DNA of 64,000 nucleotides, taken from assembly GCA_963707865.1 (NCBI GenBank), contig OY970175.1, forward strand, positions 300,352-364,351, given 5' to 3'. Below, piece by piece: positions 1 through 64,000 of this stretch. The stretch is from an uncultured bacterium (lineage in GTDB: Bacteria; Patescibacteriota; Minisyncoccia; UBA6257; 2-01-FULL-56-20). The position numbers and the translations under genes are program-made. Below the pieces are notes generated by a model. That model did not search any database. It was not told the origin of the DNA and saw only the letters and a list, made by a program, of their open reading frames with translations. Each line of letters starts with the position of its first letter. Within the stretch, counting starts at the first letter, position 1.

Positions 1-1003
1 TGCTTTCGGACTTTCCACTGGCCTTGCCTACGTGCACGCAAGGAACACCTCGTACGCGGAACTTAAATCCCTCGCGGGCATCGCGAAAAAATTTCACGGC
101 GTGTACGCGACGCACTTGCGGAACCCAAGCAAAGGCATTGCGGCTTCGGTGGAAGAAACCATCAAACTTGCGGAGGAAGCCGGCGTAAAGACCCTTATCA
201 ACCATTTCGTCCCCGTCGTCGGCTCGGAAAAGGAATACGAAACCGCGCTTGCGGCGATAGAGGCTCTGCCGGGCGACATGGACCTTCATTTTGATATTTA
301 TCCTTCCTCAAGCTCGCTTCTGCCCATTTATACCTTCCTGCCGCTCTGGGCGCAGAACGGCGGCGTGGACGTCATGCTCGCGAATGTAAAGGACGAATGG
401 CTCGCGGCGCGCATACAAAAGGACATGCCGCACCTTGACGAAGAACATTTCGTGATTGCGCAGGCGCCCGGCAACGACTTTTTGGTGGGAAAAACATTGA
501 AAGAAGTGAAGCGTATGTACGGATTCACCGATGGACGGGATGCGCTCATCCGGCTCATGGTAACGATGAATATGCGGGGCGGCGTGCTCTATCGGAATCT
601 CGCAGCGCCTCTCTCAAAGCGCGCTATCGCCTCCAAGCGCAGTTTTGTCGCTTCCAACGCGCCGAGTTTCACCGACAGCGCCGTACGCGGCAAGCAATTG
701 AAATCGGAACGGACCACAAGCACTTTTATTAAGTTTTTATCCATGGTGGAGCAGGACCATATCATGCCGCTTGAAGAAGCGATCGCAAAGATCACTGCGG
801 CACCGGCGAAGAAATTTGACCTTGCACTCCGGGGAACCATCGCGGAGGGAAACTTTGCGGACCTCGCGTGCTTTAAGGGAGGCGAAATCAGATTCACCGT
901 AGTAAACGGCAAAGTGGCGATGCACAACGGCGCATGTACGCAGGCGTTGGCGGGTAAGGTGCTCCGCCACGGTCCTGCGTCGCCCGCGTTCGGCACAGCA
1001 TGA
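1..1003 (+). CDS. amidohydrolase-family protein (D-aminoacylase-like C-terminal region); 5' end cut by window edge
   Basis: ORF 32..1003; the same frame is open back to position 2, so the gene starts upstream of the window. The sequence resembles a metal-dependent amidohydrolase/aminoacylase C-terminal domain. The family assignment is by eye only. Confidence 0.45.
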   Translation, partial: AFGLSTGLAYVHARNTSYAELKSLAGIAKKFHGVYATHLRNPSKGIAASVEETIKLAEEAGVKTLINHFVPVVGSEKEYETALAAIEALPGDMDLHFDIYPSSSSLLPIYTFLPLWAQNGGVDVMLANVKDEWLAARIQKDMPHLDEEHFVIAQAPGNDFLVGKTLKEVKRMYGFTDGRDALIRLMVTMNMRGGVLYRNLAAPLSKRAIASKRSFVASNAPSFTDSAVRGKQLKSERTTSTFIKFLSMVEQDHIMPLEEAIAKITAAPAKKFDLALRGTIAEGNFADLACFKGGEIRFTVVNGKVAMHNGACTQALAGKVLRHGPASPAFGTA

Positions 1004-2112
1004 CGTTGTGGGGTTCCGGCAAGCGCGGTCATAATCCGGATTACTTTTTTTTCGCGATCGTTGTCATCCTTGTGGTGTTCGGACTCGCCATGCTTGCATC
1101 CGCTTCGTCCAATCTTGGGAAAATCAACTTCAATGACACCTATTACTATCTGAAACATCAGATCCTCTATGGCATCTTGGTCGGGATCGTCGGATTTCTT
1201 GTTGGGTATTACGTATATTACGGGCACTGGAAAAAAGTGGCGTTTGTCTTACTGCTTATAAGCTTGGCGGCGCTGGTTCTTGTCTTTACGCCGTTCGGCC
1301 TTCAGGCAAGAAACACAAGCCGTTGGCTCCGGTTCGGCCCTTTGAGCTTCCAGCCGGCGGAACTCATGAAACTTACGTTCATCATTTATCTTGCCGCCTG
1401 GCTTTCCAACCCAAAATTGAAGCGTGCCACTGACTTTCAGGCAGGCCTTCTGCCATTTCTTATCATCTCCGGCATCATTGCGGGACTTCTTATCCTGCAA
1501 CCAGCAACAAGTACGGTCGCCATCCTTCTCTTCTCGGGGCTCGCGGTGTACTTCATGAGCGGGGCGCCACTACGCTACATCCTTCTCATCGCACTCTGCG
1601 CCGTCGTCGCGATCGGACTCGTGATTTATATCACTCCATATCGCCGCGCGAGGATTCTGGGTTTCCTTGACCAAAGCGCGAATACGCAAACCACAAATTA
1701 TCAATTGAACCAATCGCTTATTGCCATCGGCTCGGGCGGGCTCACGGGGGCGGGTTACGGACAGTCGGCAACCAAAACAAGCTATCTTCCGACGCCGATT
1801 GACGATTCCATTTTCGCCGTGGTGGCGGAGGAGCTCGGCTTTGTGGGCGCGGGCGCGCTTGTGGCGCTTTTTGCGCTCTTTGCCGTCCGTCTCTATTGGC
1901 TTGCGAAGAAGATAAATGATCGCTTCGGCCGACTGCTCCTCATCGGCATCGGAACGGCGATCGCGCTCCAGGCATTCGTGAATATGGCGGCGACCTCCGG
2001 ACTTATTCCGCTTACAGGAGTTCCGTTGCCATTCGTAAGCTACGGCGGCACGGCGCTTGCGGTTTTTCTCACCATGAGCGGGATCGCGCTCAATGTGTCA
2101 AAATATACGTAA
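1000..2112 (+). CDS. ftsW: SEDS-family peptidoglycan glycosyltransferase FtsW/RodA
   Basis: 370 aa, multi-TM. Conserved SEDS block GQSATKTSYLPTPIDDSIFAVVAEELGFVGA. Immediately upstream of murG, which is dcw-cluster context. Confidence 0.85.
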   Translation: MTLWGSGKRGHNPDYFFFAIVVILVVFGLAMLASASSNLGKINFNDTYYYLKHQILYGILVGIVGFLVGYYVYYGHWKKVAFVLLLISLAALVLVFTPFGLQARNTSRWLRFGPLSFQPAELMKLTFIIYLAAWLSNPKLKRATDFQAGLLPFLIISGIIAGLLILQPATSTVAILLFSGLAVYFMSGAPLRYILLIALCAVVAIGLVIYITPYRRARILGFLDQSANTQTTNYQLNQSLIAIGSGGLTGAGYGQSATKTSYLPTPIDDSIFAVVAEELGFVGAGALVALFALFAVRLYWLAKKINDRFGRLLLIGIGTAIALQAFVNMAATSGLIPLTGVPLPFVSYGGTALAVFLTMSGIALNVSKYT

Positions 2113-2124
2113 TAAAGTAATCCG

Positions 2125-3258
2125 ATGAAAACCGAAAGTTTCCGTGTAGTGGTGGCGGGCGGGGGAAGCGGGGGACACGTATACCCCACGATCGCGGTGA
2201 TTGAAGCGCTCAAAAAGCAGTGTGCCGAGCTCGGAGTGCCGCTTGAGGTGATCCGCGTGGGTCCGCGGGATGGCTACGAACCGCTCTTCGCCGACTGCGG
2301 TGTCGCGCTTTCACCGATTGTGGCCGGCAAGGTCCGCCGATATGCATCATTAGCGAACTTCGTTGATATCCCCAAATTCTTTATTGGATTCCTCCACGCG
2401 CTTTTCAAGCTGTACTTCCTTATGCCCGACGTTATTTTTTCAAAAGGCGGTACGGGTGCCTTGCCCGTTGTCGCCGCTGGCTGGTTTTATCGCATCCCCA
2501 TCGCTATCCACGAATCCGACGCGAAGCCGGGCCTCACCAACCTTTTTTCCGCGCGTTTCGCGAGAAGAGTGTTTGTGAGCTTCGCAAGCGCGGCCGTTTA
2601 CTTCAATCTGCAGAAAACGCAAGTGACGGGAACCCCGATCCGGGAGGGACTCCTCGTAGGAAGAACCGCGAAAGAACCTACAAAAGAAACACTTGGTTTT
2701 GATTCCCAAAGTTCGCTTACGCTCATTCTTGGCGGCTCACAGGGCTCGCAACGGATCAATCAATTCATTCTTGAGAGCATTGTCGCGCTCGTAAAGGAAA
2801 CCCAGGTGCTCCATCAAACCGGCGCGGCGAATTTGCCGGAGGTTGCGCGACTCTCCCGCGCCGCGCTCATTGATGAATCGTTCCAAAACCGCTACAAGGC
2901 CGTGGGATATTTCGAGAAAGACCTTTCGCTCGCGCTTGCCGCCGCCGACCTCGTGGTCGCACGCGCTGGCAGCAACACTATCGCCGAAGTCGCCTCGTTC
3001 GGCATCCCCATGATCCTTATCCCGCTTTCCGATGCGGCCAACGACCACCAGAAACTGAACGCTTACGAATTCGCAAAAAACGGCGGCGCCGTCGTGATTG
3101 AGGAAGCCAATTTATTTGAAGGCATCTTTCTCGGGCAACTAAAGGCGATTCTTGGCAACGAGGAGTTGCGCGCCAAGATGAGTGCCGCCGCAAGCCAATT
3201 CTTCCTCCCCGATGCTGCGGGAAAAATTGTGGAGGAGCTGCTCCGCCTTGCGATATAG
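2125..3258 (+). CDS. murG: UDP-N-acetylglucosamine--N-acetylmuramyl-(pentapeptide) pyrophosphoryl-undecaprenol N-acetylglucosamine transferase
   Basis: 377 aa. N-terminal G-rich loop VVVAGGGSGGHVYPTIAV typical of MurG. GT-B C-terminal domain. Follows ftsW. Confidence 0.9.
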   Translation: MKTESFRVVVAGGGSGGHVYPTIAVIEALKKQCAELGVPLEVIRVGPRDGYEPLFADCGVALSPIVAGKVRRYASLANFVDIPKFFIGFLHALFKLYFLMPDVIFSKGGTGALPVVAAGWFYRIPIAIHESDAKPGLTNLFSARFARRVFVSFASAAVYFNLQKTQVTGTPIREGLLVGRTAKEPTKETLGFDSQSSLTLILGGSQGSQRINQFILESIVALVKETQVLHQTGAANLPEVARLSRAALIDESFQNRYKAVGYFEKDLSLALAAADLVVARAGSNTIAEVASFGIPMILIPLSDAANDHQKLNAYEFAKNGGAVVIEEANLFEGIFLGQLKAILGNEELRAKMSAAASQFFLPDAAGKIVEELLRLAI

Positions 3259-3274
3259 AAGCGCAAAAAAAACA

Positions 3275-5026
3275 ATGAACGCTGAAATCAAAGCTTGCCA
3301 AAATTGCAAAAAACAGTTCGCGATTGAGCAGGATGATTTTGCGTTTTATGAAAAGATAAAGGTTCCGCCGCCCACGTGGTGCACAGAGTGCCGCAGAGAG
3401 CGCCTTTTAACGTGGCGGAACGAACGAACCCTTTATAGAAGGAAATGTGCTGCGACTAATAAAGATATCATTTCCGTATTCCGCCCCGACAGCCCGATGA
3501 CCATCTACGACCGGGACTATTGGTGGAGTGACAGCTGGAATCCAGAAGACTTCGGACGGGAATACGACTTCTCCAAGCCGTTTTTTTCGCAGTTCAGAAG
3601 CCTGATGGAAAAAGCTCCCATGCCTGCAGTGTTCAACTCACAATGCTTGAACAGTGAATATTGTAACCACATAACCAAATCTAAAAACTGTTATCTTGTT
3701 TTTGCCACGTGGCATTCCGAGAATCTGATGTACTCGGCGCAGTGCAGCGATACCACCGACTCGCTGGACATCCTTACTGGTACCGAGTGCGAGCTTTGTT
3801 ATGACGACATAAAAGGCATAAAGCTGTACCGCGTCTTTTATTCCGATAACTGCGAAGGCTGCAGTGATTGCGCCTTTTTATATGACTGCAAGGGTTGCCA
3901 GTACTGCTTTGGCTGCACCAATCTCCGCAACAAATCATATTACTTTTTCAACAAATCCCTTGGCAAAGAAGCGTATTTGGAAAAGATGAAGGAATTCAAC
4001 CTCGGCAACCGCGAGGGCGTAAGGCGAGCCAAGCAAAGGTTTGAAACAGAAAAGCTCCGCGCGATCAGACGCCCAGCGTTCCTTGTCAATTCAACCAACT
4101 CAACGGGAGATTATCTCGAGCGGTGCGAATCGTGTGTGCATTGCTTCGGCATTCGGGCGGGGGCAAAAAACTGCAAGAATTGTTACAACGGCGGCTATAA
4201 TCTTTTTGATTCGCGGGATTCGTACGGTCCGGGAGTCAATGCCGAACTTCTCTACGAAAGCATAGACACCGGGGTCGAGGGTTCTTCGCTTTACTTTGAC
4301 ATTGTGGTATACGGCGGTATGAACGTGGAATATAGCTACAATTGCCATGGTGCAAGCAATTGTTTCGGCTGCGTTGGTTTACGAAATAAACAATACTGCA
4401 TATTAAACAAGCAATACTCGAAAGATGCGTATGAGATCTTGATAACCAAGATAAAGCAACACATGAGCGACGTGCCCTATATCGATAAGAAGGGCAGAAA
4501 ATACTCCTACGGTGAATTCTTCCCGGTTGAGCTATCTCCATTCGCTTTCAATGAAACCATATCGTACGAGTTTTTCCCCTATTCGCGCGGCGAACTTCGA
4601 TCACGCGGGTACGAATATCTCGAACCGGCGAAAACAAGCTATAAAGTGACTGTTGATGTCGGCAATGTCCCGGTCGACTTGAGAGACGTAGACAAAAAAG
4701 TAACGGATGAAGTAATCGCATGCGAGCACGCGGGAACTTGTCGCGATAATTGCAGTGGCGCATTTCGCATAACCCCGCAGGAACTGCAGCTTTATGAAAA
4801 ACTGCATATATGCCTGCCGGTGCTCTGTCCGAACTGTCGCCATATGGAGCGCGTGCGCCGTACTAACCCATTTTTCCTTTGGCACCGTGTGTGTCAATGT
4901 TCCGGGGGTTCTGCGCCGCATTTTCATGGCACAAACCGTTGCCCTAATGAATTTGAAACCTCCTATGCCCCTGACCGATCAGAGATCGTTTACTGCGAGC
5001 AGTGCTATCAGGCAGAAGTGGCTTAA
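3275..5026 (+). CDS. Cys-rich multi-zinc-ribbon repeat protein (unknown function)
   Basis: ORF track gives 3182..5026, but the first ATG not overlapping murG is 3275 (MNAEIKACQNCKK...). The N- and C-termini carry homologous CxxC-x(17-20)-CxxC modules. The centre has repeated C..CFGC..LRNK.Y...NK modules. About 50 Cys in total. Confidence 0.6.
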   Translation: MNAEIKACQNCKKQFAIEQDDFAFYEKIKVPPPTWCTECRRERLLTWRNERTLYRRKCAATNKDIISVFRPDSPMTIYDRDYWWSDSWNPEDFGREYDFSKPFFSQFRSLMEKAPMPAVFNSQCLNSEYCNHITKSKNCYLVFATWHSENLMYSAQCSDTTDSLDILTGTECELCYDDIKGIKLYRVFYSDNCEGCSDCAFLYDCKGCQYCFGCTNLRNKSYYFFNKSLGKEAYLEKMKEFNLGNREGVRRAKQRFETEKLRAIRRPAFLVNSTNSTGDYLERCESCVHCFGIRAGAKNCKNCYNGGYNLFDSRDSYGPGVNAELLYESIDTGVEGSSLYFDIVVYGGMNVEYSYNCHGASNCFGCVGLRNKQYCILNKQYSKDAYEILITKIKQHMSDVPYIDKKGRKYSYGEFFPVELSPFAFNETISYEFFPYSRGELRSRGYEYLEPAKTSYKVTVDVGNVPVDLRDVDKKVTDEVIACEHAGTCRDNCSGAFRITPQELQLYEKLHICLPVLCPNCRHMERVRRTNPFFLWHRVCQCSGGSAPHFHGTNRCPNEFETSYAPDRSEIVYCEQCYQAEVA

Positions 5027-5093
5027 TTTCAAAGATTTACAGCAGTTTTTGCAAGGCATGAAAAATGAAAGCGCTTTTCGAACTATAGACAGC

Positions 5094-5238
5094 AGCGCAT
5101 GAGCGTTGTTTTTCCGGAGCATCCCGGAGCCGCGGCGGCTTGAGGCGACCTTCAGGTCGCCTGCCGCGGCGAGGGCGAGCGGCGTTTTCCCGTCGGAGAA
5201 AACGACCGCGTCTCCGAAAAGACAACGCTCATGCGCTA
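5094..5238. repeat. 145-bp nested palindromic element (25-bp outer inverted repeat enclosing two hairpins)
   Basis: GCGCATGAGCGTTGTTTTTCCGGAG at 5094 is matched by CTCCGAAAAGACAACGCTCATGCGC ending at 5238. The inner hairpins are GGCGACC-TTCA-GGTCGCC flanked by GCCGCGG/CCGCGGC, and CGTTTTC-n8-GAAAACG. Confidence 0.55.
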
Positions 5239-5284
5239 ATCAGAATTAGAAAAACCCTAAAATTTGAGGTAAGATAGGGGAGAT

Positions 5285-6781
5285 ATGACGGAAAAAAAGG
5301 AGGAAAAGGACATGGCGGTCCGCGTAAGGATGGCGCCAAGCCCCACGGGGCCTTTGCATGTTGGGACTGCGCGGACGGCGCTTTTCAATTGGCTTTTCGC
5401 TCGTAAGCATGGGGGGGTGTTCGTGCTGCGCGTGGAGGACACGGACAAGGACCGCTCGGAAAAAAAATACGAAGACGAGATCCTGGAAGGCCTTTCGTGG
5501 CTTGGTTTGGATTGGGATGAGGGGCCGCTTGCGGACGGCGGTCGCCTGCCGGTGGCGGACGAAAAAGGACCGTACGGCCCGTACCGGCAAAGCGAGCGGA
5601 CTGCGATCTACAAAAAGTATCTGCAGGAGCTTTTGGATAAGGGCGAAGCGTACTACTGCTATTGCACCAAAGAAGAGCTCGGAGCGCAGCGCGAGGCGAT
5701 GCTCGCGCAGGGACTCCCGCCGAAATACAACGGCCGGTGCAGAAATCTGAAGACACTACCGGCAGGAAAAAGCCCGGAGGTAATCCGCTTCAAGATTCCA
5801 GAAACGGACGTGGAATTTAATGATCTTATCCGCGGAAAAGTTGCATTCGATACCTCGCTCTTCGGCGACATCATAATCGCGAAGAACCTTTTGAATCCAC
5901 TCTATAATTTCGCGGTCGTGGTGGACGACGAGCTTATGAGAATCAGCCATGTTATCCGCGGAGAGGATCATCTTCCGAACACGCCGAAGCAAATTCTTAT
6001 GCAGCGCGCGCTTGGATTCAGCGAACCGCACTATGCCCACATTCCGCTCATCCTGAATCCCGATCGCACCAAGATGTCAAAGCGTTTCGCCGACACCGCG
6101 CTCTTGCCATATCGCGAGAAGGGCTACCTGCCGGACGCACTCTTCAACTTTTTAGCCCTTCTCGGCTGGCACCCGAAAGATAACCGTGAAGTGCTTTCCA
6201 AAAAGGACTTGATAAAAGAGTTTGACCTCGCGCGAGTGCAGCAGGCGGGCGCCGCGTTCAATCCGGAAAAGCTGGAATGGCTGAACCGCGAACACCTGAA
6301 GAAAATGAGCAGCAAAAAGACCGCTGCCGAGATACGCGCATTGAAACTGTTTGCATCCGAGGGCCTGCCCGAACCAGAGGAAGATGTTCTTATGAAGATC
6401 ATTGATGTGGAGCGAAACCGCGCGAGCACGCTCCGCGACTTTGTAACGCTCGGCCGCTTTTTCCTTGTCCTGCCAGAGTATGAAAAAGAACTCTTGATCT
6501 GGAAAGAAAGCTCCGCCATGGAAGCAGATGCCGCGCTCAGGGCGATGGACGACGCGCTTGCAAAGATCAATGCGCAGGAATTTAACCGCGAAACGTTATC
6601 GGCGGCCGTCACGAACACCATTACGGCAATTGATGGGAAGAGGGGATCGGTACTGTGGCCTCTCCGCGTAGCGGTTTCCGGGCAGAGGGCATCGCCCGAT
6701 CCCCTGGAAATCATGGAGGTGCTGGGCAAGGCGGAATCGCTTCGCCGGATAGCCCTCGCACGCAAGAAACTTACTTCTTAA
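5285..6781 (+). CDS. gltX: glutamyl-tRNA synthetase
   Basis: RVRMAPSPTGPLHVGTARTALFNWLFARKHGG (class I HIGH-type motif region of GluRS). KMSKRF (KMSKS) motif. 498 aa; the start could be 5285 or 5312. Confidence 0.9.
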   Translation: MTEKKEEKDMAVRVRMAPSPTGPLHVGTARTALFNWLFARKHGGVFVLRVEDTDKDRSEKKYEDEILEGLSWLGLDWDEGPLADGGRLPVADEKGPYGPYRQSERTAIYKKYLQELLDKGEAYYCYCTKEELGAQREAMLAQGLPPKYNGRCRNLKTLPAGKSPEVIRFKIPETDVEFNDLIRGKVAFDTSLFGDIIIAKNLLNPLYNFAVVVDDELMRISHVIRGEDHLPNTPKQILMQRALGFSEPHYAHIPLILNPDRTKMSKRFADTALLPYREKGYLPDALFNFLALLGWHPKDNREVLSKKDLIKEFDLARVQQAGAAFNPEKLEWLNREHLKKMSSKKTAAEIRALKLFASEGLPEPEEDVLMKIIDVERNRASTLRDFVTLGRFFLVLPEYEKELLIWKESSAMEADAALRAMDDALAKINAQEFNRETLSAAVTNTITAIDGKRGSVLWPLRVAVSGQRASPDPLEIMEVLGKAESLRRIALARKKLTS

Positions 6782-6782
6782 C

Positions 6783-8084
6783 ATGAAGACGCTTTTTTAT
6801 TTTTACGCGCAAATCGTCGCGGCGGCCGTCACGGGATGTGCAATCGTAGCAATCACCGCGAGTGCCCAAAGCGTTTCACCAACCTCCACAACTACGCAGA
6901 TGACGGCGACCACCCTGCAGGCGCAGATCCAGCAAAAACAGCAGCAATTGAATGGCGTGAACGCCCAACTTGCATCCACCACCGCGAACCTGAAGCAGAT
7001 ACAATCGCAGCGCGTGACGCTCCAGCAGCAGCTCAACCTGATCAACGGCAACGTCAGTTCGTTGAATTTTGGCATCCAAGCCGATACGCTGACCTCGCAA
7101 CAGCTCACGTTAGAAATTGAACAGCTCCAGAGTGACATGAAGGACATTCAGGCATCCGTGGCGACGAAACAAAATGCCATCGCGAGCATCTTGCAAGAAG
7201 TTGAGCGGAATGATTCCGAAAATGGAAACCTTTTCGCGTTATTCCTCAAAAGCGGGACGCTTGCGGACGGCGTCATGGAAGCGAATTCACTTTTGAATCT
7301 CCGCGCGGAGCTTGCGACCGACATTGATGCGCTTAAGGAACTCAACACGGAATATGCTACGAAGATTGAGGACAGTACGGCGAAATCAGGGCAAGTTACG
7401 GTACACCAAGAAGACCTTCAGAACAAGAAAGTAATCGTCCAAGATGAACAATCGCAAAAGCAAACTCTCTTGAAATCAACCAAGAATCAAGAAAGCGTTT
7501 TCCAAGAGCAGATGACGGCGCTTCAAAAAGAACAGGCGGCGATCGCAAGCGACATGGAGGCGATCGCCGCGGTGCTGCGCACAAAGATTGACCCCTCCAC
7601 ACTGCCCGCACTCGCGCCCGGGGTACTCCTCATACCGATCCATGGCGACGATGAGTCGGACATCACGCAAGGATACGGCGCGACCGCATTTGCCAAAAAC
7701 GGCTACGCGGGGCACTGGCACAACGGCATTGATCTTGCCGCATCCATCGGAACGCCGGTCCTCGCGGCCGAGGATGGCGTTGTGGCCGCCACCGGCAACC
7801 AGGACGCGTACTGTCCAAAAGGGGCATACGGAAAATTCGTAGTCATCAATCACACGAACAATCTCACCACACTCTACGGCCATTTCTCGCGGATCATCGT
7901 CGCAAAGGGCGACACGGTAAAGAGGGGACAGGTAATCGGCTATTCCGGCCAGACGGGCTATGCCACCGGCCCGCACCTGCACTTCACGGTTTATGCTCAG
8001 GCGACGTTCTATATGGGACAATCAAAGGTGTGCGGGCCAATGCCCTACGGCGGTGATCTGAACCCTATTGGATATTTATTCTAA
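6783..8084 (+). CDS. M23-family metallopeptidase with N-terminal Gln-rich coiled coil
   Basis: Signal-peptide-like N-terminus. Long Q/L-rich coiled coil. C-terminal HWHNGIDLA ... YGKFVVINH ... GYSGQTGYATGPHLHFTVY (LytM/M23 HxxxD and HxH motifs). Confidence 0.85.
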   Translation: MKTLFYFYAQIVAAAVTGCAIVAITASAQSVSPTSTTTQMTATTLQAQIQQKQQQLNGVNAQLASTTANLKQIQSQRVTLQQQLNLINGNVSSLNFGIQADTLTSQQLTLEIEQLQSDMKDIQASVATKQNAIASILQEVERNDSENGNLFALFLKSGTLADGVMEANSLLNLRAELATDIDALKELNTEYATKIEDSTAKSGQVTVHQEDLQNKKVIVQDEQSQKQTLLKSTKNQESVFQEQMTALQKEQAAIASDMEAIAAVLRTKIDPSTLPALAPGVLLIPIHGDDESDITQGYGATAFAKNGYAGHWHNGIDLAASIGTPVLAAEDGVVAATGNQDAYCPKGAYGKFVVINHTNNLTTLYGHFSRIIVAKGDTVKRGQVIGYSGQTGYATGPHLHFTVYAQATFYMGQSKVCGPMPYGGDLNPIGYLF

Positions 8085-8102
8085 AAATGGCATAATGAAA
8101 CC

Positions 8103-8540
8103 ATGTTGTGGCGGCGAAGAGCGCGTGCCCTTGTGATAATGGCAGTTATCGCCGTTTGTGTTGCCACGGCGACTTCCTTAAAAACCGCCCAAACCGTGGG
8201 AGCGTATTCGCTTCAAGGAACTCCCCAAAGCCAGTCGGGCTTTACGACGGTTGGTCTGCCGTCCTTGAACTTTAGCAGTTTGCTCTCACCGCTCCAGAAT
8301 TTCCTGAACAGCATCGGCTCGGTGGGGAAAGGAGCAATGCCGCAGCTCAATCTGTCCACGCCACAAACACAACTCCTCACGACAGGCACGCTAAACGTTT
8401 TTCAGCAATTTGATGACTGGTTTTATGGCACCGTCGGGTTTCATATTTCCGAATTCTTCGTCGCCATTCTGAACGTTCTTCTTTGGGTACTCGGCATTGT
8501 GGAGAGCATAGTCAGGTGGCTCCTGGGCCTCGTCCGGTAG
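8103..8540 (+). CDS. hypothetical secreted/membrane protein
   Basis: 145 aa. N-terminal hydrophobic signal and C-terminal TM helix. No recognisable domain. Confidence 0.45.
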   Translation: MLWRRRARALVIMAVIAVCVATATSLKTAQTVGAYSLQGTPQSQSGFTTVGLPSLNFSSLLSPLQNFLNSIGSVGKGAMPQLNLSTPQTQLLTTGTLNVFQQFDDWFYGTVGFHISEFFVAILNVLLWVLGIVESIVRWLLGLVR

Positions 8541-8582
8541 GAGTTGTTTTAATCAAAACTTTAGGACTTTTTAATATCTTTT

Positions 8583-9122
8583 TTGTATAGTGGCAACATG
8601 GAAATGTTGCCGGGGGATTACATTGCCGGATTTGTGGATGGCGAAGGGTGTTTCGCGCTGAAGTTCATCCGATCCGTGCGCCATGACAGGAAAAACAAAC
8701 CAGTTTATTTTTATTGGGATGTGGAATTTATTATTGCTTTGCGAATAGACGACAAAGAAATTTTGGAAAAAATTCGGACATCGCTGGAGTGTGGGCGAAT
8801 AAGCCTCAGCAAAAGTGGTGAAGCGAGGTTTTACGTGAACGCAATCAATGATTTGAAAGATAAACTAGTACCATTTTTTGAAAAATATTCCTTACGTGCC
8901 AAAAAACAGAAGGATTTTTTATTATGGAAAGAGGCATTAATGATTCTGTATAAAAATCAGCAGATCAATATTTTGAGGAGAAAACAACAGAAAGGATTTT
9001 TAAAAATTAATATGAATGAAACCGATCGGCGTCGGTTACGCGAAATTCACGAGGAGATGAAACCCATCAAGAGCAAGAGAAAAGCTGACTGGAAGTGGTT
9101 AAATGCAGAAAGCAAAAGCTAG
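8583..9122 (+). CDS. LAGLIDADG-family homing endonuclease (single-motif, free-standing)
   Basis: Motif LPGDYIAGFVDGEGCFALKF matches the LAGLIDADG consensus. 179 aa is typical of homodimeric enzymes. The gene and its flanks are markedly AT-rich relative to neighbours. Confidence 0.75.
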   Translation: MYSGNMEMLPGDYIAGFVDGEGCFALKFIRSVRHDRKNKPVYFYWDVEFIIALRIDDKEILEKIRTSLECGRISLSKSGEARFYVNAINDLKDKLVPFFEKYSLRAKKQKDFLLWKEALMILYKNQQINILRRKQQKGFLKINMNETDRRRLREIHEEMKPIKSKRKADWKWLNAESKS

Positions 9123-9226
9123 CTTAGTTTGTTTATCTGTCTGGAAAGGTATATTGTGCGACATATAGTATCCGGCCGTAGGTATCCTTCCCTGCTAGAC
9201 CGGCATTACTATAAGATAAAGGAGTT

Positions 9227-9844
9227 ATGGCAGCGAAAGTCATTGCGGGAGCGTTTTTAATATTTTGCACCTTCACAGTTCTTACCGTGATAGGAAATTT
9301 TTTTACCTCCGGTGGTTTGGTGCGTGCGTATCAGTCCGGCAGCAGTGCAAACCAACTTACTTCAATTGATTTCAGCTTATTTGATAAAAACGGCACTGGC
9401 AGAAGTTATATTACGCAGGGATATGGCCATACGTCGTTTTCATATCAATACCCGGGCGGATGGCACAACGGCATTGATATCGCAGCCACCTATGGGGCGC
9501 CGATCTACTCCCCCAGCGAAGGGACGGTGCTCACAACCGGTAATCAGGATAACTACTGTCCGCGGCGCGGCTTTGGCAAATATGTGGCGCTAGACGATAC
9601 GGCAAATCACCTTGTACTCTGGTTTGCGCACCTCGGCACAATCTCCGTCTCGGCCGGTAGCATGATCAAAAAAGGTACTTTGATCGGCACCGTGGGCGCA
9701 ACCGGCTTTGAAACGGGCACCCACCTTCACTTCTCCGTTTTTGACGAGAATGGATTTTCCATGACCTCGCGCAACGGCTGCGGCCCGGATCCGACCGGTC
9801 ATGATCTCGATCCCCTTTCATATCTAGGAACTACCTACAAGTAG
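9227..9844 (+). CDS. M23-family metallopeptidase (short paralog)
   Basis: Signal peptide. GWHNGIDIAATYGAPIYSP ... TGNQDNYCPRRGFGKYVAL ... GTHLHFSVF. Shares the TGNQD.YCP block with the 6783..8084 protein. Confidence 0.85.
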   Translation: MAAKVIAGAFLIFCTFTVLTVIGNFFTSGGLVRAYQSGSSANQLTSIDFSLFDKNGTGRSYITQGYGHTSFSYQYPGGWHNGIDIAATYGAPIYSPSEGTVLTTGNQDNYCPRRGFGKYVALDDTANHLVLWFAHLGTISVSAGSMIKKGTLIGTVGATGFETGTHLHFSVFDENGFSMTSRNGCGPDPTGHDLDPLSYLGTTYK

Positions 9845-9858
9845 AGACAAACAAAATA

Positions 9859-11274
9859 ATGGCACACTTGTCGCAAAAGAAGGTTCACTTCATAGGCATC
9901 GGAGGTATCGGCATGAGTGCCTTGGCTCGCTATTTTCTGTCCGAAAAATGGGCTGTTTCGGGGTCGGATGCGGCAAGAAGCCAGATTACCAATTCCCTCG
10001 TAAAAGACGGCATAAACGTCAAAATTGGGCATAAAAAGGGCCATTTACCCCGCGGTGTAGGCCTTGTAGTCATAAATTTGGCGATACCAACAAACAATCC
10101 GGAGCTACGCGAAGCGCGGCGGCAAGGCATCCGGGTACTTACCTACCCGGAGGCAGTGGGTGAACTCACTGAGCAGTACAAGACGATCGCCATAGCCGGC
10201 GCGCATGGCAAGAGTACGACGACGGCGCTTGCGGCACTTACCCTCATGTGTGGCGGGCTGGATCCCACCGTCATTGTGGGAACGAACCTCAAAGAGTTCG
10301 GTGGCGGCAAAAACGGCCGCAACTTCCGCCGCGGGCGCGGCAAATATCTCGTCCTTGAGGCCGATGAGTTCGGGAACGCGTTCTCGCACTACTCCCCTTT
10401 CATGGCCATCATTACGAACATTGACCGCGAACACCTGGATACGCATAAGAATCTCGCCGGCATCAAAAAAGCGTTCCTCGGTTTTACGAAAAACATAGCG
10501 AGCAGCGGCACGCTCATTTTAAACCGCGACAATAAAAATCTGCTTTCGCTTCGTGCGGAAATTTCGGCGATTGAAAAAAGGAAGGGCGTGAAGGTAATTT
10601 GGTACTCGGTCCGCGGCGGCGGAAAGTCCCCACACGACAGAATGCCCATGAACAAGATTGCGAACAAAATCCGAAGCGTGATCAAAATCCCCGGCGAGCA
10701 CAATATCTCAAACGCGGCCGCCGTCTATGAACTCGGCCTAGCACTCAAAATCCCCGAAAAAAAGATCCTCGCGGCGATCAGTGCGTATCGCGGCGCCTGG
10801 CGCCGGATGGAATATCGCGGCCAATTCAAGGACGTCAGCGGCAAAGACGCCCGGCGCGGCGCGCCCGTCTATGACGATTATGCCCATCACCCGACGGAGA
10901 TCAAAGCGACCCTCCAAGCGTTCCATGAGAAATATCCGCAAAAGAAGACTCTCTGTATTTTCCAACCCCATCAGGCAAAACGCTTGGCCGCGCTCTTTAA
11001 GGAATTTATGACCTGCTTCGCCGACGCGGACAAAACTCTTCTCCTCCCTATTTATAAGGTGGCCGGCCGCGATCAAAGGCCTAGCCGCTTTGATTCGGCG
11101 GCTCTCGCCCGCGCAATTCAAAAACGCGAACCGCAAAAACCATTTTTCTATCTCGCGAACCCGCGCAATTTGAAAAAGGCAATCCGCACGCTTGCCACTC
11201 CCCTCTCCCAATACGTCATCATCATGATGGGCGCGGGCGACATTGTGAACCTTACCGATTCCCTGTTATCATAG
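9859..11274 (+). CDS. murC: UDP-N-acetylmuramate--L-alanine ligase
   Basis: HFIGIGGIGMSALA N-terminal Rossmann motif. IAIAGAHGKSTTTA P-loop of Mur ligases. 471 aa. Confidence 0.9.
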   Translation: MAHLSQKKVHFIGIGGIGMSALARYFLSEKWAVSGSDAARSQITNSLVKDGINVKIGHKKGHLPRGVGLVVINLAIPTNNPELREARRQGIRVLTYPEAVGELTEQYKTIAIAGAHGKSTTTALAALTLMCGGLDPTVIVGTNLKEFGGGKNGRNFRRGRGKYLVLEADEFGNAFSHYSPFMAIITNIDREHLDTHKNLAGIKKAFLGFTKNIASSGTLILNRDNKNLLSLRAEISAIEKRKGVKVIWYSVRGGGKSPHDRMPMNKIANKIRSVIKIPGEHNISNAAAVYELGLALKIPEKKILAAISAYRGAWRRMEYRGQFKDVSGKDARRGAPVYDDYAHHPTEIKATLQAFHEKYPQKKTLCIFQPHQAKRLAALFKEFMTCFADADKTLLLPIYKVAGRDQRPSRFDSAALARAIQKREPQKPFFYLANPRNLKKAIRTLATPLSQYVIIMMGAGDIVNLTDSLLS

Positions 11275-11278
11275 TGCC

Positions 11279-12061
11279 ATGTTCGGCGATTATAAGGACG
11301 CGACCGATTTCAAGGAAAAATCCGGCTACACGATTGACGGTGTTTGGTATCCGCGCGTGACAAAGATCGTGACGATTAAATCCAAGCCCGCGCTTTATCG
11401 CTATTACGGCGAGGCCGCGAGCTACAAAGCGGCGCAGGATATTACTGAACAGTCGGCAAAAGAAGGAACAATGATCCACGAAGCAGTAGAGGGGTTATTA
11501 CTTGGCAAAAATCCGGAGATCCCAGCCGAGATTGCACCTGCGGTGAAATCGTTCCAGGAATTCTCCGCCGCAAACAATATAGAGGTGTCTCCCGAGCTTG
11601 TGGAACGCCGCATCGTAAACTACGACCATCGCTACGCAGGCACGGTGGATGCAATCGCCTTGATCGGCGGACGGCTTGGCGTTCTGGACATTAAGACCTC
11701 GCAGGCCATTTATCGCGATTATAGTTTGCAAACCTCGGCATACATGGACGCCCTAAAGACACAGTTCAGAAATCTGCAGACGCGGTGGATCCTGCGCATT
11801 GACCAGATCCAAAAGTGCATGCGGTGCGGCGCGGTGCGGCGCGTAAAGGGCGGCCGCGAAAAAGTGCGCGTTGATTGGAAAAACGGCAACGCTCACGCAG
11901 CAGCCATGAGGGCCTGCGAGCACGATTGGGGTCCGCTTATGGGCGAAATAGAGCTCAAGGAATTTCCTTATTGGCAGAACGACTTTGAGGCGTTCCTTGG
12001 CGCCAAAAAACTTTGGGAGTGGGAAAACGACGGGTGGCTTAAGAGGGTTGGCTATCTATGA
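11279..12061 (+). CDS. PD-(D/E)XK nuclease, RecB/Cas4-like family
   Basis: Motifs in order: EGTMIHEAVE (motif I), GTVDAI (D), LDIKTS (D/E-x-K), QTSAY (QxxxY). C-terminal Cys cluster CMRC...CEH. Confidence 0.6.
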   Translation: MFGDYKDATDFKEKSGYTIDGVWYPRVTKIVTIKSKPALYRYYGEAASYKAAQDITEQSAKEGTMIHEAVEGLLLGKNPEIPAEIAPAVKSFQEFSAANNIEVSPELVERRIVNYDHRYAGTVDAIALIGGRLGVLDIKTSQAIYRDYSLQTSAYMDALKTQFRNLQTRWILRIDQIQKCMRCGAVRRVKGGREKVRVDWKNGNAHAAAMRACEHDWGPLMGEIELKEFPYWQNDFEAFLGAKKLWEWENDGWLKRVGYL

Positions 12062-12813
12062 TCGAGCCGGGACCGACAATAAAATTGATAACGCTTAACG
12101 TTGAAATGAATCGTCACTGGGATCGCATTGTTCCTTTTCTTGAGCGCGAATCACCGGACGTATTGTGCCTGCAGGAACTTTTTGATCGGGACATAAAAAT
12201 GCTTGCCAATCGCTTCGGATACCAGTACGTATATATCCCCACAACCAAAATAGCATACGACACAGGAACTGCCGTCCTTACCCGGCTACCACTAAAAGAT
12301 GTAAACAGTGCCTATTACTACAAGCCGGCGCCGGAAATCCAAACGTTCCGAGGTGCCACATTGGTTGAACTGCGAGCAACCGTCCACGAAGGAATCGTAT
12401 GGGGCGCAATTGAGAAGGACGGAGCGCGGTTCACCGTTGCCTCCACCCATTTCACATGGACGCCGGATGGCAAACCGAACGAAAACCAAGATCGCGATAT
12501 TGTATCGCTATTCAAAATCCTAGATGGCATTCCTGCACTAATCCTGTGTGGCGATCTCAATGCCCCCCGCGGAGACAACCGGATTTACCGCTCACTTATC
12601 GAGCGGTTCAAAGATAATATTCCGGCCGATATTGAAACCACCCTTGATATGGATTTGCGCAAAGAAACGGATCCCGTTGAACGTGCGCGGCTTAGGACGT
12701 ACGTCGTTGATTACATTTTTTCAACGCCCGAATATGCCGTAAGTGATGTCCGGCGCGTATGCGGCTTGAGCGATCATTGCGCTATCGTCGCAAATGTATC
12801 CCGCCAGGCGTGA
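12058..12813 (+). CDS. endonuclease/exonuclease/phosphatase (EEP) family protein
   Basis: ITLNVEMN...PDVLCLQEL N-terminal EEP motif and C-terminal SDHCAIV motif. The start overlaps the upstream stop (ATGA). Confidence 0.7.
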   Translation: MIEPGPTIKLITLNVEMNRHWDRIVPFLERESPDVLCLQELFDRDIKMLANRFGYQYVYIPTTKIAYDTGTAVLTRLPLKDVNSAYYYKPAPEIQTFRGATLVELRATVHEGIVWGAIEKDGARFTVASTHFTWTPDGKPNENQDRDIVSLFKILDGIPALILCGDLNAPRGDNRIYRSLIERFKDNIPADIETTLDMDLRKETDPVERARLRTYVVDYIFSTPEYAVSDVRRVCGLSDHCAIVANVSRQA

Positions 12814-12821
12814 GCGACGCG

Positions 12822-14630
12822 TTATCCCCTCCCGGCCCTCTTTTTATCGCTCTCCGTCAGATATTGTTTCCGGATGCGGACGCTCTGAGGTGTAACCTCC
12901 ACGAGTTCGTCGTCGCCAATATAGTCCAGCGAGTCCTCAAGCGAAAGTGAGAGCGGCGTTTCAAGTTGGTCGGCAAGGCCTTCGTTCTTCGCACGGAAAT
13001 TTGTAAGCTGCCTTTCACGGGCAACGTGTACCATCACGTCGCCGTCCTTCGCGTTCTCGCCGACAACCATACCTTCGTAGACCTCTATACCTGGGCCGAT
13101 AAAAAGCGTTCCCCTCCCCTGCGCGGTCACGAGACCGTAGTTGTTTGATTTGCCCACCTGCGTGGCCACAATGGAACCGTGCGGGATGGCGGTAATGTCG
13201 CCCTTATATGGCTCATAACCAAGAAAGATGCTGTTCATAATGCCCGTGCCTTTTGTGGCCGTGAGGAACCGGTTGCGGATGCCGATGAGCCCGCGCGTGG
13301 GAATTTCAAAATCCATAAATGAGTTCTTTTTATCGTCCATCCGCATGTTCTTCATCACCCCGAGGCGCTTTCCCATCATTTCAATCACAACGCCGGAATA
13401 TTGTTCGGGCACTTCGATGGAGACAAGTTCCATTGGTTCCAGTTTTTTACCATCTTTTTCTTTGAAAATAACCTGTGGTTTTGAAACTTCCAGTTCAAAT
13501 CCTTCACGGCGCATTTTCTCAATAAGGATGGCGAGGTGCAGTTCGCCGCGGCCCGCGACGATCCAGCGGTCGGCGGCTTCGGTTGGCTTCACGGAAAGCG
13601 CCACGTCAGTTTCAAGCTCGTGTTCCAACCGCTCTTTTATGTTCCGTGAGGTCGTTAATTTCCCCTCTCTGCCGCGGAAAGGCGATGTATTCACGCTGAA
13701 CGTCATCTTGATCGTCGGTTCGTCAATCAGAATAGTAGGGAGTGGCATTGGGTGTTCGGGATCGGTGATCGTCTCACCGATCGTGATGTCAGGAATACCG
13801 GCAATCGCCACAATGTCCCCTGCTTCTGCCTGATTCACATCCACGCGGCCCAATCCGTCAAACAACATCACGGACGTGAGTTCTTCTTTTTTTATCTCGC
13901 CCGAACGGGTGACGCGCGCCACAGTCATTGCTTTTTTAAGGATGCCTGAATACAAACGCCCGATGGCGATCTTCCCTTTATAATTGTCATACGCAAGATT
14001 CACGGTGAGCATCTGTAAAATATCGGTCTCGCTTTTTTTGGGCGCTGGAATGTGTTTCACGATCGTTTCAAAGATCGGCTCAATATTTTTCATCTCCCTC
14101 AAATTTTTTGCGAGGCCCGCTTTCCCTTCACGCGCGGCGGCGTAGATCACGGGGAATTCAATCTGCTCTTCCGTGGCGTCCAGCTCAAAAAAGAGGTCGT
14201 AGGTGGCATTGAGCGCCCACTCCGGCCGCGCATCCGGCTTATCAATTTTATTTATGACGACTACTATTTTGTGCCCCGCTTGGATCGCTTTCCTCAAAAC
14301 GAACTTCGTCTGGGGCATCGGACCTTCTTTCGCGTCCACAAGGAGCAACACGCCGTCCACCATACGCATGATGCGCTCCACCTCGCCGCCGAAGTCCGCA
14401 TGGCCCGGCGTATCCACGATATTGATCTTTATGCCCTTGTACATCACCGCCGCGTTCTTGGAAAAGATGGTGATCCCCCGCTCCCGTTCCAGTTCGTTCG
14501 TATCCATGATGAGCGTCGTTTCCGCGCCGCTCTTCAACTTAAAGTTCGTCGACTGCTTCAAGAGCGCGTCAACGAGCGTCGTCTTCCCGTGATCCACATG
14601 GGCGATAATGGCAATATTTCGCAGCTCCAT
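12822..14630 (-). CDS. typA: translational GTPase TypA/BipA
   Basis: [21 protein letters not shown]1 motif and DTPGHADF G3 motif. 602 aa with EF-G-like domain architecture. Confidence 0.92.
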
Positions 14631-14765
14631 GACGACTTATTATAGACGCTTTCTATATTTTTAGAAAGGTTGTATAATATGGGTAGCCTTTTGAGATATT
14701 CTCCATACGCTCCTTGATAGCCGAATTTGTTTTGTTTTCAAAGGCCGTCAAATTGCATAAATCTC

Positions 14766-15659
14766 ATGAAAAAATTATTTATTACTTTATTTTTTGTGGT
14801 TGCAATCGCGAGCTTTGGAGGAATACTGGGTCCATTTACCGCACGTGCCGATAATACGCTCACGCCAGCGCAGGCAGCCGTAATGCAACAAGCGCTTAAT
14901 ACGATGAAGGCGGAGCTGCGCGAGCTCCAAGCCCAGGCCGCGGCGCAAACGGGCGCACCGACGCTGGCGCCGACCCCTGCCGTCCTTGGATCTTCGCTTA
15001 CGCCGGAAAACGCTGCATCGCTTGCAAACGTGCTTTCCCTGCTCACCACGGCGCTCACGGGCCTTCAATCAAGCCTGGCGAGAAATCCACAAATCATCGC
15101 AGGCCATGAAGGGGCCATCCTATCCACGCTGAAAGGTGTGGGTACCACGCTCGCAATGATTGGGGCAACACTCGCAGGGAACCCAAGCGCCGCTCCACTC
15201 GCGGTTTCGTCACCATCCGCCGTAACTGCCGCGCCTGTTCCGCAGGCGCAGGTGCAGGCGCCCACTCCCACACCGGAAACCCCCACACAAGTGATGCCGC
15301 AAACATCGGGGGCCACGAATCCCGAAAACACACTGCCGCAGATCGCACAGGTGGGAACGACCTGGTCGCTCTGGAACTTAAACTGGCCGCTCATCGGTGT
15401 GATCGCACTTGTGGTCATCGCAGTGCTTACATGGCTTTTCTGGCCAGGCGGTGAGAACGAAGAGGTAGAAGTGAAAGAGAGAAGCTCGCCTTTCCCCGCA
15501 CCTACCGTTACGCTTACGAGCATCGCAAAGCCAGTGGGGTCACCGTCGGCGCCAATCGCAACTAGTGCCGTAGCGACACCCCTCGGCGTACCTGCCGGAA
15601 GATCACCCCAACCCCCGCAACCCTCGCAACAGCCGCATCAGCAAAGGAAACCCGCATAA
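14766..15659 (+). CDS. hypothetical secreted Ala/Pro-rich protein with C-proximal TM helix
   Basis: ORF 14727..15659; the likely start is MKKLFITLFFVVAIASFG at 14766. Coiled-coil A/Q-rich region. TM helix IGVIALVVIAVLTWLF. Pro-rich tail. Confidence 0.5.
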   Translation: MKKLFITLFFVVAIASFGGILGPFTARADNTLTPAQAAVMQQALNTMKAELRELQAQAAAQTGAPTLAPTPAVLGSSLTPENAASLANVLSLLTTALTGLQSSLARNPQIIAGHEGAILSTLKGVGTTLAMIGATLAGNPSAAPLAVSSPSAVTAAPVPQAQVQAPTPTPETPTQVMPQTSGATNPENTLPQIAQVGTTWSLWNLNWPLIGVIALVVIAVLTWLFWPGGENEEVEVKERSSPFPAPTVTLTSIAKPVGSPSAPIATSAVATPLGVPAGRSPQPPQPSQQPHQQRKPA

Positions 15660-15677
15660 CGCGGGTTTTCCTTTTGG

Positions 15678-15756
15678 TAAATTTCTAATTTCTAATGTCA
15701 AATTTCTAATGACCAATCGGACGTTCAGCAAGTTGGACATTCGACATTAGAATTTT
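15678..15756. repeat. AATTTCTAATG-family inverted-repeat hairpin element (copy A)
   Basis: ttctaatgtc...tgaccaa-[16 nt]-ttggaca...gacattagaa forms an imperfect palindrome. It contains the 23-mer AATTTCTAATGTCAAATTTCTAA, which recurs inverted at 16157. Confidence 0.6.
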
Positions 15757-15783
15757 TTAATCTTTATATGCTATTTTGTCTGA

Positions 15784-16146
15784 ATGGCAAAGAAAAGAAT
15801 TTATGACCTTGAGGAACGGACGGCGAAATTCGGGGAAGCGATTATACGCCTCGTTCTTCGGATAACAAAAACAACCGTGAACGACGTTGTTGTGGTGCAA
15901 TTGGCGCGTGCCGGAACAAGCATCGGCGCTAATTACTGCGAAGCCGACGATGCGGAATCCAGAAAAGATTTTCGGCATAAAATCGGCATTTGCAAAAAAG
16001 AGGCGCGAGAAGCCGCCTACTGGCTTCGCATGACGACGATCATCCATCCAACGATTAAAAACGAGGCTGACGCACTTCGGCAAGAAGCGAAAGAATTAAA
16101 CCTCATTTTCAACGCAATTCGGAAAAAAATGGGAATTCACCATTAG
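15784..16146 (+). CDS. four-helix-bundle protein (23S rRNA intervening-sequence protein family)
   Basis: 120 aa. FGEAIIRLV...LARAGTSIGANYCEA...KEAREAAYWLRM matches the TIGR02436-type four-helix-bundle family by eye. Confidence 0.7.
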   Translation: MAKKRIYDLEERTAKFGEAIIRLVLRITKTTVNDVVVVQLARAGTSIGANYCEADDAESRKDFRHKIGICKKEAREAAYWLRMTTIIHPTIKNEADALRQEAKELNLIFNAIRKKMGIHH

Positions 16147-16156
16147 TCACCGGCTG

Positions 16157-16179
16157 TTAGAAATTTGACATTAGAAATT
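16157..16179. repeat. AATTTCTAATG-family element (copy B), exact inverted 23-mer of copy A
   Basis: TTAGAAATTTGACATTAGAAATT is the reverse complement of AATTTCTAATGTCAAATTTCTAA at 15686..15708. The two copies bracket the four-helix-bundle gene. Confidence 0.65.
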
Positions 16180-16344
16180 ATGACGTTCTTCTCACACTAC
16201 AAAAAAGAACTTCTCCTTGGGGCCATTATTTTCTTAGTGTCGTCTTTGAGTTTCGGTCTCGGCTATCTTGCAAACCGCGAATTCAACCATGTTCCCATCA
16301 TCATTGAGAATTGCAGAAATACGGGAACAAGCATCCCTTAACCC
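16180..16344 (+). CDS. possible small membrane protein (54 aa)
   Basis: ATG at 16180 gives MTFFSHYKKELLLGAIIFLVSSLSFGLGYLANREF... with one TM helix. It is below the ORF-track size cutoff. Weak. Confidence 0.25.
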
Positions 16345-16404
16345 GGCCATTAGCCAGGCATTCGGCATTAGGCATTAGAAATTCAACATTAGAAATTAGA
16401 AACT
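16341..16404. repeat. AATTTCTAATG-family element (copy C), tandem CATTAG(G/A) units
   Basis: ccattagccaggcattcggcattaggcattagaaattcaacattagaaattagaaac, at the 3' end of the minus-strand exonuclease gene. Confidence 0.55.
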
Positions 16405-17133
16405 TAAACATTGTTCCCACTTTGTGTAGAGTTCGCGGGTCGCGCGGAGATCCCCCACATTATACCGCGCAATATCCAAAAACTTTTTCTTTTTGAAAAG
16501 CGGCCCTACGTCGTCGCCCGTCACACCTCCGGACTTCGGACTCGGAATGCCGAACGCACGCGACCACAAATGCAAACTCCCCTTTCGCCGCGTCGCGCCA
16601 TAGAATGAAAGCTGTTCCGCAAGGTCAATATGCAACGCCTCGGGATTATTTTGGTAGAGATATCGCCCGCGCATGAGGTCCTTCGTCGGTTTCACCCCCT
16701 TGATCGCGGAACGGATCATCAAAAACGGCACGTCAAACGCGCGGCCGTTGAACGTAATGAACACTTGGTAACGCGTGGCGAGTTCCCAGAACTTCCGGAG
16801 CATTTCCTCTTCCTCCATCTGCTTGAACGAGATGCCGCCTTCTTTTATCTCCTCGTTGCGCTCGCCCGGCGCCTGATAATACACCCCACCTTCGTTCTTG
16901 TGATAATCCAAAACGCCGATCGCGACGATCTCTCCCGTCAAGGGCGAAAATCCGAGGCCATTCTTCAGCTCCGTGAGCGCGCGTTTATATTCTTCCTCGT
17001 TTTCGGAATCCTTTTTGATCCAATGGGTAAGATTTTCCTGCGTCGCGCGGTCAAGCTTTTCAAACTCCTCCCCTATCGTTTCTATGTCCAGAATCAATTT
17101 GTTCGTTGACGCCATGGTTGACTTTGTTTTCAT
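16396..17133 (-). CDS. DEDDy 3'-5' exonuclease, RNase H-like (PolB-exonuclease-like)
   Basis: Exo I LILDIETIG. Exo II FNGRAFDVPFL. Exo III YNVGDLRATRELY. 245 aa. Confidence 0.7.
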   Translation of the reverse strand: MKTKSTMASTNKLILDIETIGEEFEKLDRATQENLTHWIKKDSENEEEYKRALTELKNGLGFSPLTGEIVAIGVLDYHKNEGGVYYQAPGERNEEIKEGGISFKQMEEEEMLRKFWELATRYQVFITFNGRAFDVPFLMIRSAIKGVKPTKDLMRGRYLYQNNPEALHIDLAEQLSFYGATRRKGSLHLWSRAFGIPSPKSGGVTGDDVGPLFKKKKFLDIARYNVGDLRATRELYTKWEQCLSF

Positions 17134-17156
17134 TCTAACATAGAATAGAAACCACT

Positions 17157-17429
17157 ATGGCACATACGAAAGCCCTCGGTTCAACCAAATTGGGACGCGA
17201 TTCTGTCGCGAAGCGGCTCGGCGTGAAGATCAACAATGGTCAAAAAGCGGCGGTTGGGCAGATTATCGTCCGCCAGCGCGGCACGAAATACGTGCCGGGC
17301 GTGAATGTCATTCGTGCGGAGGACGACACGCTCTACGCCGCGAAGAACGGCGTCGTAAAATTCCTTACGAAGATGAAAACAAACTTCGACGGCTCACGGA
17401 AAAAAGCGACATTCGTCGCAGTGCAGTAG
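17157..17429 (+). CDS. rpmA: 50S ribosomal protein L27
   Basis: [24 protein letters not shown]...[16 protein letters not shown] matches the L27 consensus. Confidence 0.92.
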
Positions 17430-17469
17430 CGGCGCAATAGCTGCCGCAGCGTGACGAGAGACGGCCCGC

Positions 17470-17922
17470 TTAACGCGTGGCCTTTTTTACCACTATTGTC
17501 ATGTTCGCCGTGATGCCTTTTTTGAAATCGATCGTGATCGCATACTCCCCTGCTTCTTTGAGTGGGTGCGCGAGATCAATGTCCACGCGTTCCGTGGTGA
17601 TCAACCCGTGTTCGCGGAGCGCCCTGAGAATGGATTCTTTGTTGACGGAGCCGAAGATGGCGCCTGATTTGTCGGCGGCAAGTTCAAATTCCAATTTCGT
17701 ATCCGCAATCTTCCGTGCGATTTCCGCACGATGCGCGCGGAGCTCGCGGTCATTTTTCTCATATGCCGCCTTTTGCGCCTCAAGTTTTTTGAGCGCGGCG
17801 GGCGTGGCCGGCTCGGCAAGTTTATTCACGAAAAGAAAATTTCGGGCGTAGCCGCCACTCACTTCCTTCACTTCGTATTTTTTGCCGACACTGCGGACAT
17901 CTTCAAGAAGGATCACTTTCAT
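17470..17922 (-). CDS. rplI: 50S ribosomal protein L9
   Basis: [30 protein letters not shown] matches the L9 N-terminal domain. 150 aa. Confidence 0.9.
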
Positions 17923-18000
17923 AATTTTTAATTTCTAAATCTAATTTCTAATGTCCAAGGGCTATTGGTCATTCGTCATAAGAAATTAGTCATTAGAAAT
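17921..18000. repeat. AATTTCTAATG-family inverted-repeat hairpin element (copy D)
   Basis: aatttctaatgtccaa-gggcta-ttggtcattcgtcataagaaattagtcattagaaatt lies between the ctpA stop and the rplI start. Same arm sequence as copies A-C. Confidence 0.6.
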
Positions 18001-19251
18001 TTCATTCTGCAGTACCTGTATCGCTTTATCAAGCTGGGGATCGCGGCCGTTCGCGATGTCGTCGTCGGAACGCGCTACGGCGTAATCCGGCGCGATGCCC
18101 TCGTGGTCAATGATCTTTCCCAAAGGCAGCACCCAGTGGGCCACCGTGAGCTTGATCGCAGAGCCATCCGAGAGCGACTCAAGTTCCTGCACGGTTCCCT
18201 TCCCGAAGCTCGTTTCCCCCACGAGCGGCACGTGCCGATCGTCGTGAAGCGCACCTGCAAGGATCTCCGCCGCGGATGCCGAGCCGCCATTCACAAGCAC
18301 GGCGATCGGGAAATTTGAGAGGATACCTTCGCCCTGCGCCGTGTAATCCTGCTCCGGCACCGCGCGGCCTACTTCTTTCACCACGAGCGAACCGGGCTTC
18401 AGGAAATATCCCGCGATGTCAACCGCAACCTCAAGATACCCACCGGGGTCGTCGCGGAGGTCAAGTACGATCCCCTTTGCATTCTTGGCAAGCGCTTTGA
18501 CGAGTGCTTGGTAAAAAAGGAAATTGGCGTCCTCAGTGAACTCGCTTAACGTGATGTGCGCGATATTGCCTTTCATTTCAAATTCCACGTTCGGAACTTG
18601 GATGTTCGTCCGCGTTATCTTGAAATCTTTCGGCGCGCTCCAACCGGTACGCAGTATGCTCAAGGTGACGACGGTTCCTTCCGGTCCGCGGATCAAGTTC
18701 ACTGCATCATCCACCGTCATGCCGCTCGTGGATGTCGCGTCAACGGCAACGATCCAATCCTTCGGTTTCAGCCCCGTCTTCTCCGCCGGCGTACCCTTGA
18801 GCGGCGCCACCACCACGATGTGGCCGTCAGCGTCCGTGCCGAGCTGCGCGCCGATGCCCCCAAAGTCGCCCGTGATGTTTTCCTGGAATTGCTGGTTGCT
18901 TTGTGGCGTGAAAAATTCCGAATACGGATCGTTCAGCGAATTCACGAGGCCGTTCACCGCGCCGTACAGTTTATCCTCGTTGGTCGTGCTTCCGTTGCGG
19001 AGATAGTTATCGTTGATAGTCTGCCACGCCTGCCAGAACAAGCTGAAGTCGGCAGCGCTCATGCCCGTGGATGACGGCGGCGCAAGATCGGTCGCGCCGG
19101 TCACGACGACGACCGGCTGTGGATTTTTTTTCTCTGCATTCCAGCCGAGGAAAAAACCGCTCCCAAGGAGCGCAAGACCCACGATAGCGGCAATCCCTAT
19201 TTCCAATATTTTTTTGCCGACGCGAGAACCCATCTCAAAAGTATATCTCAT
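17986..19251 (-). CDS. ctpA: carboxyl-terminal processing protease (S41 family)
   Basis: PDZ region followed by the S41 catalytic region. LVNGGSASAAEILAGAL and GETSFGKGTVQ motifs. N-terminal TM anchor. Confidence 0.88.
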   Translation of the reverse strand: MRYTFEMGSRVGKKILEIGIAAIVGLALLGSGFFLGWNAEKKNPQPVVVVTGATDLAPPSSTGMSAADFSLFWQAWQTINDNYLRNGSTTNEDKLYGAVNGLVNSLNDPYSEFFTPQSNQQFQENITGDFGGIGAQLGTDADGHIVVVAPLKGTPAEKTGLKPKDWIVAVDATSTSGMTVDDAVNLIRGPEGTVVTLSILRTGWSAPKDFKITRTNIQVPNVEFEMKGNIAHITLSEFTEDANFLFYQALVKALAKNAKGIVLDLRDDPGGYLEVAVDIAGYFLKPGSLVVKEVGRAVPEQDYTAQGEGILSNFPIAVLVNGGSASAAEILAGALHDDRHVPLVGETSFGKGTVQELESLSDGSAIKLTVAHWVLPLGKIIDHEGIAPDYAVARSDDDIANGRDPQLDKAIQVLQNEISND

Positions 19252-19409
19252 GATTCTTCTGGCCAGTTTCGGCTGCGAAAGGCGACTGCCTCCTCGGAGT
19301 AGACAAAGCTACACCTTCGTCGGCATTCGCCTTTCTCGCTCGAAACTGTTTCAAAATCCTCACGAGCATACTTTTGGGATGGGTTCTGCGCATAGTACCC
19401 TAGATTATA

Positions 19410-20009
19410 TCACATTCTTGAAAACGGGAATTTCTGGAGGATGGCGTATTCGGCGCCATCGCGACGAAGCGTGGATTCCATAAAGTCCAAGCTTTCCACG
19501 GGAACGCGGATGCGGAGTGCGCGACGGAGGGGCGGCAGCGATGCGCCGCGCATCTCGCCGTTAAATCGCGCGAGGGTGATGTGGCCGCCGAACGGTCTCG
19601 TTTCCCTGATAAACGGCACCTGCTCCGCGACCAGCCGGTCTTCAAGAAACTCCTTTACGGCGGAAAGTTTTTTGGAGTTCTCCTCTGCCGCGCACAGCCA
19701 CAGCATCCTCTTTGCGTGCCCTCGCGGCGGGCCATACGTTAATGTATCAAAGATAATTTCCTGCGCCGAAAATTGTTTCGTAGTGGCTTCCGCGGCGCGC
19801 ATGATTTTGGGGAATTCGGTGTCGTCCTCGTAGCCCAAAAATGACATGGTGAGATGCCAGTTCGCGGACGGTACGAGCCGGATCCGACGGAGAAGATCGG
19901 GCGCGAATTTCTTCTCCGCCTCTTCGGACACTTTCGCTACCTCTCGCCGCGCGGTATCGGTGAGATTCACGGCAATGAAAAGTCGGTGGCGCATAATTAC
20001 AGGATACAT
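19410..20009 (-). CDS. thpR: RNA 2',3'-cyclic phosphodiesterase (2H family, LigT/ThpR)
   Basis: Two H-x-T/S-x motifs, HLTMSFLG and HITLARF. About 195 aa. The true start may be the MRHRLFIAV methionine 5 codons in. Confidence 0.8.
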   Translation of the reverse strand: MYPVIMRHRLFIAVNLTDTARREVAKVSEEAEKKFAPDLLRRIRLVPSANWHLTMSFLGYEDDTEFPKIMRAAEATTKQFSAQEIIFDTLTYGPPRGHAKRMLWLCAAEENSKKLSAVKEFLEDRLVAEQVPFIRETRPFGGHITLARFNGEMRGASLPPLRRALRIRVPVESLDFMESTLRRDGAEYAILQKFPFSRM

Positions 20010-20023
20010 TAAAATGAAATGGA

Positions 20024-20293
20024 ATGGCTAAATCGCAATCGGCATACATAAAGGAATTAAAGCGAAGAGCGGCCACATCGCACGTGTATCGGAAGCACCA
20101 GCTTCTGGGGCTTTTGATCGCACAAACCCTGAAAGACGAAAGGCATAAATCGCTCTACATCAAGCTCGCAAAAGAAAGGGGCGGCGAACGCCTCCTCGCG
20201 CTCGCGAAGGAAGTCGCGGAAAAAAGGAATGTGAAAAACCGGGGAGCGTACTTCATGGCGCTCCTTAAAGAATATTTCGGCCATGGCAGATGA
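20024..20293 (+). CDS. hypothetical basic 89-aa protein
   Basis: Lys/Arg-rich helical sequence. Overlaps the def start by 11 nt. No recognisable domain. Confidence 0.4.
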   Translation: MAKSQSAYIKELKRRAATSHVYRKHQLLGLLIAQTLKDERHKSLYIKLAKERGGERLLALAKEVAEKRNVKNRGAYFMALLKEYFGHGR

Positions 20294-20780
20294 AATTGTT
20301 GCGGTAGGCAATAAAAACAATGAAAAAATCCTGCGTAAAAAAGCAGTTGATTTTGATTTCAAGAAATTTACGCGGAAAGAAGTGAACGAATTCGTCGCCA
20401 CAATGCGCCGCGTCATGAAAGCGGCGAACGGCATCGGCCTTTCCGCAAACCAGATCGGCCTCCCCTACCGGGTGTTCGTCGCCGAAGTGCCGGACGCGCA
20501 GGGCGGCACGAAATTTTATGCCGTGTTCAATCCGAAAATTGAAAAAGTGAGCGACGAAACCGTGCCGTACGAGGAAGGATGTTTGAGCGTGCCCGGCGTC
20601 TGGGGCGACGTCACGCGTCCCGCGAGGATCATGGTAAGCGGTTTTGATAAGAACGGGAAACCCGCAAAAGTAAAGGCGTGGGGACTCCTCGCGCGCGTGT
20701 TCCAGCACGAGGTGGACCATCTGAACGGAAAACTTTTCATTGATCGAACGAAGAAGCTACGGAAAATTTCTCATGCCTAA
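20283..20780 (+). CDS. def: peptide deformylase
   Basis: GIGLSANQIG, EGCLSVPG, HEVDHLNG, the three PDF motifs. Confidence 0.9.
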   Translation: MADEIVAVGNKNNEKILRKKAVDFDFKKFTRKEVNEFVATMRRVMKAANGIGLSANQIGLPYRVFVAEVPDAQGGTKFYAVFNPKIEKVSDETVPYEEGCLSVPGVWGDVTRPARIMVSGFDKNGKPAKVKAWGLLARVFQHEVDHLNGKLFIDRTKKLRKISHA

Positions 20781-20786
20781 TTTCCA

Positions 20787-21617
20787 ATGAAGTACGTCTT
20801 TTTCGGCACGCCGCGCTTCGCGGAAATCATTCTTGAGCGCCTCCTCCGCGCGGACATGCCGCCAGTGGCCCTTGTATGCAATCCCGACCGACCAACCGGA
20901 CGGAAAAAGGTTATCACTCCCCCGCCGACAAAGCGGCTCGTGCTCTCGCGCGGCGCGGAAAATTCCCGCATCAAAATTTTCCAGCCAGAAAAATTGGATG
21001 AATATTTTATCGGAGAACTCGCCGCGCTGGGCGTGGATTTTTTCCTGGTCGCGGCCTACGCGAAGATCATTCCAAGGGCCGTGCTTGACGTTCCTCGCCT
21101 TGGCGTGATTGGCGTCCATCCCTCGCTCCTGCCCAAATACCGCGGCGCTTCCCCTATCCAATCGGCTATTTTGAACGGCGAGCGCGAAACCGGCGTCACG
21201 CTGTACTTGATGGATACAAAGATGGACCATGGGCCAATCCTTGCGCATGATGCGATCCCGGTAGACAGTTTAAAGACGAATTATTGCGAACTTGAGGAAA
21301 AACTTGCAAATCTTGGTGCGGCACTCCTCATAAAAACCCTGCCGGCGTTCGTAGGGGGGAAGCTTATGCCAGAGGCGCAGAATGAACGGGAGGCTACCTA
21401 TACGAAAAAATTTGCGACGGAAGACGGTTTTGTGGATGGGACAAAAGAATCCCCGGAAGAGATTGTCCGGAAAATCAATGCCCTCACGCCCGAACCGGGC
21501 GTCTGGACCGTGCGGAACGGTAAGCGGGTAAAACTGCTCAAAGCTGAAGTCCGCGGCAACGCGCTCCGCCCCCTCCTTGTCCAAGAAGAAGGCAGGAAAC
21601 CGGCTGCGCCCGATTAG
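20787..21617 (+). CDS. fmt: methionyl-tRNA formyltransferase
   Basis: VFFGTPRFA N-terminus and HPSLLPKYRGASPIQSAILNGE formyltransferase motif. Follows def. Confidence 0.9.
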   Translation: MKYVFFGTPRFAEIILERLLRADMPPVALVCNPDRPTGRKKVITPPPTKRLVLSRGAENSRIKIFQPEKLDEYFIGELAALGVDFFLVAAYAKIIPRAVLDVPRLGVIGVHPSLLPKYRGASPIQSAILNGERETGVTLYLMDTKMDHGPILAHDAIPVDSLKTNYCELEEKLANLGAALLIKTLPAFVGGKLMPEAQNEREATYTKKFATEDGFVDGTKESPEEIVRKINALTPEPGVWTVRNGKRVKLLKAEVRGNALRPLLVQEEGRKPAAPD

Positions 21618-21621
21618 ATGG

Positions 21622-23730
21622 TCACATTTTCTTCTCTTCCTCCTCTATTTTCCAAATCTCCTTGCCGACATATTCGTCAACATCCGCAAGATCCTTTTTT
21701 ATTTTCCCCTCGCGCGCCATTTCTTCGCCGGAAAGCGCCCTTTTCCCTTTCATGGTTTGCAGATATGCGAACTCCCGCTCAATATCGCGCCGAAGTACGG
21801 AGAAGCCACGCCGCAGCGAGTCCTCCGCCTCGTGCACGAGCGCCTCAAGCCGCATGCGCATGGCGCGGGTGCGATGGAGCGCACTCAAGAAAACATATGC
21901 GAGCACCAGCGCAACCACAAGGAAAATAATGGCGAGCGCAAGGTAGAGTTCCTCGTAATTCAAGCGAATGCCGCCGATTGCAATCGCTGTGGGCGCCACG
22001 GTGATATCCACGCGCGGGGATGGCGGACTCATTTCATTTCCCGAAGCAAGCTCTGCCCACACGACGTAGTGCCCGGAATCAAGGAGCTGCGGGAACGAAT
22101 AGAACCAGTTGCCGTCGGCACCCACGGTTGTAGCACCCGAAAAGGTATTCCCCGTCTCCGCCTGTTCAATATAGACGACCACGGTGGAACTGGGCACGTT
22201 CGCCCATCCGCCCAGGTAGAGAACCTCGTCGTTCGTGAGGGTGCGTGGGTAGAGATTGATAATCGGAGGATCCAACGCAAGGCCCTGCGCTGCGGGCGCA
22301 GTGACCGCCGTTGCGGCCGCGGTCGCCGCCTGCGCAGGACGGGATACTACGGCGCCGAACGAGACGCCGACGCAGAACAAGACAACCACGAGTTTTTTGA
22401 GCGCCTCTTCGTATTCCCGCTGTTTTTTCTTCAGCTCCGCAAGTTTCTGCGCAATCTCCGGATGCCCCGCGGCGCCACGTTCAAGGCGATGTTCAAGTTC
22501 CCGGTGCAACTTCCACAACTTGTATATGCCGTATACCAAGAGCGCGAGGATGATGAGAAGCACACCGATAACATATGGCCAAGGCACGAGGACGCCTCCC
22601 CCGATGCGAAGACCGTCGGTTCCGACCACCTGGAATAACGGGCTTACAATGTCAATCTGCTGCGTTGCCTGGTAAAAGTCGCCTGCAAGATTATACGCGC
22701 GCACGACCACGTCGTAAGAGCCAAGGGCGAGGTGTTGAGTGTACGGCGACGACGCCTCAATGAAAAACGGCTTATTGTTCTGTGCAACTTCCGCAAGCGG
22801 TGGGTCAAGCGGTATGAACTTTATGTCATAGTGATCAATGCCGGAAACGGCGTCGGTCGTCTGAAAAAAAACGATAGGATCCTGATCGGTGGTGCGCGTG
22901 CCGGGCGAAATATTCAGCGTGAAGGCGGCAGGTGGCGCCACATCCACCCGTATTGGAAAATGGGTAGTGCCGCCCCACGCGCCTTCCACGAGGGACTTGA
23001 TATGGAAATAATAGATGCCGTCCGAAAGATTGTTATACACCGTGCGGTCGGAGGTACCTTCCGAAATGTTGTCGGGGATGGTTGCGGGTGAATTGTCCAG
23101 CACGTAGCTGTATCCCTGCGCCGGCTTTCGGGCTAACCAGTCCAGCACGACCGAGTTCGCGTTGTACCATTTGCTCTGATCGGGATTCGTGGGGGACGTC
23201 ACCGTCGGCCCCGCCGGCGGCGGCACGGTAAGATTGTAAATGCCGTCGGTGGTCTGGCTTAAAATGTCGGTCCCGACCCCATCGTTCGCGAGTATTCTTG
23301 AGCCATCAAGAAATTTCACCGTCGCGGCGCCCGTATCCATCACGCGGAAGACGATGGTGGAAAGGAGTCCGGCAGTCGTATTGATGCCCGGACTCGGCAT
23401 CGTCCCTTGAAATTTTAGCGTGCCTTGGCTGTTGGAATAGCTCGGCTGGGTAACCCATATCTGCACGAACGAGTTGCCCGTGGTCGGTGAAACCACCTGC
23501 AATTTGTCCGCAGGGAAAGAGAGATCGGCCTCCACCGCATTCACCGATTGCCCGCCGGTGTTCAAATAAATGGAAACGGTGAATGTGTCCCCCACCGCAA
23601 AACTTCCCGTAGCAGGCACGACGTAGAGAGACGCCCCGCTTGCGCGGACTTTGTGCGGGGAGGGGGCAAAAAATGAAACTGCAACAACGACCAGAAACCC
23701 AAAAATGAGCAGTTTTTTGGTGCCGTTCCT
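21622..23730 (-). CDS. large surface protein with cohesin-like N-terminal module and GIYYFHI-type Ig-like module; multiple TM segments
   Basis: ORF 21622..23844. Its first about 35 codons overlap the downstream gene, so the true start is probably near 23730 with a non-ATG start. LYVVPATGSFAVGDTFTVSIYLNTGGQSVNAVEADLSFPADKLQV is cohesin-like. ILANDGVGTDIL and DGIYYFHI blocks are shared with the 35997..38036 protein. Confidence 0.55.
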   Translation of the reverse strand, partial: RNGTKKLLIFGFLVVVAVSFFAPSPHKVRASGASLYVVPATGSFAVGDTFTVSIYLNTGGQSVNAVEADLSFPADKLQVVSPTTGNSFVQIWVTQPSYSNSQGTLKFQGTMPSPGINTTAGLLSTIVFRVMDTGAATVKFLDGSRILANDGVGTDILSQTTDGIYNLTVPPPAGPTVTSPTNPDQSKWYNANSVVLDWLARKPAQGYSYVLDNSPATIPDNISEGTSDRTVYNNLSDGIYYFHIKSLVEGAWGGTTHFPIRVDVAPPAAFTLNISPGTRTTDQDPIVFFQTTDAVSGIDHYDIKFIPLDPPLAEVAQNNKPFFIEASSPYTQHLALGSYDVVVRAYNLAGDFYQATQQIDIVSPLFQVVGTDGLRIGGGVLVPWPYVIGVLLIILALLVYGIYKLWKLHRELEHRLERGAAGHPEIAQKLAELKKKQREYEEALKKLVVVLFCVGVSFGAVVSRPAQAATAAATAVTAPAAQGLALDPPIINLYPRTLTNDEVLYLGGWANVPSSTVVVYIEQAETGNTFSGATTVGADGNWFYSFPQLLDSGHYVVWAELASGNEMSPPSPRVDITVAPTAIAIGGIRLNYEELYLALAIIFLVVALVLAYVFLSALHRTRAMRMRLEALVHEAEDSLRRGFSVLRRDIEREFAYLQTMKGKRALSGEEMAREGKIKKDLADVDEYVGKEIWKIEEEEKKM

Positions 23731-23738
23731 CACGTCTT

Positions 23739-24617
23739 TTATTGTACCATCTTCTTCTTCCCGCGCACCACGAAGAAAACGATGGTGGCGATCGCAAGGA
23801 GCACAATGGCGATCTCTGCGGCAAAAATCCAGAACGACGACCAATCAAAAAGAGTCTTTTCGGCTATGTTGCCTGCGTTATCGGTCGCGCGGAAATCAAC
23901 TTCCCACACGTCGTTCCGAAGTGGCGTGGGATTCACCGCTGGCTGCCATGCGCTCCAGAAAAATCCCGTGCGATATCGCAACTCGGTCTTTTGCACGCCA
24001 GAAACGTCGTCCCGCACCAAAAACGAAAGAAGTTTTTGACTGCCATTGAAGGGATCCGCTACGAACGAAATGGACTGGATTGTGGGCGATGCGGTATCGG
24101 CATTCCCACTCGCGGCGGACGCGGGCATTAAAGAAGAATTCGCGGCGGATGCAAGAACCGTCACGCGGGCACTTTTTGTCTGCGGGACGACCTTCGTCCC
24201 TTTGCCGTTCGCAAGGTATACGTACGGATGGTCCAAGGTGATGGCAGTAGTGCCGGTCGCGATGGAAGTGAAGTTGAGCGTCATGAGCAATCCCCCACTC
24301 CCCGCGAACGATGCGAGCGATCCACCGCTCCAGCTTATCACACTTCCCGGCCCGACAGTCGGTAAGCCCTGCGACACGGTTATGAGAGAGTTCGCGTTAT
24401 TCGCTCCGTCGTAATGCAAAGCCACGCCGTCATAATTCACCATAACCGCGTAGGCGTTCACGGGCTGGTCGGTATCAATCTGCACCAAGACCGGGAATGA
24501 AGCGCCGAGCGGAACGGAGCTTGTAGGAGCAACGACATACAACGTGGTGGCTGCAGCTGCACACAGGGGGAAAATGCCAGCGCCCAAAATAGTTCCGAAA
24601 AGAATGGGTTTTTTCAT
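23739..24617 (-). CDS. secreted cohesin-like domain protein with C-terminal TM anchor
   Basis: Signal peptide. TTLYVVAPTSSVPLGASFPVLVQIDTDQPVNAYAVMVNYDGVAL is homologous to the N-terminal module of the neighbouring gene. C-terminal TM helix plus basic tail. Confidence 0.55.
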   Translation of the reverse strand: MKKPILFGTILGAGIFPLCAAAATTLYVVAPTSSVPLGASFPVLVQIDTDQPVNAYAVMVNYDGVALHYDGANNANSLITVSQGLPTVGPGSVISWSGGSLASFAGSGGLLMTLNFTSIATGTTAITLDHPYVYLANGKGTKVVPQTKSARVTVLASAANSSLMPASAASGNADTASPTIQSISFVADPFNGSQKLLSFLVRDDVSGVQKTELRYRTGFFWSAWQPAVNPTPLRNDVWEVDFRATDNAGNIAEKTLFDWSSFWIFAAEIAIVLLAIATIVFFVVRGKKKMVQ

Positions 24618-24626
24618 GTTATGGTC

Positions 24627-26027
24627 TTATGGTCCCGTCCAGTAGTACATCAAGATGGAAACGTCACGGAAATCCACGATACCATCGCCACTAAGATCGT
24701 AACGAAGGGCGAGAGGGTCGGTCCTCCCGTAATAATAAAGCAGAATGGAAAGATCCACGATGTCCACGCGGTTGTCTCCGTTGAAATCCGCCCTTTGGTA
24801 CAGTGGCGTGATAAGGGGCGGGCCGGGATACCTGCTTGATCTGAAATATCCGGTACCACCGCCTCCGGCCGATGGGACTCCTATGACAGAGCCGGGACCC
24901 GTGGAGCCGCCGCCGGACGGCGAGAGCGGCGACGCCATCAACGTGAACGCACTGAAAGAATCGGTCGTAAACGTCACGGTTTTCCCTGCAGTATCACGAC
25001 TGAAAGCCGAGATGGCCGTCCAGCCGGAATCGGAACTTTCCCGCCGATATGGCGCGACCGTGCTCTCGTCAAACCCTGCTATCGCTGCTGCAGCGTAGTG
25101 CAAAACCACCGTGAGCGGTGCCGAAGTGGTCGCAACGGAAGCACCAGAAAAAATCGTGGAAAGCGTGACGTTATAGACCTGACTGATGAGATCAGCGCCC
25201 GTCGGAGGAGGATAAAAAGACGCATAGGTGTCCCCTTCGTACGCAAGCACCTGCAAACGGACGTCCTGCGAATAAAAATCCGGCGGCGCGGTGAAATCAA
25301 CGGGCACATTGTCCGTGCTTGTGAAGATATACGTGGTCGTGGCGGCAGCGGAAAGCGTGGTGGTTGCTACAGTTTGCGGAACAAGGAAGGAAGCAGTGAG
25401 CTTGGGATATTGGGTATAGGCATCCAGCGGCGTGCCGGAAGCATAGGTCATGCGGAAGAACCAGTTTTGCGAAGTGGTTGCGTCAAGGTTGATAAGCGAC
25501 CAATCCCATTCCCCGATATCGCCTCCCATAAGTTCTGTCGGCATTGCCGCGGAGGGGTTGGACTCCCCGTAACTTTCGCCCACAGTAGACGAAGCCAAAA
25601 GCATATTTGCGATGATCTGCCCGTCCCTGACGGAAGGATTGTCAAAGAATGCCCACGCCGTGGAAGTGCCTACGTCCGTCCAAGGGCCGGAAGTGGCGTT
25701 GGCATACTGGAGCGAAAGCGTGCTGCCCGCCGCGAGCGGCGCACCACCGGCGCTTCTTATGTTCATCCGCAGGCGCGCTTGGGTTCCCGCAATCGGAGCG
25801 TCGACGGCGGCGTTTTCGGCCGCAGCGGGCGCGGTCGGATCCAAACCGTCTATGTTCCCGAACCAGCGATACGCGTTCTGTATCGCAATCACGATCGGAG
25901 GGGTGGCGGTCACGGTCGCGGGAACATTCGCGGCATACGCCGCGGACGCCACACCGCGTGCCAAGAAGAGCCCCGCCTCAACCGCCACGACGAGAACAAG
26001 CCCCGCAGCAAGTATTTTCCATTTCAT
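24627..26027 (-). CDS. secreted dockerin-domain protein
   Basis: C-terminal duplicated dockerin repeats DFNGDNRVDIVDLSILL...DLSGDGIVDFRDVSILM. N-terminal signal peptide. 466 aa. Confidence 0.7.
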   Translation of the reverse strand: MKWKILAAGLVLVVAVEAGLFLARGVASAAYAANVPATVTATPPIVIAIQNAYRWFGNIDGLDPTAPAAAENAAVDAPIAGTQARLRMNIRSAGGAPLAAGSTLSLQYANATSGPWTDVGTSTAWAFFDNPSVRDGQIIANMLLASSTVGESYGESNPSAAMPTELMGGDIGEWDWSLINLDATTSQNWFFRMTYASGTPLDAYTQYPKLTASFLVPQTVATTTLSAAATTTYIFTSTDNVPVDFTAPPDFYSQDVRLQVLAYEGDTYASFYPPPTGADLISQVYNVTLSTIFSGASVATTSAPLTVVLHYAAAAIAGFDESTVAPYRRESSDSGWTAISAFSRDTAGKTVTFTTDSFSAFTLMASPLSPSGGGSTGPGSVIGVPSAGGGGTGYFRSSRYPGPPLITPLYQRADFNGDNRVDIVDLSILLYYYGRTDPLALRYDLSGDGIVDFRDVSILMYYWTGP

Positions 26028-26194
26028 TGATCATGCAGTTTGCTTCCGATGCCGAAGAATCGTCCACAAACGGCGCGCGACGAAAAGAACGGCGATCAAT
26101 CCGATCAGCCAATAGATCCAGTAATTTTCTATGAAGTTTACGATTTTGCTGTAGGGCGAGAGCGACCCTGCGGGAAGGACGTGGAAAATCGTCT

Positions 26195-26720
26195 TTTGAC
26201 ATCAGCAGCGCAAGCCCCGCGCTTCAGCGCGGGGGATAAGCCATATCCTCCGCCCATTGCGTTACAATGAGCGTATGCCCAAGCCCGTATTTTGGCGTGG
26301 CGGTCACACCGTGCACCGCTTTCTCTACCATGTGGTGTTCGTCCCCAAGTACCGAAGAAAGGTGCTCCAGCGGGAGCTCGTCCGACGGCTGACCTTGCTC
26401 TTCTACGAGTGTTGCAGGGTGAACCGGTGGTATATCCACGAACTGGCCATCATGCCTGACCATGTCCACCTGCTCCTCCAGCTCCCGCCGAGGACGTACT
26501 TTCCCCAAGCGGTGCAATACCTCAAGGGCGGGACAAGCAAGGTGATCAGGAAGGAATATCCGGAGCTGGAGGAATTCCTCTGGGGAGACAGCCTATGGGC
26601 GGATGGCTACTTTGCCGAGACCGTCGGACGAGCGAGCGAGACCGCCATGCGAAAATACATCCAAGCGCAATGGGCGGAGGAGAGGAACGCAAGCCACGGC
26701 CTTTAGGCCGTGGAGATTGA
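26195..26720 (+). mobile_element. IS200/IS605-family insertion sequence (tnpA only)
   Basis: Left subterminal hairpin CCCCGCGC-TTCA-GCGCGGGG at 26215..26234. Right hairpin CCACGGCC-TTTA-GGCCGTGG at 26694..26713 overlapping the tnpA stop. Encloses a Y1 transposase ORF. Confidence 0.75.
26275..26706 (+). CDS. tnpA: IS200-type Y1 (HUH) transposase TnpA
   Basis: HVVFVPKYRR...MPDHVHLLLQLPP (HUH motif) ...YIQAQ (catalytic Tyr region). About 143 aa from MPKPVFW. Confidence 0.85.
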   Translation: MPKPVFWRGGHTVHRFLYHVVFVPKYRRKVLQRELVRRLTLLFYECCRVNRWYIHELAIMPDHVHLLLQLPPRTYFPQAVQYLKGGTSKVIRKEYPELEEFLWGDSLWADGYFAETVGRASETAMRKYIQAQWAEERNASHGL

Positions 26721-27484
26721 CTTGCGACAATCTGATTGCCTTTATAAAACACCACGCTCCCCCAATAATCGCCGATACCAAGATGAAAGTCGGTCGGGAA
26801 TTCTATCGTATATTCCTGCGTCGTGAAGGGCGGCGTCTGCGGGAAACCGCCTTGTTTTGTCATATAGGCAAGCCGCACCGCGTCAAAATGGTCGTAGAGA
26901 TCAAACGTCGCCGTGTCAAATCCTTCCGGGATGTTTCCATCATTCTGAAAGCGCACGGTCGCGCGGGGATTCCAACCCTCTTCAATATCGGGCAGCGTGA
27001 TGAGCACCACCTTATAGCTCTCGTAGATGTTGTTCCCAACCGTAAGATTGATGGAAACATTCGCGGCAAGCGCAATCGTTACCTGGCCGGCACTCGCGGG
27101 TTCGGTTGTAAAAACAAGGGTTCCGGAGTATTTGCCGAGGCCTGCATCTTTCGGCACCGCGACGCTCACCACGACCGGAAATTGGCGCGTGCCCGCCGGG
27201 ATCACAAAATGAAAACCCTTATCAATGGAAAACCAACTTTTTATCGCGTCTGGGACGGTAATGTCCGCATGAATGCCGAGGTCTATGTTCGGCTGGTCCT
27301 GTACGAGATAGATTGTTTCCTTGTACGTAACGCCGGGCACGAGGTGATCCGTGTTCAGAAATGGCGGCGAGATGCCGAACGCGGCGCGCGCCGCTCCCGG
27401 CGCGATTAAAAATAAAATCGCCCCGCAAAGAATGGCTAAAAGCGATGGAACGGAAAACTTCTGGGGCGACCCTAAGACGCGCAT
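26546..27484 (-). CDS. hypothetical secreted protein; 3' end replaced by IS200 antisense sequence
   Basis: Signal peptide plus beta-rich body. The last about 55 codons (PRPKGRGLRSSPPP...) lie antisense to tnpA and look like read-through into the IS, suggesting the native C-terminus was disrupted. Confidence 0.5.
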   Translation of the reverse strand: MRVLGSPQKFSVPSLLAILCGAILFLIAPGAARAAFGISPPFLNTDHLVPGVTYKETIYLVQDQPNIDLGIHADITVPDAIKSWFSIDKGFHFVIPAGTRQFPVVVSVAVPKDAGLGKYSGTLVFTTEPASAGQVTIALAANVSINLTVGNNIYESYKVVLITLPDIEEGWNPRATVRFQNDGNIPEGFDTATFDLYDHFDAVRLAYMTKQGGFPQTPPFTTQEYTIEFPTDFHLGIGDYWGSVVFYKGNQIVASQSPRPKGRGLRSSPPPIALGCIFAWRSRSLVRRSRQSSHPPIGCLPRGIPPAPDIPS

Positions 27485-27514
27485 TGGTATGCCTCTACTA
27501 TATCACAGAGTACG

Positions 27515-28441
27515 TTAGCTGTGGAAGACGGAAGCGAAGGTTGAGGTCGCGTTATACGTGCCGGTTGCGGTGCCTGCGGGGACGGAAACCTTCCAATACT
27601 CGTAACTGGAAACAGTGCTCGTGGTTGTGGGCGAAGCAAGCAAAAACCCGGCAGCAGCTGTGGGGCTGTCGGTGAGCGCGGTGTCGCCCGTTCCGTATGT
27701 GAAGCCGGACGAGGTCGCGTAGTGCTGGGAGGTCGTTGCAAAATTATTGGACCCGGAAACAAAGTTCGTACCGGAAAGATTGAGGGTGGTGGAAGAGTTA
27801 CCCACATTCGCAATCGTGGTCGTCACACTCGTCGGGCTTGTGGAACTTGCCGCGAGTGACCCGTAACTGATAGATGCCTCCGAAACGTTGATGGCGTTCA
27901 GAATGCCGAGCGAGGTCGTAGCAGAATCTGCGGTATTCGTTGTGTTTTCCGGAGAGGTGAAGCTGATGGTCGCCCGCCAACTGTCCGAAGGGTAACTTGA
28001 CGAGGCATCCGTAGTGGAATCGGCAAAATAGTAAACATTGAACGTCGTCGTGGTATTGAAAGAGGTCCCCGCGCCGACGCAGGAAGATGTGGCGGTAAAC
28101 GCAGTGGCAGTGTAGCAGTTGAGATTGTTCTGCGTACAGGTTGAACCCTTCGTCGTCCGATAGAGTTCAATTGTTTCCGTGCCGTTCGTGAGAGAACTGC
28201 ACCCGTTGTTGTCCCCTATGATCGCCGTCACGTATATGGGCGTCGTCGTACTCGCAATAACCACTATGGGGGCGGGGCTGATCGCAAGCGACGTAATCGT
28301 TGGCGTTGCGGGACCCACGACCACTGAACTCTGGAGGGTGCTTGTGCTGCTTGCGTAGATCGTCTGATCAACAAGAAAAAGGCTTGCCACCAAAACAAAA
28401 TACGCAAAGACGAAGAGAAGGGCCTTTTTCTTACCTCTCAT
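27515..28441 (-). CDS. secreted Thr/Ser-rich protein, paralog of the C-terminal module of the adjacent giant protein
   Basis: Start MRGKKKALLFVF. The block SSYPSDSW...NVGNSSTT...SGSNNFATTSQHYATSS..TYGTGDTALTDS is shared with the last about 200 aa of the 28493..32656 protein. Confidence 0.55.
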   Translation of the reverse strand: MRGKKKALLFVFAYFVLVASLFLVDQTIYASSTSTLQSSVVVGPATPTITSLAISPAPIVVIASTTTPIYVTAIIGDNNGCSSLTNGTETIELYRTTKGSTCTQNNLNCYTATAFTATSSCVGAGTSFNTTTTFNVYYFADSTTDASSSYPSDSWRATISFTSPENTTNTADSATTSLGILNAINVSEASISYGSLAASSTSPTSVTTTIANVGNSSTTLNLSGTNFVSGSNNFATTSQHYATSSGFTYGTGDTALTDSPTAAAGFLLASPTTTSTVSSYEYWKVSVPAGTATGTYNATSTFASVFHS

Positions 28442-28492
28442 ATGTTTAAATTGTACCAAATTCGCATTTCAAGGCCTGTGGATAACTTTCAT

Positions 28493-31400
28493 TTAATTGT
28501 TGACCGCCGTAAACGTAGTGGTGGCCTGGTAAGTGCCTGTCGGTATGCCGGCTGGCACACCGATGCCCCATAAAACATTGCCTTGTACGGGCGTCGTGCT
28601 CGTCGGGGCAGCAAACAGAAGCCCGCCAATCGCAATCGCGCTGTCAGTGAGGGCCGTATCGCCCGTCCCGAAGGTAAAACTTGAGGTCGCATAATGCTGG
28701 GAGGTCGTGGCGAAGCTATTTGACCCGGAAATGAACGCGGTGCCTGATACCTCGATCGTCGTGGAGGAATTGCCGACATTCTGGATGGTGGTGGTTTGAT
28801 TGGTTCCTTGCGACGTGGTGCTTGCCGTGATTGTGCCGTAATTGATGGATGACGTCGTGACATTGATTGCGATAAGTACGTTCACGTTCACGGGGCCCGA
28901 GGTCGCCGTGGCAGTGTATCCCCCGCCGTTCGTCACCGTAACGGCAGCTGTCCATGAATCAGACGGGAAACTTGACGAGGCGCCGGTAGATTGAGCGAAG
29001 TACCACATATCGGCCGAACAGGTCACGGTGCTGGTGCTTCCGCTAAAGACGCAGTTCGGACTTCCAATCTGATAACAATTTAAGCCGTCCGCCGTGCAAC
29101 TCGCGGTGCGGGACGTGCGATAGATGGTAGAGGTCGCAGAAATGATATTTCCCGGACCGCCCGGATCGCTTGTTGAAGCGACGACGGAAATGGTCTCTGT
29201 CGTGGCCGGCAGAAGTGTGATGTTTGCATCGCCATTTAGATGAACATTGGAGACGGTCGGCGAGGGATTCGTATGAGTGACGATTTCCGGATAGACCGGA
29301 TACGCATAGAGCGCTGTGCTGCTTGAAAAAACGGCTTGAAAACAATAATCGGTGGTTCCCGGAGCGCCGTTGTCCACGAGCGAAAAATCCCAATTGCCGT
29401 CTTGCCCCGTGTAGATGGTTGAAGTGACCGAGAAATTATTCGCTGATTGATACGTTTGTCCCACCACGGTTCGTCCGCCGTCCACGGGATCGCTTGAGGT
29501 TGGCGAAAGCGCGGTTCCGTTCTGAACGAGGGAGTTCGTGTTATAGGCAATGGCCGTGGAACTGGTAATGGTTGCGTAGCCGTATTGAGGACTGGCGCAA
29601 TTCGCGCCATTCCCCTTGTTCGCAAACTGAAGCATGAATGAATCCGTACCGGCAATGGAATTGGTCGCATCAACCGCAAGCAGCATGCGCAAGCGGAATG
29701 CCTCACCAGTAGAAGAAAGTGTCGTTGAAGCATTTTGCGACGCAAGCGCGGATCCGACGTTCGCGGAATTTTGATTGGCAAACCAGGTATATCCCACCTG
29801 CGTGTACGCCGTGGCCGGAGGAACGCTTGATCCAAATGTCCAATGCGTGTTATTGCCGCAGTCCCTGTTCGTGATATTCGCGGCGTTCACGGCACTGCCG
29901 CTTGATGCGTCGGAACGGCTCACGTTCACATAGGCAAGCGGCGTTTGTGTGCCCGAAACGTTCAAAAGCCACGTGCCGGAACCGGCGGAATTACGGAAGT
30001 AGACGGGATGCCCGGATGGCCCAACCCAGTCGGTATTCACAAAGGTATAGGTGGAACCGTTATGGTATTGAATCCCGACATCCCCTGTCGTAATGGTGTA
30101 ATTGTCGGTAGAAGACGCACTTGCAAGAAATGCAACACTCGGCGTAAATCCGGTCAGCTCGCAATCCGAGGGGCCCGCACCGGAATGGTTTGTGATAATA
30201 AGGTCATAAAAAGCGGACGTGCCCGTCATCGTGCCACTAAGTAATTGCTGGCCGGTTCCGCCCAGCGTGACCGTGCCGGAGCGAGCGGTAAAAGTGCCGC
30301 TATTCGTAAAATTACCGTTCAGATTTAAAGCATAACTATTACCACTGACGTCCAGGGTGCCGCTGCTAATGGTCGTTGTGCCGTTCACCGTGGTAGAGCC
30401 GCCCAGGGTCGCGACAAAACCGCTGTCGGATATAGTCAAATTGGAATATGTGGTAGCCGCCACGGTCTGATTTCCCGCGCCATCGTAGTTCACGGTATTC
30501 GCATTTGTGTGGCCATCAAAGGTAGTGATGGCCAGGGCGTTCGTGGTGCCTCCGCCCACGTTAAGAACTGAACCGCTCCCTTGAATCCAGCTTCCGCTGC
30601 CGGTAAAATTCCCCGTTATTGTCACTGTGCCGTTATTGGTCACGGTGCCGGGACTGTTGACCGTCAGGGTTCCGGAAACCGCCAAGGTCGCGGACAAGGT
30701 CCACGTCATGCTGTCGCTCGGGGACAGGGCCAGGTTTTTGACCGTGGTCAGGGCGCAGGTAATCGCGCCGCTGCCGGTGAAATTCAAGGTGTCGTACACC
30801 ACCACCTCGCAGGTCGGTGCAGTGGCAGTGTAGTTGACGATGTTGCCGCTCGCCGTGGCGGTGAGCGTAGTGATGGTCAGATTCGCTCCGGTCGCTCCGA
30901 TGTTCAACGTGCTGGTGCCGGCATTGGTCAACCCCCCGGTCCCTGCCAGAGCAGTAGCGACAGTCAGCGTGCCATTGTTGGTCAAGGTGACCCCGGTGAC
31001 GGTGACGCTCGGGATGGAGAATGTTCCGGTGAGCGCCTGGGAGTTGGTGCTGAAAGTATGCACCCCGGTACTGGCGGTAAAGGTGCCGCTGTTTGTAATG
31101 CCGTTGCTGAAGGTGGAGGTAACTGCCGCACTTTCGGTCCAGTTTGCACCACCATTGATCGTTACGAGACCCGTGAAGGTCTTGGAGGGATTCGTTGCTG
31201 AAGAAAAAGTTAACGTGCCGGATGATCCGCCGCCCACCGTCGTCGTGCTGCTCACAGTTAAGGTAAACGCACCTACCGTGAGGGTCGTGCCGTCGCCGAC
31301 GGAGAGGTTGCCGGTTATTGTCAAGTTGGCCGCGGTCGTCGACGTTGCCGTCCCGCTCAACGTGAGGTTGCCGCCGATCGCCGTGGTACCGGACTGTAAG

Positions 31401-32656
31401 GTCTTGCCACCGCTGCCACTTAGGGTGAGGTTGTAATAGTTGGTGGAAAAGACTGTCTGGGCGCCGGCAAGGTTATAATTGACCGTGTTGCCGCTGGCCG
31501 TGGCGGTCAGCGTGGTGATGGTGGGGGCTGACGCGGAACCGATGTTCAAGACACCAGTGGCGGCATTGATCCATTTAGTACCCGATAAGCTAGTCGCAGC
31601 ATTTACCGTAACGGTTCCGTTATTGGTAGTTGACGCAGAGGATACGGTGCCGGAAAAAGTAAGAGTTGATCCCGAGCTAATAGATGGAGCGGTTGTCCCA
31701 CTGATGGTAAACGTTCCAGTATTTGTTACGGCTCCACTGGTGCCACTAATAACCGACGATGCGCCGGATACCGTAACGCCGCCAGTGCCTGCATGGGTAC
31801 CGCTGTTAGCATAATTGCCCGTAACGGTAAGCAACCTACTATTGCCTCCGTCTGTTAACGTAGCGCCGCTTGATATAGATACGCCCGTAGAAGTCTCCGC
31901 GGCGCCACTCAAAGTTAACTGGCCGGAAGAGACCGTAATGGTTCCCCATGTTGTAATTGCCGTAGCATACGTAACGGCGTCCGTCGCCCCGCTTGATGTT
32001 AAATTAGTTCCCGCGGCCAAACTGATCGTCCCGCCGGTACCTATGGTACTGTTCGTGCCGGTCAGTTGAATGGTTGCAGCACCAGTGGTGGTCAACTGCG
32101 CTTGGGCAGCAGTGCCGCTAAAGCTAATGCCACTGCCAGTAAGAATGATCTTTCCTGTAGTTGCCCCTAACTTTGCGATACGGTTAGTCGAACTTCCAGC
32201 AATCGCGATACTCCCCGCACTCAAGGTAGACGTATTCACCACAATTTGGTTGGTAATGCTGGCGCCAGGAGCATTAATGGTTACGGCGCCTGTCACAGTC
32301 AGATTTTGAGTCAACGTCAGCGTGGTGGCTTTGCTGCAGGTTCCGGAAACACACATAGTAAGAGCGGACACCGTTGCGCCGGCAGTATCCATAGTCATGG
32401 TCGTCGACGCGACGATGGTTACATTATCTCCGGATTGGGGAATATTGCTACCGCAGCCAGTCCAGCTTGACGTAGCGCTCCAGTTAACAGTGCCGGTCGT
32501 AGAAGTACAGTTGTTAGCTTGCGCGTATTGAATTTTTGGAAGCAAATGAAAGTAGCTGGGTATATTTGAAAACGCGATGAAAAGAAAGGTGGGGAAAATA
32601 AAAATAAACAGAAGCAAGCGGCGCTTTACTGTTCTGGACAACGTCAAGCTAATCAC
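28493..32656 (-). CDS. giant (1387 aa) secreted Thr/Gly/Ser-rich repetitive protein, putative beta-helical adhesin
   Basis: N-terminal TM/signal. Hundreds of short T-G-T/S-x repeats typical of parallel beta-helix adhesins. C-terminal module is paralogous to the 27515 gene. Confidence 0.7.
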   Translation of the reverse strand: MISLTLSRTVKRRLLLFIFIFPTFLFIAFSNIPSYFHLLPKIQYAQANNCTSTTGTVNWSATSSWTGCGSNIPQSGDNVTIVASTTMTMDTAGATVSALTMCVSGTCSKATTLTLTQNLTVTGAVTINAPGASITNQIVVNTSTLSAGSIAIAGSSTNRIAKLGATTGKIILTGSGISFSGTAAQAQLTTTGAATIQLTGTNSTIGTGGTISLAAGTNLTSSGATDAVTYATAITTWGTITVSSGQLTLSGAAETSTGVSISSGATLTDGGNSRLLTVTGNYANSGTHAGTGGVTVSGASSVISGTSGAVTNTGTFTISGTTAPSISSGSTLTFSGTVSSASTTNNGTVTVNAATSLSGTKWINAATGVLNIGSASAPTITTLTATASGNTVNYNLAGAQTVFSTNYYNLTLSGSGGKTLQSGTTAIGGNLTLSGTATSTTAANLTITGNLSVGDGTTLTVGAFTLTVSSTTTVGGGSSGTLTFSSATNPSKTFTGLVTINGGANWTESAAVTSTFSNGITNSGTFTASTGVHTFSTNSQALTGTFSIPSVTVTGVTLTNNGTLTVATALAGTGGLTNAGTSTLNIGATGANLTITTLTATASGNIVNYTATAPTCEVVVYDTLNFTGSGAITCALTTVKNLALSPSDSMTWTLSATLAVSGTLTVNSPGTVTNNGTVTITGNFTGSGSWIQGSGSVLNVGGGTTNALAITTFDGHTNANTVNYDGAGNQTVAATTYSNLTISDSGFVATLGGSTTVNGTTTISSGTLDVSGNSYALNLNGNFTNSGTFTARSGTVTLGGTGQQLLSGTMTGTSAFYDLIITNHSGAGPSDCELTGFTPSVAFLASASSTDNYTITTGDVGIQYHNGSTYTFVNTDWVGPSGHPVYFRNSAGSGTWLLNVSGTQTPLAYVNVSRSDASSGSAVNAANITNRDCGNNTHWTFGSSVPPATAYTQVGYTWFANQNSANVGSALASQNASTTLSSTGEAFRLRMLLAVDATNSIAGTDSFMLQFANKGNGANCASPQYGYATITSSTAIAYNTNSLVQNGTALSPTSSDPVDGGRTVVGQTYQSANNFSVTSTIYTGQDGNWDFSLVDNGAPGTTDYCFQAVFSSSTALYAYPVYPEIVTHTNPSPTVSNVHLNGDANITLLPATTETISVVASTSDPGGPGNIISATSTIYRTSRTASCTADGLNCYQIGSPNCVFSGSTSTVTCSADMWYFAQSTGASSSFPSDSWTAAVTVTNGGGYTATATSGPVNVNVLIAINVTTSSINYGTITASTTSQGTNQTTTIQNVGNSSTTIEVSGTAFISGSNSFATTSQHYATSSFTFGTGDTALTDSAIAIGGLLFAAPTSTTPVQGNVLWGIGVPAGIPTGTYQATTTFTAVNN

Positions 32657-32712
32657 ACTTCATATTTTGCCACATTTTCAATAGAAAATCAGCAATGCGC
32701 AGGGTCCGAGGG

Positions 32713-34380
32713 TCATCGAACGTCAATGTTTAATTGGCAAAAATTGGAGAGCACGGTTCCATCGGCTTCATGCTCGTGGTAGATCACGGGAATATTGAAG
32801 GAACCATGCTGGGCGTCGGCCGCCGCTTGGAAGGTCAGGGACGAGGTCGCCGCGATGGCGCCGCTCGGACTGCCTATGGAAACGGAAATCCCGCGGGGGA
32901 GATATCCCGTGAAAAGATCGTACGATACGCCGCTAATAGATGGATGAAGCATTGCGGTAAACTGCGTAGTTCCGCCGGGAGGCAACGGCTGCGAAAAGGG
33001 TTCTATGCGACAGGTTTGCCGCGCTCCGGGATTGGCGAGCGTAACCCGAACCGGCGGTGCCGTGGAAGAGGCCTCTTCGTCCGTCGAAGTTGGCGTGTTC
33101 GTCATCTCAATTACCGAAGGTATTTCATAATGCACCTCAACAAACATGCCATCCAGGTACACTTTCGGAATTTGCTGAAGCGTGGTCGGGATGCCCTCAA
33201 TCTTCACCTGAAGCTTTTTAAGGTCGTCCCAGCTCGTTACGGGAAGGGTTGCGGTGAAGTTCTGCCAGTTGTCCGGGCCCACCTTTGCAAACTCAACCCA
33301 CGTTTGGCCGTCCACGCTGTAGCTCACCTCCAAAAAGTTATCGTCAGGCGGGGGCGGCGGAGCGAAGACAGGCGCGGAGGAGGTGGTGGTGCTCGCCTCG
33401 GGCGGTACGGTAACATCGGTTCCGGTCGCAGTGGAAGTAACCGTGGAGGTGATCGGCGCGAGCGTCGCCGTGATTGGCGGCGCCATGATCACAGTGCTGC
33501 TCGGCGTTGTCGTGGCACCGGCCTCGGTTGTCGTTGCCGTTGCCGTACTCGTCGCTGCGACAGTCGGAGTTGTCGTTTCCACGATCGTCGCCGCGGAGGC
33601 AGTCGTGGTCGGTGCGGTTGTCGTGCCTGGCTCCGATGAAGAAGTTGCTGGCGCTAGCGTTGATGTCGATTCAGATGGCGGCAGTGGAGGAGTAGGCGGC
33701 GCCGTGTTCGTATCGCTTGAAGTCGGGACAGTGCTCACTGTATCCGTGGTATCTGCAAACGCGACGTTCAAAAGCCGCGTATTAAAGAGCCACGAAGTGC
33801 TCGTCGCTTCGGGTGCGGTGGTGGTTGGCGTAGTAGTGGTGGTGGTGGTGGCCGACGCGGCGGGAACGGTGCCAGTCGCAGTGCTTGTGGCAGTCCCTTC
33901 GTCTGTCGTCGTCGCGAGTCCCGGGATATTCCACACGAGCGTCAAACCGACATTCTTTACGTCGCCTTCCGTTTTATAATCGGGTGGCACAAACGCGCCG
34001 CAAAAAATCTGCGTGAGTGGCGATGTCGGATCGTATACCGCCGCATTGTCCGCGGTGATTGCCGCTGACGAAGTACCCAAACTTTCCGGCTGCCCCTGCG
34101 CGTTTGCAGGATTCTGCCAACTGCCCAAACAGGTAAGCGGGAAGAAGTCGCTTACCTCTGCGCGCGTGGAAAGCTTCCGGATACCCCAGAAAATGCCGCC
34201 GGCGAGAACAAGGAGGATTACAAGCGACCACCACGGGTGGCGCTTCCCGAATCCCGGCCGCAAATTGAGAACGTTTTTGCCATAGACGATTTCTTTGAAC
34301 GAGCGTTTTGATACGCGGGTCCTTCCCGTATGCACATCAAATATACCCCTCGTTTTGTCTTCATTTCTCGCGGGAGTCAT
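32713..34380 (-). CDS. membrane-anchored Thr/Pro-rich surface protein
   Basis: N-terminal cytoplasmic tail plus TM WWSLVILLVLAGGIFWGI. Long low-complexity T/P/A region. C-terminal beta-rich domain. Confidence 0.5.
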   Translation of the reverse strand: MTPARNEDKTRGIFDVHTGRTRVSKRSFKEIVYGKNVLNLRPGFGKRHPWWSLVILLVLAGGIFWGIRKLSTRAEVSDFFPLTCLGSWQNPANAQGQPESLGTSSAAITADNAAVYDPTSPLTQIFCGAFVPPDYKTEGDVKNVGLTLVWNIPGLATTTDEGTATSTATGTVPAASATTTTTTTPTTTAPEATSTSWLFNTRLLNVAFADTTDTVSTVPTSSDTNTAPPTPPLPPSESTSTLAPATSSSEPGTTTAPTTTASAATIVETTTPTVAATSTATATTTEAGATTTPSSTVIMAPPITATLAPITSTVTSTATGTDVTVPPEASTTTSSAPVFAPPPPPDDNFLEVSYSVDGQTWVEFAKVGPDNWQNFTATLPVTSWDDLKKLQVKIEGIPTTLQQIPKVYLDGMFVEVHYEIPSVIEMTNTPTSTDEEASSTAPPVRVTLANPGARQTCRIEPFSQPLPPGGTTQFTAMLHPSISGVSYDLFTGYLPRGISVSIGSPSGAIAATSSLTFQAAADAQHGSFNIPVIYHEHEADGTVLSNFCQLNIDVR

Positions 34381-34434
34381 TCCCTATTATTTTACCATCA
34401 AAAGCAGAAAATCCGCAGAGAAACTGTGGATTCT

Positions 34435-35085
34435 CTAGAGATGCTTCTCTACCTCACTCCAATTCACCACGTTCCACCAAGCGGCGATATAATCCGGGCG
34501 TTTATTCTGGTATTTCAGGTAGTACGCGTGCTCCCATACATCCAGCCCAAGGATCGGCGTCTGCGCTTTTATGAGTGGGCTGTCTTGATTTGGCGTCGTC
34601 GCGACGATCAATTTGCCATTCGCGTCGCGTACGAGCCATGCCCAGCCGCTTCCAAAAATGCCCGCGGCTGTTTTTGTAAACTCCTCTCGGAATTTGGTGT
34701 AGCCGCCAAATGTCCGTGCAACCGCCTCCCCTATTTTTCCGCCCGGTCCGCTACCTCCGCCATTGTCTGGCGTCCCCCCGGCACCAATTTTCCGCGAAGA
34801 CTGGTGCTGAGCAGGGGCCATGATCGTCCAGAAGAACGAGTGGTTCCAGTGTCCCCCGCCGTGATTGCGCACCGCGGCGCGGATGTCCTCCGGCACGGAA
34901 TCCAGCGACCGCAACAGCTCCTCAAGCGGCCTGTCTGCGATCTCGGGATGTTTCGCGAGCGCCGCGTTCAGATTGTTCACATATGCTTGGTGATGTTTCG
35001 TAAGGTGAATCTCCATCGTCTTTGCGTCTATGTACGGTTCCAACGCTTCATAGGCATACGGCAGTTTTGGCAATTCGTATTTCAT
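34435..35085 (-). CDS. sodA: Fe/Mn superoxide dismutase
   Basis: Start [20 protein letters not shown] (ORF track extends to 35163). [23 protein letters not shown] and DVWEHAYYL metal-ligand motifs. Confidence 0.88.
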
Positions 35086-35172
35086 AAGAATTATTATAGC
35101 ATATGCCCCGTTAAATGAAAATTTAATGAAAACTTTAGAAAGTTTTAATAGGGATTTTGGCATACTGGGAAC

Positions 35173-35862
35173 ATGGTTATGAAAACAGCACTAAAGGAAA
35201 GGGCTATCGCATTCCGCAGGGATGGATGGTCGTATCGGGAAATCATGCATGAGGTTCCCGTTGCCAAATCAACTATCGGGCTTTGGTTGCGCTCGGTCGG
35301 ATTATCTATCAGACAAAAGCAGAGGCTCACCGAGAAAAGATTAGCTGCGGTAAGGCGAGGTGCCGAAGCAAAACATCAACAGCGGGTTACCATCACACGG
35401 AAAATAATAGCGGCAGCGAAGGAGGATATTGGCGCGATCAGTAAACGTGAACTTTGCCTTATCGGCACCATGCTTTATTGGGCTGAAGGGTCAAAACAAA
35501 AAGATCACGATCCCAGCTGCAGAGTGATGTTCACAAATACTGATCCAGATATGATATGCATTTTCTTGCGATGGCTAAAAGAAATCTGTGATAAAGATCT
35601 ATGCGATACCACTCTAGAAATATACATCCACGGGTTGCAACGGCAGAGAACAGCAGAAATCATTGATTTTTGGTCAGCAATTATCAAATGTGATCCATCT
35701 GTTTTTCAGCATATTTACTACAAGAAAGGAAATCCGAAAACATTGAGAAAAAATGTCGGGAAATCATATCACGGAACTCTGAGGATCAACGTCAAGTCGA
35801 GTACATCACTCAACCGCAAAATTGCGGGATGGACGCAGGGCGTGGTAGACTATTTCCGATAA
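35173..35862 (+). CDS. hypothetical HTH-domain protein, possibly LAGLIDADG-like; low GC
   Basis: N-terminal HTH-like region ([22 protein letters not shown]). [13 protein letters not shown] is weakly LAGLIDADG-like. GC is clearly lower than the flanks. Ends 1 nt before the tRNA-Gln. Confidence 0.45.
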
Positions 35863-35863
35863 T

Positions 35864-35936
35864 TGCGGGGTGGTGCAATCGGTAACACGTCGGTCTTTGG
35901 CACCGAAGTTCCAGGTTCGAGCCCTGGCCCCGCAGC
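35864..35936 (+). tRNA. tRNA-Gln (anticodon UUG)
   Basis: Hand-folded cloverleaf. Acceptor TGCGGGG/CCCCGCA with U1:A72 and G73. Anticodon stem TCGGT/ACCGA, loop CTTTGGC (U33, TTG). T arm CCAGG-TTCGAGC-CCTGG. 3' CC encoded. Confidence 0.8.
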
Positions 35937-35996
35937 CTTCGGATTTTACTATCGTGCAAACTGGGACGCCCGGTTCTATTGAACCGACAGGCGTCA

Positions 35997-38036
35997 CTAA
36001 CTTTTTGTTACCGTGATCGTTATGCTCCCGTCGGCGAAATTACCCGCCCGATCAAAAGCCCGCACGGTGATGATGTGCGTTCCTATGGGAAGCGAAATAG
36101 AGAGTGGTGAGGCGGCGGGCAAGAAAATGCCGTCGTCAAACTGGACGTAATAGTTACCCTGCAAACCGCTTAGGTCGTCATGGCTTTCGAACGTTAGCCT
36201 TACAATCTGGCCCTCGGATACTGTCGTTTCGCTGGCCTTGATGATGGGTTCTGATGGCGGTGTTGTGTCTATCATCACCTTATAATTGGAAACCGCGCCG
36301 GTGATACCGTTTTTGATCGGCTGGATATGGAAATAGTAGATGCCATCGGTAAGACCGGAGAACAAAACCGAGTCGGCAGAAGTTGCGCGTGCTCCCGCAA
36401 GCGTGGTCATGACGGGAATGTTATTCAGTGAATAAAGATAGCGATAGCCGGGAGAGGCTATCCAGGTGAAGAGACCGTTCGGCTCGTTATACCACCGGGC
36501 GCTGTTGGGATATGTCGGAGAAAATACTATGACCGAAGAGGTGCTATTTTCCGCCATCGCTTCGTCAATGATGCGATAGCTACCGTCGGTCGAGAGACGC
36601 AAAACATCCGTGCCCAATCCGTCGTTCGCCAATATCTGCGTGTCCGTGCTGAAATGTAACGTCACGTCTCCCCCTTGCATAGGCTGCAAAGCGAGCGTAA
36701 CTACATTGCCGCCCTCGCCGGAAAAACCTGGGGTCGGAAGGCCGCAAGCCACTTGCACCTCGCCGCGTTTATTATCAATACTTTTCTCTAAAAATATTGC
36801 TGGCGCGCAAAAGGAATCCGCAGTAATAATATCTGCTACCCAAATCCTTGACGGATCATATGTTATATCGATCTGGGCGGCATTGATGGCTTCTCCGCCG
36901 GTTGACACCTCGACCTCCACCCGTTGCTCCGACGACCTGCTCCAAACGGCGAAGCTTGGGTCGAACGCGAGCGTCGAATTATAAATGGTGTACGGAGGTT
37001 TCTGGACAAGGATCGAGTGGCTGTAAAGCAAAGCCCTGTCGGTAAAAAAGATCGCGAAAAACACGACGAGTGAGCAGATTACGAGAATCGTAACCTCTGC
37101 TGCCTGGCGCCTTTTTGTCGCCCCGTGTGTGTGGAGACAGAACATGATGAGGGCGAAGAAGAACGCGACAATCAAAGAAAAAATAGCGGCTTCCGCGGTA
37201 TAGCTCGCCGGGTAAAGCACGAGTACCCCTCCTGAGCTTCTTCCATAAGGGCCAGGGAAAGCGAGATTTTCCACGAAATATGCCCTTCCTTCTACGATCA
37301 CCTCGCGGCCCGATTGCCCCTTCAGGATCCAATCAGAGCCAATGTTGAAATATGCCGCAAGGAGAAGTTTAGTATTCGGATTTTCAAAAGTGGTTCCGAC
37401 CACGCCGTCCTGGCTTGAGTAGAAAATGAGATTTTCTCCGTCAGTCAAATATTTACTTCTGAAACTATGGGCATAAGCATCATCAACCGAGTAGCCGCCG
37501 AATACCGCTCCTACCATTTGCCCATGGTCGGTCACAGGATAGCCCGCAACCACTAAGAGCGGGGTGTCGCTCCCGCGCTCTATGGAAACCACGGCTGTTC
37601 CCTCCGCTACCTTCTGCCCATAAGCCGTCGTCTGAAATATATAATCGCCGATGCGGGAGGAAGAGGCCTGCGTTTGTGTCAGGACAACACCTGCGCCATC
37701 CGTAACATTGAGAACATCGAGGTGATAGATCGCTTGCTCGTCCCGGAGCGCCGAAGCGAGCTGCGGAACATCCCTTGCCTCAATCAGTTTCGCGAGACCG
37801 GAAGAGGCCGCAATCTTTCCTACGTTCTGAAAGACATATTGCGAACCCGTGTCGAGGCCATGCTGTACTTGTCCCGCTTTGCTATCGAAGAATCTCAATT
37901 CAAACCAATGGGTAACCTGATATGAGAAAAGTGACACTACCGAAAACGCGGCGATGGTCGCCACCATCACGATGAGGATGAATTTTTTGCAGTTTGTCTT
38001 TGATATTTGAACGGCGGCGCGGGAAGATGAGAGCAT
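35997..38036 (-). CDS. large membrane/surface protein with cohesin-like and GIYYFHI-type modules
   Basis: Two TM regions. VEVEVSTGGEAINAAQIDITYDPSRIWVADI is cohesin-like. ILANDGLGTDVL and DGIYYFHIQP blocks match the 21622 gene. The start may be 38036 or the internal Met at 37967. Confidence 0.55.
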   Translation of the reverse strand: MLSSSRAAVQISKTNCKKFILIVMVATIAAFSVVSLFSYQVTHWFELRFFDSKAGQVQHGLDTGSQYVFQNVGKIAASSGLAKLIEARDVPQLASALRDEQAIYHLDVLNVTDGAGVVLTQTQASSSRIGDYIFQTTAYGQKVAEGTAVVSIERGSDTPLLVVAGYPVTDHGQMVGAVFGGYSVDDAYAHSFRSKYLTDGENLIFYSSQDGVVGTTFENPNTKLLLAAYFNIGSDWILKGQSGREVIVEGRAYFVENLAFPGPYGRSSGGVLVLYPASYTAEAAIFSLIVAFFFALIMFCLHTHGATKRRQAAEVTILVICSLVVFFAIFFTDRALLYSHSILVQKPPYTIYNSTLAFDPSFAVWSRSSEQRVEVEVSTGGEAINAAQIDITYDPSRIWVADIITADSFCAPAIFLEKSIDNKRGEVQVACGLPTPGFSGEGGNVVTLALQPMQGGDVTLHFSTDTQILANDGLGTDVLRLSTDGSYRIIDEAMAENSTSSVIVFSPTYPNSARWYNEPNGLFTWIASPGYRYLYSLNNIPVMTTLAGARATSADSVLFSGLTDGIYYFHIQPIKNGITGAVSNYKVMIDTTPPSEPIIKASETTVSEGQIVRLTFESHDDLSGLQGNYYVQFDDGIFLPAASPLSISLPIGTHIITVRAFDRAGNFADGSITITVTKS

Positions 38037-39049
38037 GAAAAAAAACGAAAGGGGCGCGGTTCACGGCGGCGGACCGGCGGGACATCGAGATACTTCGCAG
38101 TAAGGGCCGCTCGCTCCAGGAGATCGCGGATACGTTTCATCGGCCAAAGAGCGGCATTTGGTACGAACTCCAGAAGAGGCGGAAAGGGAGATCGTATGAC
38201 GCTGAATATGCAAAGCACCTGCACTATGTGCGGATGCGACAAAAGCGGAAAATCGGCAAGAAGATAGCATTTCATGACGACCTCAAACGATTCGTTGATG
38301 CCGCCCTCCTGGATGACCAGGCGCCGGAGGAGATCGCAAAACGACTGAGGCGCATTGAACGGCGCCTGCCCTATGTTTCCGCTTCGGCCATCCGGCGCTA
38401 CCTCAAAAGCGTCTACGGGCGGAGAATCGAATACCATCGGAGCAAAGTCTTCAAAAAGAAACGGCGCAAAGTTGCGGTGCGGAAACAGATCCTGCACAAG
38501 AGGATGATCTCCAAGAGGCCAAGCAAAATCAACAAACGGTGGGGTCTTGGCCATATGGAAGGCGACTTCATCGTATCGGGGAAAAGCGGACGAGGCATGG
38601 TCTTCGCCCTCCGCGACCGGAAGGTACGGAAGAATCTTTTGGAGAAAATACTGCCGGTGTCGCTCCGCACGGTCGATCAGGCGCTGGGCAGGATGAAGCA
38701 GCGCTACCCGGAGATGCAGACGATCACTTTCGACAACGATATCCTGTTTCTTGAGCATCAAACCTTGGAAAAGAAATATGGCATCAAGATATATTTCTGC
38801 TTCCCGCACTCCCCGTGGCAGAAGCCGAGTATCGAGCAACTGAACAAAGTACTGCGGCGCTACATCCCCAAAAGCTCCGACATATCAAAATATTCCCGCA
38901 GGTTCATCGCGAATCTTGAAAAGAAGATGAATCGCAAATTCATGGATGTCCTCCGTTCCCTCACGCCCGATGAGGCGTATGAGAAAGAGAAGAAACAAAA
39001 ACAGCGCCGGAGGGCGCGTCGGAAAGAAAAAACTCAGCGTTCAAATTGA
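38035..39049 (+). mobile_element. IS30-family transposase gene, frameshifted in an A8 homopolymer near the start
   Basis: ATG 38035, A8 run 38038..38045, frame-0 stop after 22 codons. The -1-shifted frame reads KTKGARFTAADRRDIEILRSKGRSLQEIADTFHRPKSGIWYELQK (IS30 N-terminal HTH) and continues into ORF 38228..39049 (GHMEGDFI, CFPHSPWQKPSIEQLN DDE region). Confidence 0.75.
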
Positions 39050-39252
39050 GGGGTTTGGGTGCCTTTCTTGCCGAATAAATTTTATAACACGGGCGAGCAT
39101 CTTCTATATCATATCATGGCGGTCGGAATGATAGGCAGCTCTCATCAAGAATCTTGCCCTCATTAAGCTCGTGATTGGGATCGCCGCGGACATCGCTCCA
39201 CTCGAAGAAAAAGAGTAAGAAAAGTAGCAGGGTCACGGCGCCGCCACATCCA

Positions 39253-39804
39253 TCACTGATTCGCAGAGGCAAAAGCGACAAGCCGATGTCGCAGCGTCGC
39301 GCGAACACCTAATTCCCTTTTGGTCGCCCACGCGTAGACGCCGAAGAACACCGCGCCAAACCCAAAGTCCCCGAGAAGTGTGTTACGAAAGAAAGGAATT
39401 GCCGCCACGTAACACGCAGCGAGACCCGCGAGCGTGTGCGGATACCATGGCGAGAGCGCCCACACGGCGAAATTCGTTGAGAGATAAAAGAGAACGGAAC
39501 CGCCCGCAGCGCCGAGCGCAAACTTCCGCCATTTAAAATTCGTGCCAATGCCGATCCAGCCGCCGAAGAAGGTTGCGAGTGCGAATGACCCGTAGACCAC
39601 TGCCATGAGCCGCCAATCGTAAAATCCGATCACGGCGTCAGAAACGAACATCGCACCGAGTACGATGCCGATGCTCTGCTTTCGCGGCAAGCGCGCGCCG
39701 AGAAAAAGCGTGAGCGCGCCGATCGGCGCGAAATTCGCCGGATGCGGCAGGAGCCGGAACGACGCGGCAGCGAGTGCAAGAAGGATCGCAAGAAAATATT
39801 TCAT
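39253..39804 (-). CDS. small polytopic membrane protein (ECF-transporter S-component-like), putative corrinoid transporter
   Basis: Start MKYFLAILLALAAA (ORF track 39253..39900). About 183 aa, 5-6 TM helices. Last gene of the riboswitch/DUF4430 operon. The S-component assignment is inference from size and topology only. Confidence 0.45.
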   Translation of the reverse strand: MKYFLAILLALAAASFRLLPHPANFAPIGALTLFLGARLPRKQSIGIVLGAMFVSDAVIGFYDWRLMAVVYGSFALATFFGGWIGIGTNFKWRKFALGAAGGSVLFYLSTNFAVWALSPWYPHTLAGLAACYVAAIPFFRNTLLGDFGFGAVFFGVYAWATKRELGVRATLRHRLVAFASANQ

Positions 39805-39817
39805 GGTGATAGTGTTG

Positions 39818-40288
39818 TTATTGCTGCTGCGACGCGGTAAATTTCCATGCGATGCGGTCGCCCGCATGCACCGCGGTGTGATCGGCGCCCTCCGTAGCAT
39901 ACACGCCGTTCACCCAGTACTGCCAGTACGCACCGCCTACACCATTTATTTTATCACCAATTTCCGTGATGAGAATCCCCGTGCCTGGATAGACCTTGTA
40001 ATTGAAAGCAAGTCCGGCATTCGCGGCAGCAACCTGGACCACCGAAAAAACGGTGGAGGCAGCGATTATAGAAACGGTGCCGTTCACAATATCTTTCGTA
40101 CCATCAAAGACAACGAGCGTTGCGGAAGCAACTGACGGCAGCGCGGGCATGGACACGGACGACGACGGGGCTTCAGTGGAAACCGCTATGGGTGCGGCTG
40201 CCGGCGCCGATGAAAAGGAATGCCATCCTGCCCAACCAGCAAGTGCTGCCGCAGCTACAATGCAAGCAATGATAAAAACTCTTTTCAT
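39818..40288 (-). CDS. secreted DUF4430-domain protein (BtuH/transcobalamin-like fold)
   Basis: Signal peptide. LVVFDGTKDIVNGTV...GGAYWQYWVNGVYATEGADHTAVHAGDRIAWKF matches the DUF4430 C-terminal signature (yW.Y.VNG...GD.I.w.Y). Confidence 0.7.
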   Translation of the reverse strand: MKRVFIIACIVAAAALAGWAGWHSFSSAPAAAPIAVSTEAPSSSVSMPALPSVASATLVVFDGTKDIVNGTVSIIAASTVFSVVQVAAANAGLAFNYKVYPGTGILITEIGDKINGVGGAYWQYWVNGVYATEGADHTAVHAGDRIAWKFTASQQQ

Positions 40289-42204
40289 CGGTTCTTGCAA
40301 AGATTATTCAGAACTGCGCGGGTTGCAGGACCGACAAAGCCGTTGCCGGACAAAAGCCCGTTCGGCGCAAGGATCTGATCGGCAAAAATATTCTGAAAGG
40401 CAACGGTCGCGTTTTTCGTTCCATTACCAAAGTAGGCGGTCTCGTTGCCTGGCGAACCGGGGCCGTCCTTCGCGACCTCCGTAAGCGGAGCGTAGTTGAA
40501 AACCTTTTGGAGATTCTCTACGTCGGGATCATGCATTCCCTGATGCAAGTTTTTATTGAACGTGACCGCACAATTGTTCGTTTTGAACTCAAGCGTGACC
40601 AATTCCTTTTCCAGATCAATGAGCTCGCCGATCACGCTCGTCGTTGACGCACCGAGGACCTCCCCCGCCGTTGAGGTCTGGGTAGCCGTGGTCATGCTCT
40701 GCAGAGAAAGCGATGACGAGGATGCCGCTGGCGAAGGCAACGCCGACACGTTTTCTCCACCACCGGAGCTCGCGGATGTAGTCGGCGCCGTGACCGTGAG
40801 CGGCAATCTGGAACCGTCGCCGTAGTACCAGACCACGTTGTCGCCTTGCTTCACGTTATAATCCGCCGCACTGACCGAAGGCGAAACAGAATTCACAAGA
40901 TACAGCCATCCGTCCGCGCCCGATGCCGCAACGGATCCGATCTGGTCCACGTATGATCCGGAGCTGTACTGGTGGATGTGATAGCTCACGTCGCAGGATG
41001 ACGACGCGTCCGCGAGAACGTCCATCGCCGTGAGCGCAGGCCCCGTGCCTGCGCAGAGTTCCGCGAACGGTCCTTCAATACGGTAAGAAACCTGCACGGG
41101 CGCCGGTCCACCACCACCGCTACCACCCCCTCCCCCGTTCCCTCCTCCCACTAGCACAACAATCCCCGATGTCGACGAGGTCGCCGTGGTGCTTGTAGCT
41201 GTCGTGCTCGTAGCTATCGTGCTGGAGACCGGCGTGATTATGGCGGTCGGTAAAAACTTTTCAAGGAGTGCGATCACAGCGTATGAAGTTGTCACCGGAC
41301 TGAACGAATCCTCGCCACTCCCCGACTGGTATTCAAAAAATCCGGAGGATGTGTTCTGAAACGAAAGCAAATTCGCCACGGGATCGGCGCCGCTCGCCGC
41401 GATCCAGGCGGACGACGTCGGACGTTGCCCGAACGCATTGATCACGGAAACGATCCACGAATCGGATGAGGCATCCGTAGACGTCCCGTAAGGGCTCGTG
41501 GGATCATACGAAAACCCGCCATCGGGGTTTTGCGCACTCTTCAAATATTTGGTCGCATTCTGAATGGCAAAGTCGGAAACGTTTGATCCGGTTGCAAGGA
41601 GCGCCATGACGGCGGCGGCGGTCGTATTCGTATCGCTCGTTCCGCCGATGGCATATGCGAAGCCGCCGTCAGTGGCGTTCTGATTGTTCAACAAAAAACT
41701 TCGCGCGCCCGAGACCGTCGGATCACTTGACGACACTCCCGCCGCACGCAATGCGAGCAATCCAAAAATATCGTCGTTAAGCGTAGAGGTGCCGCCGATC
41801 TCGCCCGTCGTCGTGCTCACGAAACTCTCAAGGTCCGCAACGAGGTCTTCGCCGCCGATAAATGTGCGCGGATCGTTGCCGGTTGCCGCAATCGCCATAA
41901 TCGGCGCCTCAAGAGCAATTGCCGTAGAGGTGCTCGTGCCCGCGAGCGCAAGCGACACAGAAGAAGTGCTCGGTATATTGCCCGCTGCAGAAAGCGCCAT
42001 GATGCTCCATGGATTAAGCGGCTTGGATTGCAAATAAGAAACAGCAGCAGCGATCGCCGAGGCGATGTCCGGCGTCGTGGAAGCGGTGGTGGAAATGGTG
42101 GAAGTGGTAGTGGCGGAGCTCGTATCCGCAAGTGAATGCGCAGGCAGTGCCATGAACGCTGCAACGGCAAACAAGAGAACGACGAATAAGAAAGTTTTTT
42201 TCAT
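40285..42204 (-). CDS. secreted fusion protein: prenyltransferase/terpene-cyclase-like alpha-toroid repeats + DUF4430 + peptidoglycan-binding domain
   Basis: Signal peptide. Repeats GGFAYAIGGTSDTNTTAAAVMALL and DGGFSYDPTSPYGTSTDASS. Internal DUF4430 block (WLYLVNSV...KQGDNVVWYYG). C-terminal PG_binding_1-like FQNIFADQILAPNGLLSGNGFVGPATRAVL. Confidence 0.65.
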   Translation of the reverse strand: MKKTFLFVVLLFAVAAFMALPAHSLADTSSATTTSTISTTASTTPDIASAIAAAVSYLQSKPLNPWSIMALSAAGNIPSTSSVSLALAGTSTSTAIALEAPIMAIAATGNDPRTFIGGEDLVADLESFVSTTTGEIGGTSTLNDDIFGLLALRAAGVSSSDPTVSGARSFLLNNQNATDGGFAYAIGGTSDTNTTAAAVMALLATGSNVSDFAIQNATKYLKSAQNPDGGFSYDPTSPYGTSTDASSDSWIVSVINAFGQRPTSSAWIAASGADPVANLLSFQNTSSGFFEYQSGSGEDSFSPVTTSYAVIALLEKFLPTAIITPVSSTIATSTTATSTTATSSTSGIVVLVGGGNGGGGGSGGGGPAPVQVSYRIEGPFAELCAGTGPALTAMDVLADASSSCDVSYHIHQYSSGSYVDQIGSVAASGADGWLYLVNSVSPSVSAADYNVKQGDNVVWYYGDGSRLPLTVTAPTTSASSGGGENVSALPSPAASSSSLSLQSMTTATQTSTAGEVLGASTTSVIGELIDLEKELVTLEFKTNNCAVTFNKNLHQGMHDPDVENLQKVFNYAPLTEVAKDGPGSPGNETAYFGNGTKNATVAFQNIFADQILAPNGLLSGNGFVGPATRAVLNNLCKNR

Positions 42205-42400
42205 GAAACGAAAAATCCCGCAACGGGCGGGACGACAGGCGACAATGCAGCACCTCCATCGTCCCTTAGCTCGAGGAACCTGGTTTATTTTTATTTATCA
42301 AGAATGGTAATCGGACTTTCCGCGACTCCGCGGATCACCGTAGCGGCACTGTGCGGGACTCCCACCCGCTTCCCCATTCCTGATTAACAACCTTTCAAAT
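42205..42400 (-). ncRNA. cobalamin (B12) riboswitch-like leader with intrinsic-terminator expression platform
   Basis: Minus-strand RNA: ...AAUGGGGAAGCGGGUGGGAGUCCCGCACAGUGCCGCUACGGUGAUCC... matches the conserved GGGAA..GGUG..UCC..AC.G.CCGC.AC.GUGA core. A hairpin UCCCGCCCGUUGCGGGAUUUUU ends 8 nt before the start codon. Confidence 0.6.
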
Positions 42401-42458
42401 TTTCAACGATGCCTATCCAGTGTAAGAACCCACCCTAACACGCGTCAAGGGCTTTTCT

Positions 42459-43184
42459 GTGGATAACTCCGCGACCATCCCACGAACACAAGTAAACGAC
42501 GATTTGATAGAATTAAGGGCAATGAAAGACCCAACAAAATTACTCGGAACAACCGAGAAAATTATCAACAAAATCATGGAACATTGGAAAGGTAATAAGT
42601 GGTTTTTTGTTGGTGATATGGTTCTAGTTCTTGGCGTGTCCGTTGTTGGATTTTTTGCGATATTCGGAACTGTATTTTATGGACTAAATCAGTATCGTAA
42701 TTGGAAAAGTCTTTCTTCTGGTGTGGTTTTTACAACTTCAACAACAGATATTTTTACTCCTATAAACTCGCCCCTAAGTGTTAGCGGGACAGATAATGCC
42801 GTAGCGGTTGGTCAAGGTGCACGGGCGACAGTTCAGAAATATCCTCCGCCCACATTTGAATATTATGTAGTTGGGGTTGTCGTTGCTAATCCATTCAAGG
42901 GAATATATGACGAAAGTTTTGACGGAGTATATACAAAAATCTTTGATTGGAAAACTACGTATTTAAATGGACTCCCCCCTCCTACCGGAAAAATAGTTCC
43001 CGTATCATCCCTGTCGTGTTCGCCAACGTATCCCGATATGGTTTCCAATCAACCCGATCGGTTTAAAACTCAGAGCCTCATTGATCTTGGAAATAATAAG
43101 GTCGTAAATATAGAAGAAGTCACTTGCACGTCAACTTCGCCGATAATTGATGATGGGAAATTGTTTAAATATCAAGATACTTGA
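42459..43184 (+). CDS. hypothetical membrane-anchored protein (low-GC island)
   Basis: 241 aa. Single TM near residue 50-70. AT-rich codon usage unlike neighbours. No recognisable domain. Confidence 0.45.
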   Translation: MDNSATIPRTQVNDDLIELRAMKDPTKLLGTTEKIINKIMEHWKGNKWFFVGDMVLVLGVSVVGFFAIFGTVFYGLNQYRNWKSLSSGVVFTTSTTDIFTPINSPLSVSGTDNAVAVGQGARATVQKYPPPTFEYYVVGVVVANPFKGIYDESFDGVYTKIFDWKTTYLNGLPPPTGKIVPVSSLSCSPTYPDMVSNQPDRFKTQSLIDLGNNKVVNIEEVTCTSTSPIIDDGKLFKYQDT

Positions 43185-43242
43185 CCAAAAACCACCAGCA
43201 ATGGCGGTTGATTTTTAGGGATTTTCGTAGTACAATGCCTCC

Positions 43243-43674
43243 ATGTCCGCAAGCCATTTCCACGACCTTTTGAGAACGAGAGGAAAAGAGTATGAATCTT
43301 GGACTCCTATGTATTGCTCTGCATTAAGAGATTATATTCACTTTACAAAAAGAGGGTTTAATCACCTACGGTTTAATATTGATAATACTCCCAGAAATCC
43401 GAAGGAAGTAATGTATAAGATAGGTCTTTTACCCCTTGTGCGTCCCGCGATTTATAAAGCTGTAAGAGTTGAATATGAGAAACGTCTCGCTCCCGTTGGA
43501 GGCACAAGGAAAAAAGTTTTAAAGGAGATGGAGTACTGGGCGATTACAGAAGTAGTCGGAAAACAAAATGTTAAGATAAAAGTCGTTGTGAGAAAAATTG
43601 GCAAAGGACAGATACACTTTTGGAGCATTATGAAGCTCGCCGAAAATCAAAACACCCCAAAAGGGGTGTCCTGA
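43243..43674 (+). CDS. hypothetical protein (low-GC island)
   Basis: 143 aa, basic. No recognisable domain. Hairpin ACACCCC-AAAA-GGGGTGT at the 3' end. Confidence 0.4.
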   Translation: MSASHFHDLLRTRGKEYESWTPMYCSALRDYIHFTKRGFNHLRFNIDNTPRNPKEVMYKIGLLPLVRPAIYKAVRVEYEKRLAPVGGTRKKVLKEMEYWAITEVVGKQNVKIKVVVRKIGKGQIHFWSIMKLAENQNTPKGVS

Positions 43675-44128
43675 TGTGCCCGTCTCGGCTTTGGAAATTC
43701 CTTATCCGAAATAGGCTTTCGCCAGCGAACACACCCCTATTATACGTCCGATGCCGCAAAAAGGTCAAGCCCCCCCCCTGTGAATAGCTGCGTAAAAACC
43801 TATATAATTTAGCTATGGACAAAAAATCGTTTGAAACTGCTTTGAAGCAGACAATAACGCACCAAGAAGGGAAGCGAAACGCTCATTGTCGTTGCGCCGA
43901 TTGTAGTGCCAAACGAAAGCGTCAAGGTAAGAAAGCAGGTACTTCTTTGAAATAACCTTGTGCGTCCCGCGCACGCTCCGCTTCACATGCGCCCAGAACC
44001 GACGCCATTTATTCTGCCGTTGTAGTAATGATGAGAACCCCTAAAATGACCCGGGGTGAATTTATAAGACCGTAGAAAATCGCACAGGTTCTTGAAAGAC
44101 CAATTCTTCAGTCGGGACATGACTTACT

Positions 44129-44482
44129 CTATCCAGTTGGACAAAGTGATCTAATCGGCAATGACAAGAACGAAGACTTTTCTACATTCTTAGGGAAAAA
44201 ACGAGTGATTCTCTTGGCAGCCATATATCTCTGACGTGCTTCAAGTATTTTCCAATATTTTTTATCTGCATGACGATTAAGAAGCTCGTCTGGTAAATCA
44301 TTGCGACAGATATTTTCAACATAACCCGTCACCGACTCACGGATCTCGTGCTCAACTCGCTCTATGGTCTTTGCGTCCTCAATCAAATCAAAATCCAAAC
44401 AAACAGCTCTGTAGTTATTTCGTCTAAATGGAAAAATGATTATTCGCGCCACCCCTCGTTTTTTTGTGTTAAGATAAGTCAT
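44129..44482 (-). CDS. hypothetical protein (low-GC island)
   Basis: 117 aa. No recognisable motif. Convergent with the 43243 gene. Confidence 0.35.
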   Translation of the reverse strand: MTYLNTKKRGVARIIIFPFRRNNYRAVCLDFDLIEDAKTIERVEHEIRESVTGYVENICRNDLPDELLNRHADKKYWKILEARQRYMAAKRITRFFPKNVEKSSFLSLPIRSLCPTG

Positions 44483-44591
44483 ACTCTATAGTGTTATTAT
44501 AGCACAATTTGTTTCGCCACAAAGCATACAACAGAGATAAGTAAAAATCAAGCTATCGAGAAAACCGAAAAAAAGCTGCTTTTGTATACTG

Positions 44592-45776
44592 CTACCTGCG
44601 TGGCGTGGAGACAACGAGGAAAAGTGCAAAGCCAATGAGCGATACCACCGCGGCATATCCGAGCGCGACGCTTGAATCAACGGCTGTCCATAAAAGTCCG
44701 CCGATAAGGCCGGCGCCGAGCGACGAAAAGCCGACCGCCATGTTTAAAAATCCCTGGGCCGTCGCGATGAGCTCGTGCTCCGCGCCGAACGCTTTCGCGG
44801 CGAGCATCCGCTGCATCCCGTCGGTCGCCGCGGAATAAAGCCCGAGCGCGGCGAACGAGGCCGTAAGCATCACGATGTGTGCAGAAGACAGCAATCCGAA
44901 ATACGCAAGGACCGCGACGAGAAATCCTCCTGCGATCACCGCGCGCTCTCCAATCCGATCTGCCAGGCGGCCGAGAGGTATTGAAAAGATCACGAACGCA
45001 AAGCTATACACGAAATACATGAGCGGCACATCGGCGATGTTGCCTACCTCCTTCGCCTTCAAAAGCACGAGGGCGATGGGAAGCGTGCCAAGGCCGAAAA
45101 CAAAAATGGAAATGACAATGGACACGAAACGCCGATGCGTGCGGAAAAGGTTCCAGTTCAAACGCGGACGCGGTTTTTGAACGGCGCTTTCAACTTTTTT
45201 GTCTTTCACAAACACGAAAGACGCGATGGCAAGGAATCCAAGCACGAAAGCGATGAAGAAAAGTTTCTTATAGCTCCCGCCCAAAAACGGCAAAAGAAAA
45301 AATGCCGAGAGCGGGCCGATCGTCGCACCCAAGGTGTCCATCGCGCGATGAAAACCGTAGGAACGGCCAAGCTCCGATTCGGGCGTGGACTCCGCGATCA
45401 ACGCGTCGCGCGGGGCATCGCGGAAGCCCTTGCCCACGCGGTCCACGACGCGCAGGCCGAACACCTGCCAAAAGTTCTGCACGAACATCAGAAACCACCG
45501 CGTGGCAACCGAAATGACATACCCCACGACCGCCGGCAGTTTGCGCTTGTGGACCCGGTCCGAAAACCATCCGGAGACCACCTTGAGCACGCTTGAGATC
45601 GCGTCCGCCGCGCCGTCTATAAAACCCACGAAGACCGCGGGGGCGCCCAAGACAGAGGTAAGGAAGACGGGCATCACCGACTGCACCATTTCGCCCGAAA
45701 GATCGTTGAACATACTGACGAGTCCGAGGAAGAAAATATTCTTCCGCACGCCTGCAATCTTTTTCTCTTCATCCAT
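44592..45776 (-). CDS. MFS transporter
   Basis: Start MDEEKKIAGVRKNIFFLGLV (ORF track extends to 46025, antisense to the next gene). 12 predicted TM helices. MFS signature GxxxDRxGKG-like VVDRVGKGFRDAPRDA loop. Confidence 0.8.
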   Translation of the reverse strand: MDEEKKIAGVRKNIFFLGLVSMFNDLSGEMVQSVMPVFLTSVLGAPAVFVGFIDGAADAISSVLKVVSGWFSDRVHKRKLPAVVGYVISVATRWFLMFVQNFWQVFGLRVVDRVGKGFRDAPRDALIAESTPESELGRSYGFHRAMDTLGATIGPLSAFFLLPFLGGSYKKLFFIAFVLGFLAIASFVFVKDKKVESAVQKPRPRLNWNLFRTHRRFVSIVISIFVFGLGTLPIALVLLKAKEVGNIADVPLMYFVYSFAFVIFSIPLGRLADRIGERAVIAGGFLVAVLAYFGLLSSAHIVMLTASFAALGLYSAATDGMQRMLAAKAFGAEHELIATAQGFLNMAVGFSSLGAGLIGGLLWTAVDSSVALGYAAVVSLIGFALFLVVSTPRR

Positions 45777-45816
45777 CACTCTATTATACCGCGCGTTTTG
45801 GGATATACTAAAGAAT

Positions 45817-46983
45817 ATGCCTCTGCAAAAAAGATCTGTCATTTCTCGCGCGCGGAGCTGGTACGCGCGCTTTGAGCGGCCGATCTCATCACTGTCACTC
45901 GTGAGCGGTTTCATATTTGACGCACTCACGCTGCGGCGCGTGGACGTATGGTTAGATAATTTCTGGGTCATCGCGCACCTTGCGATCGTCACGATCTGCG
46001 CCGTCTGGATCAATCTCTTGGACAATACCGTGAGTGAGAGTGGCGTGCGACCGGAAGCGGACCCGCGCCGGCTTCACTTCTGGCTCGTGAACATCATGCA
46101 ATTCTTTTTTGGCGGTATTCTGTCTGTCTATCTGGTCTTTTATTTCCAAAGTGGAACATTTGCAACCAGCTGGCCGTTCCTTTTGATCCTTGCTCTCGCG
46201 TTCATTGCGAACGAATCCCTGAAGCGCCACTTCGCGCGCCTCTCGTTCCAGATCGCACTCCTATTCCTCGCATTTTATTCCTTTGCCATCTACCTTATGC
46301 CGATCCTCCTGCACGAGATCAACACCGCGGTGTTCCTCGTGAGTGGCGCGGTGAGCGTTGCCGCGATCGGCGTCCTCCTTTTTGTCCTTGCCCGTTTCTC
46401 GCGCGAGCGGTTCGTGGGGTGGAGCGGCTGGGCGGTGTTCCTTTCCAGCGCGGGGATACTCGTCCTCGTGAACGGGCTTTATTTTTTGAACCTCATCCCG
46501 CCGCTTCCCCTATCGCTCAAAGACGCTGACGTATATCACTCGCTCGTCATAAACGGTCCCGGCAATTACACGGTGACCGACGAACACCAACCTACGACCG
46601 GCCTCACGTCGGTGGATTTCCTCGCACGTTTTTTCGCAGTGAGCCAAACCGTCCACATCATATCGGGTGATTCGCTCACGGCCTATACCGCCGTCTTTTC
46701 TCCCACGGCATTGAACGCGAACGTCATCCACGAATGGCAATACTACGACGCAACGACGGGTGCCTGGGTCACGCGCGGGCGCATTTTGCTCTCCGTTGTC
46801 GGCGGGCGTGACGGCGGCTATCGTACCTTTTCCGAAGAATCTGCGATCACCGCCGGCCCCTGGCGCGTGAATGTGGAATCCCCGACCAGCCAGATCATCG
46901 GGCGCCTGAATTTTGACGTCGTCGTGCAGAACGCCGAACCCGCGTTTATCGCAAAAACAATCGGCGGAACAACAACGAACTGA
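45817..46983 (+). CDS. hypothetical polytopic membrane protein with C-terminal soluble domain
   Basis: ORF 45385..46983, but upstream of 45817 it is antisense to the MFS gene. Start MPLQKRSVISRARSWYARF. 6-8 TM helices, then about 130-aa soluble domain. Confidence 0.6.
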   Translation: MPLQKRSVISRARSWYARFERPISSLSLVSGFIFDALTLRRVDVWLDNFWVIAHLAIVTICAVWINLLDNTVSESGVRPEADPRRLHFWLVNIMQFFFGGILSVYLVFYFQSGTFATSWPFLLILALAFIANESLKRHFARLSFQIALLFLAFYSFAIYLMPILLHEINTAVFLVSGAVSVAAIGVLLFVLARFSRERFVGWSGWAVFLSSAGILVLVNGLYFLNLIPPLPLSLKDADVYHSLVINGPGNYTVTDEHQPTTGLTSVDFLARFFAVSQTVHIISGDSLTAYTAVFSPTALNANVIHEWQYYDATTGAWVTRGRILLSVVGGRDGGYRTFSEESAITAGPWRVNVESPTSQIIGRLNFDVVVQNAEPAFIAKTIGGTTTN

Positions 46984-46993
46984 TACGCCGACT

Positions 46994-47857
46994 ATGATCT
47001 CCTTCACGCACGCAATAACGCTCGGCCTTCTCCAAGGCATCACGGAACTTTTCCCAATCTCAAGCTTGGGGCACAGCATCATCCTCCCGGGCCTTTTGGG
47101 ATGGCATTTTGACGAGAATGCAACGGACGTGGTGGAATTCCTGGTCGCCACGCACCTTGCGACCGCACTCGTATTGTTCTTCATCTATTGGAAGGATTGG
47201 ATGCGCGTTGTACGAGGCATTTTCCGATCACTTGCGGCACGCGAAATCGCGCCGGCCGATGCCGACGCAAAACTTGGCTGGCTCCTTGTTGCGGGTACCG
47301 TACCCGTCGGCATCGCGGGACTCTTGTTTGAAGAACAAGCAAAACAATTTTTCACCTCCCCGCGCCAGGCAGCGCTCTTTCTTATGGTGAACGGCGTTAT
47401 CCTTCTTGCCGCCGAACTCCTGCGCCGCCGCAAGACGCGAACAAAGCCGCAGGGCGAGATCGTTGAAGGCGCAGACGAGCGGATCGCAAAGCTCACGTGG
47501 CTACGGGCGATCAAAGTCGGCTGCATGCAAATACTCGCGCTCGTGCCGGGCATTTCGCGGACCGGCTCCGCCATGACGGGAGGTCTCTTCGTAGGTCTCT
47601 CGCACGAAGACGCGCTGCGCTTCTCATTCCTCCTCGCGACGCCCATCATCGGCGCCGCCGCGCTTCTTGAACTGCCCGGACTTTTTGCCGCGGGCGGCGC
47701 GATCTTAGAAGCGGCGCTCGTGGGCGCCCTCGCCGCCGCTGTCGCCGCCTATCTCTCCGTCAAATTCCTCGTCCGCCACTTCAAAACAAAAACGCTTCTT
47801 CCTTTTGCGGTCTATTGTCTTTGTGCTGGCGCACTCGCGCTATTTCTTATCCACTGA
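46994..47857 (+). CDS. uppP: undecaprenyl-diphosphate phosphatase
   Basis: Start MISFTHAITLGLLQGITELFPISSLGHSIIL (UppP/BacA motif ...EFLPVSSSGH...). 8 TM helices. ORF track 46913 extension is unsupported. Confidence 0.88.
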   Translation: MISFTHAITLGLLQGITELFPISSLGHSIILPGLLGWHFDENATDVVEFLVATHLATALVLFFIYWKDWMRVVRGIFRSLAAREIAPADADAKLGWLLVAGTVPVGIAGLLFEEQAKQFFTSPRQAALFLMVNGVILLAAELLRRRKTRTKPQGEIVEGADERIAKLTWLRAIKVGCMQILALVPGISRTGSAMTGGLFVGLSHEDALRFSFLLATPIIGAAALLELPGLFAAGGAILEAALVGALAAAVAAYLSVKFLVRHFKTKTLLPFAVYCLCAGALALFLIH

Positions 47858-47981
47858 CCCACCTGTGAAGTTTCTATACCGAAAGCGTTCCTTGTCGGAA
47901 TGCTTTTTCGTAGGCGGCGATCCCCCAAAACCATTAACGAAATCGTTCAAAAACCTATATTTTATGGCCAATCTTGCTGTT

Positions 47982-48932
47982 TCATGTCCGCACATTTGTC
48001 CCCTCGATAGCTTGAAGATATTCAACCGGCGTCTTTCCCGCAAGGGCAAGATGAGGACAGACCGTGTTGTACCAGGCGCAGTACGCGGCCTGTTTTTGTT
48101 TCGCTTCGGCCACCGTGCGGAATGATATCTTGTTCCAGAACCGTTCGCGGTCATTGCGATGCGACCGCTCCACCTTGCCGTTCTGCGCAGGATGCCCCGG
48201 GGCGATGAGATAGTGCGTCATTTTTTGTTTTTCACAAGTAACATCAAAAGGATGCAACCGCGGCTTCAGGGGATCTGCTGACTTCGGATATCCCACGTAC
48301 CGGTTCGTGAAGATTGATCCGTTATCGGTCTTCACCGCACGGATGCGGAAGGGTGCCGTAGCAATGACTTTCTCGAGAAACAAGATCGCGGTCCGCGTGG
48401 ATTGTTCTTGGGTCACCCAGAGATGCCGCCACCGCGTGCAGCAATCAATCGCGGTGAACTGGTAGAGCCATTGCCCCTTGAATCTCCGCACATAAACGAC
48501 ATCAATCTCGATGATCTCTCCGGGAAACGTGGCGGTCGGTTTCCACTTTGCTTTGGGCACCAACCGTTTTTTGGTTCTTGAGAGCCCCTCACGTTTCAGG
48601 ACTTTGGCAATACCCCGCACGGAGAGCTTCAGGCCCTCGCGGGCGAGGAGATACATGAGGACATCAGGACCCAGATCCGTTGCTGTTCGCAACGATCTGA
48701 TCCGATTCACGATGGTCTGTGAGAATTGTTTCGGATGCGTGTGCGGCCTGCGCGAGTGCGACACGAGCGCATCGATCCCGCCCCTGCGATATGCCGCCAC
48801 CCACCGCTTGAGCGTGCGATATGAAAACGGCGCGTGGGCAGCAATGTCCTTGATACTCATCTCTTTCTCAAGATGCGGGGTGATCCACCGCATCCGTTCC
48901 TCTGCTGCGTCTTTTGCGAGTGTTTGTGGCAT
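47982..48932 (-). mobile_element. IS481-family transposase (DDE, rve integrase core)
   Basis: N-terminal HTH (SIKDIAAHAPFSYRTLKRWVAAYRRGG). DDE block EIDVVYV...AIDCCTRW...VKTDNGSIFTN...APGHPAQNGKVERSHRN. Element ends are not confidently resolved: possible imperfect IRs tc.gcacat...cccct near 47966 and 48960. Confidence 0.8.
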
Positions 48933-49077
48933 ATTCCCCAGCTTACACTTCAAGGGGCCATATGTATGTGCAGAGTACCTTGCACCATTGACAAATATAT
49001 CTATGCATGGTAATATGTATCCAGCAATGTTGACCCGCCAGACCCCCTCAATTTTCCCTCATTGTCCCGCGCCGTCG

Positions 49078-49236
49078 TTCTAATTCAAAAGGGAATCCGG
49101 GAGAAAGCGCCTTTGAATAATGAGAACCAAGAACGTCCTGCCTACCGAGTCCGTGTAAGGTTACCCTGATTCGGTCGGCGGGGCGTTAGAGCGTACCTAC
49201 CCGCCATTGTGGCGATATCTCGCCCGGAGAAAAGAG
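49078..49236 (+). promoter_or_regulatory. structured 5' leader (candidate cis-regulatory RNA) upstream of the 49237 gene
   Basis: Long-range helix UCCGGGAG...CUCGCCCGGA encloses about 110 nt with two internal hairpins (ACCGAGUC/GAUUCGGU, GGCGGG/CCCGCC). Partial cobalamin-like submotifs (AAGGGAAUCC, CCUGCC, CCCGCCAUUGU) are present but in non-canonical order. Confidence 0.3.
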
Positions 49237-49686
49237 ATGAAACAAATTGCTTGGTGTCATATTCGCGGCGGCAACGGTTCGTTTGCCGCTGGAGTCGCAG
49301 CAATGAAGAAGAGCTGCGAGGCCGCTGCTCGGGCAATCGAGATGGCGGTCCGGGAATGGTCGGATAAGGTAGCCCTCCTGAATGTCTCGCATGATCCCAC
49401 AGGGCGTGCGGCACAGGATTGGGACGAAGAGCTGAAACTCGGTTTGGCACTGCACCTGCAGGCATCCCACGGCTGGATCGCTGGTGCGAAGCAGAAGTGC
49501 AAAATCACCGCCGGTGAAATGGAATACACCACCGGTTCCGGCCTCACCTTCGGTTGGTCTCGCTGGGAAATGGATCCCGGTTACAGTTTCTTCGTCGTTC
49601 ACCCCTCGGGACAGTTCCCCCAGGAATCCACCCTCCGCGCTTCTCTTGAGGCCGGTGAATGGAGGATTGAAACCTACAAGAACTAA
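49237..49686 (+). CDS. hypothetical protein
   Basis: Start MKQIAWCHIRGG preceded by GAGAAAAGAG (RBS-like). About 149 aa. Followed by a strong terminator. The overlapping minus-strand ORFs look compositionally spurious. Confidence 0.45.
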   Translation: MKQIAWCHIRGGNGSFAAGVAAMKKSCEAAARAIEMAVREWSDKVALLNVSHDPTGRAAQDWDEELKLGLALHLQASHGWIAGAKQKCKITAGEMEYTTGSGLTFGWSRWEMDPGYSFFVVHPSGQFPQESTLRASLEAGEWRIETYKN

Positions 49687-49692
49687 GCAGTA

Positions 49693-49740
49693 CGGCCCAC
49701 ATCGCGAAAACGAAAGCATGTGGGCCGAATCTTTTCTATC
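49693..49740 (+). terminator. rho-independent terminator
   Basis: CGGCCCACAT-[15 nt]-ATGTGGGCCG perfect 10-bp stem followed by AATCTTTTCTAT. Confidence 0.65.
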
Positions 49741-49760
49741 AAGAGCTGACTGGGATATAT

Positions 49761-49985
49761 CTAACTTGTACTCTTTTTCCCCGTCCTAAACCATACGAAT
49801 ATGAACAACGCCACGCCCACAATGAGCGCCCCCAAACCGTGTTTGAAATGGACCGAACTCAACGCCGGATTATATCCGGGCAGATACGACGGCAGCATGT
49901 TCGCCGGCGTCATCCAATAGAAGACCGCCAACCCGACGAAGAGCAGGCCCACCGCGACCGCAAGCATGTTCAATGTTTTATTCAT
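49761..49985 (-). CDS. small two-TM membrane protein
   Basis: 74 aa with two hydrophobic helices. Overlaps the dedA stop by 4 nt. Confidence 0.45.
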   Translation of the reverse strand: MNKTLNMLAVAVGLLFVGLAVFYWMTPANMLPSYLPGYNPALSSVHFKHGLGALIVGVALFIFVWFRTGKKSTS

Positions 49986-50587
49986 GTGTTCATTGTACTA
50001 TATTTTCTCATGATTCGGCGATAAATCCGAATAAGGACAAACATAACGATGGCGACCGCAACCATTGCCGCGAACAAGCTCAGGATATTGGAAAAGTCGC
50101 TCCAATAGCTTCCGACCGCATAGCCGAGGGTCAGCGCGCCGAACGGCTCAATAAAGTTTCCCAAAAAATCGTAGATAAGAAAAATAAGGAAGGGCACCCC
50201 GACGAGGCCCGCGAGAAAATTCGCGATTGGGCTCAACGACCCCGCAAACCGAGTAGTGAACACCGTGACGGCTGCATCCGTGCGCAACTCTTCCTTCACA
50301 TACTCAAAGAAGCGGACTTTGTGCAGCCGCAGCACCCGGATGACCGCATCACCGTAATGCCGCGTGAGCGCGTAACCCGTGAGATCACCCAACGTGTTCG
50401 CGACGACCGCAACCGCAAGCGAAAACCAAAAACTGAAATAGCCCTGGCTGGCGAACGCGCCCACGGCGAGCAACATGCTGTTCGCGGGCCACGGGACGAT
50501 GAGCGCGGCGGAGTAGACGATCAAAAAAAGCGCGGTGTATTTATATACCAGGACGTATGACAAAAGCGGGCCGAGGAGCGCTTCCAT
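49982..50587 (-). CDS. DedA/VTT-family membrane protein
   Basis: 201 aa. VTT-domain-like pattern (..GYALTRHYG.., FTTRFAGSLSPIANFLAGL). Confidence 0.75.
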   Translation of the reverse strand: MEALLGPLLSYVLVYKYTALFLIVYSAALIVPWPANSMLLAVGAFASQGYFSFWFSLAVAVVANTLGDLTGYALTRHYGDAVIRVLRLHKVRFFEYVKEELRTDAAVTVFTTRFAGSLSPIANFLAGLVGVPFLIFLIYDFLGNFIEPFGALTLGYAVGSYWSDFSNILSLFAAMVAVAIVMFVLIRIYRRIMRKYSTMNT

Positions 50588-50594
50588 CGTTCGT

Positions 50595-51071
50595 TTATTG
50601 CGTGACCAGATACGCGCGCACTGCGGTTTCCACCTGCCTCAAAAACACGTTGGGATCTACATGCCCGCTCTGTGCGTAACCGCCAAGGGAAAGTTGTGGA
50701 TAACGAGGGTCCGCGATGGACAAGTGGGTCTTCAAATAATCGGCAGGGAGATTGAAAGTCTTGTTGATATAATCAAACGTCATCCAGGGGCGGATGAGGC
50801 CTGCCTCGTTCGCCGTCAAAGGACCGTGACGCTTAATGAGAGACGTTATGAAGAATTCGCGTGCGTTTATAACTTGGGCCCGCCGCAACGCGCGGTACTG
50901 CATCACCGCAAAGACAATCAAAACCAAAAGAATAACGCCCAAAATGATGAGGGTGTATTGTACTCTGCGGGCGAACTGGCGATTCCGATGATTGGGTTCA
51001 GCTGGCATGAAAGTTTCCCGGGGTGACAATGCGAAGGATGCTGCTGCGCGCGATCTGGAGCACGTTCGCAT
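50595..51071 (-). CDS. hypothetical membrane-anchored protein
   Basis: Single TM (YTLIILGVILLVLIVFAV) then about 90-aa soluble domain. The start may be the internal Met at 51008 because 51009..51071 overlaps the emrB-fragment region. Confidence 0.4.
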   Translation of the reverse strand: MRTCSRSRAAASFALSPRETFMPAEPNHRNRQFARRVQYTLIILGVILLVLIVFAVMQYRALRRAQVINAREFFITSLIKRHGPLTANEAGLIRPWMTFDYINKTFNLPADYLKTHLSIADPRYPQLSLGGYAQSGHVDPNVFLRQVETAVRAYLVTQ

Positions 51072-51297
51072 TCACAAAATTACCAAACATGGTGCTCGCG
51101 ATGGCGACACCGAATGCGCCCGCGATGTTCCGCACGAGGGCGAGCACCGCCGACGCCTCCCCTATCTCTTCCTTCGGTACGACGACCGCAATCAGATTGG
51201 TGCACCGCGGCATGCCGAAACCCAGCCCAAACGCCATGATAGATGGGTTAGTCCACCATAACCACATGCCCGTGCACGGTGGTTTCCTTCGGAACAT
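50998..51297 (-). pseudogene. diverged duplicate fragment of the emrB 3' region
   Basis: Translation MAFGLGFGMPRCTNLIAVVVPKEEIGEASAVLALVRNIAGAFGVAIASTMF aligns with the intact transporter's ILAFGLGFGMSQRTNLVAVVVPHEEIGEASAILALVRNISGAFGVAIFSTLL (about 51.3 kb). Nucleotide similarity is about 75%. Confidence 0.55.
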
Positions 51298-52741
51298 TAA
51301 TGAGAAACGCCGCGAAAGAGCCGATCATAATAACGATGGCGGCTACTTCAAATACGAATGCATAACCGGCCACCTGCGCCTTCAGGATGATAAGCCCGAT
51401 GAATTGTTGCAACGCCTGCGGCGTCATCGCCCGCACTGTGCTGTTCTGCGCTATCGTAAGCACATTCGCATTAATGGTGTTCGTTAAAAGCGTACTGAAG
51501 ATCGCCACGCCAAAAGCGCCAGAAATATTCCGCACGAGCGCGAGAATAGCCGATGCTTCGCCGATTTCTTCGTGCGGCACGACGACCGCAACGAGATTCG
51601 TCCGCTGTGACATGCCGAAGCCCAGGCCGAATGCCAAGATGGACATCGGGATAGAGATCTGAAGCGCCGTGGAGCGCGGGTCAATGCCCGCGAGCATGAG
51701 CATGGCGAGACCCGCAACGAACGTGCTCGCAAAGATCACGTATGACGGCTTCACTTTGCCGACAAGGCGGCCGCCGATGGGCGCGGCGATCATCATGGCG
51801 ATTGCAAGCGGGATGAAAAGATATCCCGTTTGCGTCGCATTATAACCGAGGAATGTTTCCGCAAAAATCGGAATAAGGAATATCGCGCCGATGAGTCCCA
51901 TGAAAACGATGAAGTTGTTGGCGAGCGTATTCACGAACGTGCCGATCTTGAAGAATTTGAGGTCCACGATCGGCTCTGACTCGCGCTGTTCTATCCTGAT
52001 GAAAATGATAGTGAAGGCAACGGTTGCGACATAACAAAGAATGCTTGCCGCCGATGCCCAGCCCCACGTCGTGCCCTGGTCCAGTACGAGGGTCAACGCG
52101 GAGAGCGCGCTCGCAAGCGTAATGGATCCCCACCAATCAAATTTTACGGTTCGCTTCTCCCCTACCGATTCATCAATGAATTTGATCGCAAGGAAAAGGC
52201 CGACGAGCCCGAGTGGAATATTAATGAAGAACACCGCGCGCCAATTGAAGTTATCAATGAGCGGTCCGCCGATCAAGGGGCCAAAGACGGATGCCACGGC
52301 AAACGCCGCGGACCAAATTCCCAGGGCCTGCGCGCGCTCCTTCATATCCCTGAAAGTGATCGCGATGATCGCCATCGCCGTCGGATAATCGGCGGAAACG
52401 GCGAACCCCTGGATGACGCGAAAAACGATCATTGAACTCAAACTCCAGGCGACGGCACACAAAGCAGAGGCGGCGATGAAACCGATGAAGCCGATAAGGT
52501 ATATCTTTTTCCGTCCGGCGGTATCGCCGAGCTTCCCCCATACGGGTACAAAGACCGCGTTCGCCAGAATGTAGGCGGTGGAGATCCACGCCGCATCGCT
52601 CACGGAGATGCTAAAGTCGCCGATAATCTTCGGAAGAGCGAGGTTCACGACCGTCTGATCAAGACGGCCAAGGAACGTGCCGAAGATGACGGTACCGAGG
52701 ACCCACCAGCGCCACTTATCGCTCATTGTTGATAGATCCAA
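51248..52741 (-). CDS. emrB: MFS drug-efflux transporter, DHA2 (EmrB/QacA) family, 14 TMS
   Basis: MSDKWRWWVLGTVIFGTFLGRLDQTVVNLALPKI, GKLGDTAGRKK motifs. 497 aa. Confidence 0.85.
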   Translation of the reverse strand: MDLSTMSDKWRWWVLGTVIFGTFLGRLDQTVVNLALPKIIGDFSISVSDAAWISTAYILANAVFVPVWGKLGDTAGRKKIYLIGFIGFIAASALCAVAWSLSSMIVFRVIQGFAVSADYPTAMAIIAITFRDMKERAQALGIWSAAFAVASVFGPLIGGPLIDNFNWRAVFFINIPLGLVGLFLAIKFIDESVGEKRTVKFDWWGSITLASALSALTLVLDQGTTWGWASAASILCYVATVAFTIIFIRIEQRESEPIVDLKFFKIGTFVNTLANNFIVFMGLIGAIFLIPIFAETFLGYNATQTGYLFIPLAIAMMIAAPIGGRLVGKVKPSYVIFASTFVAGLAMLMLAGIDPRSTALQISIPMSILAFGLGFGMSQRTNLVAVVVPHEEIGEASAILALVRNISGAFGVAIFSTLLTNTINANVLTIAQNSTVRAMTPQALQQFIGLIILKAQVAGYAFVFEVAAIVIMIGSFAAFLINVPKETTVHGHVVMVD

Positions 52742-53340
52742 ATGCGCGCCGACATACCATTCTTCAACTCCGGATATTTGGCAGGATCAAAACGTACGTA
52801 CACGTCAAATTCGTTCGTTGGCCGTTGGGCGGAAATATTGAAGACGACGTCGCCCGCCCGCGACGTGGGACTTACTTCATCCACAATGCCCTGGTATTGC
52901 TTTGAACCGAAGGTGTCCACGGTGAACGCGGCCGGGTCGCCCACGTGCACATTGGCAAGCCCTTTATTCTCGTCCAAATGGCCGACCACGCGAAGCTGAG
53001 TCGGATCCACCATTGTAGCAACGATGGCCTGCCCCGTAAAAGAATTCTCAAATTCCCCGATATTTTGGTTCACGGAAACGATCTGCCCGTTCGTCTTCGC
53101 CTTCACGATCTCGTTGCCCACTTGCGCAACGGGCTCGTCGGTCGTCACGGTATCCCCCGCCTTCACAAAAACGGCCGTGAGAGCGCCCGAATTTTCGGGT
53201 GATAGATTGATGAGCGGCGCTTGGATGGTTGATTGATCAATATACACGCTTTGCGAGGACACGTACCAATAAAGCCCGCCGCCTAAACCACCCACAACGA
53301 CGACCGCCACCGCGATTATAATGATCGTTCGATTGCGCAT
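52723..53340 (-). CDS. HlyD-family membrane-fusion protein (short, biotin-lipoyl/beta-barrel portion)
   Basis: N-terminal TM. AVFVKAGDTVTTDEPVAQV lipoyl-like hairpin. 205 aa. Overlaps the emrB start. Confidence 0.65.
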   Translation of the reverse strand: MRNRTIIIIAVAVVVVGGLGGGLYWYVSSQSVYIDQSTIQAPLINLSPENSGALTAVFVKAGDTVTTDEPVAQVGNEIVKAKTNGQIVSVNQNIGEFENSFTGQAIVATMVDPTQLRVVGHLDENKGLANVHVGDPAAFTVDTFGSKQYQGIVDEVSPTSRAGDVVFNISAQRPTNEFDVYVRFDPAKYPELKNGMSARIWIYQQ

Positions 53341-53342
53341 AG

Positions 53343-54836
53343 TTAAAAATTGACGAGCGTCTCGTCGGCATTTATGCCGGAAACGATCTCCGTCATGCCG
53401 TCATTGCCCGCGAGGCCGACCTGGACCTCACGTTTTTCGGTTGCATCGCCGGTCTTCACCAATATGTAGTCATTATTCCCGTCATTCACAACGAGCCGCG
53501 ACGGAACCTCAATAACATTATCGTGCTCCGCGGTGATAATGTGGACGCTTCCCGTCATGCCGTCTTTTATGCGATCGTCGGGAGCCGTGAAATGCAAAGT
53601 GATCTTATACGCCGCCGAGCCGTTCACCATGGTCTCCGCGGAATCTATCGTCGTCACGGTCGCCTTGAAGGTGGTCCCGGTGCCATATGCATCAAGCGTC
53701 ACATTCGCCGCATCGCCATCTTTCACCTTCGCAATATCCGCTTCGGAAACGTAGACCGCTATCTTCAATCCGCTGTTGTTCGTGAGCGAGAGCATGGGAA
53801 CGCCGGGCGAAACCACTTGTCCGACCTTCGCGCTCAAATTCCGCACAACGCCGGCGAACGGCGCAACAAGCGCCGCATGGTCCACCGCGACCTGCGCACT
53901 CGTGACCTGGGCCTGCGCCTGCGCAAGCGTTGCCTTCTGCGCTTCTACGTCTTGTGGCGTCGCACCCGCCACGGCAAGCGCAAGTTGTCCCTGGGCTGAT
54001 TGCAGTGCCGATTCCGCGCCGGTCAGCGTCGTTATCGCCACACCGACCTCCGTCCTGGCCACCACAATATTCGCCTTATATCCCAAGAGCGTTGCGGCAG
54101 GCAGTGTTGAATTTGACGTTATATCGTTCAACGCGAGCGCAACCATGTCAAGATATGATTTGATCTCGCGAAGGGCGGCGTCCGCGATCGGTGAAAGAGA
54201 AGCCGGATCCGAGCTTGTCGCGACGGACGCCGCATACCAATTATTGAGCGTCGCCCCGATGACCAAGCGTTCACTCTGGATATTGATCTGCAGTTGCGAA
54301 TTGGATTGGAAAACCAAAAATACCGGATTCGTGTTCACGGAACTCTGGAACAGATTGTCGGTCTGATTATGTATGGCATCGTCCGCAGCCGAATATGCGG
54401 TTCCGATATCGGCGCTAAGCGACGCCATGGCGTTCGCAACAGCCGTCTGGTTTATCGCCAATTGTTCCGGCCGCGTGCCGCTCGTAAGCTCGTCCAGCTT
54501 TGCCTGTGCCGCCGCAAGGCCGGCAGTGGCCTGCTGCAATCCGGCATGGAGCGACGACGCGTCAAGCAAAGCAAGCACGGTTCCCGCCGAAACGGTTTCG
54601 CCTTCGCTCACCCTCACCGCCGCGATCTGCCCGCCTTCCTGGAAAGAAAGATCCACATCGTTTTCCGCAAGTATATTTCCGGATTCATCAAGTGAGGCAA
54701 CCACGTTCCCGCGCGTCGCGGTAGTGACGCCAAACGACGGCGGCTGGTTCGTCGCGATATACCACCATACGCCGCCAACGCAAACCAAAAGGATGGTGAC
54801 AATGGCAACGATCCTGACAAACGGTTTTTTAAGCAT
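53343..54836 (-). CDS. HlyD/EmrA-family periplasmic adaptor (membrane-fusion protein)
   Basis: N-terminal TM. Long coiled-coil A/Q-rich hairpin. C-terminal beta-barrel. 497 aa. Confidence 0.75.
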   Translation of the reverse strand: MLKKPFVRIVAIVTILLVCVGGVWWYIATNQPPSFGVTTATRGNVVASLDESGNILAENDVDLSFQEGGQIAAVRVSEGETVSAGTVLALLDASSLHAGLQQATAGLAAAQAKLDELTSGTRPEQLAINQTAVANAMASLSADIGTAYSAADDAIHNQTDNLFQSSVNTNPVFLVFQSNSQLQINIQSERLVIGATLNNWYAASVATSSDPASLSPIADAALREIKSYLDMVALALNDITSNSTLPAATLLGYKANIVVARTEVGVAITTLTGAESALQSAQGQLALAVAGATPQDVEAQKATLAQAQAQVTSAQVAVDHAALVAPFAGVVRNLSAKVGQVVSPGVPMLSLTNNSGLKIAVYVSEADIAKVKDGDAANVTLDAYGTGTTFKATVTTIDSAETMVNGSAAYKITLHFTAPDDRIKDGMTGSVHIITAEHDNVIEVPSRLVVNDGNNDYILVKTGDATEKREVQVGLAGNDGMTEIVSGINADETLVNF

Positions 54837-54970
54837 TGTTAGGTTGCTTAACTATTCTAGCAGAGTGGCCGAAAAAAGCAACCCATGGCTGGCGGGGGCG
54901 GTATACACCCCGAGAACAAAGAGGGGTCCGTTGCCAATTGTCGAGATAGGTTTTATACTTTCCATACCGA

Positions 54971-55384
54971 ATGACGGAAGAACAAGAACGGCAAGCGAAG
55001 CGGGTGAGGCGGGCGACGTGGATTTTCATTGCGATCGCCGCCGCGTTCTCCGTTTTCCTCTACCTTAAAAACCTGCCGCCACCGAACGGCGCGTATGATG
55101 CGTTCGCGAAATGCATCGCGAGCACCACGACGAAGTTCTACGGCGCGTTTTGGTGCTCTCACTGCGCGGATCAAAAGCGCGAGTTCGGAGACGCCGCCCA
55201 ATATCTCCCCTATGTGGAATGTTCAACGCCGGATGCCGCGGGAGAAACAAGTATATGCAAAGACGCCGGCGTCACGGAATATCCGACGTGGCACTTCCCC
55301 GACGGCTCTAGCTCCACGGGCCTTCAATCGCTCACGGTACTTTCCCAAAAAACCAGCTGTCCCCTGTCCACGCCCACGCCGTAG
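54971..55384 (+). CDS. membrane-anchored thioredoxin-like disulfide oxidoreductase
   Basis: TM anchor then FYGAFWCSHCADQKREFG (CxxC active site) ...YPTW. Confidence 0.7.
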   Translation: MTEEQERQAKRVRRATWIFIAIAAAFSVFLYLKNLPPPNGAYDAFAKCIASTTTKFYGAFWCSHCADQKREFGDAAQYLPYVECSTPDAAGETSICKDAGVTEYPTWHFPDGSSSTGLQSLTVLSQKTSCPLSTPTP

Positions 55385-55408
55385 GACATATGTAATATAA
55401 TTCCATCT

Positions 55409-55966
55409 ATGGCCCCATTTGCTCAGCACGTCACGGATATTCTTTCGTTCCTCACGCTCCTCGCCGACATCTTTGCCGCGGCACTTTTTCTTCTGCTCAT
55501 AACCCCGCTCAAGCGGCATGGTTGGGGCAGAACACTCGCCGACTTCTTCGGCGAGCGGGCAATTTTCCTTTCGTTCCTCGTGGCCTTCGCTGCCACCTTC
55601 GGCAGCTTGTTCTATTCGCAAGTAGTGGGATTCCCGCCGTGCGATCTCTGTTGGTGGCAGCGCATCTTCCTCTATCCGCAAGCGATCCTCCTTTTCACCG
55701 CCTTCATCAAAAAAGATGAGAATATGCGCCTGCACTCCATCGTCCTTTCGAGCGTTGGCGCCCTGATCGCACTCTATCAGACATTCATACAATTTGGGGG
55801 AACGTCGCTCGTTCCCTGCTCCGTTACCGGTCCGAGCTGCACCGTTTTATATTTCCTGGAGTATGGCTACATCACCATCCCCACGATGTCCCTGACCGCG
55901 TTTGTGTTACTACTCCTATTCATGGCGGCGCCGAATCCCAAAAAGAAGGAAGTGAACGAGCTGTAA
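55409..55966 (+). CDS. disulfide bond formation protein B (DsbB/BdbC family)
   Basis: PPCDLCWWQRIFLYP first Cys pair motif and VPCSVTGPSC second pair. 4 TM helices. Confidence 0.8.
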   Translation: MAPFAQHVTDILSFLTLLADIFAAALFLLLITPLKRHGWGRTLADFFGERAIFLSFLVAFAATFGSLFYSQVVGFPPCDLCWWQRIFLYPQAILLFTAFIKKDENMRLHSIVLSSVGALIALYQTFIQFGGTSLVPCSVTGPSCTVLYFLEYGYITIPTMSLTAFVLLLLFMAAPNPKKKEVNEL

Positions 55967-55974
55967 CGCTTGGC

Positions 55975-57075
55975 TTATCGCAGCGTTATACAAACAATTT
56001 CCGATTTCGTCCCAAGCCGCAAGGGCGGTCCCCACGTGCCTGCGCCGCTTGAGGTGTACACCCGCATACCGTCCAGGCGCGTGAGGCCATAATCAAAACC
56101 GCGGTATATATGTCGAGTAAAAAAATTCATCGGGAATATCTGGCCGTGGTGGGTGTGGCCGGACAACACGAGTGAAACTCCCGCGTCGCGCGCGACCGTA
56201 AGATGGCTCGGCTCGTGCTTGATTAAAACAACGGGCTCCCCTTCGGGGATGCCCATACGCTGCAATATGCGCGCAAAATCGTTTTCGCGATAGACCGCCT
56301 TATTATCTACGCCCACAATCGTAAGCCCATGAAGATCGGCAACTTCGTTATTCAATATACAGATGCCGAGGCCTCGTATCGCCGCAAGCGCTTCCGCCAA
56401 GTCCGGCAAAAAATACTCGTGATTGCCCGTCACAAAGTAAACGCCCTTCGGCGGACGGAGCGAGCGCAGCGGTTCAATGAGCGCCGCGGCATCGCACGAT
56501 GTGCCGTCATAAAGATCGCCGCCGATCACAATGGCTTCCGGATGTAATGCGCGTATCTTCTCCACAACCTCCCGCGCGAATGCCTGCCGCCGCACACTAC
56601 CCAAGTGAAGATCGCTCACAAACACGATGGCCTTCCCATGCCATGACGCAGGAAGATGCGGGAGTGCAACGTCCACAAACGTTGTTTCCACTCTGCCGCT
56701 TTTCCACGTCCTATAGCAGTGCAAAAGAAAAAGCGCCCCGAAAGCGATGCCACCGAGGAACGGCGGCGGCACATAAATGTTCGCACGATACAACACGTTC
56801 GCGGCAATGAAGAACAAAATGGCGCCCACAAAGAGAAAATGGATAAGGCCGAACCAATATGCGGCGGCGGTATAAAACCAATCAATCACGCGACCACGGT
56901 ACCAGTGAACCAAAAGGGATGAAGAAAGAAACGTAAACGCCAACACGGTAAAAACTATTTTGAACGCCGTCCCGCCTATGCCGAACACCGCAGCCAGGGT
57001 CGCGTACACCACAAGATGGACGAACAGCAAAAGAACTTGAAATGCGGCCAACGCGAGGACGGCTGCAAACGGCAT
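55975..57075 (-). CDS. membrane-anchored metallophosphoesterase (calcineurin-like)
   Basis: Six N-terminal TM helices. VFVSDLHLG, GDLYDG, GNHEYF, SGHTHHGQ phosphoesterase motifs. Confidence 0.8.
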   Translation of the reverse strand: MPFAAVLALAAFQVLLLFVHLVVYATLAAVFGIGGTAFKIVFTVLAFTFLSSSLLVHWYRGRVIDWFYTAAAYWFGLIHFLFVGAILFFIAANVLYRANIYVPPPFLGGIAFGALFLLHCYRTWKSGRVETTFVDVALPHLPASWHGKAIVFVSDLHLGSVRRQAFAREVVEKIRALHPEAIVIGGDLYDGTSCDAAALIEPLRSLRPPKGVYFVTGNHEYFLPDLAEALAAIRGLGICILNNEVADLHGLTIVGVDNKAVYRENDFARILQRMGIPEGEPVVLIKHEPSHLTVARDAGVSLVLSGHTHHGQIFPMNFFTRHIYRGFDYGLTRLDGMRVYTSSGAGTWGPPLRLGTKSEIVCITLR

Positions 57076-57077
57076 AG

Positions 57078-57482
57078 CTACAAATTTTCCCTCGCTATTT
57101 TTTCCAGGATGGCGACGAACGTCGCGCGCTCCTTCGGCGTGAGCACCGCAAACATCTTTTTCAGTTGCACCGCTTTCTTACGGATGCCTTGCGTAAGAAA
57201 TGCCTTGCCGCGAGCGGTAAGCGTGACGTGCACCGCGCGCCGGTCTTTTTTATCAAACGACCGCGCAAGCAACTTGTCTTTTATAAGTCCGTCAATGAGA
57301 AGTGTCGCCGCCGGCGGCGTCACGCAAAGATAGCACGCGACGTCGTGCATGAAGGGACGGCCCTCTTCTTGCACGTAGCGAAGCGTGTGGAAATGCAGCA
57401 TGGAATACGCACGGCGTTCGTCCCGCAGGCGGCGGCCGATGCAGAAAAGCAGGGAAAGGATCTTAACATTTCTGGAAGGCAT
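57078..57482 (-). CDS. MarR-family transcriptional regulator
   Basis: Winged-HTH: TPPAATLLIDGLIKDKLLARSFDKKDRRAVHVTLTARG. Confidence 0.8.
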   Translation of the reverse strand: MPSRNVKILSLLFCIGRRLRDERRAYSMLHFHTLRYVQEEGRPFMHDVACYLCVTPPAATLLIDGLIKDKLLARSFDKKDRRAVHVTLTARGKAFLTQGIRKKAVQLKKMFAVLTPKERATFVAILEKIARENL

Positions 57483-57618
57483 AGATAATTAGGTTACTTA
57501 ACTATTATACGGCCCGTGGGCAAAGGATGTCAAGGAGCTAAGGAGGCGCTCGCGGTGTTCAAAAAATCCGCACTGATGCGGATTTTTTGAACGAGAACTT
57601 TGCCCATTGCCGAACCTA

Positions 57619-58056
57619 TTACTGGCCCGACGGAGCGCCGCCGCCCCCGCCACCGCCGAAGCCGGGCGCGCCGGGCCCACGCACCTGGATGGTCTGTGCC
57701 GTCACGCTCCCATCGGGATTCTGCGTTCCTCCAATCATCACGCTTGTCCCTGGCGTAAGATCACTAACCGACGCCGACGACGGTTTGATGACCGACGTGG
57801 AACTCGAGTAGAATACTATTTCTGAATTGCCATTCGGAAGCTGCACGGTCAAGCTCTGCGCGTCTTTTGAGGTGACTTGCCCCGTCACGAACCCGCCACC
57901 GCTCCCCGCGCGACCGGTCCCATTGCGCGTTGAGCTCGCAAAGGCGCCACGCCCCGCAAACGAAGGGGAAGCTGTTGCCTTTCCGTAATACAGGCCGCCC
58001 ACGAACGCGACGATCGCGACCACGATCCAGACAATGTGTACAATATATTTTTTCAT
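57619..58056 (-). CDS. hypothetical secreted protein with Gly-rich C-terminus
   Basis: Signal/TM. Beta-rich core. C-terminal GPGAPGFGGGGGGGAPSGQ. Paralogous to the 61945..62436 protein. Confidence 0.5.
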   Translation of the reverse strand: MKKYIVHIVWIVVAIVAFVGGLYYGKATASPSFAGRGAFASSTRNGTGRAGSGGGFVTGQVTSKDAQSLTVQLPNGNSEIVFYSSSTSVIKPSSASVSDLTPGTSVMIGGTQNPDGSVTAQTIQVRGPGAPGFGGGGGGGAPSGQ

Positions 58057-58098
58057 CAGTTTTTAATAATTATTATTGAACGACCTTTTGCCGTGTTC

Positions 58099-59340
58099 CT
58101 ATTCGTATCGCAACGCTTCAATAGGACTCAATCCTGCCGCGCGACGCGCGGGATAATAGCCAAAAACGATGCCGATGGCAGCAGAAACGCCGAATGCAAG
58201 GATGATAGAGCTCAACGACACGCTGGTCGCGATGGAAGTGAAATGCGTAACCAAGAATGCGATCAGCCATCCAAGAATGATCCCTATTGCCCCACCGACA
58301 AAGGTCAACATGACGGATTCGGCGAGGAACTGGAGTGTAATATCCTTCCGCTTTGCGCCGATCGCCTTGCGAAGGCCGATCTCGCGCGTACGCTCCGTGA
58401 CCGTCGTGAGCATCATGTTCATGATGCCGATACCGCCGACGAGGAGCGAGATGCCCGCAATCGCAGCAAGAAGCGTGGTAAAGGTGCCCGTGACAGACGA
58501 CGCCGCCGCCACGATGTCTGCCTGGTTCAGCACATTAAAATCTGCTAGCGTCGGATCGGAAATATTGTGCCGCTCCAAGAGCAAATTTGTAATATCGTTC
58601 TGCACCTGTGTCATAGACAATTGGTCAACCGCTTCCACGTCTATTTCGGTCACATACGAAGTGCTTCCCAAGAGAAAATGCTGTGCGGTCGTGAGCGGTA
58701 CATAAATCATATTGTCCTGGTTATTGAACCCACTGCCGCCTTTTGAAACCGTGACGCCCACCACCTTGAAATCAATGTTTTTGATGCGGATGGTCTGGCC
58801 AATCGCCATGTCGGGCGTTGCGGTGGCGTTCGCACTGCCAAAGAGATCCTGGAGTACCGTGGGACCAAGCACTGCCACGCGGTTTGAAGCGCTCACATCC
58901 ACATCGGTGATGAACACACCCTGGGCTACTTGGATATTCCGCACCTGCGTATATGCGGGAACGGCGCCAAGGACGCTCGTATTGGTGTTCGTACCTCTGT
59001 AGAGCGCCTGATACCGCCCACTCACTTCGGGCGAAACCGCTGCGACGCCCGAAAGCTGTCCGATAGTGGTTGCATCGTCCGGCGTAAGCGTCTCCGCGCT
59101 CCCCCGCCCCGCACTCACCGTGGACCCAATGGACCGCTGCGTGCCGGGCATGACAAGCAGCAAATTGGAACCGATAGATTGGATGCTTGATTGGATGGAG
59201 CTCTGCGCTCCCTGTCCGATTGCCTGCAAGGCGATCACGGACGCAATGCCGATCACGATGCCGAGCATCGTAAGCCCCGATCGCACTTTGTTTACGGTCA
59301 CGGCGCTATAGGTTTCTTCAAAGAGGTCTTGAGTGGTCAT
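58099..59340 (-). CDS. ABC transporter permease, MacB/FtsX family
   Basis: N-terminal TM, large periplasmic domain, C-terminal FtsX 3-TM bundle (GIMNMMLTTVTERTREIGLRKAIGA). Confidence 0.85.
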   Translation of the reverse strand: MTTQDLFEETYSAVTVNKVRSGLTMLGIVIGIASVIALQAIGQGAQSSIQSSIQSIGSNLLLVMPGTQRSIGSTVSAGRGSAETLTPDDATTIGQLSGVAAVSPEVSGRYQALYRGTNTNTSVLGAVPAYTQVRNIQVAQGVFITDVDVSASNRVAVLGPTVLQDLFGSANATATPDMAIGQTIRIKNIDFKVVGVTVSKGGSGFNNQDNMIYVPLTTAQHFLLGSTSYVTEIDVEAVDQLSMTQVQNDITNLLLERHNISDPTLADFNVLNQADIVAAASSVTGTFTTLLAAIAGISLLVGGIGIMNMMLTTVTERTREIGLRKAIGAKRKDITLQFLAESVMLTFVGGAIGIILGWLIAFLVTHFTSIATSVSLSSIILAFGVSAAIGIVFGYYPARRAAGLSPIEALRYE

Positions 59341-59347
59341 GGCATTG

Positions 59348-60079
59348 TTATTGCAATTCTTTTTCGTGTCGCGCGATAACTTTATGATGATTTTTTTCGT
59401 CGCTTAAAATATTTCCGTCGCGGATATGGATAATCCGGTCCGAATGCTTCGCAATCTCTTCTTCGTGCGTGATCAAGACAATGGTCTTGCCGTGCTGCGT
59501 ATTGAGCGTCTGGAACGTGTACAGTACCATCTCACCGGTTTTGGAATCCAAGTTGCCCGTCGGCTCGTCGGCGAGGATGAGCGCCGGATTGTTCACGAGC
59601 GACCGTGCAACCGCCACGCGCTGCATCATGCCGCCACTGAGCTGGTTCGAATGATACTGCCAAAATTCCTCGGGAAACGCCGAATCGCGGAGTGCTTGTG
59701 CAGCAATCGTTTCCCGTTTTTCCTTGGCAACCCCTTCGTAAATCAGCGGCAGAGAAACGTTGCGCAACACGGTCGTCCTCGGCAAAAGATTGAACGCCTG
59801 GAACACGAACCCTATCTTTTCGCGGCGGATGTCAGCGAGTTCATCATCCGAAAGCTTCGCGATATCTTTGCCGTCTAGAAAGTACTGTCCGCCGGTCGGC
59901 GCGTCCAGCGCACCCAAAATGTGCATAAGCGTTGACTTCCCCGATCCCGACGGTCCCATGATGGCGACAAACTCCCCCTCTCCGATGGAAAACGTAATGC
60001 CTTTCAGAACTTCAGTATCTATGCCACCGGTATGATAGGTCTTCCTGATATCTTTGCATTCAATGATGGTGTCCTTCAT
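59348..60079 (-). CDS. ABC transporter ATP-binding protein (MacB/LolD-type)
   Basis: Walker A GPSGSGKST, signature LSGGMMQRVAVARSL, Walker B ILADEPTGNLD. Confidence 0.9.
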   Translation of the reverse strand: MKDTIIECKDIRKTYHTGGIDTEVLKGITFSIGEGEFVAIMGPSGSGKSTLMHILGALDAPTGGQYFLDGKDIAKLSDDELADIRREKIGFVFQAFNLLPRTTVLRNVSLPLIYEGVAKEKRETIAAQALRDSAFPEEFWQYHSNQLSGGMMQRVAVARSLVNNPALILADEPTGNLDSKTGEMVLYTFQTLNTQHGKTIVLITHEEEIAKHSDRIIHIRDGNILSDEKNHHKVIARHEKELQ

Positions 60080-61935
60080 CTTCCGGTAGTGCCGCCAGCC
60101 GCACCGCCGCCGGTCGTAATGCGGGCACCACCACTGCCGAAACCACCGCCACCGCCAAGAAGGCCGCCGCCAAGGCTACGCAATGCGCTTGTGCCGCCGG
60201 TGGATACCGCCGTAGAAGCGCTGCTTTGTATAGTCTGTACGATAATCTGGTCACCCTCGTTCACACCGGAAGTGATCTCCGTGAGCGTATCGTCGGAAAG
60301 CCCGGTTGTGACCGGCACACGCTTCACCGCGGAGAGTTCAACGCCCCCCGACGCACTCGCCGCAAGCGTTGAAGTGGAAACCGGCGTCGCGGGCTCCGTC
60401 ACATAGCTCGTACTCCCCTGCGTCGTGACCGCCGCATTCGGCACCGCAATGACGTTCTGATGCACCTGTGTCACGATGTCCGCCGTCACACTCATCCCAG
60501 GTCTCACCTGAGTTGTCCCCGATGCCTCTTCAAACGCGACCTGTACATTATAGTTCACGACGCCCTGACTCACCGTTCCCACTGTATCTATTTCCGATAC
60601 CGTGCCCGCAAGCGAAAGGTCGGGAAGCGCGTCGAAGGTAAGCGTCGCTTTGTTGCCGATCGCCACCTTCGCCGCATCCACTTCGTTCAGGGTCACCTCG
60701 GCAAGCTCCCCTTGTGTCACCATGCTGACGGCGGGCGACGGCACGGTTGTCCCCACGACAGAAGACTCTGCCGAGATCACCCCGCCGATCGGCGCGCGGA
60801 CGGAACAATATGCGAGGTTCTGCTCCGCAGTCGCAAGCGAATTTTGCGCGCTCTGGATGCTGATCTGCTGGGAAAGAAGGTTAAGCTGCGTCGGGCCCGC
60901 GACCAATTCCGCAAGCGTCTCGCTCGCCTGCGCAAGCGAAAGCTGGTTGTTCTCAAAAGTATCCTTGTCGTTCGCAATGCCGTTCACAACATTCTGCACG
61001 CTTGAGACGTTGTTGTTGACCGTGGTAATTTCGCTGCCGAAGGTCGTCTGGAATGTGGTCGTGATCGTGGGAAGCGGGGCAAGCCGGCTGTCCTTCGGAT
61101 AATTGTTCACCACGTAGTTCAGGAGATCATTGATCGTCTTCACGCTCGCGCTCACGAGCTGTGTCGTGTTGTAGGTCTCCGAAAACAGCGCGTCAAGCGT
61201 GGTGCGATCCGAATTCCGCGTGGCGGCGTGGTAGTCGGCCAGGTTCTGCTGGTACGCGGCGAGAGCGGCGTTGTAGCTCGGCGCGACCGTATTGCTGTAC
61301 AACTGCGTACTCGGCTGAAGATTGGATGGCATGATACTTACGTACGCGTCGGGATTTTGCTGGCTCTTATTGATATTGTTCCCGTTCACGAAGTTGCCCG
61401 TATCCGTCATAATGCTCTGAAGATTTACAAATACGGACGAGAGTGTGTCAAAGCCGTTCTCATAATCCGAAACAAGCGTTGTAGAGGAATCAAGAACGCT
61501 TTGCTGCCCTTTTATCACTGAACTCTGGTCCTGGAGCAGGGTGGTCGTGGAGATCTGCTGCAGCTGCGCGAGGGAAAGCTGGGCCGACTGGAGCGATAAT
61601 TGCGCTTGGTTCACCGCCTTTTGTTCGTTCGTCGTATCCAGCTGCACGAGGAGCTGCCCCGCCGCCACATGGTCGCCTACTTTGACATACACCTTCGTCA
61701 CGTTTTCGGAAACCTGCGGCTTAATGTCTATGGACGTCACTGCCTGAACCTGCCCACTTCCCGTGACCGAAGCAACGACCGTTCCAGGGGCCGCATTCTC
61801 TATTACATACTTGGTCACGGTCACCGTACCCCGTGAGGAAGAATACCAATAATAACCGCCGCCAACCACAAGAATCACCACGATGGCGGAGATCACCTTA
61901 TGCGCATATATGCGTTCTCGTAATTTCTTGAACAT
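60076..61935 (-). CDS. efflux periplasmic adaptor subunit (MacA/HlyD-like) with Gly-rich C-terminal tail
   Basis: N-terminal TM. Lipoyl hairpin (VYVKVGDHVAAGQLLVQLD). Long coiled coils. C-terminal GGGLLGGGGGFGSGGAR... tail. Overlaps the ATPase gene by 4 nt. Confidence 0.75.
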   Translation of the reverse strand: MFKKLRERIYAHKVISAIVVILVVGGGYYWYSSSRGTVTVTKYVIENAAPGTVVASVTGSGQVQAVTSIDIKPQVSENVTKVYVKVGDHVAAGQLLVQLDTTNEQKAVNQAQLSLQSAQLSLAQLQQISTTTLLQDQSSVIKGQQSVLDSSTTLVSDYENGFDTLSSVFVNLQSIMTDTGNFVNGNNINKSQQNPDAYVSIMPSNLQPSTQLYSNTVAPSYNAALAAYQQNLADYHAATRNSDRTTLDALFSETYNTTQLVSASVKTINDLLNYVVNNYPKDSRLAPLPTITTTFQTTFGSEITTVNNNVSSVQNVVNGIANDKDTFENNQLSLAQASETLAELVAGPTQLNLLSQQISIQSAQNSLATAEQNLAYCSVRAPIGGVISAESSVVGTTVPSPAVSMVTQGELAEVTLNEVDAAKVAIGNKATLTFDALPDLSLAGTVSEIDTVGTVSQGVVNYNVQVAFEEASGTTQVRPGMSVTADIVTQVHQNVIAVPNAAVTTQGSTSYVTEPATPVSTSTLAASASGGVELSAVKRVPVTTGLSDDTLTEITSGVNEGDQIIVQTIQSSASTAVSTGGTSALRSLGGGLLGGGGGFGSGGARITTGGGAAGGTTGR

Positions 61936-61944
61936 GAAACGTGG

Positions 61945-62436
61945 TTAGTTTAGCTGCAGCTGCGATTGTGGCTGCCCATCGGGCGACTGGGGCGGCGGCG
62001 GCACGGGGAGAGAAGACGATGACGCAAAGACGCGGACTAATTGAGCTTCAATTTGTCCGTTTTCGTTCGGCGCGCCGATCACGACCACGCCGTTACCCAC
62101 GCGCACGTCGGACAGCGCAATGGTACGATTGGCTTCCCGAATCACCGTAGCAGGCACGATCAAGACCGAAGATTCATCACCGTCGGCATCCCGTACCGAG
62201 AGCGTAGAGCTTGCCATATCAATCACCTCTCCCGCCACCCCGTGCCCATTCGCCATGCGCCCCGGTGGAAATTCGCCAAAAAAATTGTGGTAGTAATTTT
62301 CGCCGAACCTGCCAACATAGAAGGCCCCGTGATATCCTACGAGTACGCCCGCTCCGAACACGAGGAGTATTACAATGGCCGCTCCTAATATCCAAAGGAT
62401 TGCCCGCGTCTTTGAAGATTGCAAAAGGTCTTTCAT
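61945..62436 (-). CDS. hypothetical secreted protein (paralog of 57619..58056)
   Basis: Signal/TM. Core SVRDADGDESSVLIVPATV...GVVVIGAPNENGQIEAQLVRV aligns with LTVQLPNGNSEIVFYSS...SVMIGGTQNPDGSVTAQTIQVRG. Confidence 0.5.
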   Translation of the reverse strand: MKDLLQSSKTRAILWILGAAIVILLVFGAGVLVGYHGAFYVGRFGENYYHNFFGEFPPGRMANGHGVAGEVIDMASSTLSVRDADGDESSVLIVPATVIREANRTIALSDVRVGNGVVVIGAPNENGQIEAQLVRVFASSSSLPVPPPPQSPDGQPQSQLQLN

Positions 62437-62456
62437 ACTTTTTCAGGTTTGTTCCG

Positions 62457-62885
62457 TTACGACAGCATGGAAAACATGTGCCGCCCTTGCATAGACGCCA
62501 TCTCGTCTATAAAGCGCGCTGCCGACCATACGGCGACAAAAATCCCGGAGAGGAGGACCGCGGCGGAAAACACCGGAAACGACTCCACGGCGGAAAGCAC
62601 AAAGTCGGAGAAGCTTGTAATCACCGTGGAGGAATCGGAGAACAAAAGCGAGGCGAACATCACGAACCCCGACCGTGATGCCTCTTGCACCACATCCACC
62701 GACCCATATACGATGAGCGCAACGGAAGCCGCAAGCAGCGCGCCGGATGCAATGGTTTTTATCATTAGGTGCCGGCGCTCTTCTTTCTCAATTTGAAGCA
62801 AAATCCGCCGCGCCAAGTCGGCGTGGGGCACAACCGCTCCTCCTTCAATGCGTGAAAAAATCTTCTTCATCTGCTCATCACCCAT
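62457..62885 (-). CDS. putative anti-sigma factor (membrane protein downstream of ECF sigma)
   Basis: Short cytoplasmic N-terminus, two TM helices. Position directly after the ECF sigma gene. No diagnostic motif. Confidence 0.4.
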   Translation of the reverse strand: MGDEQMKKIFSRIEGGAVVPHADLARRILLQIEKEERRHLMIKTIASGALLAASVALIVYGSVDVVQEASRSGFVMFASLLFSDSSTVITSFSDFVLSAVESFPVFSAAVLLSGIFVAVWSAARFIDEMASMQGRHMFSMLS

Positions 62886-62929
62886 GGTTATTGTTACGAA
62901 ACAACGGCTCTTTTTGGTGCGTATTGCCT

Positions 62930-63520
62930 CTAGGCGAAACTTGACCCACTAGCGGTAGCGTCTCCCGAGATCACCCGCCGGAGAAGTATGATCCCCCGCC
63001 GGTGTTTGCTTTTTACGGTATCAATGGGTTCCCCCAGCGCTTCCGCGATCTCACGAAACTTAAGGTGATCGTGGTAGCGCATGGCAAGCACCGCCCGGTA
63101 CCCGGGCGGGAGAGCCCCCAGGGCGCGTTCAATATCCGCCGCTACCATCTTGCGTTGAAGCAAGGCGTCGGGAAGCTCCTGCGCGCCGACATACGGAGCT
63201 AAGAGCACGTCAAGCTGGTCATCATCCTCGTTGATCTGCGAGAACAAAAGCGGTTTCTTCTTTTTGATAAGGTCGAGCGCGGCATTCTTTGCGATCGTAA
63301 AAAGCCATGTCTTGAAATTCCTTGTCGTATCAAACCGTTTGAGATTTTTCCACGCGCGCACGAATGTTTCCTGCGTTATATCCTCGGCATCCTCGCCGTG
63401 GCGGAGGTAACGGTAGGCAAACCTATACACCCCGTTCATATGGCGCGCGAGCAATGCGGGGAACGCATCCTTATCCCCGGCGAGAACCGCACGCACAAGC
63501 TCCGCATCTGTTTGCTCCAT
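62930..63520 (-). CDS. RNA polymerase sigma-70 factor, ECF subfamily
   Basis: Region 2 (GVYRFAYRYLRHGEDAEDITQETFVRAW) and region 4 HTH (KFREIAEALGEPIDTVKSKHRRG). Confidence 0.85.
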   Translation of the reverse strand: MEQTDAELVRAVLAGDKDAFPALLARHMNGVYRFAYRYLRHGEDAEDITQETFVRAWKNLKRFDTTRNFKTWLFTIAKNAALDLIKKKKPLLFSQINEDDDQLDVLLAPYVGAQELPDALLQRKMVAADIERALGALPPGYRAVLAMRYHDHLKFREIAEALGEPIDTVKSKHRRGIILLRRVISGDATASGSSFA

Positions 63521-63544
63521 AGTAATAGTATTGGTATCCTGTTC

Positions 63545-63991
63545 CTATTTCTGACTCGCATAAAGCCCGATAAGCTCCGTCTCCGCAAGAAGATGCTTGC
63601 TTATTTCTACTTCAAGTTCCGCCTTGCCGGAAGTATTTGCAAGATCAAGCAGCGCATCCAGCGCGTAAAGATGAAACTCGTAATGGTGCGTTCCCGACGG
63701 CGGGCAGGGACCGACATACCCCGTGCGGTCGGCGTCGTTCCTCCCCTCCACGCTCCCGGGGGGTACGCCGTTCTCCGCAAAGGTCGTCGTCGTAGGAGCA
63801 ATATTCCACACAATCCAATGCATGAACCCACCCGCGACCGGCGCATCCGGGTCGTGCAGGATAAGCGCCAAACTTTTCGCGTCCGCCGGCACCCCTTCAA
63901 TCCGCAACTCCGGACTCGTGCCGCTCCCGTCGCACGTGAACTTCGCGGGAATCATCCCGCCGTTTTTAAATGATGGACTGACAATAGTCAT
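63545..63991 (-). CDS. YbhB/YbcL-family phosphatidylethanolamine-binding protein (PEBP)
   Basis: DPDAP...HWIVWNI...GYVGPCPPSGTHHYEFHLYALD, the PEBP signature. Confidence 0.85.
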   Translation of the reverse strand: MTIVSPSFKNGGMIPAKFTCDGSGTSPELRIEGVPADAKSLALILHDPDAPVAGGFMHWIVWNIAPTTTTFAENGVPPGSVEGRNDADRTGYVGPCPPSGTHHYEFHLYALDALLDLANTSGKAELEVEISKHLLAETELIGLYASQK

Positions 63992-64000
63992 GGTGATCTT

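Follow-up and report, generated by a model that had tools for sequence, protein, structure and literature searches.

What is a small, AT-rich LAGLIDADG endonuclease gene doing among the cell-envelope genes of a bacterial chromosome? The question is raised by a stretch of 64,000 nucleotides from an uncultured member of the Patescibacteriota (hereafter the window, or 64-kb window). A preliminary description had presented the gene as free-standing, had placed it between two paralogous M23 peptidase genes, and had suggested that the endonuclease might have promoted duplication or gene conversion of these peptidase genes. We analyzed the gene, its product, its neighborhood, and the equivalent loci of related genomes. 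The features of the locus are listed in Table 1.

Table 1. Features of the endonuclease locus, in window positions.
Feature	Position	Strand	Remarks
Long M23 peptidase gene	6783..8084	+	433 aa, coiled-coil N-terminal part; Peptidase_M23, E=3e-30
Predicted membrane protein gene	8103..8540	+	145 aa; left neighbor of the insertion site
Inserted cassette	8541..9132		about 590 bp; segment missing from empty-site relatives
5' flank of the endonuclease gene	8541..8597	+	-10-like TATAGT at 8586-8591; the ATG follows 6 nt later
Endonuclease ORF, longest form	8583-9122	+	179 aa, TTG start at 8583
LAGLIDADG_1 endonuclease gene	8598..9122	+	174 aa, one motif, ATG start; alternative TTG 8583
Near-palindrome	9135..9166	+	32 bp, ATCTGTCTGGAAA-GGTATA-TTGTGCGACATAT; conserved across the family
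CCTTCCCT box	9186..9193	+	another conserved block; lies 25-70 nt past the palindrome
Short M23 peptidase gene	9227..9844	+	205 aa; Peptidase_M23, E=1e-23; palindromic element ahead
murC	9859-11274	+	Pfam; right-hand anchor of the syntenic block
PD-(D/E)XK-like gene, conserved	11279-12061	+	Pfam; right-hand anchor of the syntenic block

The endonuclease gene and its product

The shorter form of the ORF, starting at the ATG, is backed by a database protein (P0001) and by the family alignment. Its product matches the Pfam profile LAGLIDADG_1 (PF00961) with E=5.1e-23 and 82.3 bits (cut-off 23.1). The match runs over residues 14-118, i.e., positions 1-101 of the 102 in the profile, and it is the sole Pfam domain of the protein; no NCBIfam model matched it. 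The protein contains the motif IAGFVDGEGCF, and the residues that are invariant in 25 family members (D14 G15 E16 G17 and K102 K103) are all kept. We assigned catalytic roles to Glu E16 and to the Lys-Lys pair by alignment to I-OnuI-family structures and from established knowledge. Sequence matches in the PDB were I-OnuI, I-LtrWI, I-PanMI, and I-TnaI. The AF2 model (pLDDT 80) predicts the elements H6-16, E17-27, E36-49, H50-63, E67-70, E75-80, and H83-96, an alpha-beta-beta-alpha-beta-beta-alpha core that corresponds to the LAGLIDADG_1 fold. When this model was used as a query, Foldseek retrieved I-OnuI, I-PanMI, I-LtrI, and I-TnaI with E about 1e-10. After the motif helix, the most conserved part of the protein is the DNA-contacting beta1/beta2 hairpin (majority fraction of 0.90 and 0.83, versus 0.46-0.69 elsewhere), which would be expected of a family that reads a single conserved target. 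There is also a conserved, family-specific C-terminal extension that ends in WKWL. The window gene encodes an intact single-domain LAGLIDADG enzyme, predicted to work as a homodimer and, as a member of LAGLIDADG_1, to cleave both DNA strands in a sequence-specific manner with 4-nt 3' overhangs.

The composition of the gene is unusual in its context. The GC content is 0.34-0.37 across positions 8700-9200 and about 0.52 in the flanks. The gene itself, with a GC content of 0.387 and a GC3 of 0.447 (versus a GC3 of 0.62-0.66 in the neighboring genes), has the lowest GC among the 55 ORFs of the window (z=-3.3). The same trend was observed across the family, since the GC3 of the endonuclease gene is below that of its flanks in 23 of 23 loci, by 0.18 on average and with a slope of 0.4 against host GC3. 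It remains low even in hosts whose GC3 reaches 0.7-0.8. This persistently low GC3 points to transfer or selection. The initial portrait of an AT-rich gene with one canonical LAGLIDADG motif is thus borne out by the GC profile and the Pfam match. Concerning expression, a scan for consensus promoters called no full promoter in the 5' flank. Other loci of the family have TATAAT 6-10 nt ahead of the start codon, and the -10-like element of the window gene, close to its ATG, suggests that a leaderless transcript is possible.

Is the gene carried by an intron or an intein? At gathering thresholds, Rfam models found no intron family in the 64-kb window, where they matched only one tRNA and one AdoCbl riboswitch, both elsewhere. 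Relaxing the threshold to E<=10 between positions 7800 and 10000 gave nothing credible and no group I or group II signal; a group I core, which the preliminary description had named as the thing to look for, is therefore not found in this interval. The ORF has its own start and stop, lies 57 nt and 104 nt from its neighbors, and the flanking genes are complete; no splicing domains are present. We thus rejected an intron or intein origin, and the gene can be called free-standing, as initially described. The two M23 genes flanking it are indeed intact, each with its own Peptidase_M23 match.

Address, boundaries, and history of the cassette

The gene lies between the M23 paralogs in the sense that there is one on each side, but it is not directly between them, as first thought, since the ORF of a 145-aa predicted membrane protein intervenes on the left. 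This ORF has no Pfam family; its homologs, ending in ...WLLGL, occupy the same place in loci L084, L112, L115, L003, and others. They allow the cassette to be delimited by comparison with loci that lack it. In L112 and L084, which are the closest relatives of the window and are empty, the homologous ORF has its stop codon a mere 10-17 nt ahead of the palindromic element, and this short stretch is not conserved. The comparison of L003 (occupied) with L115 (empty) gives the same layout. The cassette is thus bounded by the stop codon of the 145-aa ORF on the left and by the palindromic element on the right, and the insertion site sought in the preliminary description is the spacer between the two, with the insertion point about 25 bp from the center of the palindrome. 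No convincing target-site duplication or terminal repeats flank the cassette in the window.

To quantify occupancy, we used 30 non-redundant related loci anchored on the PD-(D/E)XK gene, taken as an unbiased neighbor. The endonuclease gene is intact in four of them, truncated in one, and absent from the other 25, which have no endonuclease remnants. Occupied loci are dispersed over the host tree, and the two loci closest to the window are, as mentioned above, empty. Presence and absence at one fixed spot beside the palindrome suggest that the cassette is mobile, and not that it caused an M23 duplication. Decayed copies were also found across the family, some frameshifted (L026, L041) and some truncated (N-terminal in L028/L148, C-terminal in L027). 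In contrast to these, the intact copies have dN/dS of about 0.08-0.14, with saturated synonymous sites, and are by this measure under strong purifying selection.

The divergence of the endonuclease partly follows that of its hosts. Mantel correlations between the endonuclease and host genes are 0.33-0.44, in a background where pairs of host genes themselves give 0.23-0.88, and the mean p-distance is 0.49 for both the endonuclease and gltX. Neighbor-joining trees, computed without support values, include both congruent endonuclease/host pairs and conflicts; the window and L003 are sisters in the endonuclease tree and in the host tree. Since divergence tracks the host and these two loci pair in either tree, long vertical inheritance and repeated loss account for much of the data without recent homing.

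The family is specific to Paceibacteria, with 43-67% identity, and is found in the gltX/M23/murC neighborhood. In nearly all of its loci, gltX, M23, murC, and the PD-(D/E)XK gene are linked to the endonuclease gene, even after rearrangements. The next-nearest relatives (<=39% identity) are in or beside rRNA (16S/23S) genes in all nine cases examined. The best database match to the window protein is 67% identical, and there is no close donor among the matches. On viral contigs we found no members of the family, only distant LAGLIDADG relatives, and we rejected a phage vector on this basis.

We then assessed whether the endonuclease may have shaped the peptidase genes around it. The idea that it caused their duplication or gene conversion is, together with an intron- or intein-borne gene, hardly credible. 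M23 genes do stand on both sides and the local gene order is variable: the long M23 gene is syntenic in most related loci, while the presence and placement of the short one vary, and the latter lies upstream of the endonuclease gene in L145 but downstream of it in the window and in L003. Yet the catalytic domains of the paralogs are only 46% identical, each paralog is closer to its orthologs elsewhere (57-66%) than to its window neighbor, and both occur side by side without an endonuclease gene in L085, L112, and L160. The paralogs are thus old and coexist without the endonuclease, and the proposed role in their duplication is not supported. For the intron or intein variant, the lack of group I/II signal and the separate start and stop of the ORF weigh against it. 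The interval from the long M23 gene to murC is a variable cassette region.

The palindromic element and the competing explanations

The near-palindrome next to the cassette has an 11-6-11 core at positions 9137-9164. Its alignment across 45 loci, both occupied and empty, is ungapped and the spacing is invariant. The right arm is nearly invariant and the left arm is variable, also in empty loci. The conserved arms span 26-32 bp; LAGLIDADG dimer sites typically cover roughly 22 bp. Irrespective of the gene on the left, 0-20 nt lie between the endonuclease stop codon and the left arm, or the two overlap. The second conserved block, the CCTTCCCT box, is found in nearly all related loci and falls inside the first murC codons where the element precedes murC. 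The promoter scan finds the palindrome promoter-like (TGGAAA-16-TATAGT at 9142-9169). Since it occurs once in the 64-kb window, we rejected its reading as a general promoter motif: it is no generic promoter consensus. An RNA hairpin or leader was also rejected, as pairing is 75.6% versus 74.2% in shuffled sequences, with few compensatory changes and no Rfam match. The palindrome is more likely to be a site acting at the level of DNA than of RNA and, given its conservation and linkage, is likely a candidate target or integration site of the cassette. The left arm has fewer matches in occupied than in empty loci (9.5 versus 10.9 of 13, p=0.003), a difference that is confounded by phylogeny. The window and L003 also have substitutions in the left-arm core relative to empty alleles whose central hexamer is the same. 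These changes hint at immunity of the occupied alleles, but an apparently intact palindrome adjoins the resident gene, which makes the argument weak.

With a probability of roughly 0.6, we interpret the locus as a free-standing, selfish homing-endonuclease cassette, made of a short promoter region of its own and an ORF, and residing at one address left of the palindrome. As part of this interpretation, the family is, judging from the relationships described above, a Paceibacteria-specific lineage that left the rRNA-intron habitat. The endonuclease dimer would recognize the palindrome, or a sequence overlapping its left edge, in chromosomes lacking the cassette, and would make a double-strand break there. 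The break would then be repaired from incoming DNA that bears the cassette, which would thereby be copied into the chromosome. The insertion and the substitutions, by changing the left arm, would shield the resident copy. The lineage would persist through a recurring sequence in which the cassette invades, is inherited vertically, decays, and is cleanly lost. In favor of this interpretation are the patchy occupancy of a fixed site, the degenerate copies, the purifying selection on intact ones, the kept catalytic residues, the foreign-looking composition, and the constant link with the palindrome. Against it count the length of the conserved arms, the off-center insertion point, the apparently intact palindrome beside the resident gene, the divergence that tracks the host, and the lack of a close donor among the database matches and of family members among the viral contigs.

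The cassette might instead have been moved by site-specific recombination at dif (Xer), or at another tyrosine-recombinase attachment site, and not by its own nuclease. It would then be an insert akin to dif modules or IMEX, placed between a degenerate and an intact site, and the LAGLIDADG protein would be its cargo or would selfishly guard the site. We consider this unlikely. The 11-6-11 layout and its invariant spacing in the 45 loci fit such a site and, as for XerD versus XerC arms, conservation is higher in the right arm than in the left, empty loci included. In comparisons with dif seeds (PMC3025954), the copy of L019 equals the Escherichia coli dif at 20 of 28 positions, that of L014 equals the Bacillus subtilis dif at 19 of 28, and 2 of the 26 best dif-like matches in about 3 Mb fall on copies of the element, which are enriched among them; still, the likeness to canonical dif is modest and chance matches score equally. 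Most occupied loci have a second copy of the element upstream of the gene, with a spacing one base shorter, and the gene is thus bracketed by two copies. However, there is no upstream copy in the window or in L003, and the upstream copies resemble ordinary promoters (TTGAnT, 17 nt, TATAAT). In L013, L016-L018, L020, and L025, the gene immediately upstream of the endonuclease gene encodes a Xer-type recombinase; in L077 and L060, such a recombinase gene adjoins a half-site, and the endonuclease gene is missing at that spot. The 64-kb window, however, has no Xer gene. Exact copies of the element were found on two IMG/VR contigs without the genes of the host locus, one of them adjoining an ArdA-like ORF, and the adjoining interval carries different cassettes in different genomes. 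On the other hand, the GC skew of the window marks no terminus, although at this scale its profile is dominated by gene orientation and says little, and movement by recombination leaves unexplained the strict retention of catalytic residues and DNA-reading strands. That the palindrome is dif or an equivalent attachment site, on which the LAGLIDADG lineage specialized either by homing, through cuts in dif regions free of the cassette, or as a cassette similar to dif modules or IMEX, is a tentative proposal, less likely than not.

A further possibility is a protein without mobility. A domesticated LAGLIDADG protein, vertically inherited and often lost, could act as an accessory regulator binding a palindromic promoter of murC/M23. 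The genomic address is constant across orders of Paceibacteria, the divergence is like that of gltX (with positive Mantel correlations), purifying selection is strong, the palindrome overlaps a promoter-like site, and a dimeric protein beside a palindrome is the classic layout of a regulator. Nevertheless, we regard domestication as improbable. Of 30 close relatives, 25 lack the gene while keeping the palindrome, and the element thus works without the endonuclease; pseudogenized copies exist, catalytic residues are invariant, unlike in WhiA, and AT-richness lasts even in GC-rich hosts (GC3 0.7-0.8). A conserved domesticated core gene, an idea stemming from synteny in three loci, was rejected as the main explanation given these 25 relatives. 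Once fixed, a homing-endonuclease gene is expected to degenerate, and the window copy might be an inactive relic whose frame is intact but whose function is gone, awaiting decay. Such decay is seen in relatives, and there are no known donor or recipient alleles nearby. This is very improbable, as the ORF is full-length, every family-invariant residue is kept, and the -10-like element is in its usual place.

Significance and relation to known systems

LAGLIDADG endonucleases of the CPR/Patescibacteria have so far been discussed as passengers of rRNA insertions. The present family shows that a LAGLIDADG lineage can leave the rRNA habitat and persist in many orders of Paceibacteria at a single address. 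Its matched occupied, decayed, and empty alleles, together with a short palindromic candidate target, form a natural experiment on homing, which thereby becomes directly testable in vitro for uncultivated, DNA-scavenging bacteria. For meganuclease engineers, a compact homodimer whose long palindromic site is defined would be of interest as well. If the palindrome were dif, homing endonucleases would be joined with Xer-exploiting elements, two fields so far separate. It would then be the first dif prediction for this group of bacteria, the endonuclease would be tied to a single-copy palindrome that every circular chromosome must conserve, and the M23-murC interval would be a hotspot of Xer-linked cassettes. 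We found in the searchable literature no description of a chromosomal free-standing LAGLIDADG gene that is stable at one address across a class.

Several known systems resemble parts of this picture. In WhiA and yeast HO, as here, a LAGLIDADG fold is encoded at a conserved chromosomal position near cell-envelope or division genes. WhiA has two degenerate domains and an HTH, and misses the catalytic acidic residues. Unlike WhiA, the window protein keeps its catalytic residues, and its family is dispensable in most relatives and decays. The IMEX and dif modules (CTX-phi, Acinetobacter pdif) share with the cassette an abutting 11-6-11 palindrome, often with a second degenerate copy, as well as variable neighbor cassettes, an adjacent Xer-type gene in some lineages, and a site on putative mobile contigs. 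They differ from the window copy in that the latter has a single flanking site, and the identity of its palindrome as dif is that of a candidate. To our knowledge, the IMEX elements and dif modules described so far carry no LAGLIDADG endonucleases.

In terms of protein family, the closest systems are the endonucleases of rRNA insertions and group I introns of CPR/Patescibacteria (e.g., I-ShaI; PMC11270868), which share with the window protein the LAGLIDADG_1 family and the host superphylum, and are likewise single-domain proteins of about 170-190 aa expected to be homodimers. In contrast to these, the window family occupies an intergenic spacer among protein-coding genes, with a promoter-like 5' flank, has the WKWL C-terminal extension, and is tied to a palindrome outside rRNA. 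The fold and the catalytic motif are common to I-CreI, I-TnaI (PDB 5gkk), and the monomeric I-OnuI family. The window protein is best matched by halves of I-OnuI-family enzymes (E about 1e-27 by sequence and about 1e-10 by Foldseek); among single-domain proteins, I-TnaI matches best. Homodimers read pseudo-palindromic sites, and a palindrome adjoins the window gene. But introns encode I-CreI, I-TnaI, and I-OnuI, whose sites cover about 22 bp and are cut where the intron inserts, whereas the candidate site in the window has arms of 26-32 bp and the cassette lies beside the palindrome, not at its center. The organization also resembles that of the Seg/Mob genes of T4-like phages and of the free-standing LAGLIDADG ORFs of organelles. 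Like them, the cassette is intergenic, has its own expression signals, is AT-rich relative to its host, is patchily distributed, and sits between conserved genes whose homology could be used for repair copying. The Seg/Mob genes are in phages and mostly encode GIY-YIG or HNH enzymes, while the window gene encodes a LAGLIDADG enzyme in a bacterial chromosome. Unlike these phage and organelle systems, the window family is stable at one address across a whole bacterial class.

The LAGLIDADG gene and its chromosomal setting

The preliminary description reported a LAGLIDADG reading frame with one canonical motif in a low-GC segment, and database searches bear this out. The window protein matches Pfam LAGLIDADG_1 over the whole domain (E=5e-23) and has a single motif, IAGFVDGEGCF. 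Starting at the ATG at 8598 gives 174 aa, in agreement with the database protein P0001 and the family N-termini, and this is likely the true start. The GC content falls to 0.34-0.37 over 8700-9200, compared with ~0.52 on both sides, and the gene (GC 0.387; GC3 0.447 against 0.62-0.66 in its neighbours) has the lowest GC of 55 window ORFs (z=-3.3). It has its own start and stop codons and is separated from its neighbours by 57 nt and 104 nt. At gathering thresholds, Rfam hits in the window were limited to one tRNA and one AdoCbl riboswitch, neither of them at this locus, and at E<=10 there was no credible match over 7800-10000. Since the gene has separate start and stop codons and no Rfam intron signal, an intron or intein origin is effectively excluded, as the preliminary description had held.

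Coordinates of the gene, the element and associated features (L followed by a number denotes a database locus)
Feature	Location	Strand	Remarks
LAGLIDADG endonuclease ORF	window 8583-9122	+	179 aa counted from TTG start
Membrane-protein ORF	window 8103-8540		145 aa; between long M23 gene and endonuclease gene
Near-palindromic element	window 9135-9166		32 bp; directly downstream of endonuclease gene
CTTCCCT box	window 9186-9193		3' of element; conserved along with it
Other element copies	L112 6098-6132; L085 4712-4743; L135 5836-5867
Xer-type recombinase genes	L016 6980-7975; L020 7031-7987; L077 13124-14059; L060 5924-6850		Phage_integrase and SAM-like N-terminal domains

The gene was also said to be wedged between two intact M23 peptidase genes. 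Both are complete and there is one on each side, but the 145-aa ORF intervenes on the left. Their catalytic domains are 46% identical, and the two paralogs occur together in loci without the endonuclease (L085, L112, L160), each nearer its own orthologs. Hence, the M23 duplication is old and unrelated to the endonuclease gene, and the earlier idea that the endonuclease drove duplication or gene conversion here is effectively excluded. Among relatives, what lies between the long M23 gene and murC varies: Zn-ribbon proteins, a BNR-repeat protein, or other ORFs are encoded there, and the short M23 gene can precede or follow the endonuclease gene.

Other genes of the window drew our attention. A 614-aa Cys-rich (Zn-ribbon-like) protein without Pfam match (3182-5026) has one to four homologs in related loci (L099, L126, L141, L159), sometimes within the variable interval. 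Relatives conserve the PD-(D/E)XK (Cas4-like, Cys-rich) protein encoded at 11279-12061 better than they do MurC (column identity 65% on average; relatives 64-86% identical to the window protein), and its gene overlaps the start of an endonuclease/exonuclease/phosphatase-family gene (12058-12813), with which it looks like a conserved nuclease pair. Three more AT-rich ORFs (42459-43184, 43243-43674, and 35173-35862; GC 0.40-0.44, GC3 0.32-0.45) have no Pfam matches and may be foreign DNA; two of them adjoin the AdoCbl riboswitch (42251-42400, minus strand), and the third stops beside a tRNA gene (35864-35935).

Presence, decay and loss among relatives

To tell a core gene from a mobile cassette, we sampled relatives independently of the endonuclease, using the PD-(D/E)XK gene as anchor. 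Among the 30 non-redundant loci with both upstream and downstream anchors, the gene is missing in 25, intact in 4, and N-terminally truncated in 1, which led us to reject, as the main explanation, the domesticated core gene first suggested by synteny. No remnants were found in the empty loci. The empty loci include the window's closest relatives, L084 (GltX 74%, PD-(D/E)XK 86% identical) and L112, whose gene order is that of the window, 145-aa ORF included. In the host tree, every cassette-bearing locus has empty sisters. The comparison with insert-less loci called for in the preliminary description places the insertion site in the spacer between the 145-aa ORF and the element: 10-17 unconserved nt in L112 and L084, and the gene with its 5' flank (8541 to ~9132) in the window. 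L003 and L115 form an independent pair with the same arrangement. No duplications flanking the insertion were found in the window.

Other copies are frameshifted (L026, L041) or C-terminally truncated (L027). L020 has a tandem pair (7944-8519 and 8678-9202) with a degenerate motif in the second copy (ALVNQDGCF), possibly a heterodimer or a decaying duplicate; each copy is followed by a GTCGCACAA half-site. GC3 is below that of the flanks in 23/23 loci (mean -0.18) and responds only partly to host GC3 (slope 0.4; e.g., 0.39 vs 0.68-0.82 in L003). Taken together, the patchy occupancy, clean empty loci, decayed copies, and persistently low GC3 typify a selfish cassette that hosts can do without and that passes through gain, decay, and loss. 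Mantel correlations of the endonuclease with host genes are positive (0.33-0.44; 0.23-0.88 between host genes), and simple trees agree for the window and L003 and conflict for L021, L001, and L011. Viral contigs yielded no members of the family.

A conserved palindromic element beside the gene

The element has the consensus ATCTGTCGyAAAA-N6-TTGTGCGACAGAT and reads ATCTGTCTGGAAA-GGTATA-TTGTGCGACATAT in the window, where it is single copy. In 45 loci, with and without the endonuclease gene, it aligns free of gaps and precedes either murC or the short M23 gene. It is conserved almost base for base among genomes whose proteins are only 50-65% identical. Whatever the gene on the left (145-aa ORF, long M23, Zn-ribbon, short M23, or recombinase gene), family members either overlap the left arm with their stop codon or stop 0-20 nt short of it. 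Most occupied loci have a second, upstream copy, its spacing one base shorter, that is the endonuclease gene's own promoter (TTGAnT, 17 nt, TATAAT, 6-10 nt, start codon); it is absent from the window and L003. The downstream copy in the window likewise resembles a promoter (TGGAAA-16-TATAGT, 9142-9169). The element has no Rfam match, and its weak covariation lends no support to an RNA hairpin. The first murC codons in the window (9868-9888, TTGTCGCAAAAAAAGGTACAT) resemble the left arm and centre of the element, and in relatives with the element directly before murC the CTTCCCT box lies within the murC N-terminal codons, a hint that insertion of the short M23 gene separated the element from murC.

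We favour, with a probability of about 0.6, a free-standing homing-endonuclease cassette that homes on the palindrome region. Its product, acting as a homodimer, would recognise this region where the cassette is missing, and break repair would then copy the cassette in. The data establish what the gene encodes, that it is dispensable, that it decays, and that it is linked to the site; its target and homing itself are inferred. Occupied alleles carry left-arm substitutions (TGTCTGG in the window, TGTTACA in L003; empty alleles that share their central hexamers have TGTCGTA), which may provide self-immunity. An inactive relic, which the decayed copies might evoke, is improbable. A domesticated regulator, which would fit the promoter-like element copies, seems unlikely given the patchy occupancy.

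The main rival, less probable than homing, is that site-specific recombination at dif-like sites mobilises the cassette, with the endonuclease as cargo. The element may plausibly be dif or an attachment site. Its layout is 11-6-11 with spacing that does not vary, and the right arm is far more conserved than the left, empty loci included. Using dif seed sequences from PMC3025954, the L019 copy matches E. coli dif at 20/28 positions and the L014 copy B. subtilis dif at 19/28; chance matches score as high. In six loci within one clade (L013, L016, L017, L018, L020, L025), a Xer-type tyrosine recombinase gene directly precedes the endonuclease gene; in L077 and L060, such a gene lies beside a TTGTGCGAC half-site, with no endonuclease gene at that spot. 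Exact element copies occur on two IMG/VR predicted viral contigs (L212 3234-3260, L213 2924-2950) that carry none of the host-locus genes; the L212 copy has an ArdA-like antirestriction ORF close by and lies ~400 bp from where the examined stretch stops. It may be a mobile-element attachment site. The 64-kb window has no Xer gene, and its GC skew marks no terminus.

Family, fold and comparison with known LAGLIDADG genes

A PDB sequence search with the window protein matched halves of I-LtrWI, I-OnuI, I-PanMI, and I-SmaMI (best E 5e-27), as well as I-TnaI, which has a single domain. An AlphaFold model built from a 25-member alignment (pLDDT 80) has the expected alpha-beta-beta-alpha-beta-beta-alpha core, and Foldseek retrieved the same enzymes (E ~1e-10). 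D14, G15, E16, G17, C18, F19, K102, K103, and a C-terminal KW are invariant in the family. Second only to the motif helix in conservation are the two long DNA-contacting strands (0.90 and 0.83 vs 0.46-0.69 elsewhere), which suggests that one target is shared by all members. In intact copies, pN is 0.14-0.24 and synonymous sites are saturated, so that dN/dS comes to ~0.1.

Over 120 database proteins reach E<1e-51 at 53-67% identity; they come from Liptonbacteria, Jorgensenbacteria, Wolfebacteria, Paceibacterota, and related groups. With clustering at 50% identity, an exhaustive search gave 23 clusters at E<=1e-30 and 840 at E<=1e-10. Members at least 43% identical nearly always share their neighbourhood, in species-representative genomes, with gltX, the long M23 gene, murC, and the PD-(D/E)XK-like gene, even where orientation has switched. 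The more distant homologs examined (at most 39% identical) occupy 23S genes or 16S 3' ends in 9/9 cases, the habitat reported for CPR LAGLIDADG genes (PMC11270868). Some distant LAGLIDADG genes just 3' of complete 16S genes (~7890-8420 in L030, L034, and L077; 7903-8366 in L032) are preceded by weak-to-moderate Rfam group-II-D1D4-1 matches (E 5e-6 to 0.02), an odd pairing for genes of this type.

The window protein is an ordinary LAGLIDADG_1 member, and databases already label its relatives "LAGLIDADG family homing endonuclease". What appears undescribed in the searchable literature is a free-standing bacterial chromosomal cassette that keeps one address across a Patescibacteria class, and its strict linkage to a conserved palindromic site, maybe dif, which would be of greater interest if the dif link is confirmed.

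Follow-up and report, generated by a model that had tools for sequence, protein, structure and literature searches.

In the 64-kb window (the whole stretch of DNA analysed), a gene for a four-helix-bundle (4HB) protein of the 23S rRNA intervening sequence (IVS) family is enclosed by a palindrome, each arm of which is an array of AAT-phased 7-nt units, and the locus is probably best explained as an IVS-type foldback cassette that was gained here together with ORF-less relatives. In general, genes of this 4HB family are flanked by inverted arrays; across many phyla and outside rRNA, the IVS-type gene usually sits within a repeat palindrome of this kind. Together with the comparison loci, of which roughly 180 were gathered, the locus joins heptamer repeats and IVS-type genes, two poorly understood genome features, and we know of no accepted origin or function for either. 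The literature yielded no paper that connects 4HB genes with heptamer arrays, and the literal motif strings retrieved unrelated primers only; an earlier description in a subscription journal is possible.

Four arrays of 7-nt units occur between positions 15678 and 18002, far above chance expectation, at the four loci where the sequence-only reading had placed copies of a shared arm sequence. Their units are of the type AATTTCT or AATGNCN, read as ATTAGAA in the reverse orientation. That reading had counted about 10 motif copies within 2.4 kb, and TTTCTAAT is indeed found 10 times in the window compared with 1.78 expected (0 of 100 shuffles reached 10), nine copies falling within 15682-17999, while AATTTCTAATG, with at most one mismatch, is found 13 times compared with 1.11 expected. 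Tandem Repeats Finder reports a period of 7 with 3.3-5.1 copies at all four loci, and at least three intergenic head-to-tail 7-nt copies place the arrays among heptanucleotide tandem repeats (STRRs or long simple-sequence repeats). Beyond 15.6-18.0 kb, the window holds chance-level matches only, besides a weak copy at 20.8 kb, so that within 64 kb the family is a local cluster rather than a dispersed one. No Rfam family matches the arrays at gathering or permissive thresholds.

The left arm of array A (15678-15721, L orientation) consists of the units AATTTCT, AATTTCT, AATGTCA, AATTTCT, AATGACC and AATCGGA, and is complementary to array B over 24 of 24 nt, to array C over 40 nt (88%), to the right arm of A over 27 nt (81%) and to the right arm of D over 39 nt (79%). 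The right arm of A (15732-15756, R orientation; GTTGGAC, ATTCGAC, ATTAGAA, TTT) forms a local hairpin with the left one. Array B (16141-16180, R arm) runs right up to the ATG of the next gene (16180), and array C (16347-16406, R orientation), which lies between the convergent small gene and an exonuclease gene, takes in the stop codon of the latter (16396-16398) and forms no hairpin by itself; with A it makes up a longer imperfect inverted pair (15678-15717 and 16367-16406). Element D, an ORF-less hairpin (L arm 17923-17958, R arm 17964-18002), occupies the junction between an S41 peptidase gene and rplI. The peptidase takes its final codons and stop from D, and 0-1 nt separate the element from the rplI ATG (17922, minus strand). 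A probable degenerate two-unit array (AATTTCTcATGcct, AATTTCcAATG; 20765-20789, plus strand) at the def/fmt junction spans C-terminal codons of def and the ATG of fmt. As the earlier reading had proposed, copies A and D form hairpins: the predicted RNA fold of A reaches -20.2 kcal/mol (z -3.6 versus shuffles), and that of D reaches z -5.0 on the minus and -5.7 on the plus strand. Arrays B and C alone fold no better than shuffles.

The gene enclosed by the palindrome (15784-16146, plus strand) encodes 120 aa, within the ~110-125 aa typical of the family, and its assignment as a four-helix bundle holds: it matches PF05635 at 52.9 bits (cut-off 33.8) and TIGR02436 at 73.9 bits (cut-off 24), is similar in sequence to the five chains of PDB 2rld (E=1.3e-13), and matches 4HB models only among the Pfam and NCBIfam profiles. 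The conserved R..S...N..E motif is present; an alignment of 10 members shows S46, N50 and E53 to be invariant and S43 nearly so, R42 comes from inspection of the sequence, and the first G of the published GxxRxxxSxxxNxxE motif corresponds to Q39. The closest homologue anywhere is 71% identical, and no catalytic activity is known to us for the protein. Among the ORFs adjoining the gene, neither a reverse transcriptase nor template/variable repeats are evident. The stop codon TAG (16144-16146) falls inside array B, within its first CATTAG unit. An exact inverted 23-mer had been reported around this gene; the exact pair exists, with a full length of 24 nt (15686-15709 and 16157-16180), and the 23-mer starts at 15687, not 15686. 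The IVS-like enclosure of the gene by its arms is borne out by the minimum-free-energy and centroid RNA folds of 15676-16184, which both contain a 28-bp terminal stem around the ORF (z -5.8).

Comparison with relatives indicates that the arrays and the 4HB gene were acquired in this lineage, at gene junctions. In two syntenic relatives (L204 and L206), whose exonuclease is 86-89% identical to that of the window, neither arrays nor a 4HB gene occur at the corresponding junctions, which argues for gain in the window's lineage and agrees with the earlier view of these sequences as inserted elements. The intrinsic terminator of the upstream 310-aa gene (15646-15670, plus strand; terminator scan) is also present in both relatives; it forms the left boundary of the DNA that was gained. 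At the S41 peptidase/rplI junction, the two genes overlap by 4 nt in L204 and are 9 nt apart in L206, the junction occupied by array C has an ordinary terminator in L202 and no array in L204 or L206, and the def/fmt junction differs in L204. A 53-aa membrane-protein gene (16180-16341, plus strand; no Pfam or NCBIfam match) is resident and not part of the element: it has homologues in loci L202-L207, array-free relatives included, and its 5' leader is replaced by array B. No target-site duplication is recognisable against L204 and L206, whose flanks may be too diverged to reveal one. The window genotype and L206 come from sister samples (ERR10755942 and ERR10755944). Inversion of the small membrane gene by the arrays was considered and rejected, because its orientation varies among array-free relatives too.

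The association of 4HB genes with inverted arrays extends well beyond this locus. Since arms mix 7- and 9-nt units, a strict single-period array test proved too strict and was replaced by an inverted-repeat score and a count of AAT chains. The median inverted-repeat score of 72 metagenome 4HB genes is 17, compared with 7.5 for 170 control ORFs; 61% of these genes exceed the control 95th percentile (Mann-Whitney p=7e-23), and the inverted orientation outscores the direct one in 89% of 4HB loci. AAT chains of at least three units on both flanks accompany 41% of 4HB genes versus 1.2% of controls, the arms being AAT-phased short tandem repeats, and a minority of 4HB genes have flanking arrays in direct rather than inverted orientation, or none. 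The layout of a gene between inverted arrays is shared by six 4HB copies on viral contigs and recurs on complete plasmids of Dolichospermum, Planktothrix, Nostoc punctiforme and Nostoc sp. TCL26-01 (cultured), where the arms are heptamers of the classic class (AATCCCC, AATTCGT). For annotation, it matters that the plasmid genes sit between host genes, some of them functionally linked (drmD and MmeI, cas2 and cas1), and that cassettes also lie between RND efflux genes, earlier work having read the 4HB gene as CRISPR-Cas-associated; it matters as well that arrays rewrite the ends of adjoining genes. Arm type tracks protein phylogeny, with identity 6.9 points higher within an arm type (reached in 0 of 2000 permutations), and the link persists among pairs with similar host GC.

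The sequence-only reading regarded the 4HB family as normally residing in 23S rRNA and the cassette as transplanted from there. Neither idea is upheld: a motif scan and the plasmid annotations gave no sign of an rRNA context at any of the 4HB loci whose flanks were inspected (72 metagenome, 6 viral, 8 plasmid), so that, as far as seen, nothing was transplanted from rRNA. An rRNA motif scan of all comparison loci detected a 16S gene in L105 only, with the array outside that gene. One 4HB cassette occupies the same site with unchanged arms in eight samples and no change in array copy number, suggesting that movement is rare, and no recent transposition was caught. Two candidates for recent transposition were rejected: identical 4HB genes on three plasmids of Nostoc flagelliforme lie in duplicated backbone segments rather than at new sites, and a 4HB protein found on many contigs is always in one context. 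Tight clustering of four arrays near the gene, as in the window, recurs at 1 of 30 other 4HB loci, and local array clustering was rejected as a general rule for these genes.

On the side of the arrays, more than 119 genome stretches contain a 23-nt pattern lying within longer heptamer arrays; they come from CPR, Bacteroidota and other phyla, and the hosts are mainly CPR/Patescibacteria. These arrays have a defined L..R polarity (38 L..R pairs versus 4 R..L) and an inner AATCAAATCCCAATG-like motif. They include 31 short-loop hairpins and two loci whose ~430-nt loop is a 4HB gene; a 4HB gene lies within 8 kb of the array in 7 of 119 loci (93-94% have none), and all 10 of the 4HB genes in array-pattern loci are bracketed by arrays. 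No 4HB remnants were detected inside ORF-less hairpins, with one weak possible exception in L084, leaving the descent of the hairpins from cassettes unproven. Carriage by phages was rejected for the 23-nt pattern itself, as its five matches on viral contigs represent two distinct chance matches in coding sequence, with no arrays.

Based on these observations, a plausible course of events can be proposed. The 4HB gene and its arms would be inherited and transferred as one unit, and the elements probably overwrote stop-codon and 5'-leader sequence at gene junctions; hairpins A and D and the single arms B and C would be the ORF-less relatives of the palindrome in the window. The arms are AT-rich and persist in a host of 54% GC. 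In the DNA itself, palindrome or foldback formation, with slippage among tandem units, may preserve their complementarity. If the element is transcribed across both arms, the 28-bp stem would offer a substrate to RNase III, and, by analogy with the 23S rRNA IVS, cleavage would excise the element, freeing the 4HB RNA and parting the flanking cistrons. Arm mismatches show no sense-strand G:U excess (42 G:T versus 62 A:C), which leaves such an RNA-stem step without an evolutionary signature. The arrays might also act as Shine-Dalgarno-less leaders for adjoining genes.

Other explanations of the arrays deserve consideration. Because the arms contain TTGACA (in the left arm of A, on the minus strand, and in B), they had been suggested to supply -35 elements, and hairpins A and D do lie downstream of genes; nevertheless, it is very improbable that the arrays are promoters or intrinsic terminators. 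A -10 partner is missing at 16-18 nt, and the scans show neither feature in any array, locating the actual terminator at 15646-15670 and the rpmA promoter at 17118-17146, both outside the arrays. Intrinsic terminators have a GC-rich stem and a U tract, whereas the array stems are AT-rich and lack the U tract. Moreover, the distribution of arrays elsewhere over tandem, convergent and divergent intergenic regions (67/14/11) matches the background (538/94/98), which fits insertion and not a dedicated terminator or promoter role. A broader regulatory role, in which the arrays serve the host as Shine-Dalgarno-independent leaders or as operators bound by a repeat-binding factor and the 4HB gene is either regulated or the regulator, has more in its favour and is still unlikely. 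Array ends adjoin start codons, B at the small-gene ATG and D at the rplI ATG, and among 120 array ends elsewhere, the ATG of an ORF of at least 60 codons lies within 25 nt of 31 and within 3 nt of nine, compared with 9% and 2% of random positions, a control that includes non-intergenic DNA. Any three-unit run also puts stop codons in all frames of both strands, as read from the sequence, and a comparable role has been proposed for the TAACTGA heptamer repeats of Beggiatoaceae (PMC4679880). However, intergenic spaces are short in a compact genome, and any element occupying them is expected to lie close to start codons; a leader needs no palindromic L..R organisation, and the arrays favour no gene arrangement. 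The orthologues of rplI and of the small membrane gene in close relatives lack arrays, so there is no conserved regulon.

It is similarly doubtful that the arrays are simple repeats that arose in place by polymerase slippage and template switching, with 4HB genes landing or surviving in AT-rich, recombination-prone spots and no cassette involved. In support of this origin, the long simple repeats of many bacteria are most often heptamers (Mrazek 2007, as relayed in PMC4679880), the GGGAATC arrays of Xanthomonas often form convergent pairs, of which 70 are listed (PMC4692102), and some 4HB genes have arrays in direct orientation and look as though they had entered an existing tandem array. The ancestral sequences at the junctions also resemble array units (GAGATACCTTAA versus GAAATTTCTAA, and TTCTGAATCAAATCG versus TTCTAATCAAATCCC), which suggests seeding. 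On the other hand, over 100 genomes from unrelated phyla share the 23-nt pattern, the inner motif and the L..R polarity, GC-rich hosts retain AT-rich arms, arm type goes with 4HB phylogeny also at similar host GC, and array copy number is constant in the eight samples of one population.

The foldback-cassette reading can be carried one step further, as a speculation to which we give little weight. The 4HB protein, as a putative homopentamer of four-helix bundles, could be a specific partner of AAT-phased short tandem repeats. The ring-shaped protein would then recognise repeated units in the way TRAP does GAG repeats, and the ORF-less arrays and hairpins scattered over CPR, Bacteroidota and cyanobacteria would stem from the gene-plus-arms unit. 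A lead towards such a partnership comes from the joint diversification of arm type and protein phylogeny and from the classic heptamers in the cyanobacterial plasmid arms. If true, STRRs, TAACTGA repeats, GGGAATC repeats and the 23S rRNA IVS would share a common origin.

Several known systems resemble parts of the element. MITEs and REP-type elements are short ORF-less intergenic palindromes related to a longer ORF-bearing form, and eukaryotic foldback transposons have long inverted arms made up of short tandem subrepeats and may contain a coding loop or lack one. The MITE-like character attributed to the cassette stands as regards its terminal inverted repeats and the small ORF-less copies (A and D of ~80 nt, and the 31 hairpins elsewhere), but not as regards a transposase-encoding parent: the long-loop copies carry the 4HB gene only, no recognisable transposase, integrase, nuclease or RAYT-type gene accompanies the element, there is no burst of near-identical copies, and the only protein carried is a non-enzymatic helical bundle. 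The accessory protein Avd of diversity-generating retroelements belongs to the PF05635 family and is a pentamer that binds nucleic acids; its four-helix-bundle fold is homologous, whereas flanking heptamer arrays are not a feature of those retroelements. Heptamer tandem repeats have been described in cyanobacteria as STRRs since about 1990. They are patchily distributed over Cyanobacteria, Bacteroidota and some Proteobacteria (PMC4679880, PMC4692102); like the window arrays, these repeats, among them TAACTGA (MacGregor 2015, PMC4679880) and GGGAATC/GGGGAYT (Rehm 2015, PMC4692102), are 7-nt units in intergenic arrays, often directly upstream of start codons and often in convergent (inverted) pairs. 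The array family of the window differs from these in its unit, in its mainly CPR/Patescibacteria hosts and in its L..R polarity with the inner motif, and is tied here to one cargo gene, a link absent from those papers.

ORF-carrying rRNA IVSs have been described since 1993 and are the closest parallel; rRNA insertions of CPR are catalogued in 10.1101/2024.02.27.582315. Unlike them, the window element lies between protein-coding genes and not in helix 9, 25 or 45 of 23S rRNA (Rfam detects no rRNA in the window), its arms are tandem 7-nt arrays, and ORF-less copies lie nearby. The 23S rRNA IVSs of Leptospira, Coxiella, Xanthomonas and Brucella nevertheless carry an ORF of the same S23p/4HB family, are likewise sporadic and read as horizontally transferred with no recognisable mobility enzyme, and enclose the ORF in a stem of terminal inverted repeats, which in Coxiella measures 28 bp, the same length as the stem in the window (Warrier 2016, PMC4990558).

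The locus at 15678-18002 is one example of a widespread association of four-helix-bundle (4HB) genes with inverted, AAT-phased tandem-repeat arms. The gene content of the window (GC ~54%) points to CPR/Patescibacteria, and the exonuclease homologues of named source come from Candidatus Paceibacterota. The neighbourhood comprises typA/bipA (12822-14630, minus strand), a gene for a 310-aa secreted-type protein (14727-15659, plus) with its ordinary terminator (15646-15670), the 4HB gene (15784-16146, plus), a small gene for a 53-aa membrane protein (16180-16341, plus), a PolB-like 3'-5' exonuclease gene (16396-17133, minus), rpmA (17157-17429, plus), rplI (17470-17922, minus) and an S41 peptidase gene (17986-19251, minus). 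By profile matches, the 120-aa 4HB ORF is a clear member of PF05635/TIGR02436, the family of 23S rRNA intervening-sequence (IVS) proteins, with more than 7000 homologues at E <= 1e-25; its nearest solved structure, 2rld, is an uncharacterised protein deposited with five chains.

The family of repeats and the inverted repeat bracketing the 4HB gene, both described in the sequence-only reading, are real and beyond chance: TTTCTAAT is found 10 times in the window against 1.78 expected, nine of these within 15682-17999, and AATTTCTAATG with at most one mismatch 13 times against 1.11. They form arrays with a period of 7 nt, built of AATTTCT/AATGTCA/AATGACC units on one strand (L orientation) or ATTAGAA/ATTCGAC/ATTAGTC units on the other (R orientation). 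Array A (15678-15756) and array D (17923-18002, 1.5 kb beyond C) run L, loop, R, while array B (16141-16180, 3' of the 4HB gene and before the small gene) and array C (16347-16406, after the small gene) are of R orientation; the def/fmt junction (20765-20789) carries a degenerate array of two units (AATTTCTcATGcctAATTTCcAATG), which alters the def C-terminus relative to L204, a syntenic array-free relative, and provides the sequence context of the fmt ATG. The exact inverted repeat spans 24 nt (15686-15709/16157-16180), and the left half of A is complementary to C over 40 nt at 88%. Hairpins A (z -3.6) and D (z -5.0/-5.7) both fold better than shuffled sequence, B and C are each unstructured alone, and in the predicted fold of a 15676-16184 transcript a 28-bp terminal stem of A-left and B encloses the whole ORF in the MFE and centroid structures alike (z -5.8). 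Three genes terminate within array units: the 4HB gene with its TAG, the exonuclease gene with its stop, and the S41 peptidase gene with its stop and final codons. The ends of B and D lie 0-1 nt from the start codons (ATG) of the small gene and rplI, respectively.

Several further features of the window were recorded. Good sigma-70 promoters lie just ahead of two start codons: TTGACT-17-TAGAAT (17118-17146) stops 10 nt short of the rpmA ATG, and a TATAAT lies 8 nt before that of typA (promoter region 14631-14660). Several genes show no Shine-Dalgarno sequence. Given promoters so near their start codons, the rpmA and typA mRNAs would be nearly leaderless, and this, with the missing Shine-Dalgarno sequences, may help to explain the tolerance of arrays inserted directly at start codons. 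A free-standing LAGLIDADG_1 homing-endonuclease gene (8583-9122, plus; 82 bits) sits in a low-GC patch (~45% vs ~54%) with neither rRNA nor a group I intron detected around it; like the 4HB gene, it is of a kind typical of CPR rRNA insertions and lies in protein-coding space. Upstream of a 639-aa gene (40285-42204), whose product has DUF4430 and prenyltransferase-like toroid domains, is an AdoCbl riboswitch (42251-42400, minus; 68 bits). GC is low (43-48%) in the adjoining 42.4-44.6 kb, where none of the scanned ORFs matches Pfam.

Comparison with relatives bears on when the repeats arrived. Exonuclease homologues at 85-89% identity to that of the window are abundant, and two contigs are syntenic with it: L204 (fmt, def, S41, rplI, rpmA, exonuclease, a 300-aa gene, bipA) and L206 (S41, rplI, rpmA, exonuclease, and a partial ORF at the position of the 310-aa gene). 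At the S41/rplI junction, the 63-nt hairpin D of the window stands against a 4-nt overlap or 9-nt spacer in these relatives. The 217-239 nt that separate their exonuclease gene from the 300/310-aa gene contain no 4HB gene and no array, just the small membrane gene and a shared terminator. The weak array at the def/fmt junction is likewise absent from L204, and in a further relative (L202) the exonuclease and small gene are convergent, as in the window, with an ordinary GC-rich terminator at the place of array C. Since the junctions of the relatives lack them, within 5 kb arrays were acquired at four or five junctions, and the 4HB gene at one, after this genome split from those relatives. Inversion of the small gene by the arrays was considered and rejected, as its orientation varies among array-free relatives too. 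rplI, too, is flipped relative to the S41 peptidase and exonuclease genes in three close relatives (L201, L207 and L208), whereas L204 and L206 agree with the window; the S41-rplI-exonuclease neighbourhood is rearrangement-prone even without arrays.

The same layout recurs around 4HB genes elsewhere. All 10 found in array loci are bracketed by arrays, whose unit (AATTTCT, AATTTTA, AATCAAC or AATTACT) varies between cassettes, a cassette being a 4HB ORF in the loop of a palindrome with such arms. For 72 of the 80 closest metagenomic relatives (50-65% identical), the best local alignment of 120 nt of upstream sequence with 120 nt of downstream sequence in reverse complement gave a median score of 17, against 7.5 for 170 other ORFs of the same loci (Mann-Whitney p=7e-23); 61% exceeded the control 95th percentile, the inverted orientation outscored the direct one in 89%, and in a minority the flanking arrays are direct or absent. 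The arms consist of short tandem repeats in AAT phase, with chains of at least three units in both flanks of 41% of the 4HB genes versus 1.2% of controls; they are chiefly of the types AATTTCT (interspersed with 9-mers, e.g., AATTAACCT), AATGACG(AA), and AATGACA/AATGTCA. In many cassettes the L arm reaches the ATG (e.g., ...AATCAAAYCCCA-ATG), so that the start codon is included in the arm pairing. The inverted-array layout is shared by six of six 4HB genes on viral contigs and, in strong form, by four of eight inspected copies on complete plasmids of cultured bacteria, in Dolichospermum (AATTCGT x4 on both sides), Planktothrix (AATCCCC/AATCGTA), Nostoc punctiforme PCC 73102 (AAGTCGG/AGGTCGG) and Nostoc sp. 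TCL26-01 (AAGTAAA), which confirms it independently of metagenome assembly. All eight plasmid genes lie between neighbouring host genes, several pairs of which are functionally linked: cas2|cas1 (4HB gene on the opposite strand), csx2|cas1, drmD|MmeI (DISARM) and RND adaptor|RND permease, in cyanobacteria and Bacteroidota (L220-L226).

A search of species-representative genomes for AATTTCTAATGNNNAATTTCTAA matched more than 119 stretches, and nearly all of those listed embed it in a longer heptamer array, commonly of AATTTCT, AATGTCT, AATGACT and AATGACG units, then AATCAAT/AATCAAA. A few matches within coding sequence of AT-rich genomes, and all five on viral contigs, are due to chance. Among the matches listed, hosts are mostly CPR, with Bacteroidota, Chloroflexota, WOR-3 and MAGs labelled Proteobacteria; 31 of 119 form hairpins with a partner arm at most 120 nt away, and L-then-R polarity prevails 38 to 4. 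Only two listed copies (L055, L116) have a ~430-nt loop, occupied by a 4HB gene in both, and a 4HB gene lies within 8 kb of only 7 of the 119 loci, meaning that arrays mostly occur without the gene. A Saccharibacteria MAG (L055, 3843-7797) carries three cassettes in 4 kb with different arm units (AATTTCT, AATTTTA and an A-rich unit) and proteins only 27-57% identical to that of the window. In a Niyogibacteria locus (L105, ~2200-4100, minus), the spacing of conserved motifs in the 16S rRNA gene is far above normal (515 to 907, 759 nt; 907 to 1100, 1100 nt), implying large insertions; its heptamer array lies outside that gene.

The earlier proposal of an IVS-like or MITE-like cassette transplanted into protein-coding intergenic space was largely right about architecture and gain by insertion. 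An rRNA origin is not supported, rRNA being absent from the window (Rfam matches are the riboswitch and one tRNA, nothing else) and from the context of all 72 metagenome loci. Nor is MITE membership: no transposase was found, and no target-site duplication could be recognised. A promoter role, suggested from the TTGACA in the arms, is likewise unsupported: the distribution of arrays over tandem, convergent and divergent intergenic regions (67/14/11) matches that of the background (538/94/98), which argues against a dedicated terminator function as well. Array ends frequently adjoin start codons, as is expected in compact genomes of anything filling an intergenic space. Movement of the cassette is slow or rare: the homologue search returned no close copies of the window's gene (best 71% identity, its own entry set aside), one cassette occupies a single site with identical arms in eight samples, three identical copies in Nostoc flagelliforme all lie in duplicated plasmid backbone segments, and ORF-less hairpins yielded no remnants of a 4HB gene apart from one weak case (L084).

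The type of arm is correlated with the phylogeny of the 4HB proteins: those sharing an arm type are 6.9 points more identical to one another than those of different types (a difference reached in 0 of 2000 permutations), and the gap persists among pairs of similar host GC (62.5% vs 56.7%); AT-rich arms occur in hosts of 54-66% GC (L135, L149), as in the window. These patterns favour inheritance of gene and arms as one unit; specific recognition of the repeat by the protein would produce the correlation too. Aligned arms of 47 cassettes (median 37 nt, 84% Watson-Crick) show no excess of G:T mismatches, the sense-RNA wobble, over A:C (42 vs 62), and hence no sign that a sense-strand RNA stem has been under selection; arm complementarity looks like a DNA-level property, arising through palindrome formation or homogenisation between arms.

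Heptamer arrays, including the cyanobacterial STRR, are known already, without explanation. Arrays of TAACTGA have been described in Beggiatoaceae, Cyanobacteria and Bacteroidetes (PMC4679880), and those of GGGAATC (with 70 convergent pairs) and GGGGAYT in Xanthomonas and Nostoc (PMC4692102); the GGGGATT heptamer investigated in Anabaena/Nostoc (PMC4692102) is complementary to the Planktothrix arm unit AATCCCC. PF05635 genes are also known from CPR rRNA insertions (10.1101/2024.02.27.582315), and those noticed between cas genes were read as functionally linked (PMC3936711); the presence of 4HB genes between functionally linked host genes, cas pairs among them, suggests that this CRISPR-Cas association may reflect insertion rather than function. 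The openly searchable literature does not link 4HB genes to flanking heptamer arrays, and the association is apparently undescribed so far. IVSs with S23p ORFs are regarded as selfish elements of unknown origin (PMC4990558). That of Coxiella has a 28-bp stem cleaved by RNase III (PMC4990558), and the stem around the 4HB ORF in the window likewise measures 28 bp; by the Coxiella criteria, any transcript spanning both arms would form this stem and become an RNase III substrate.
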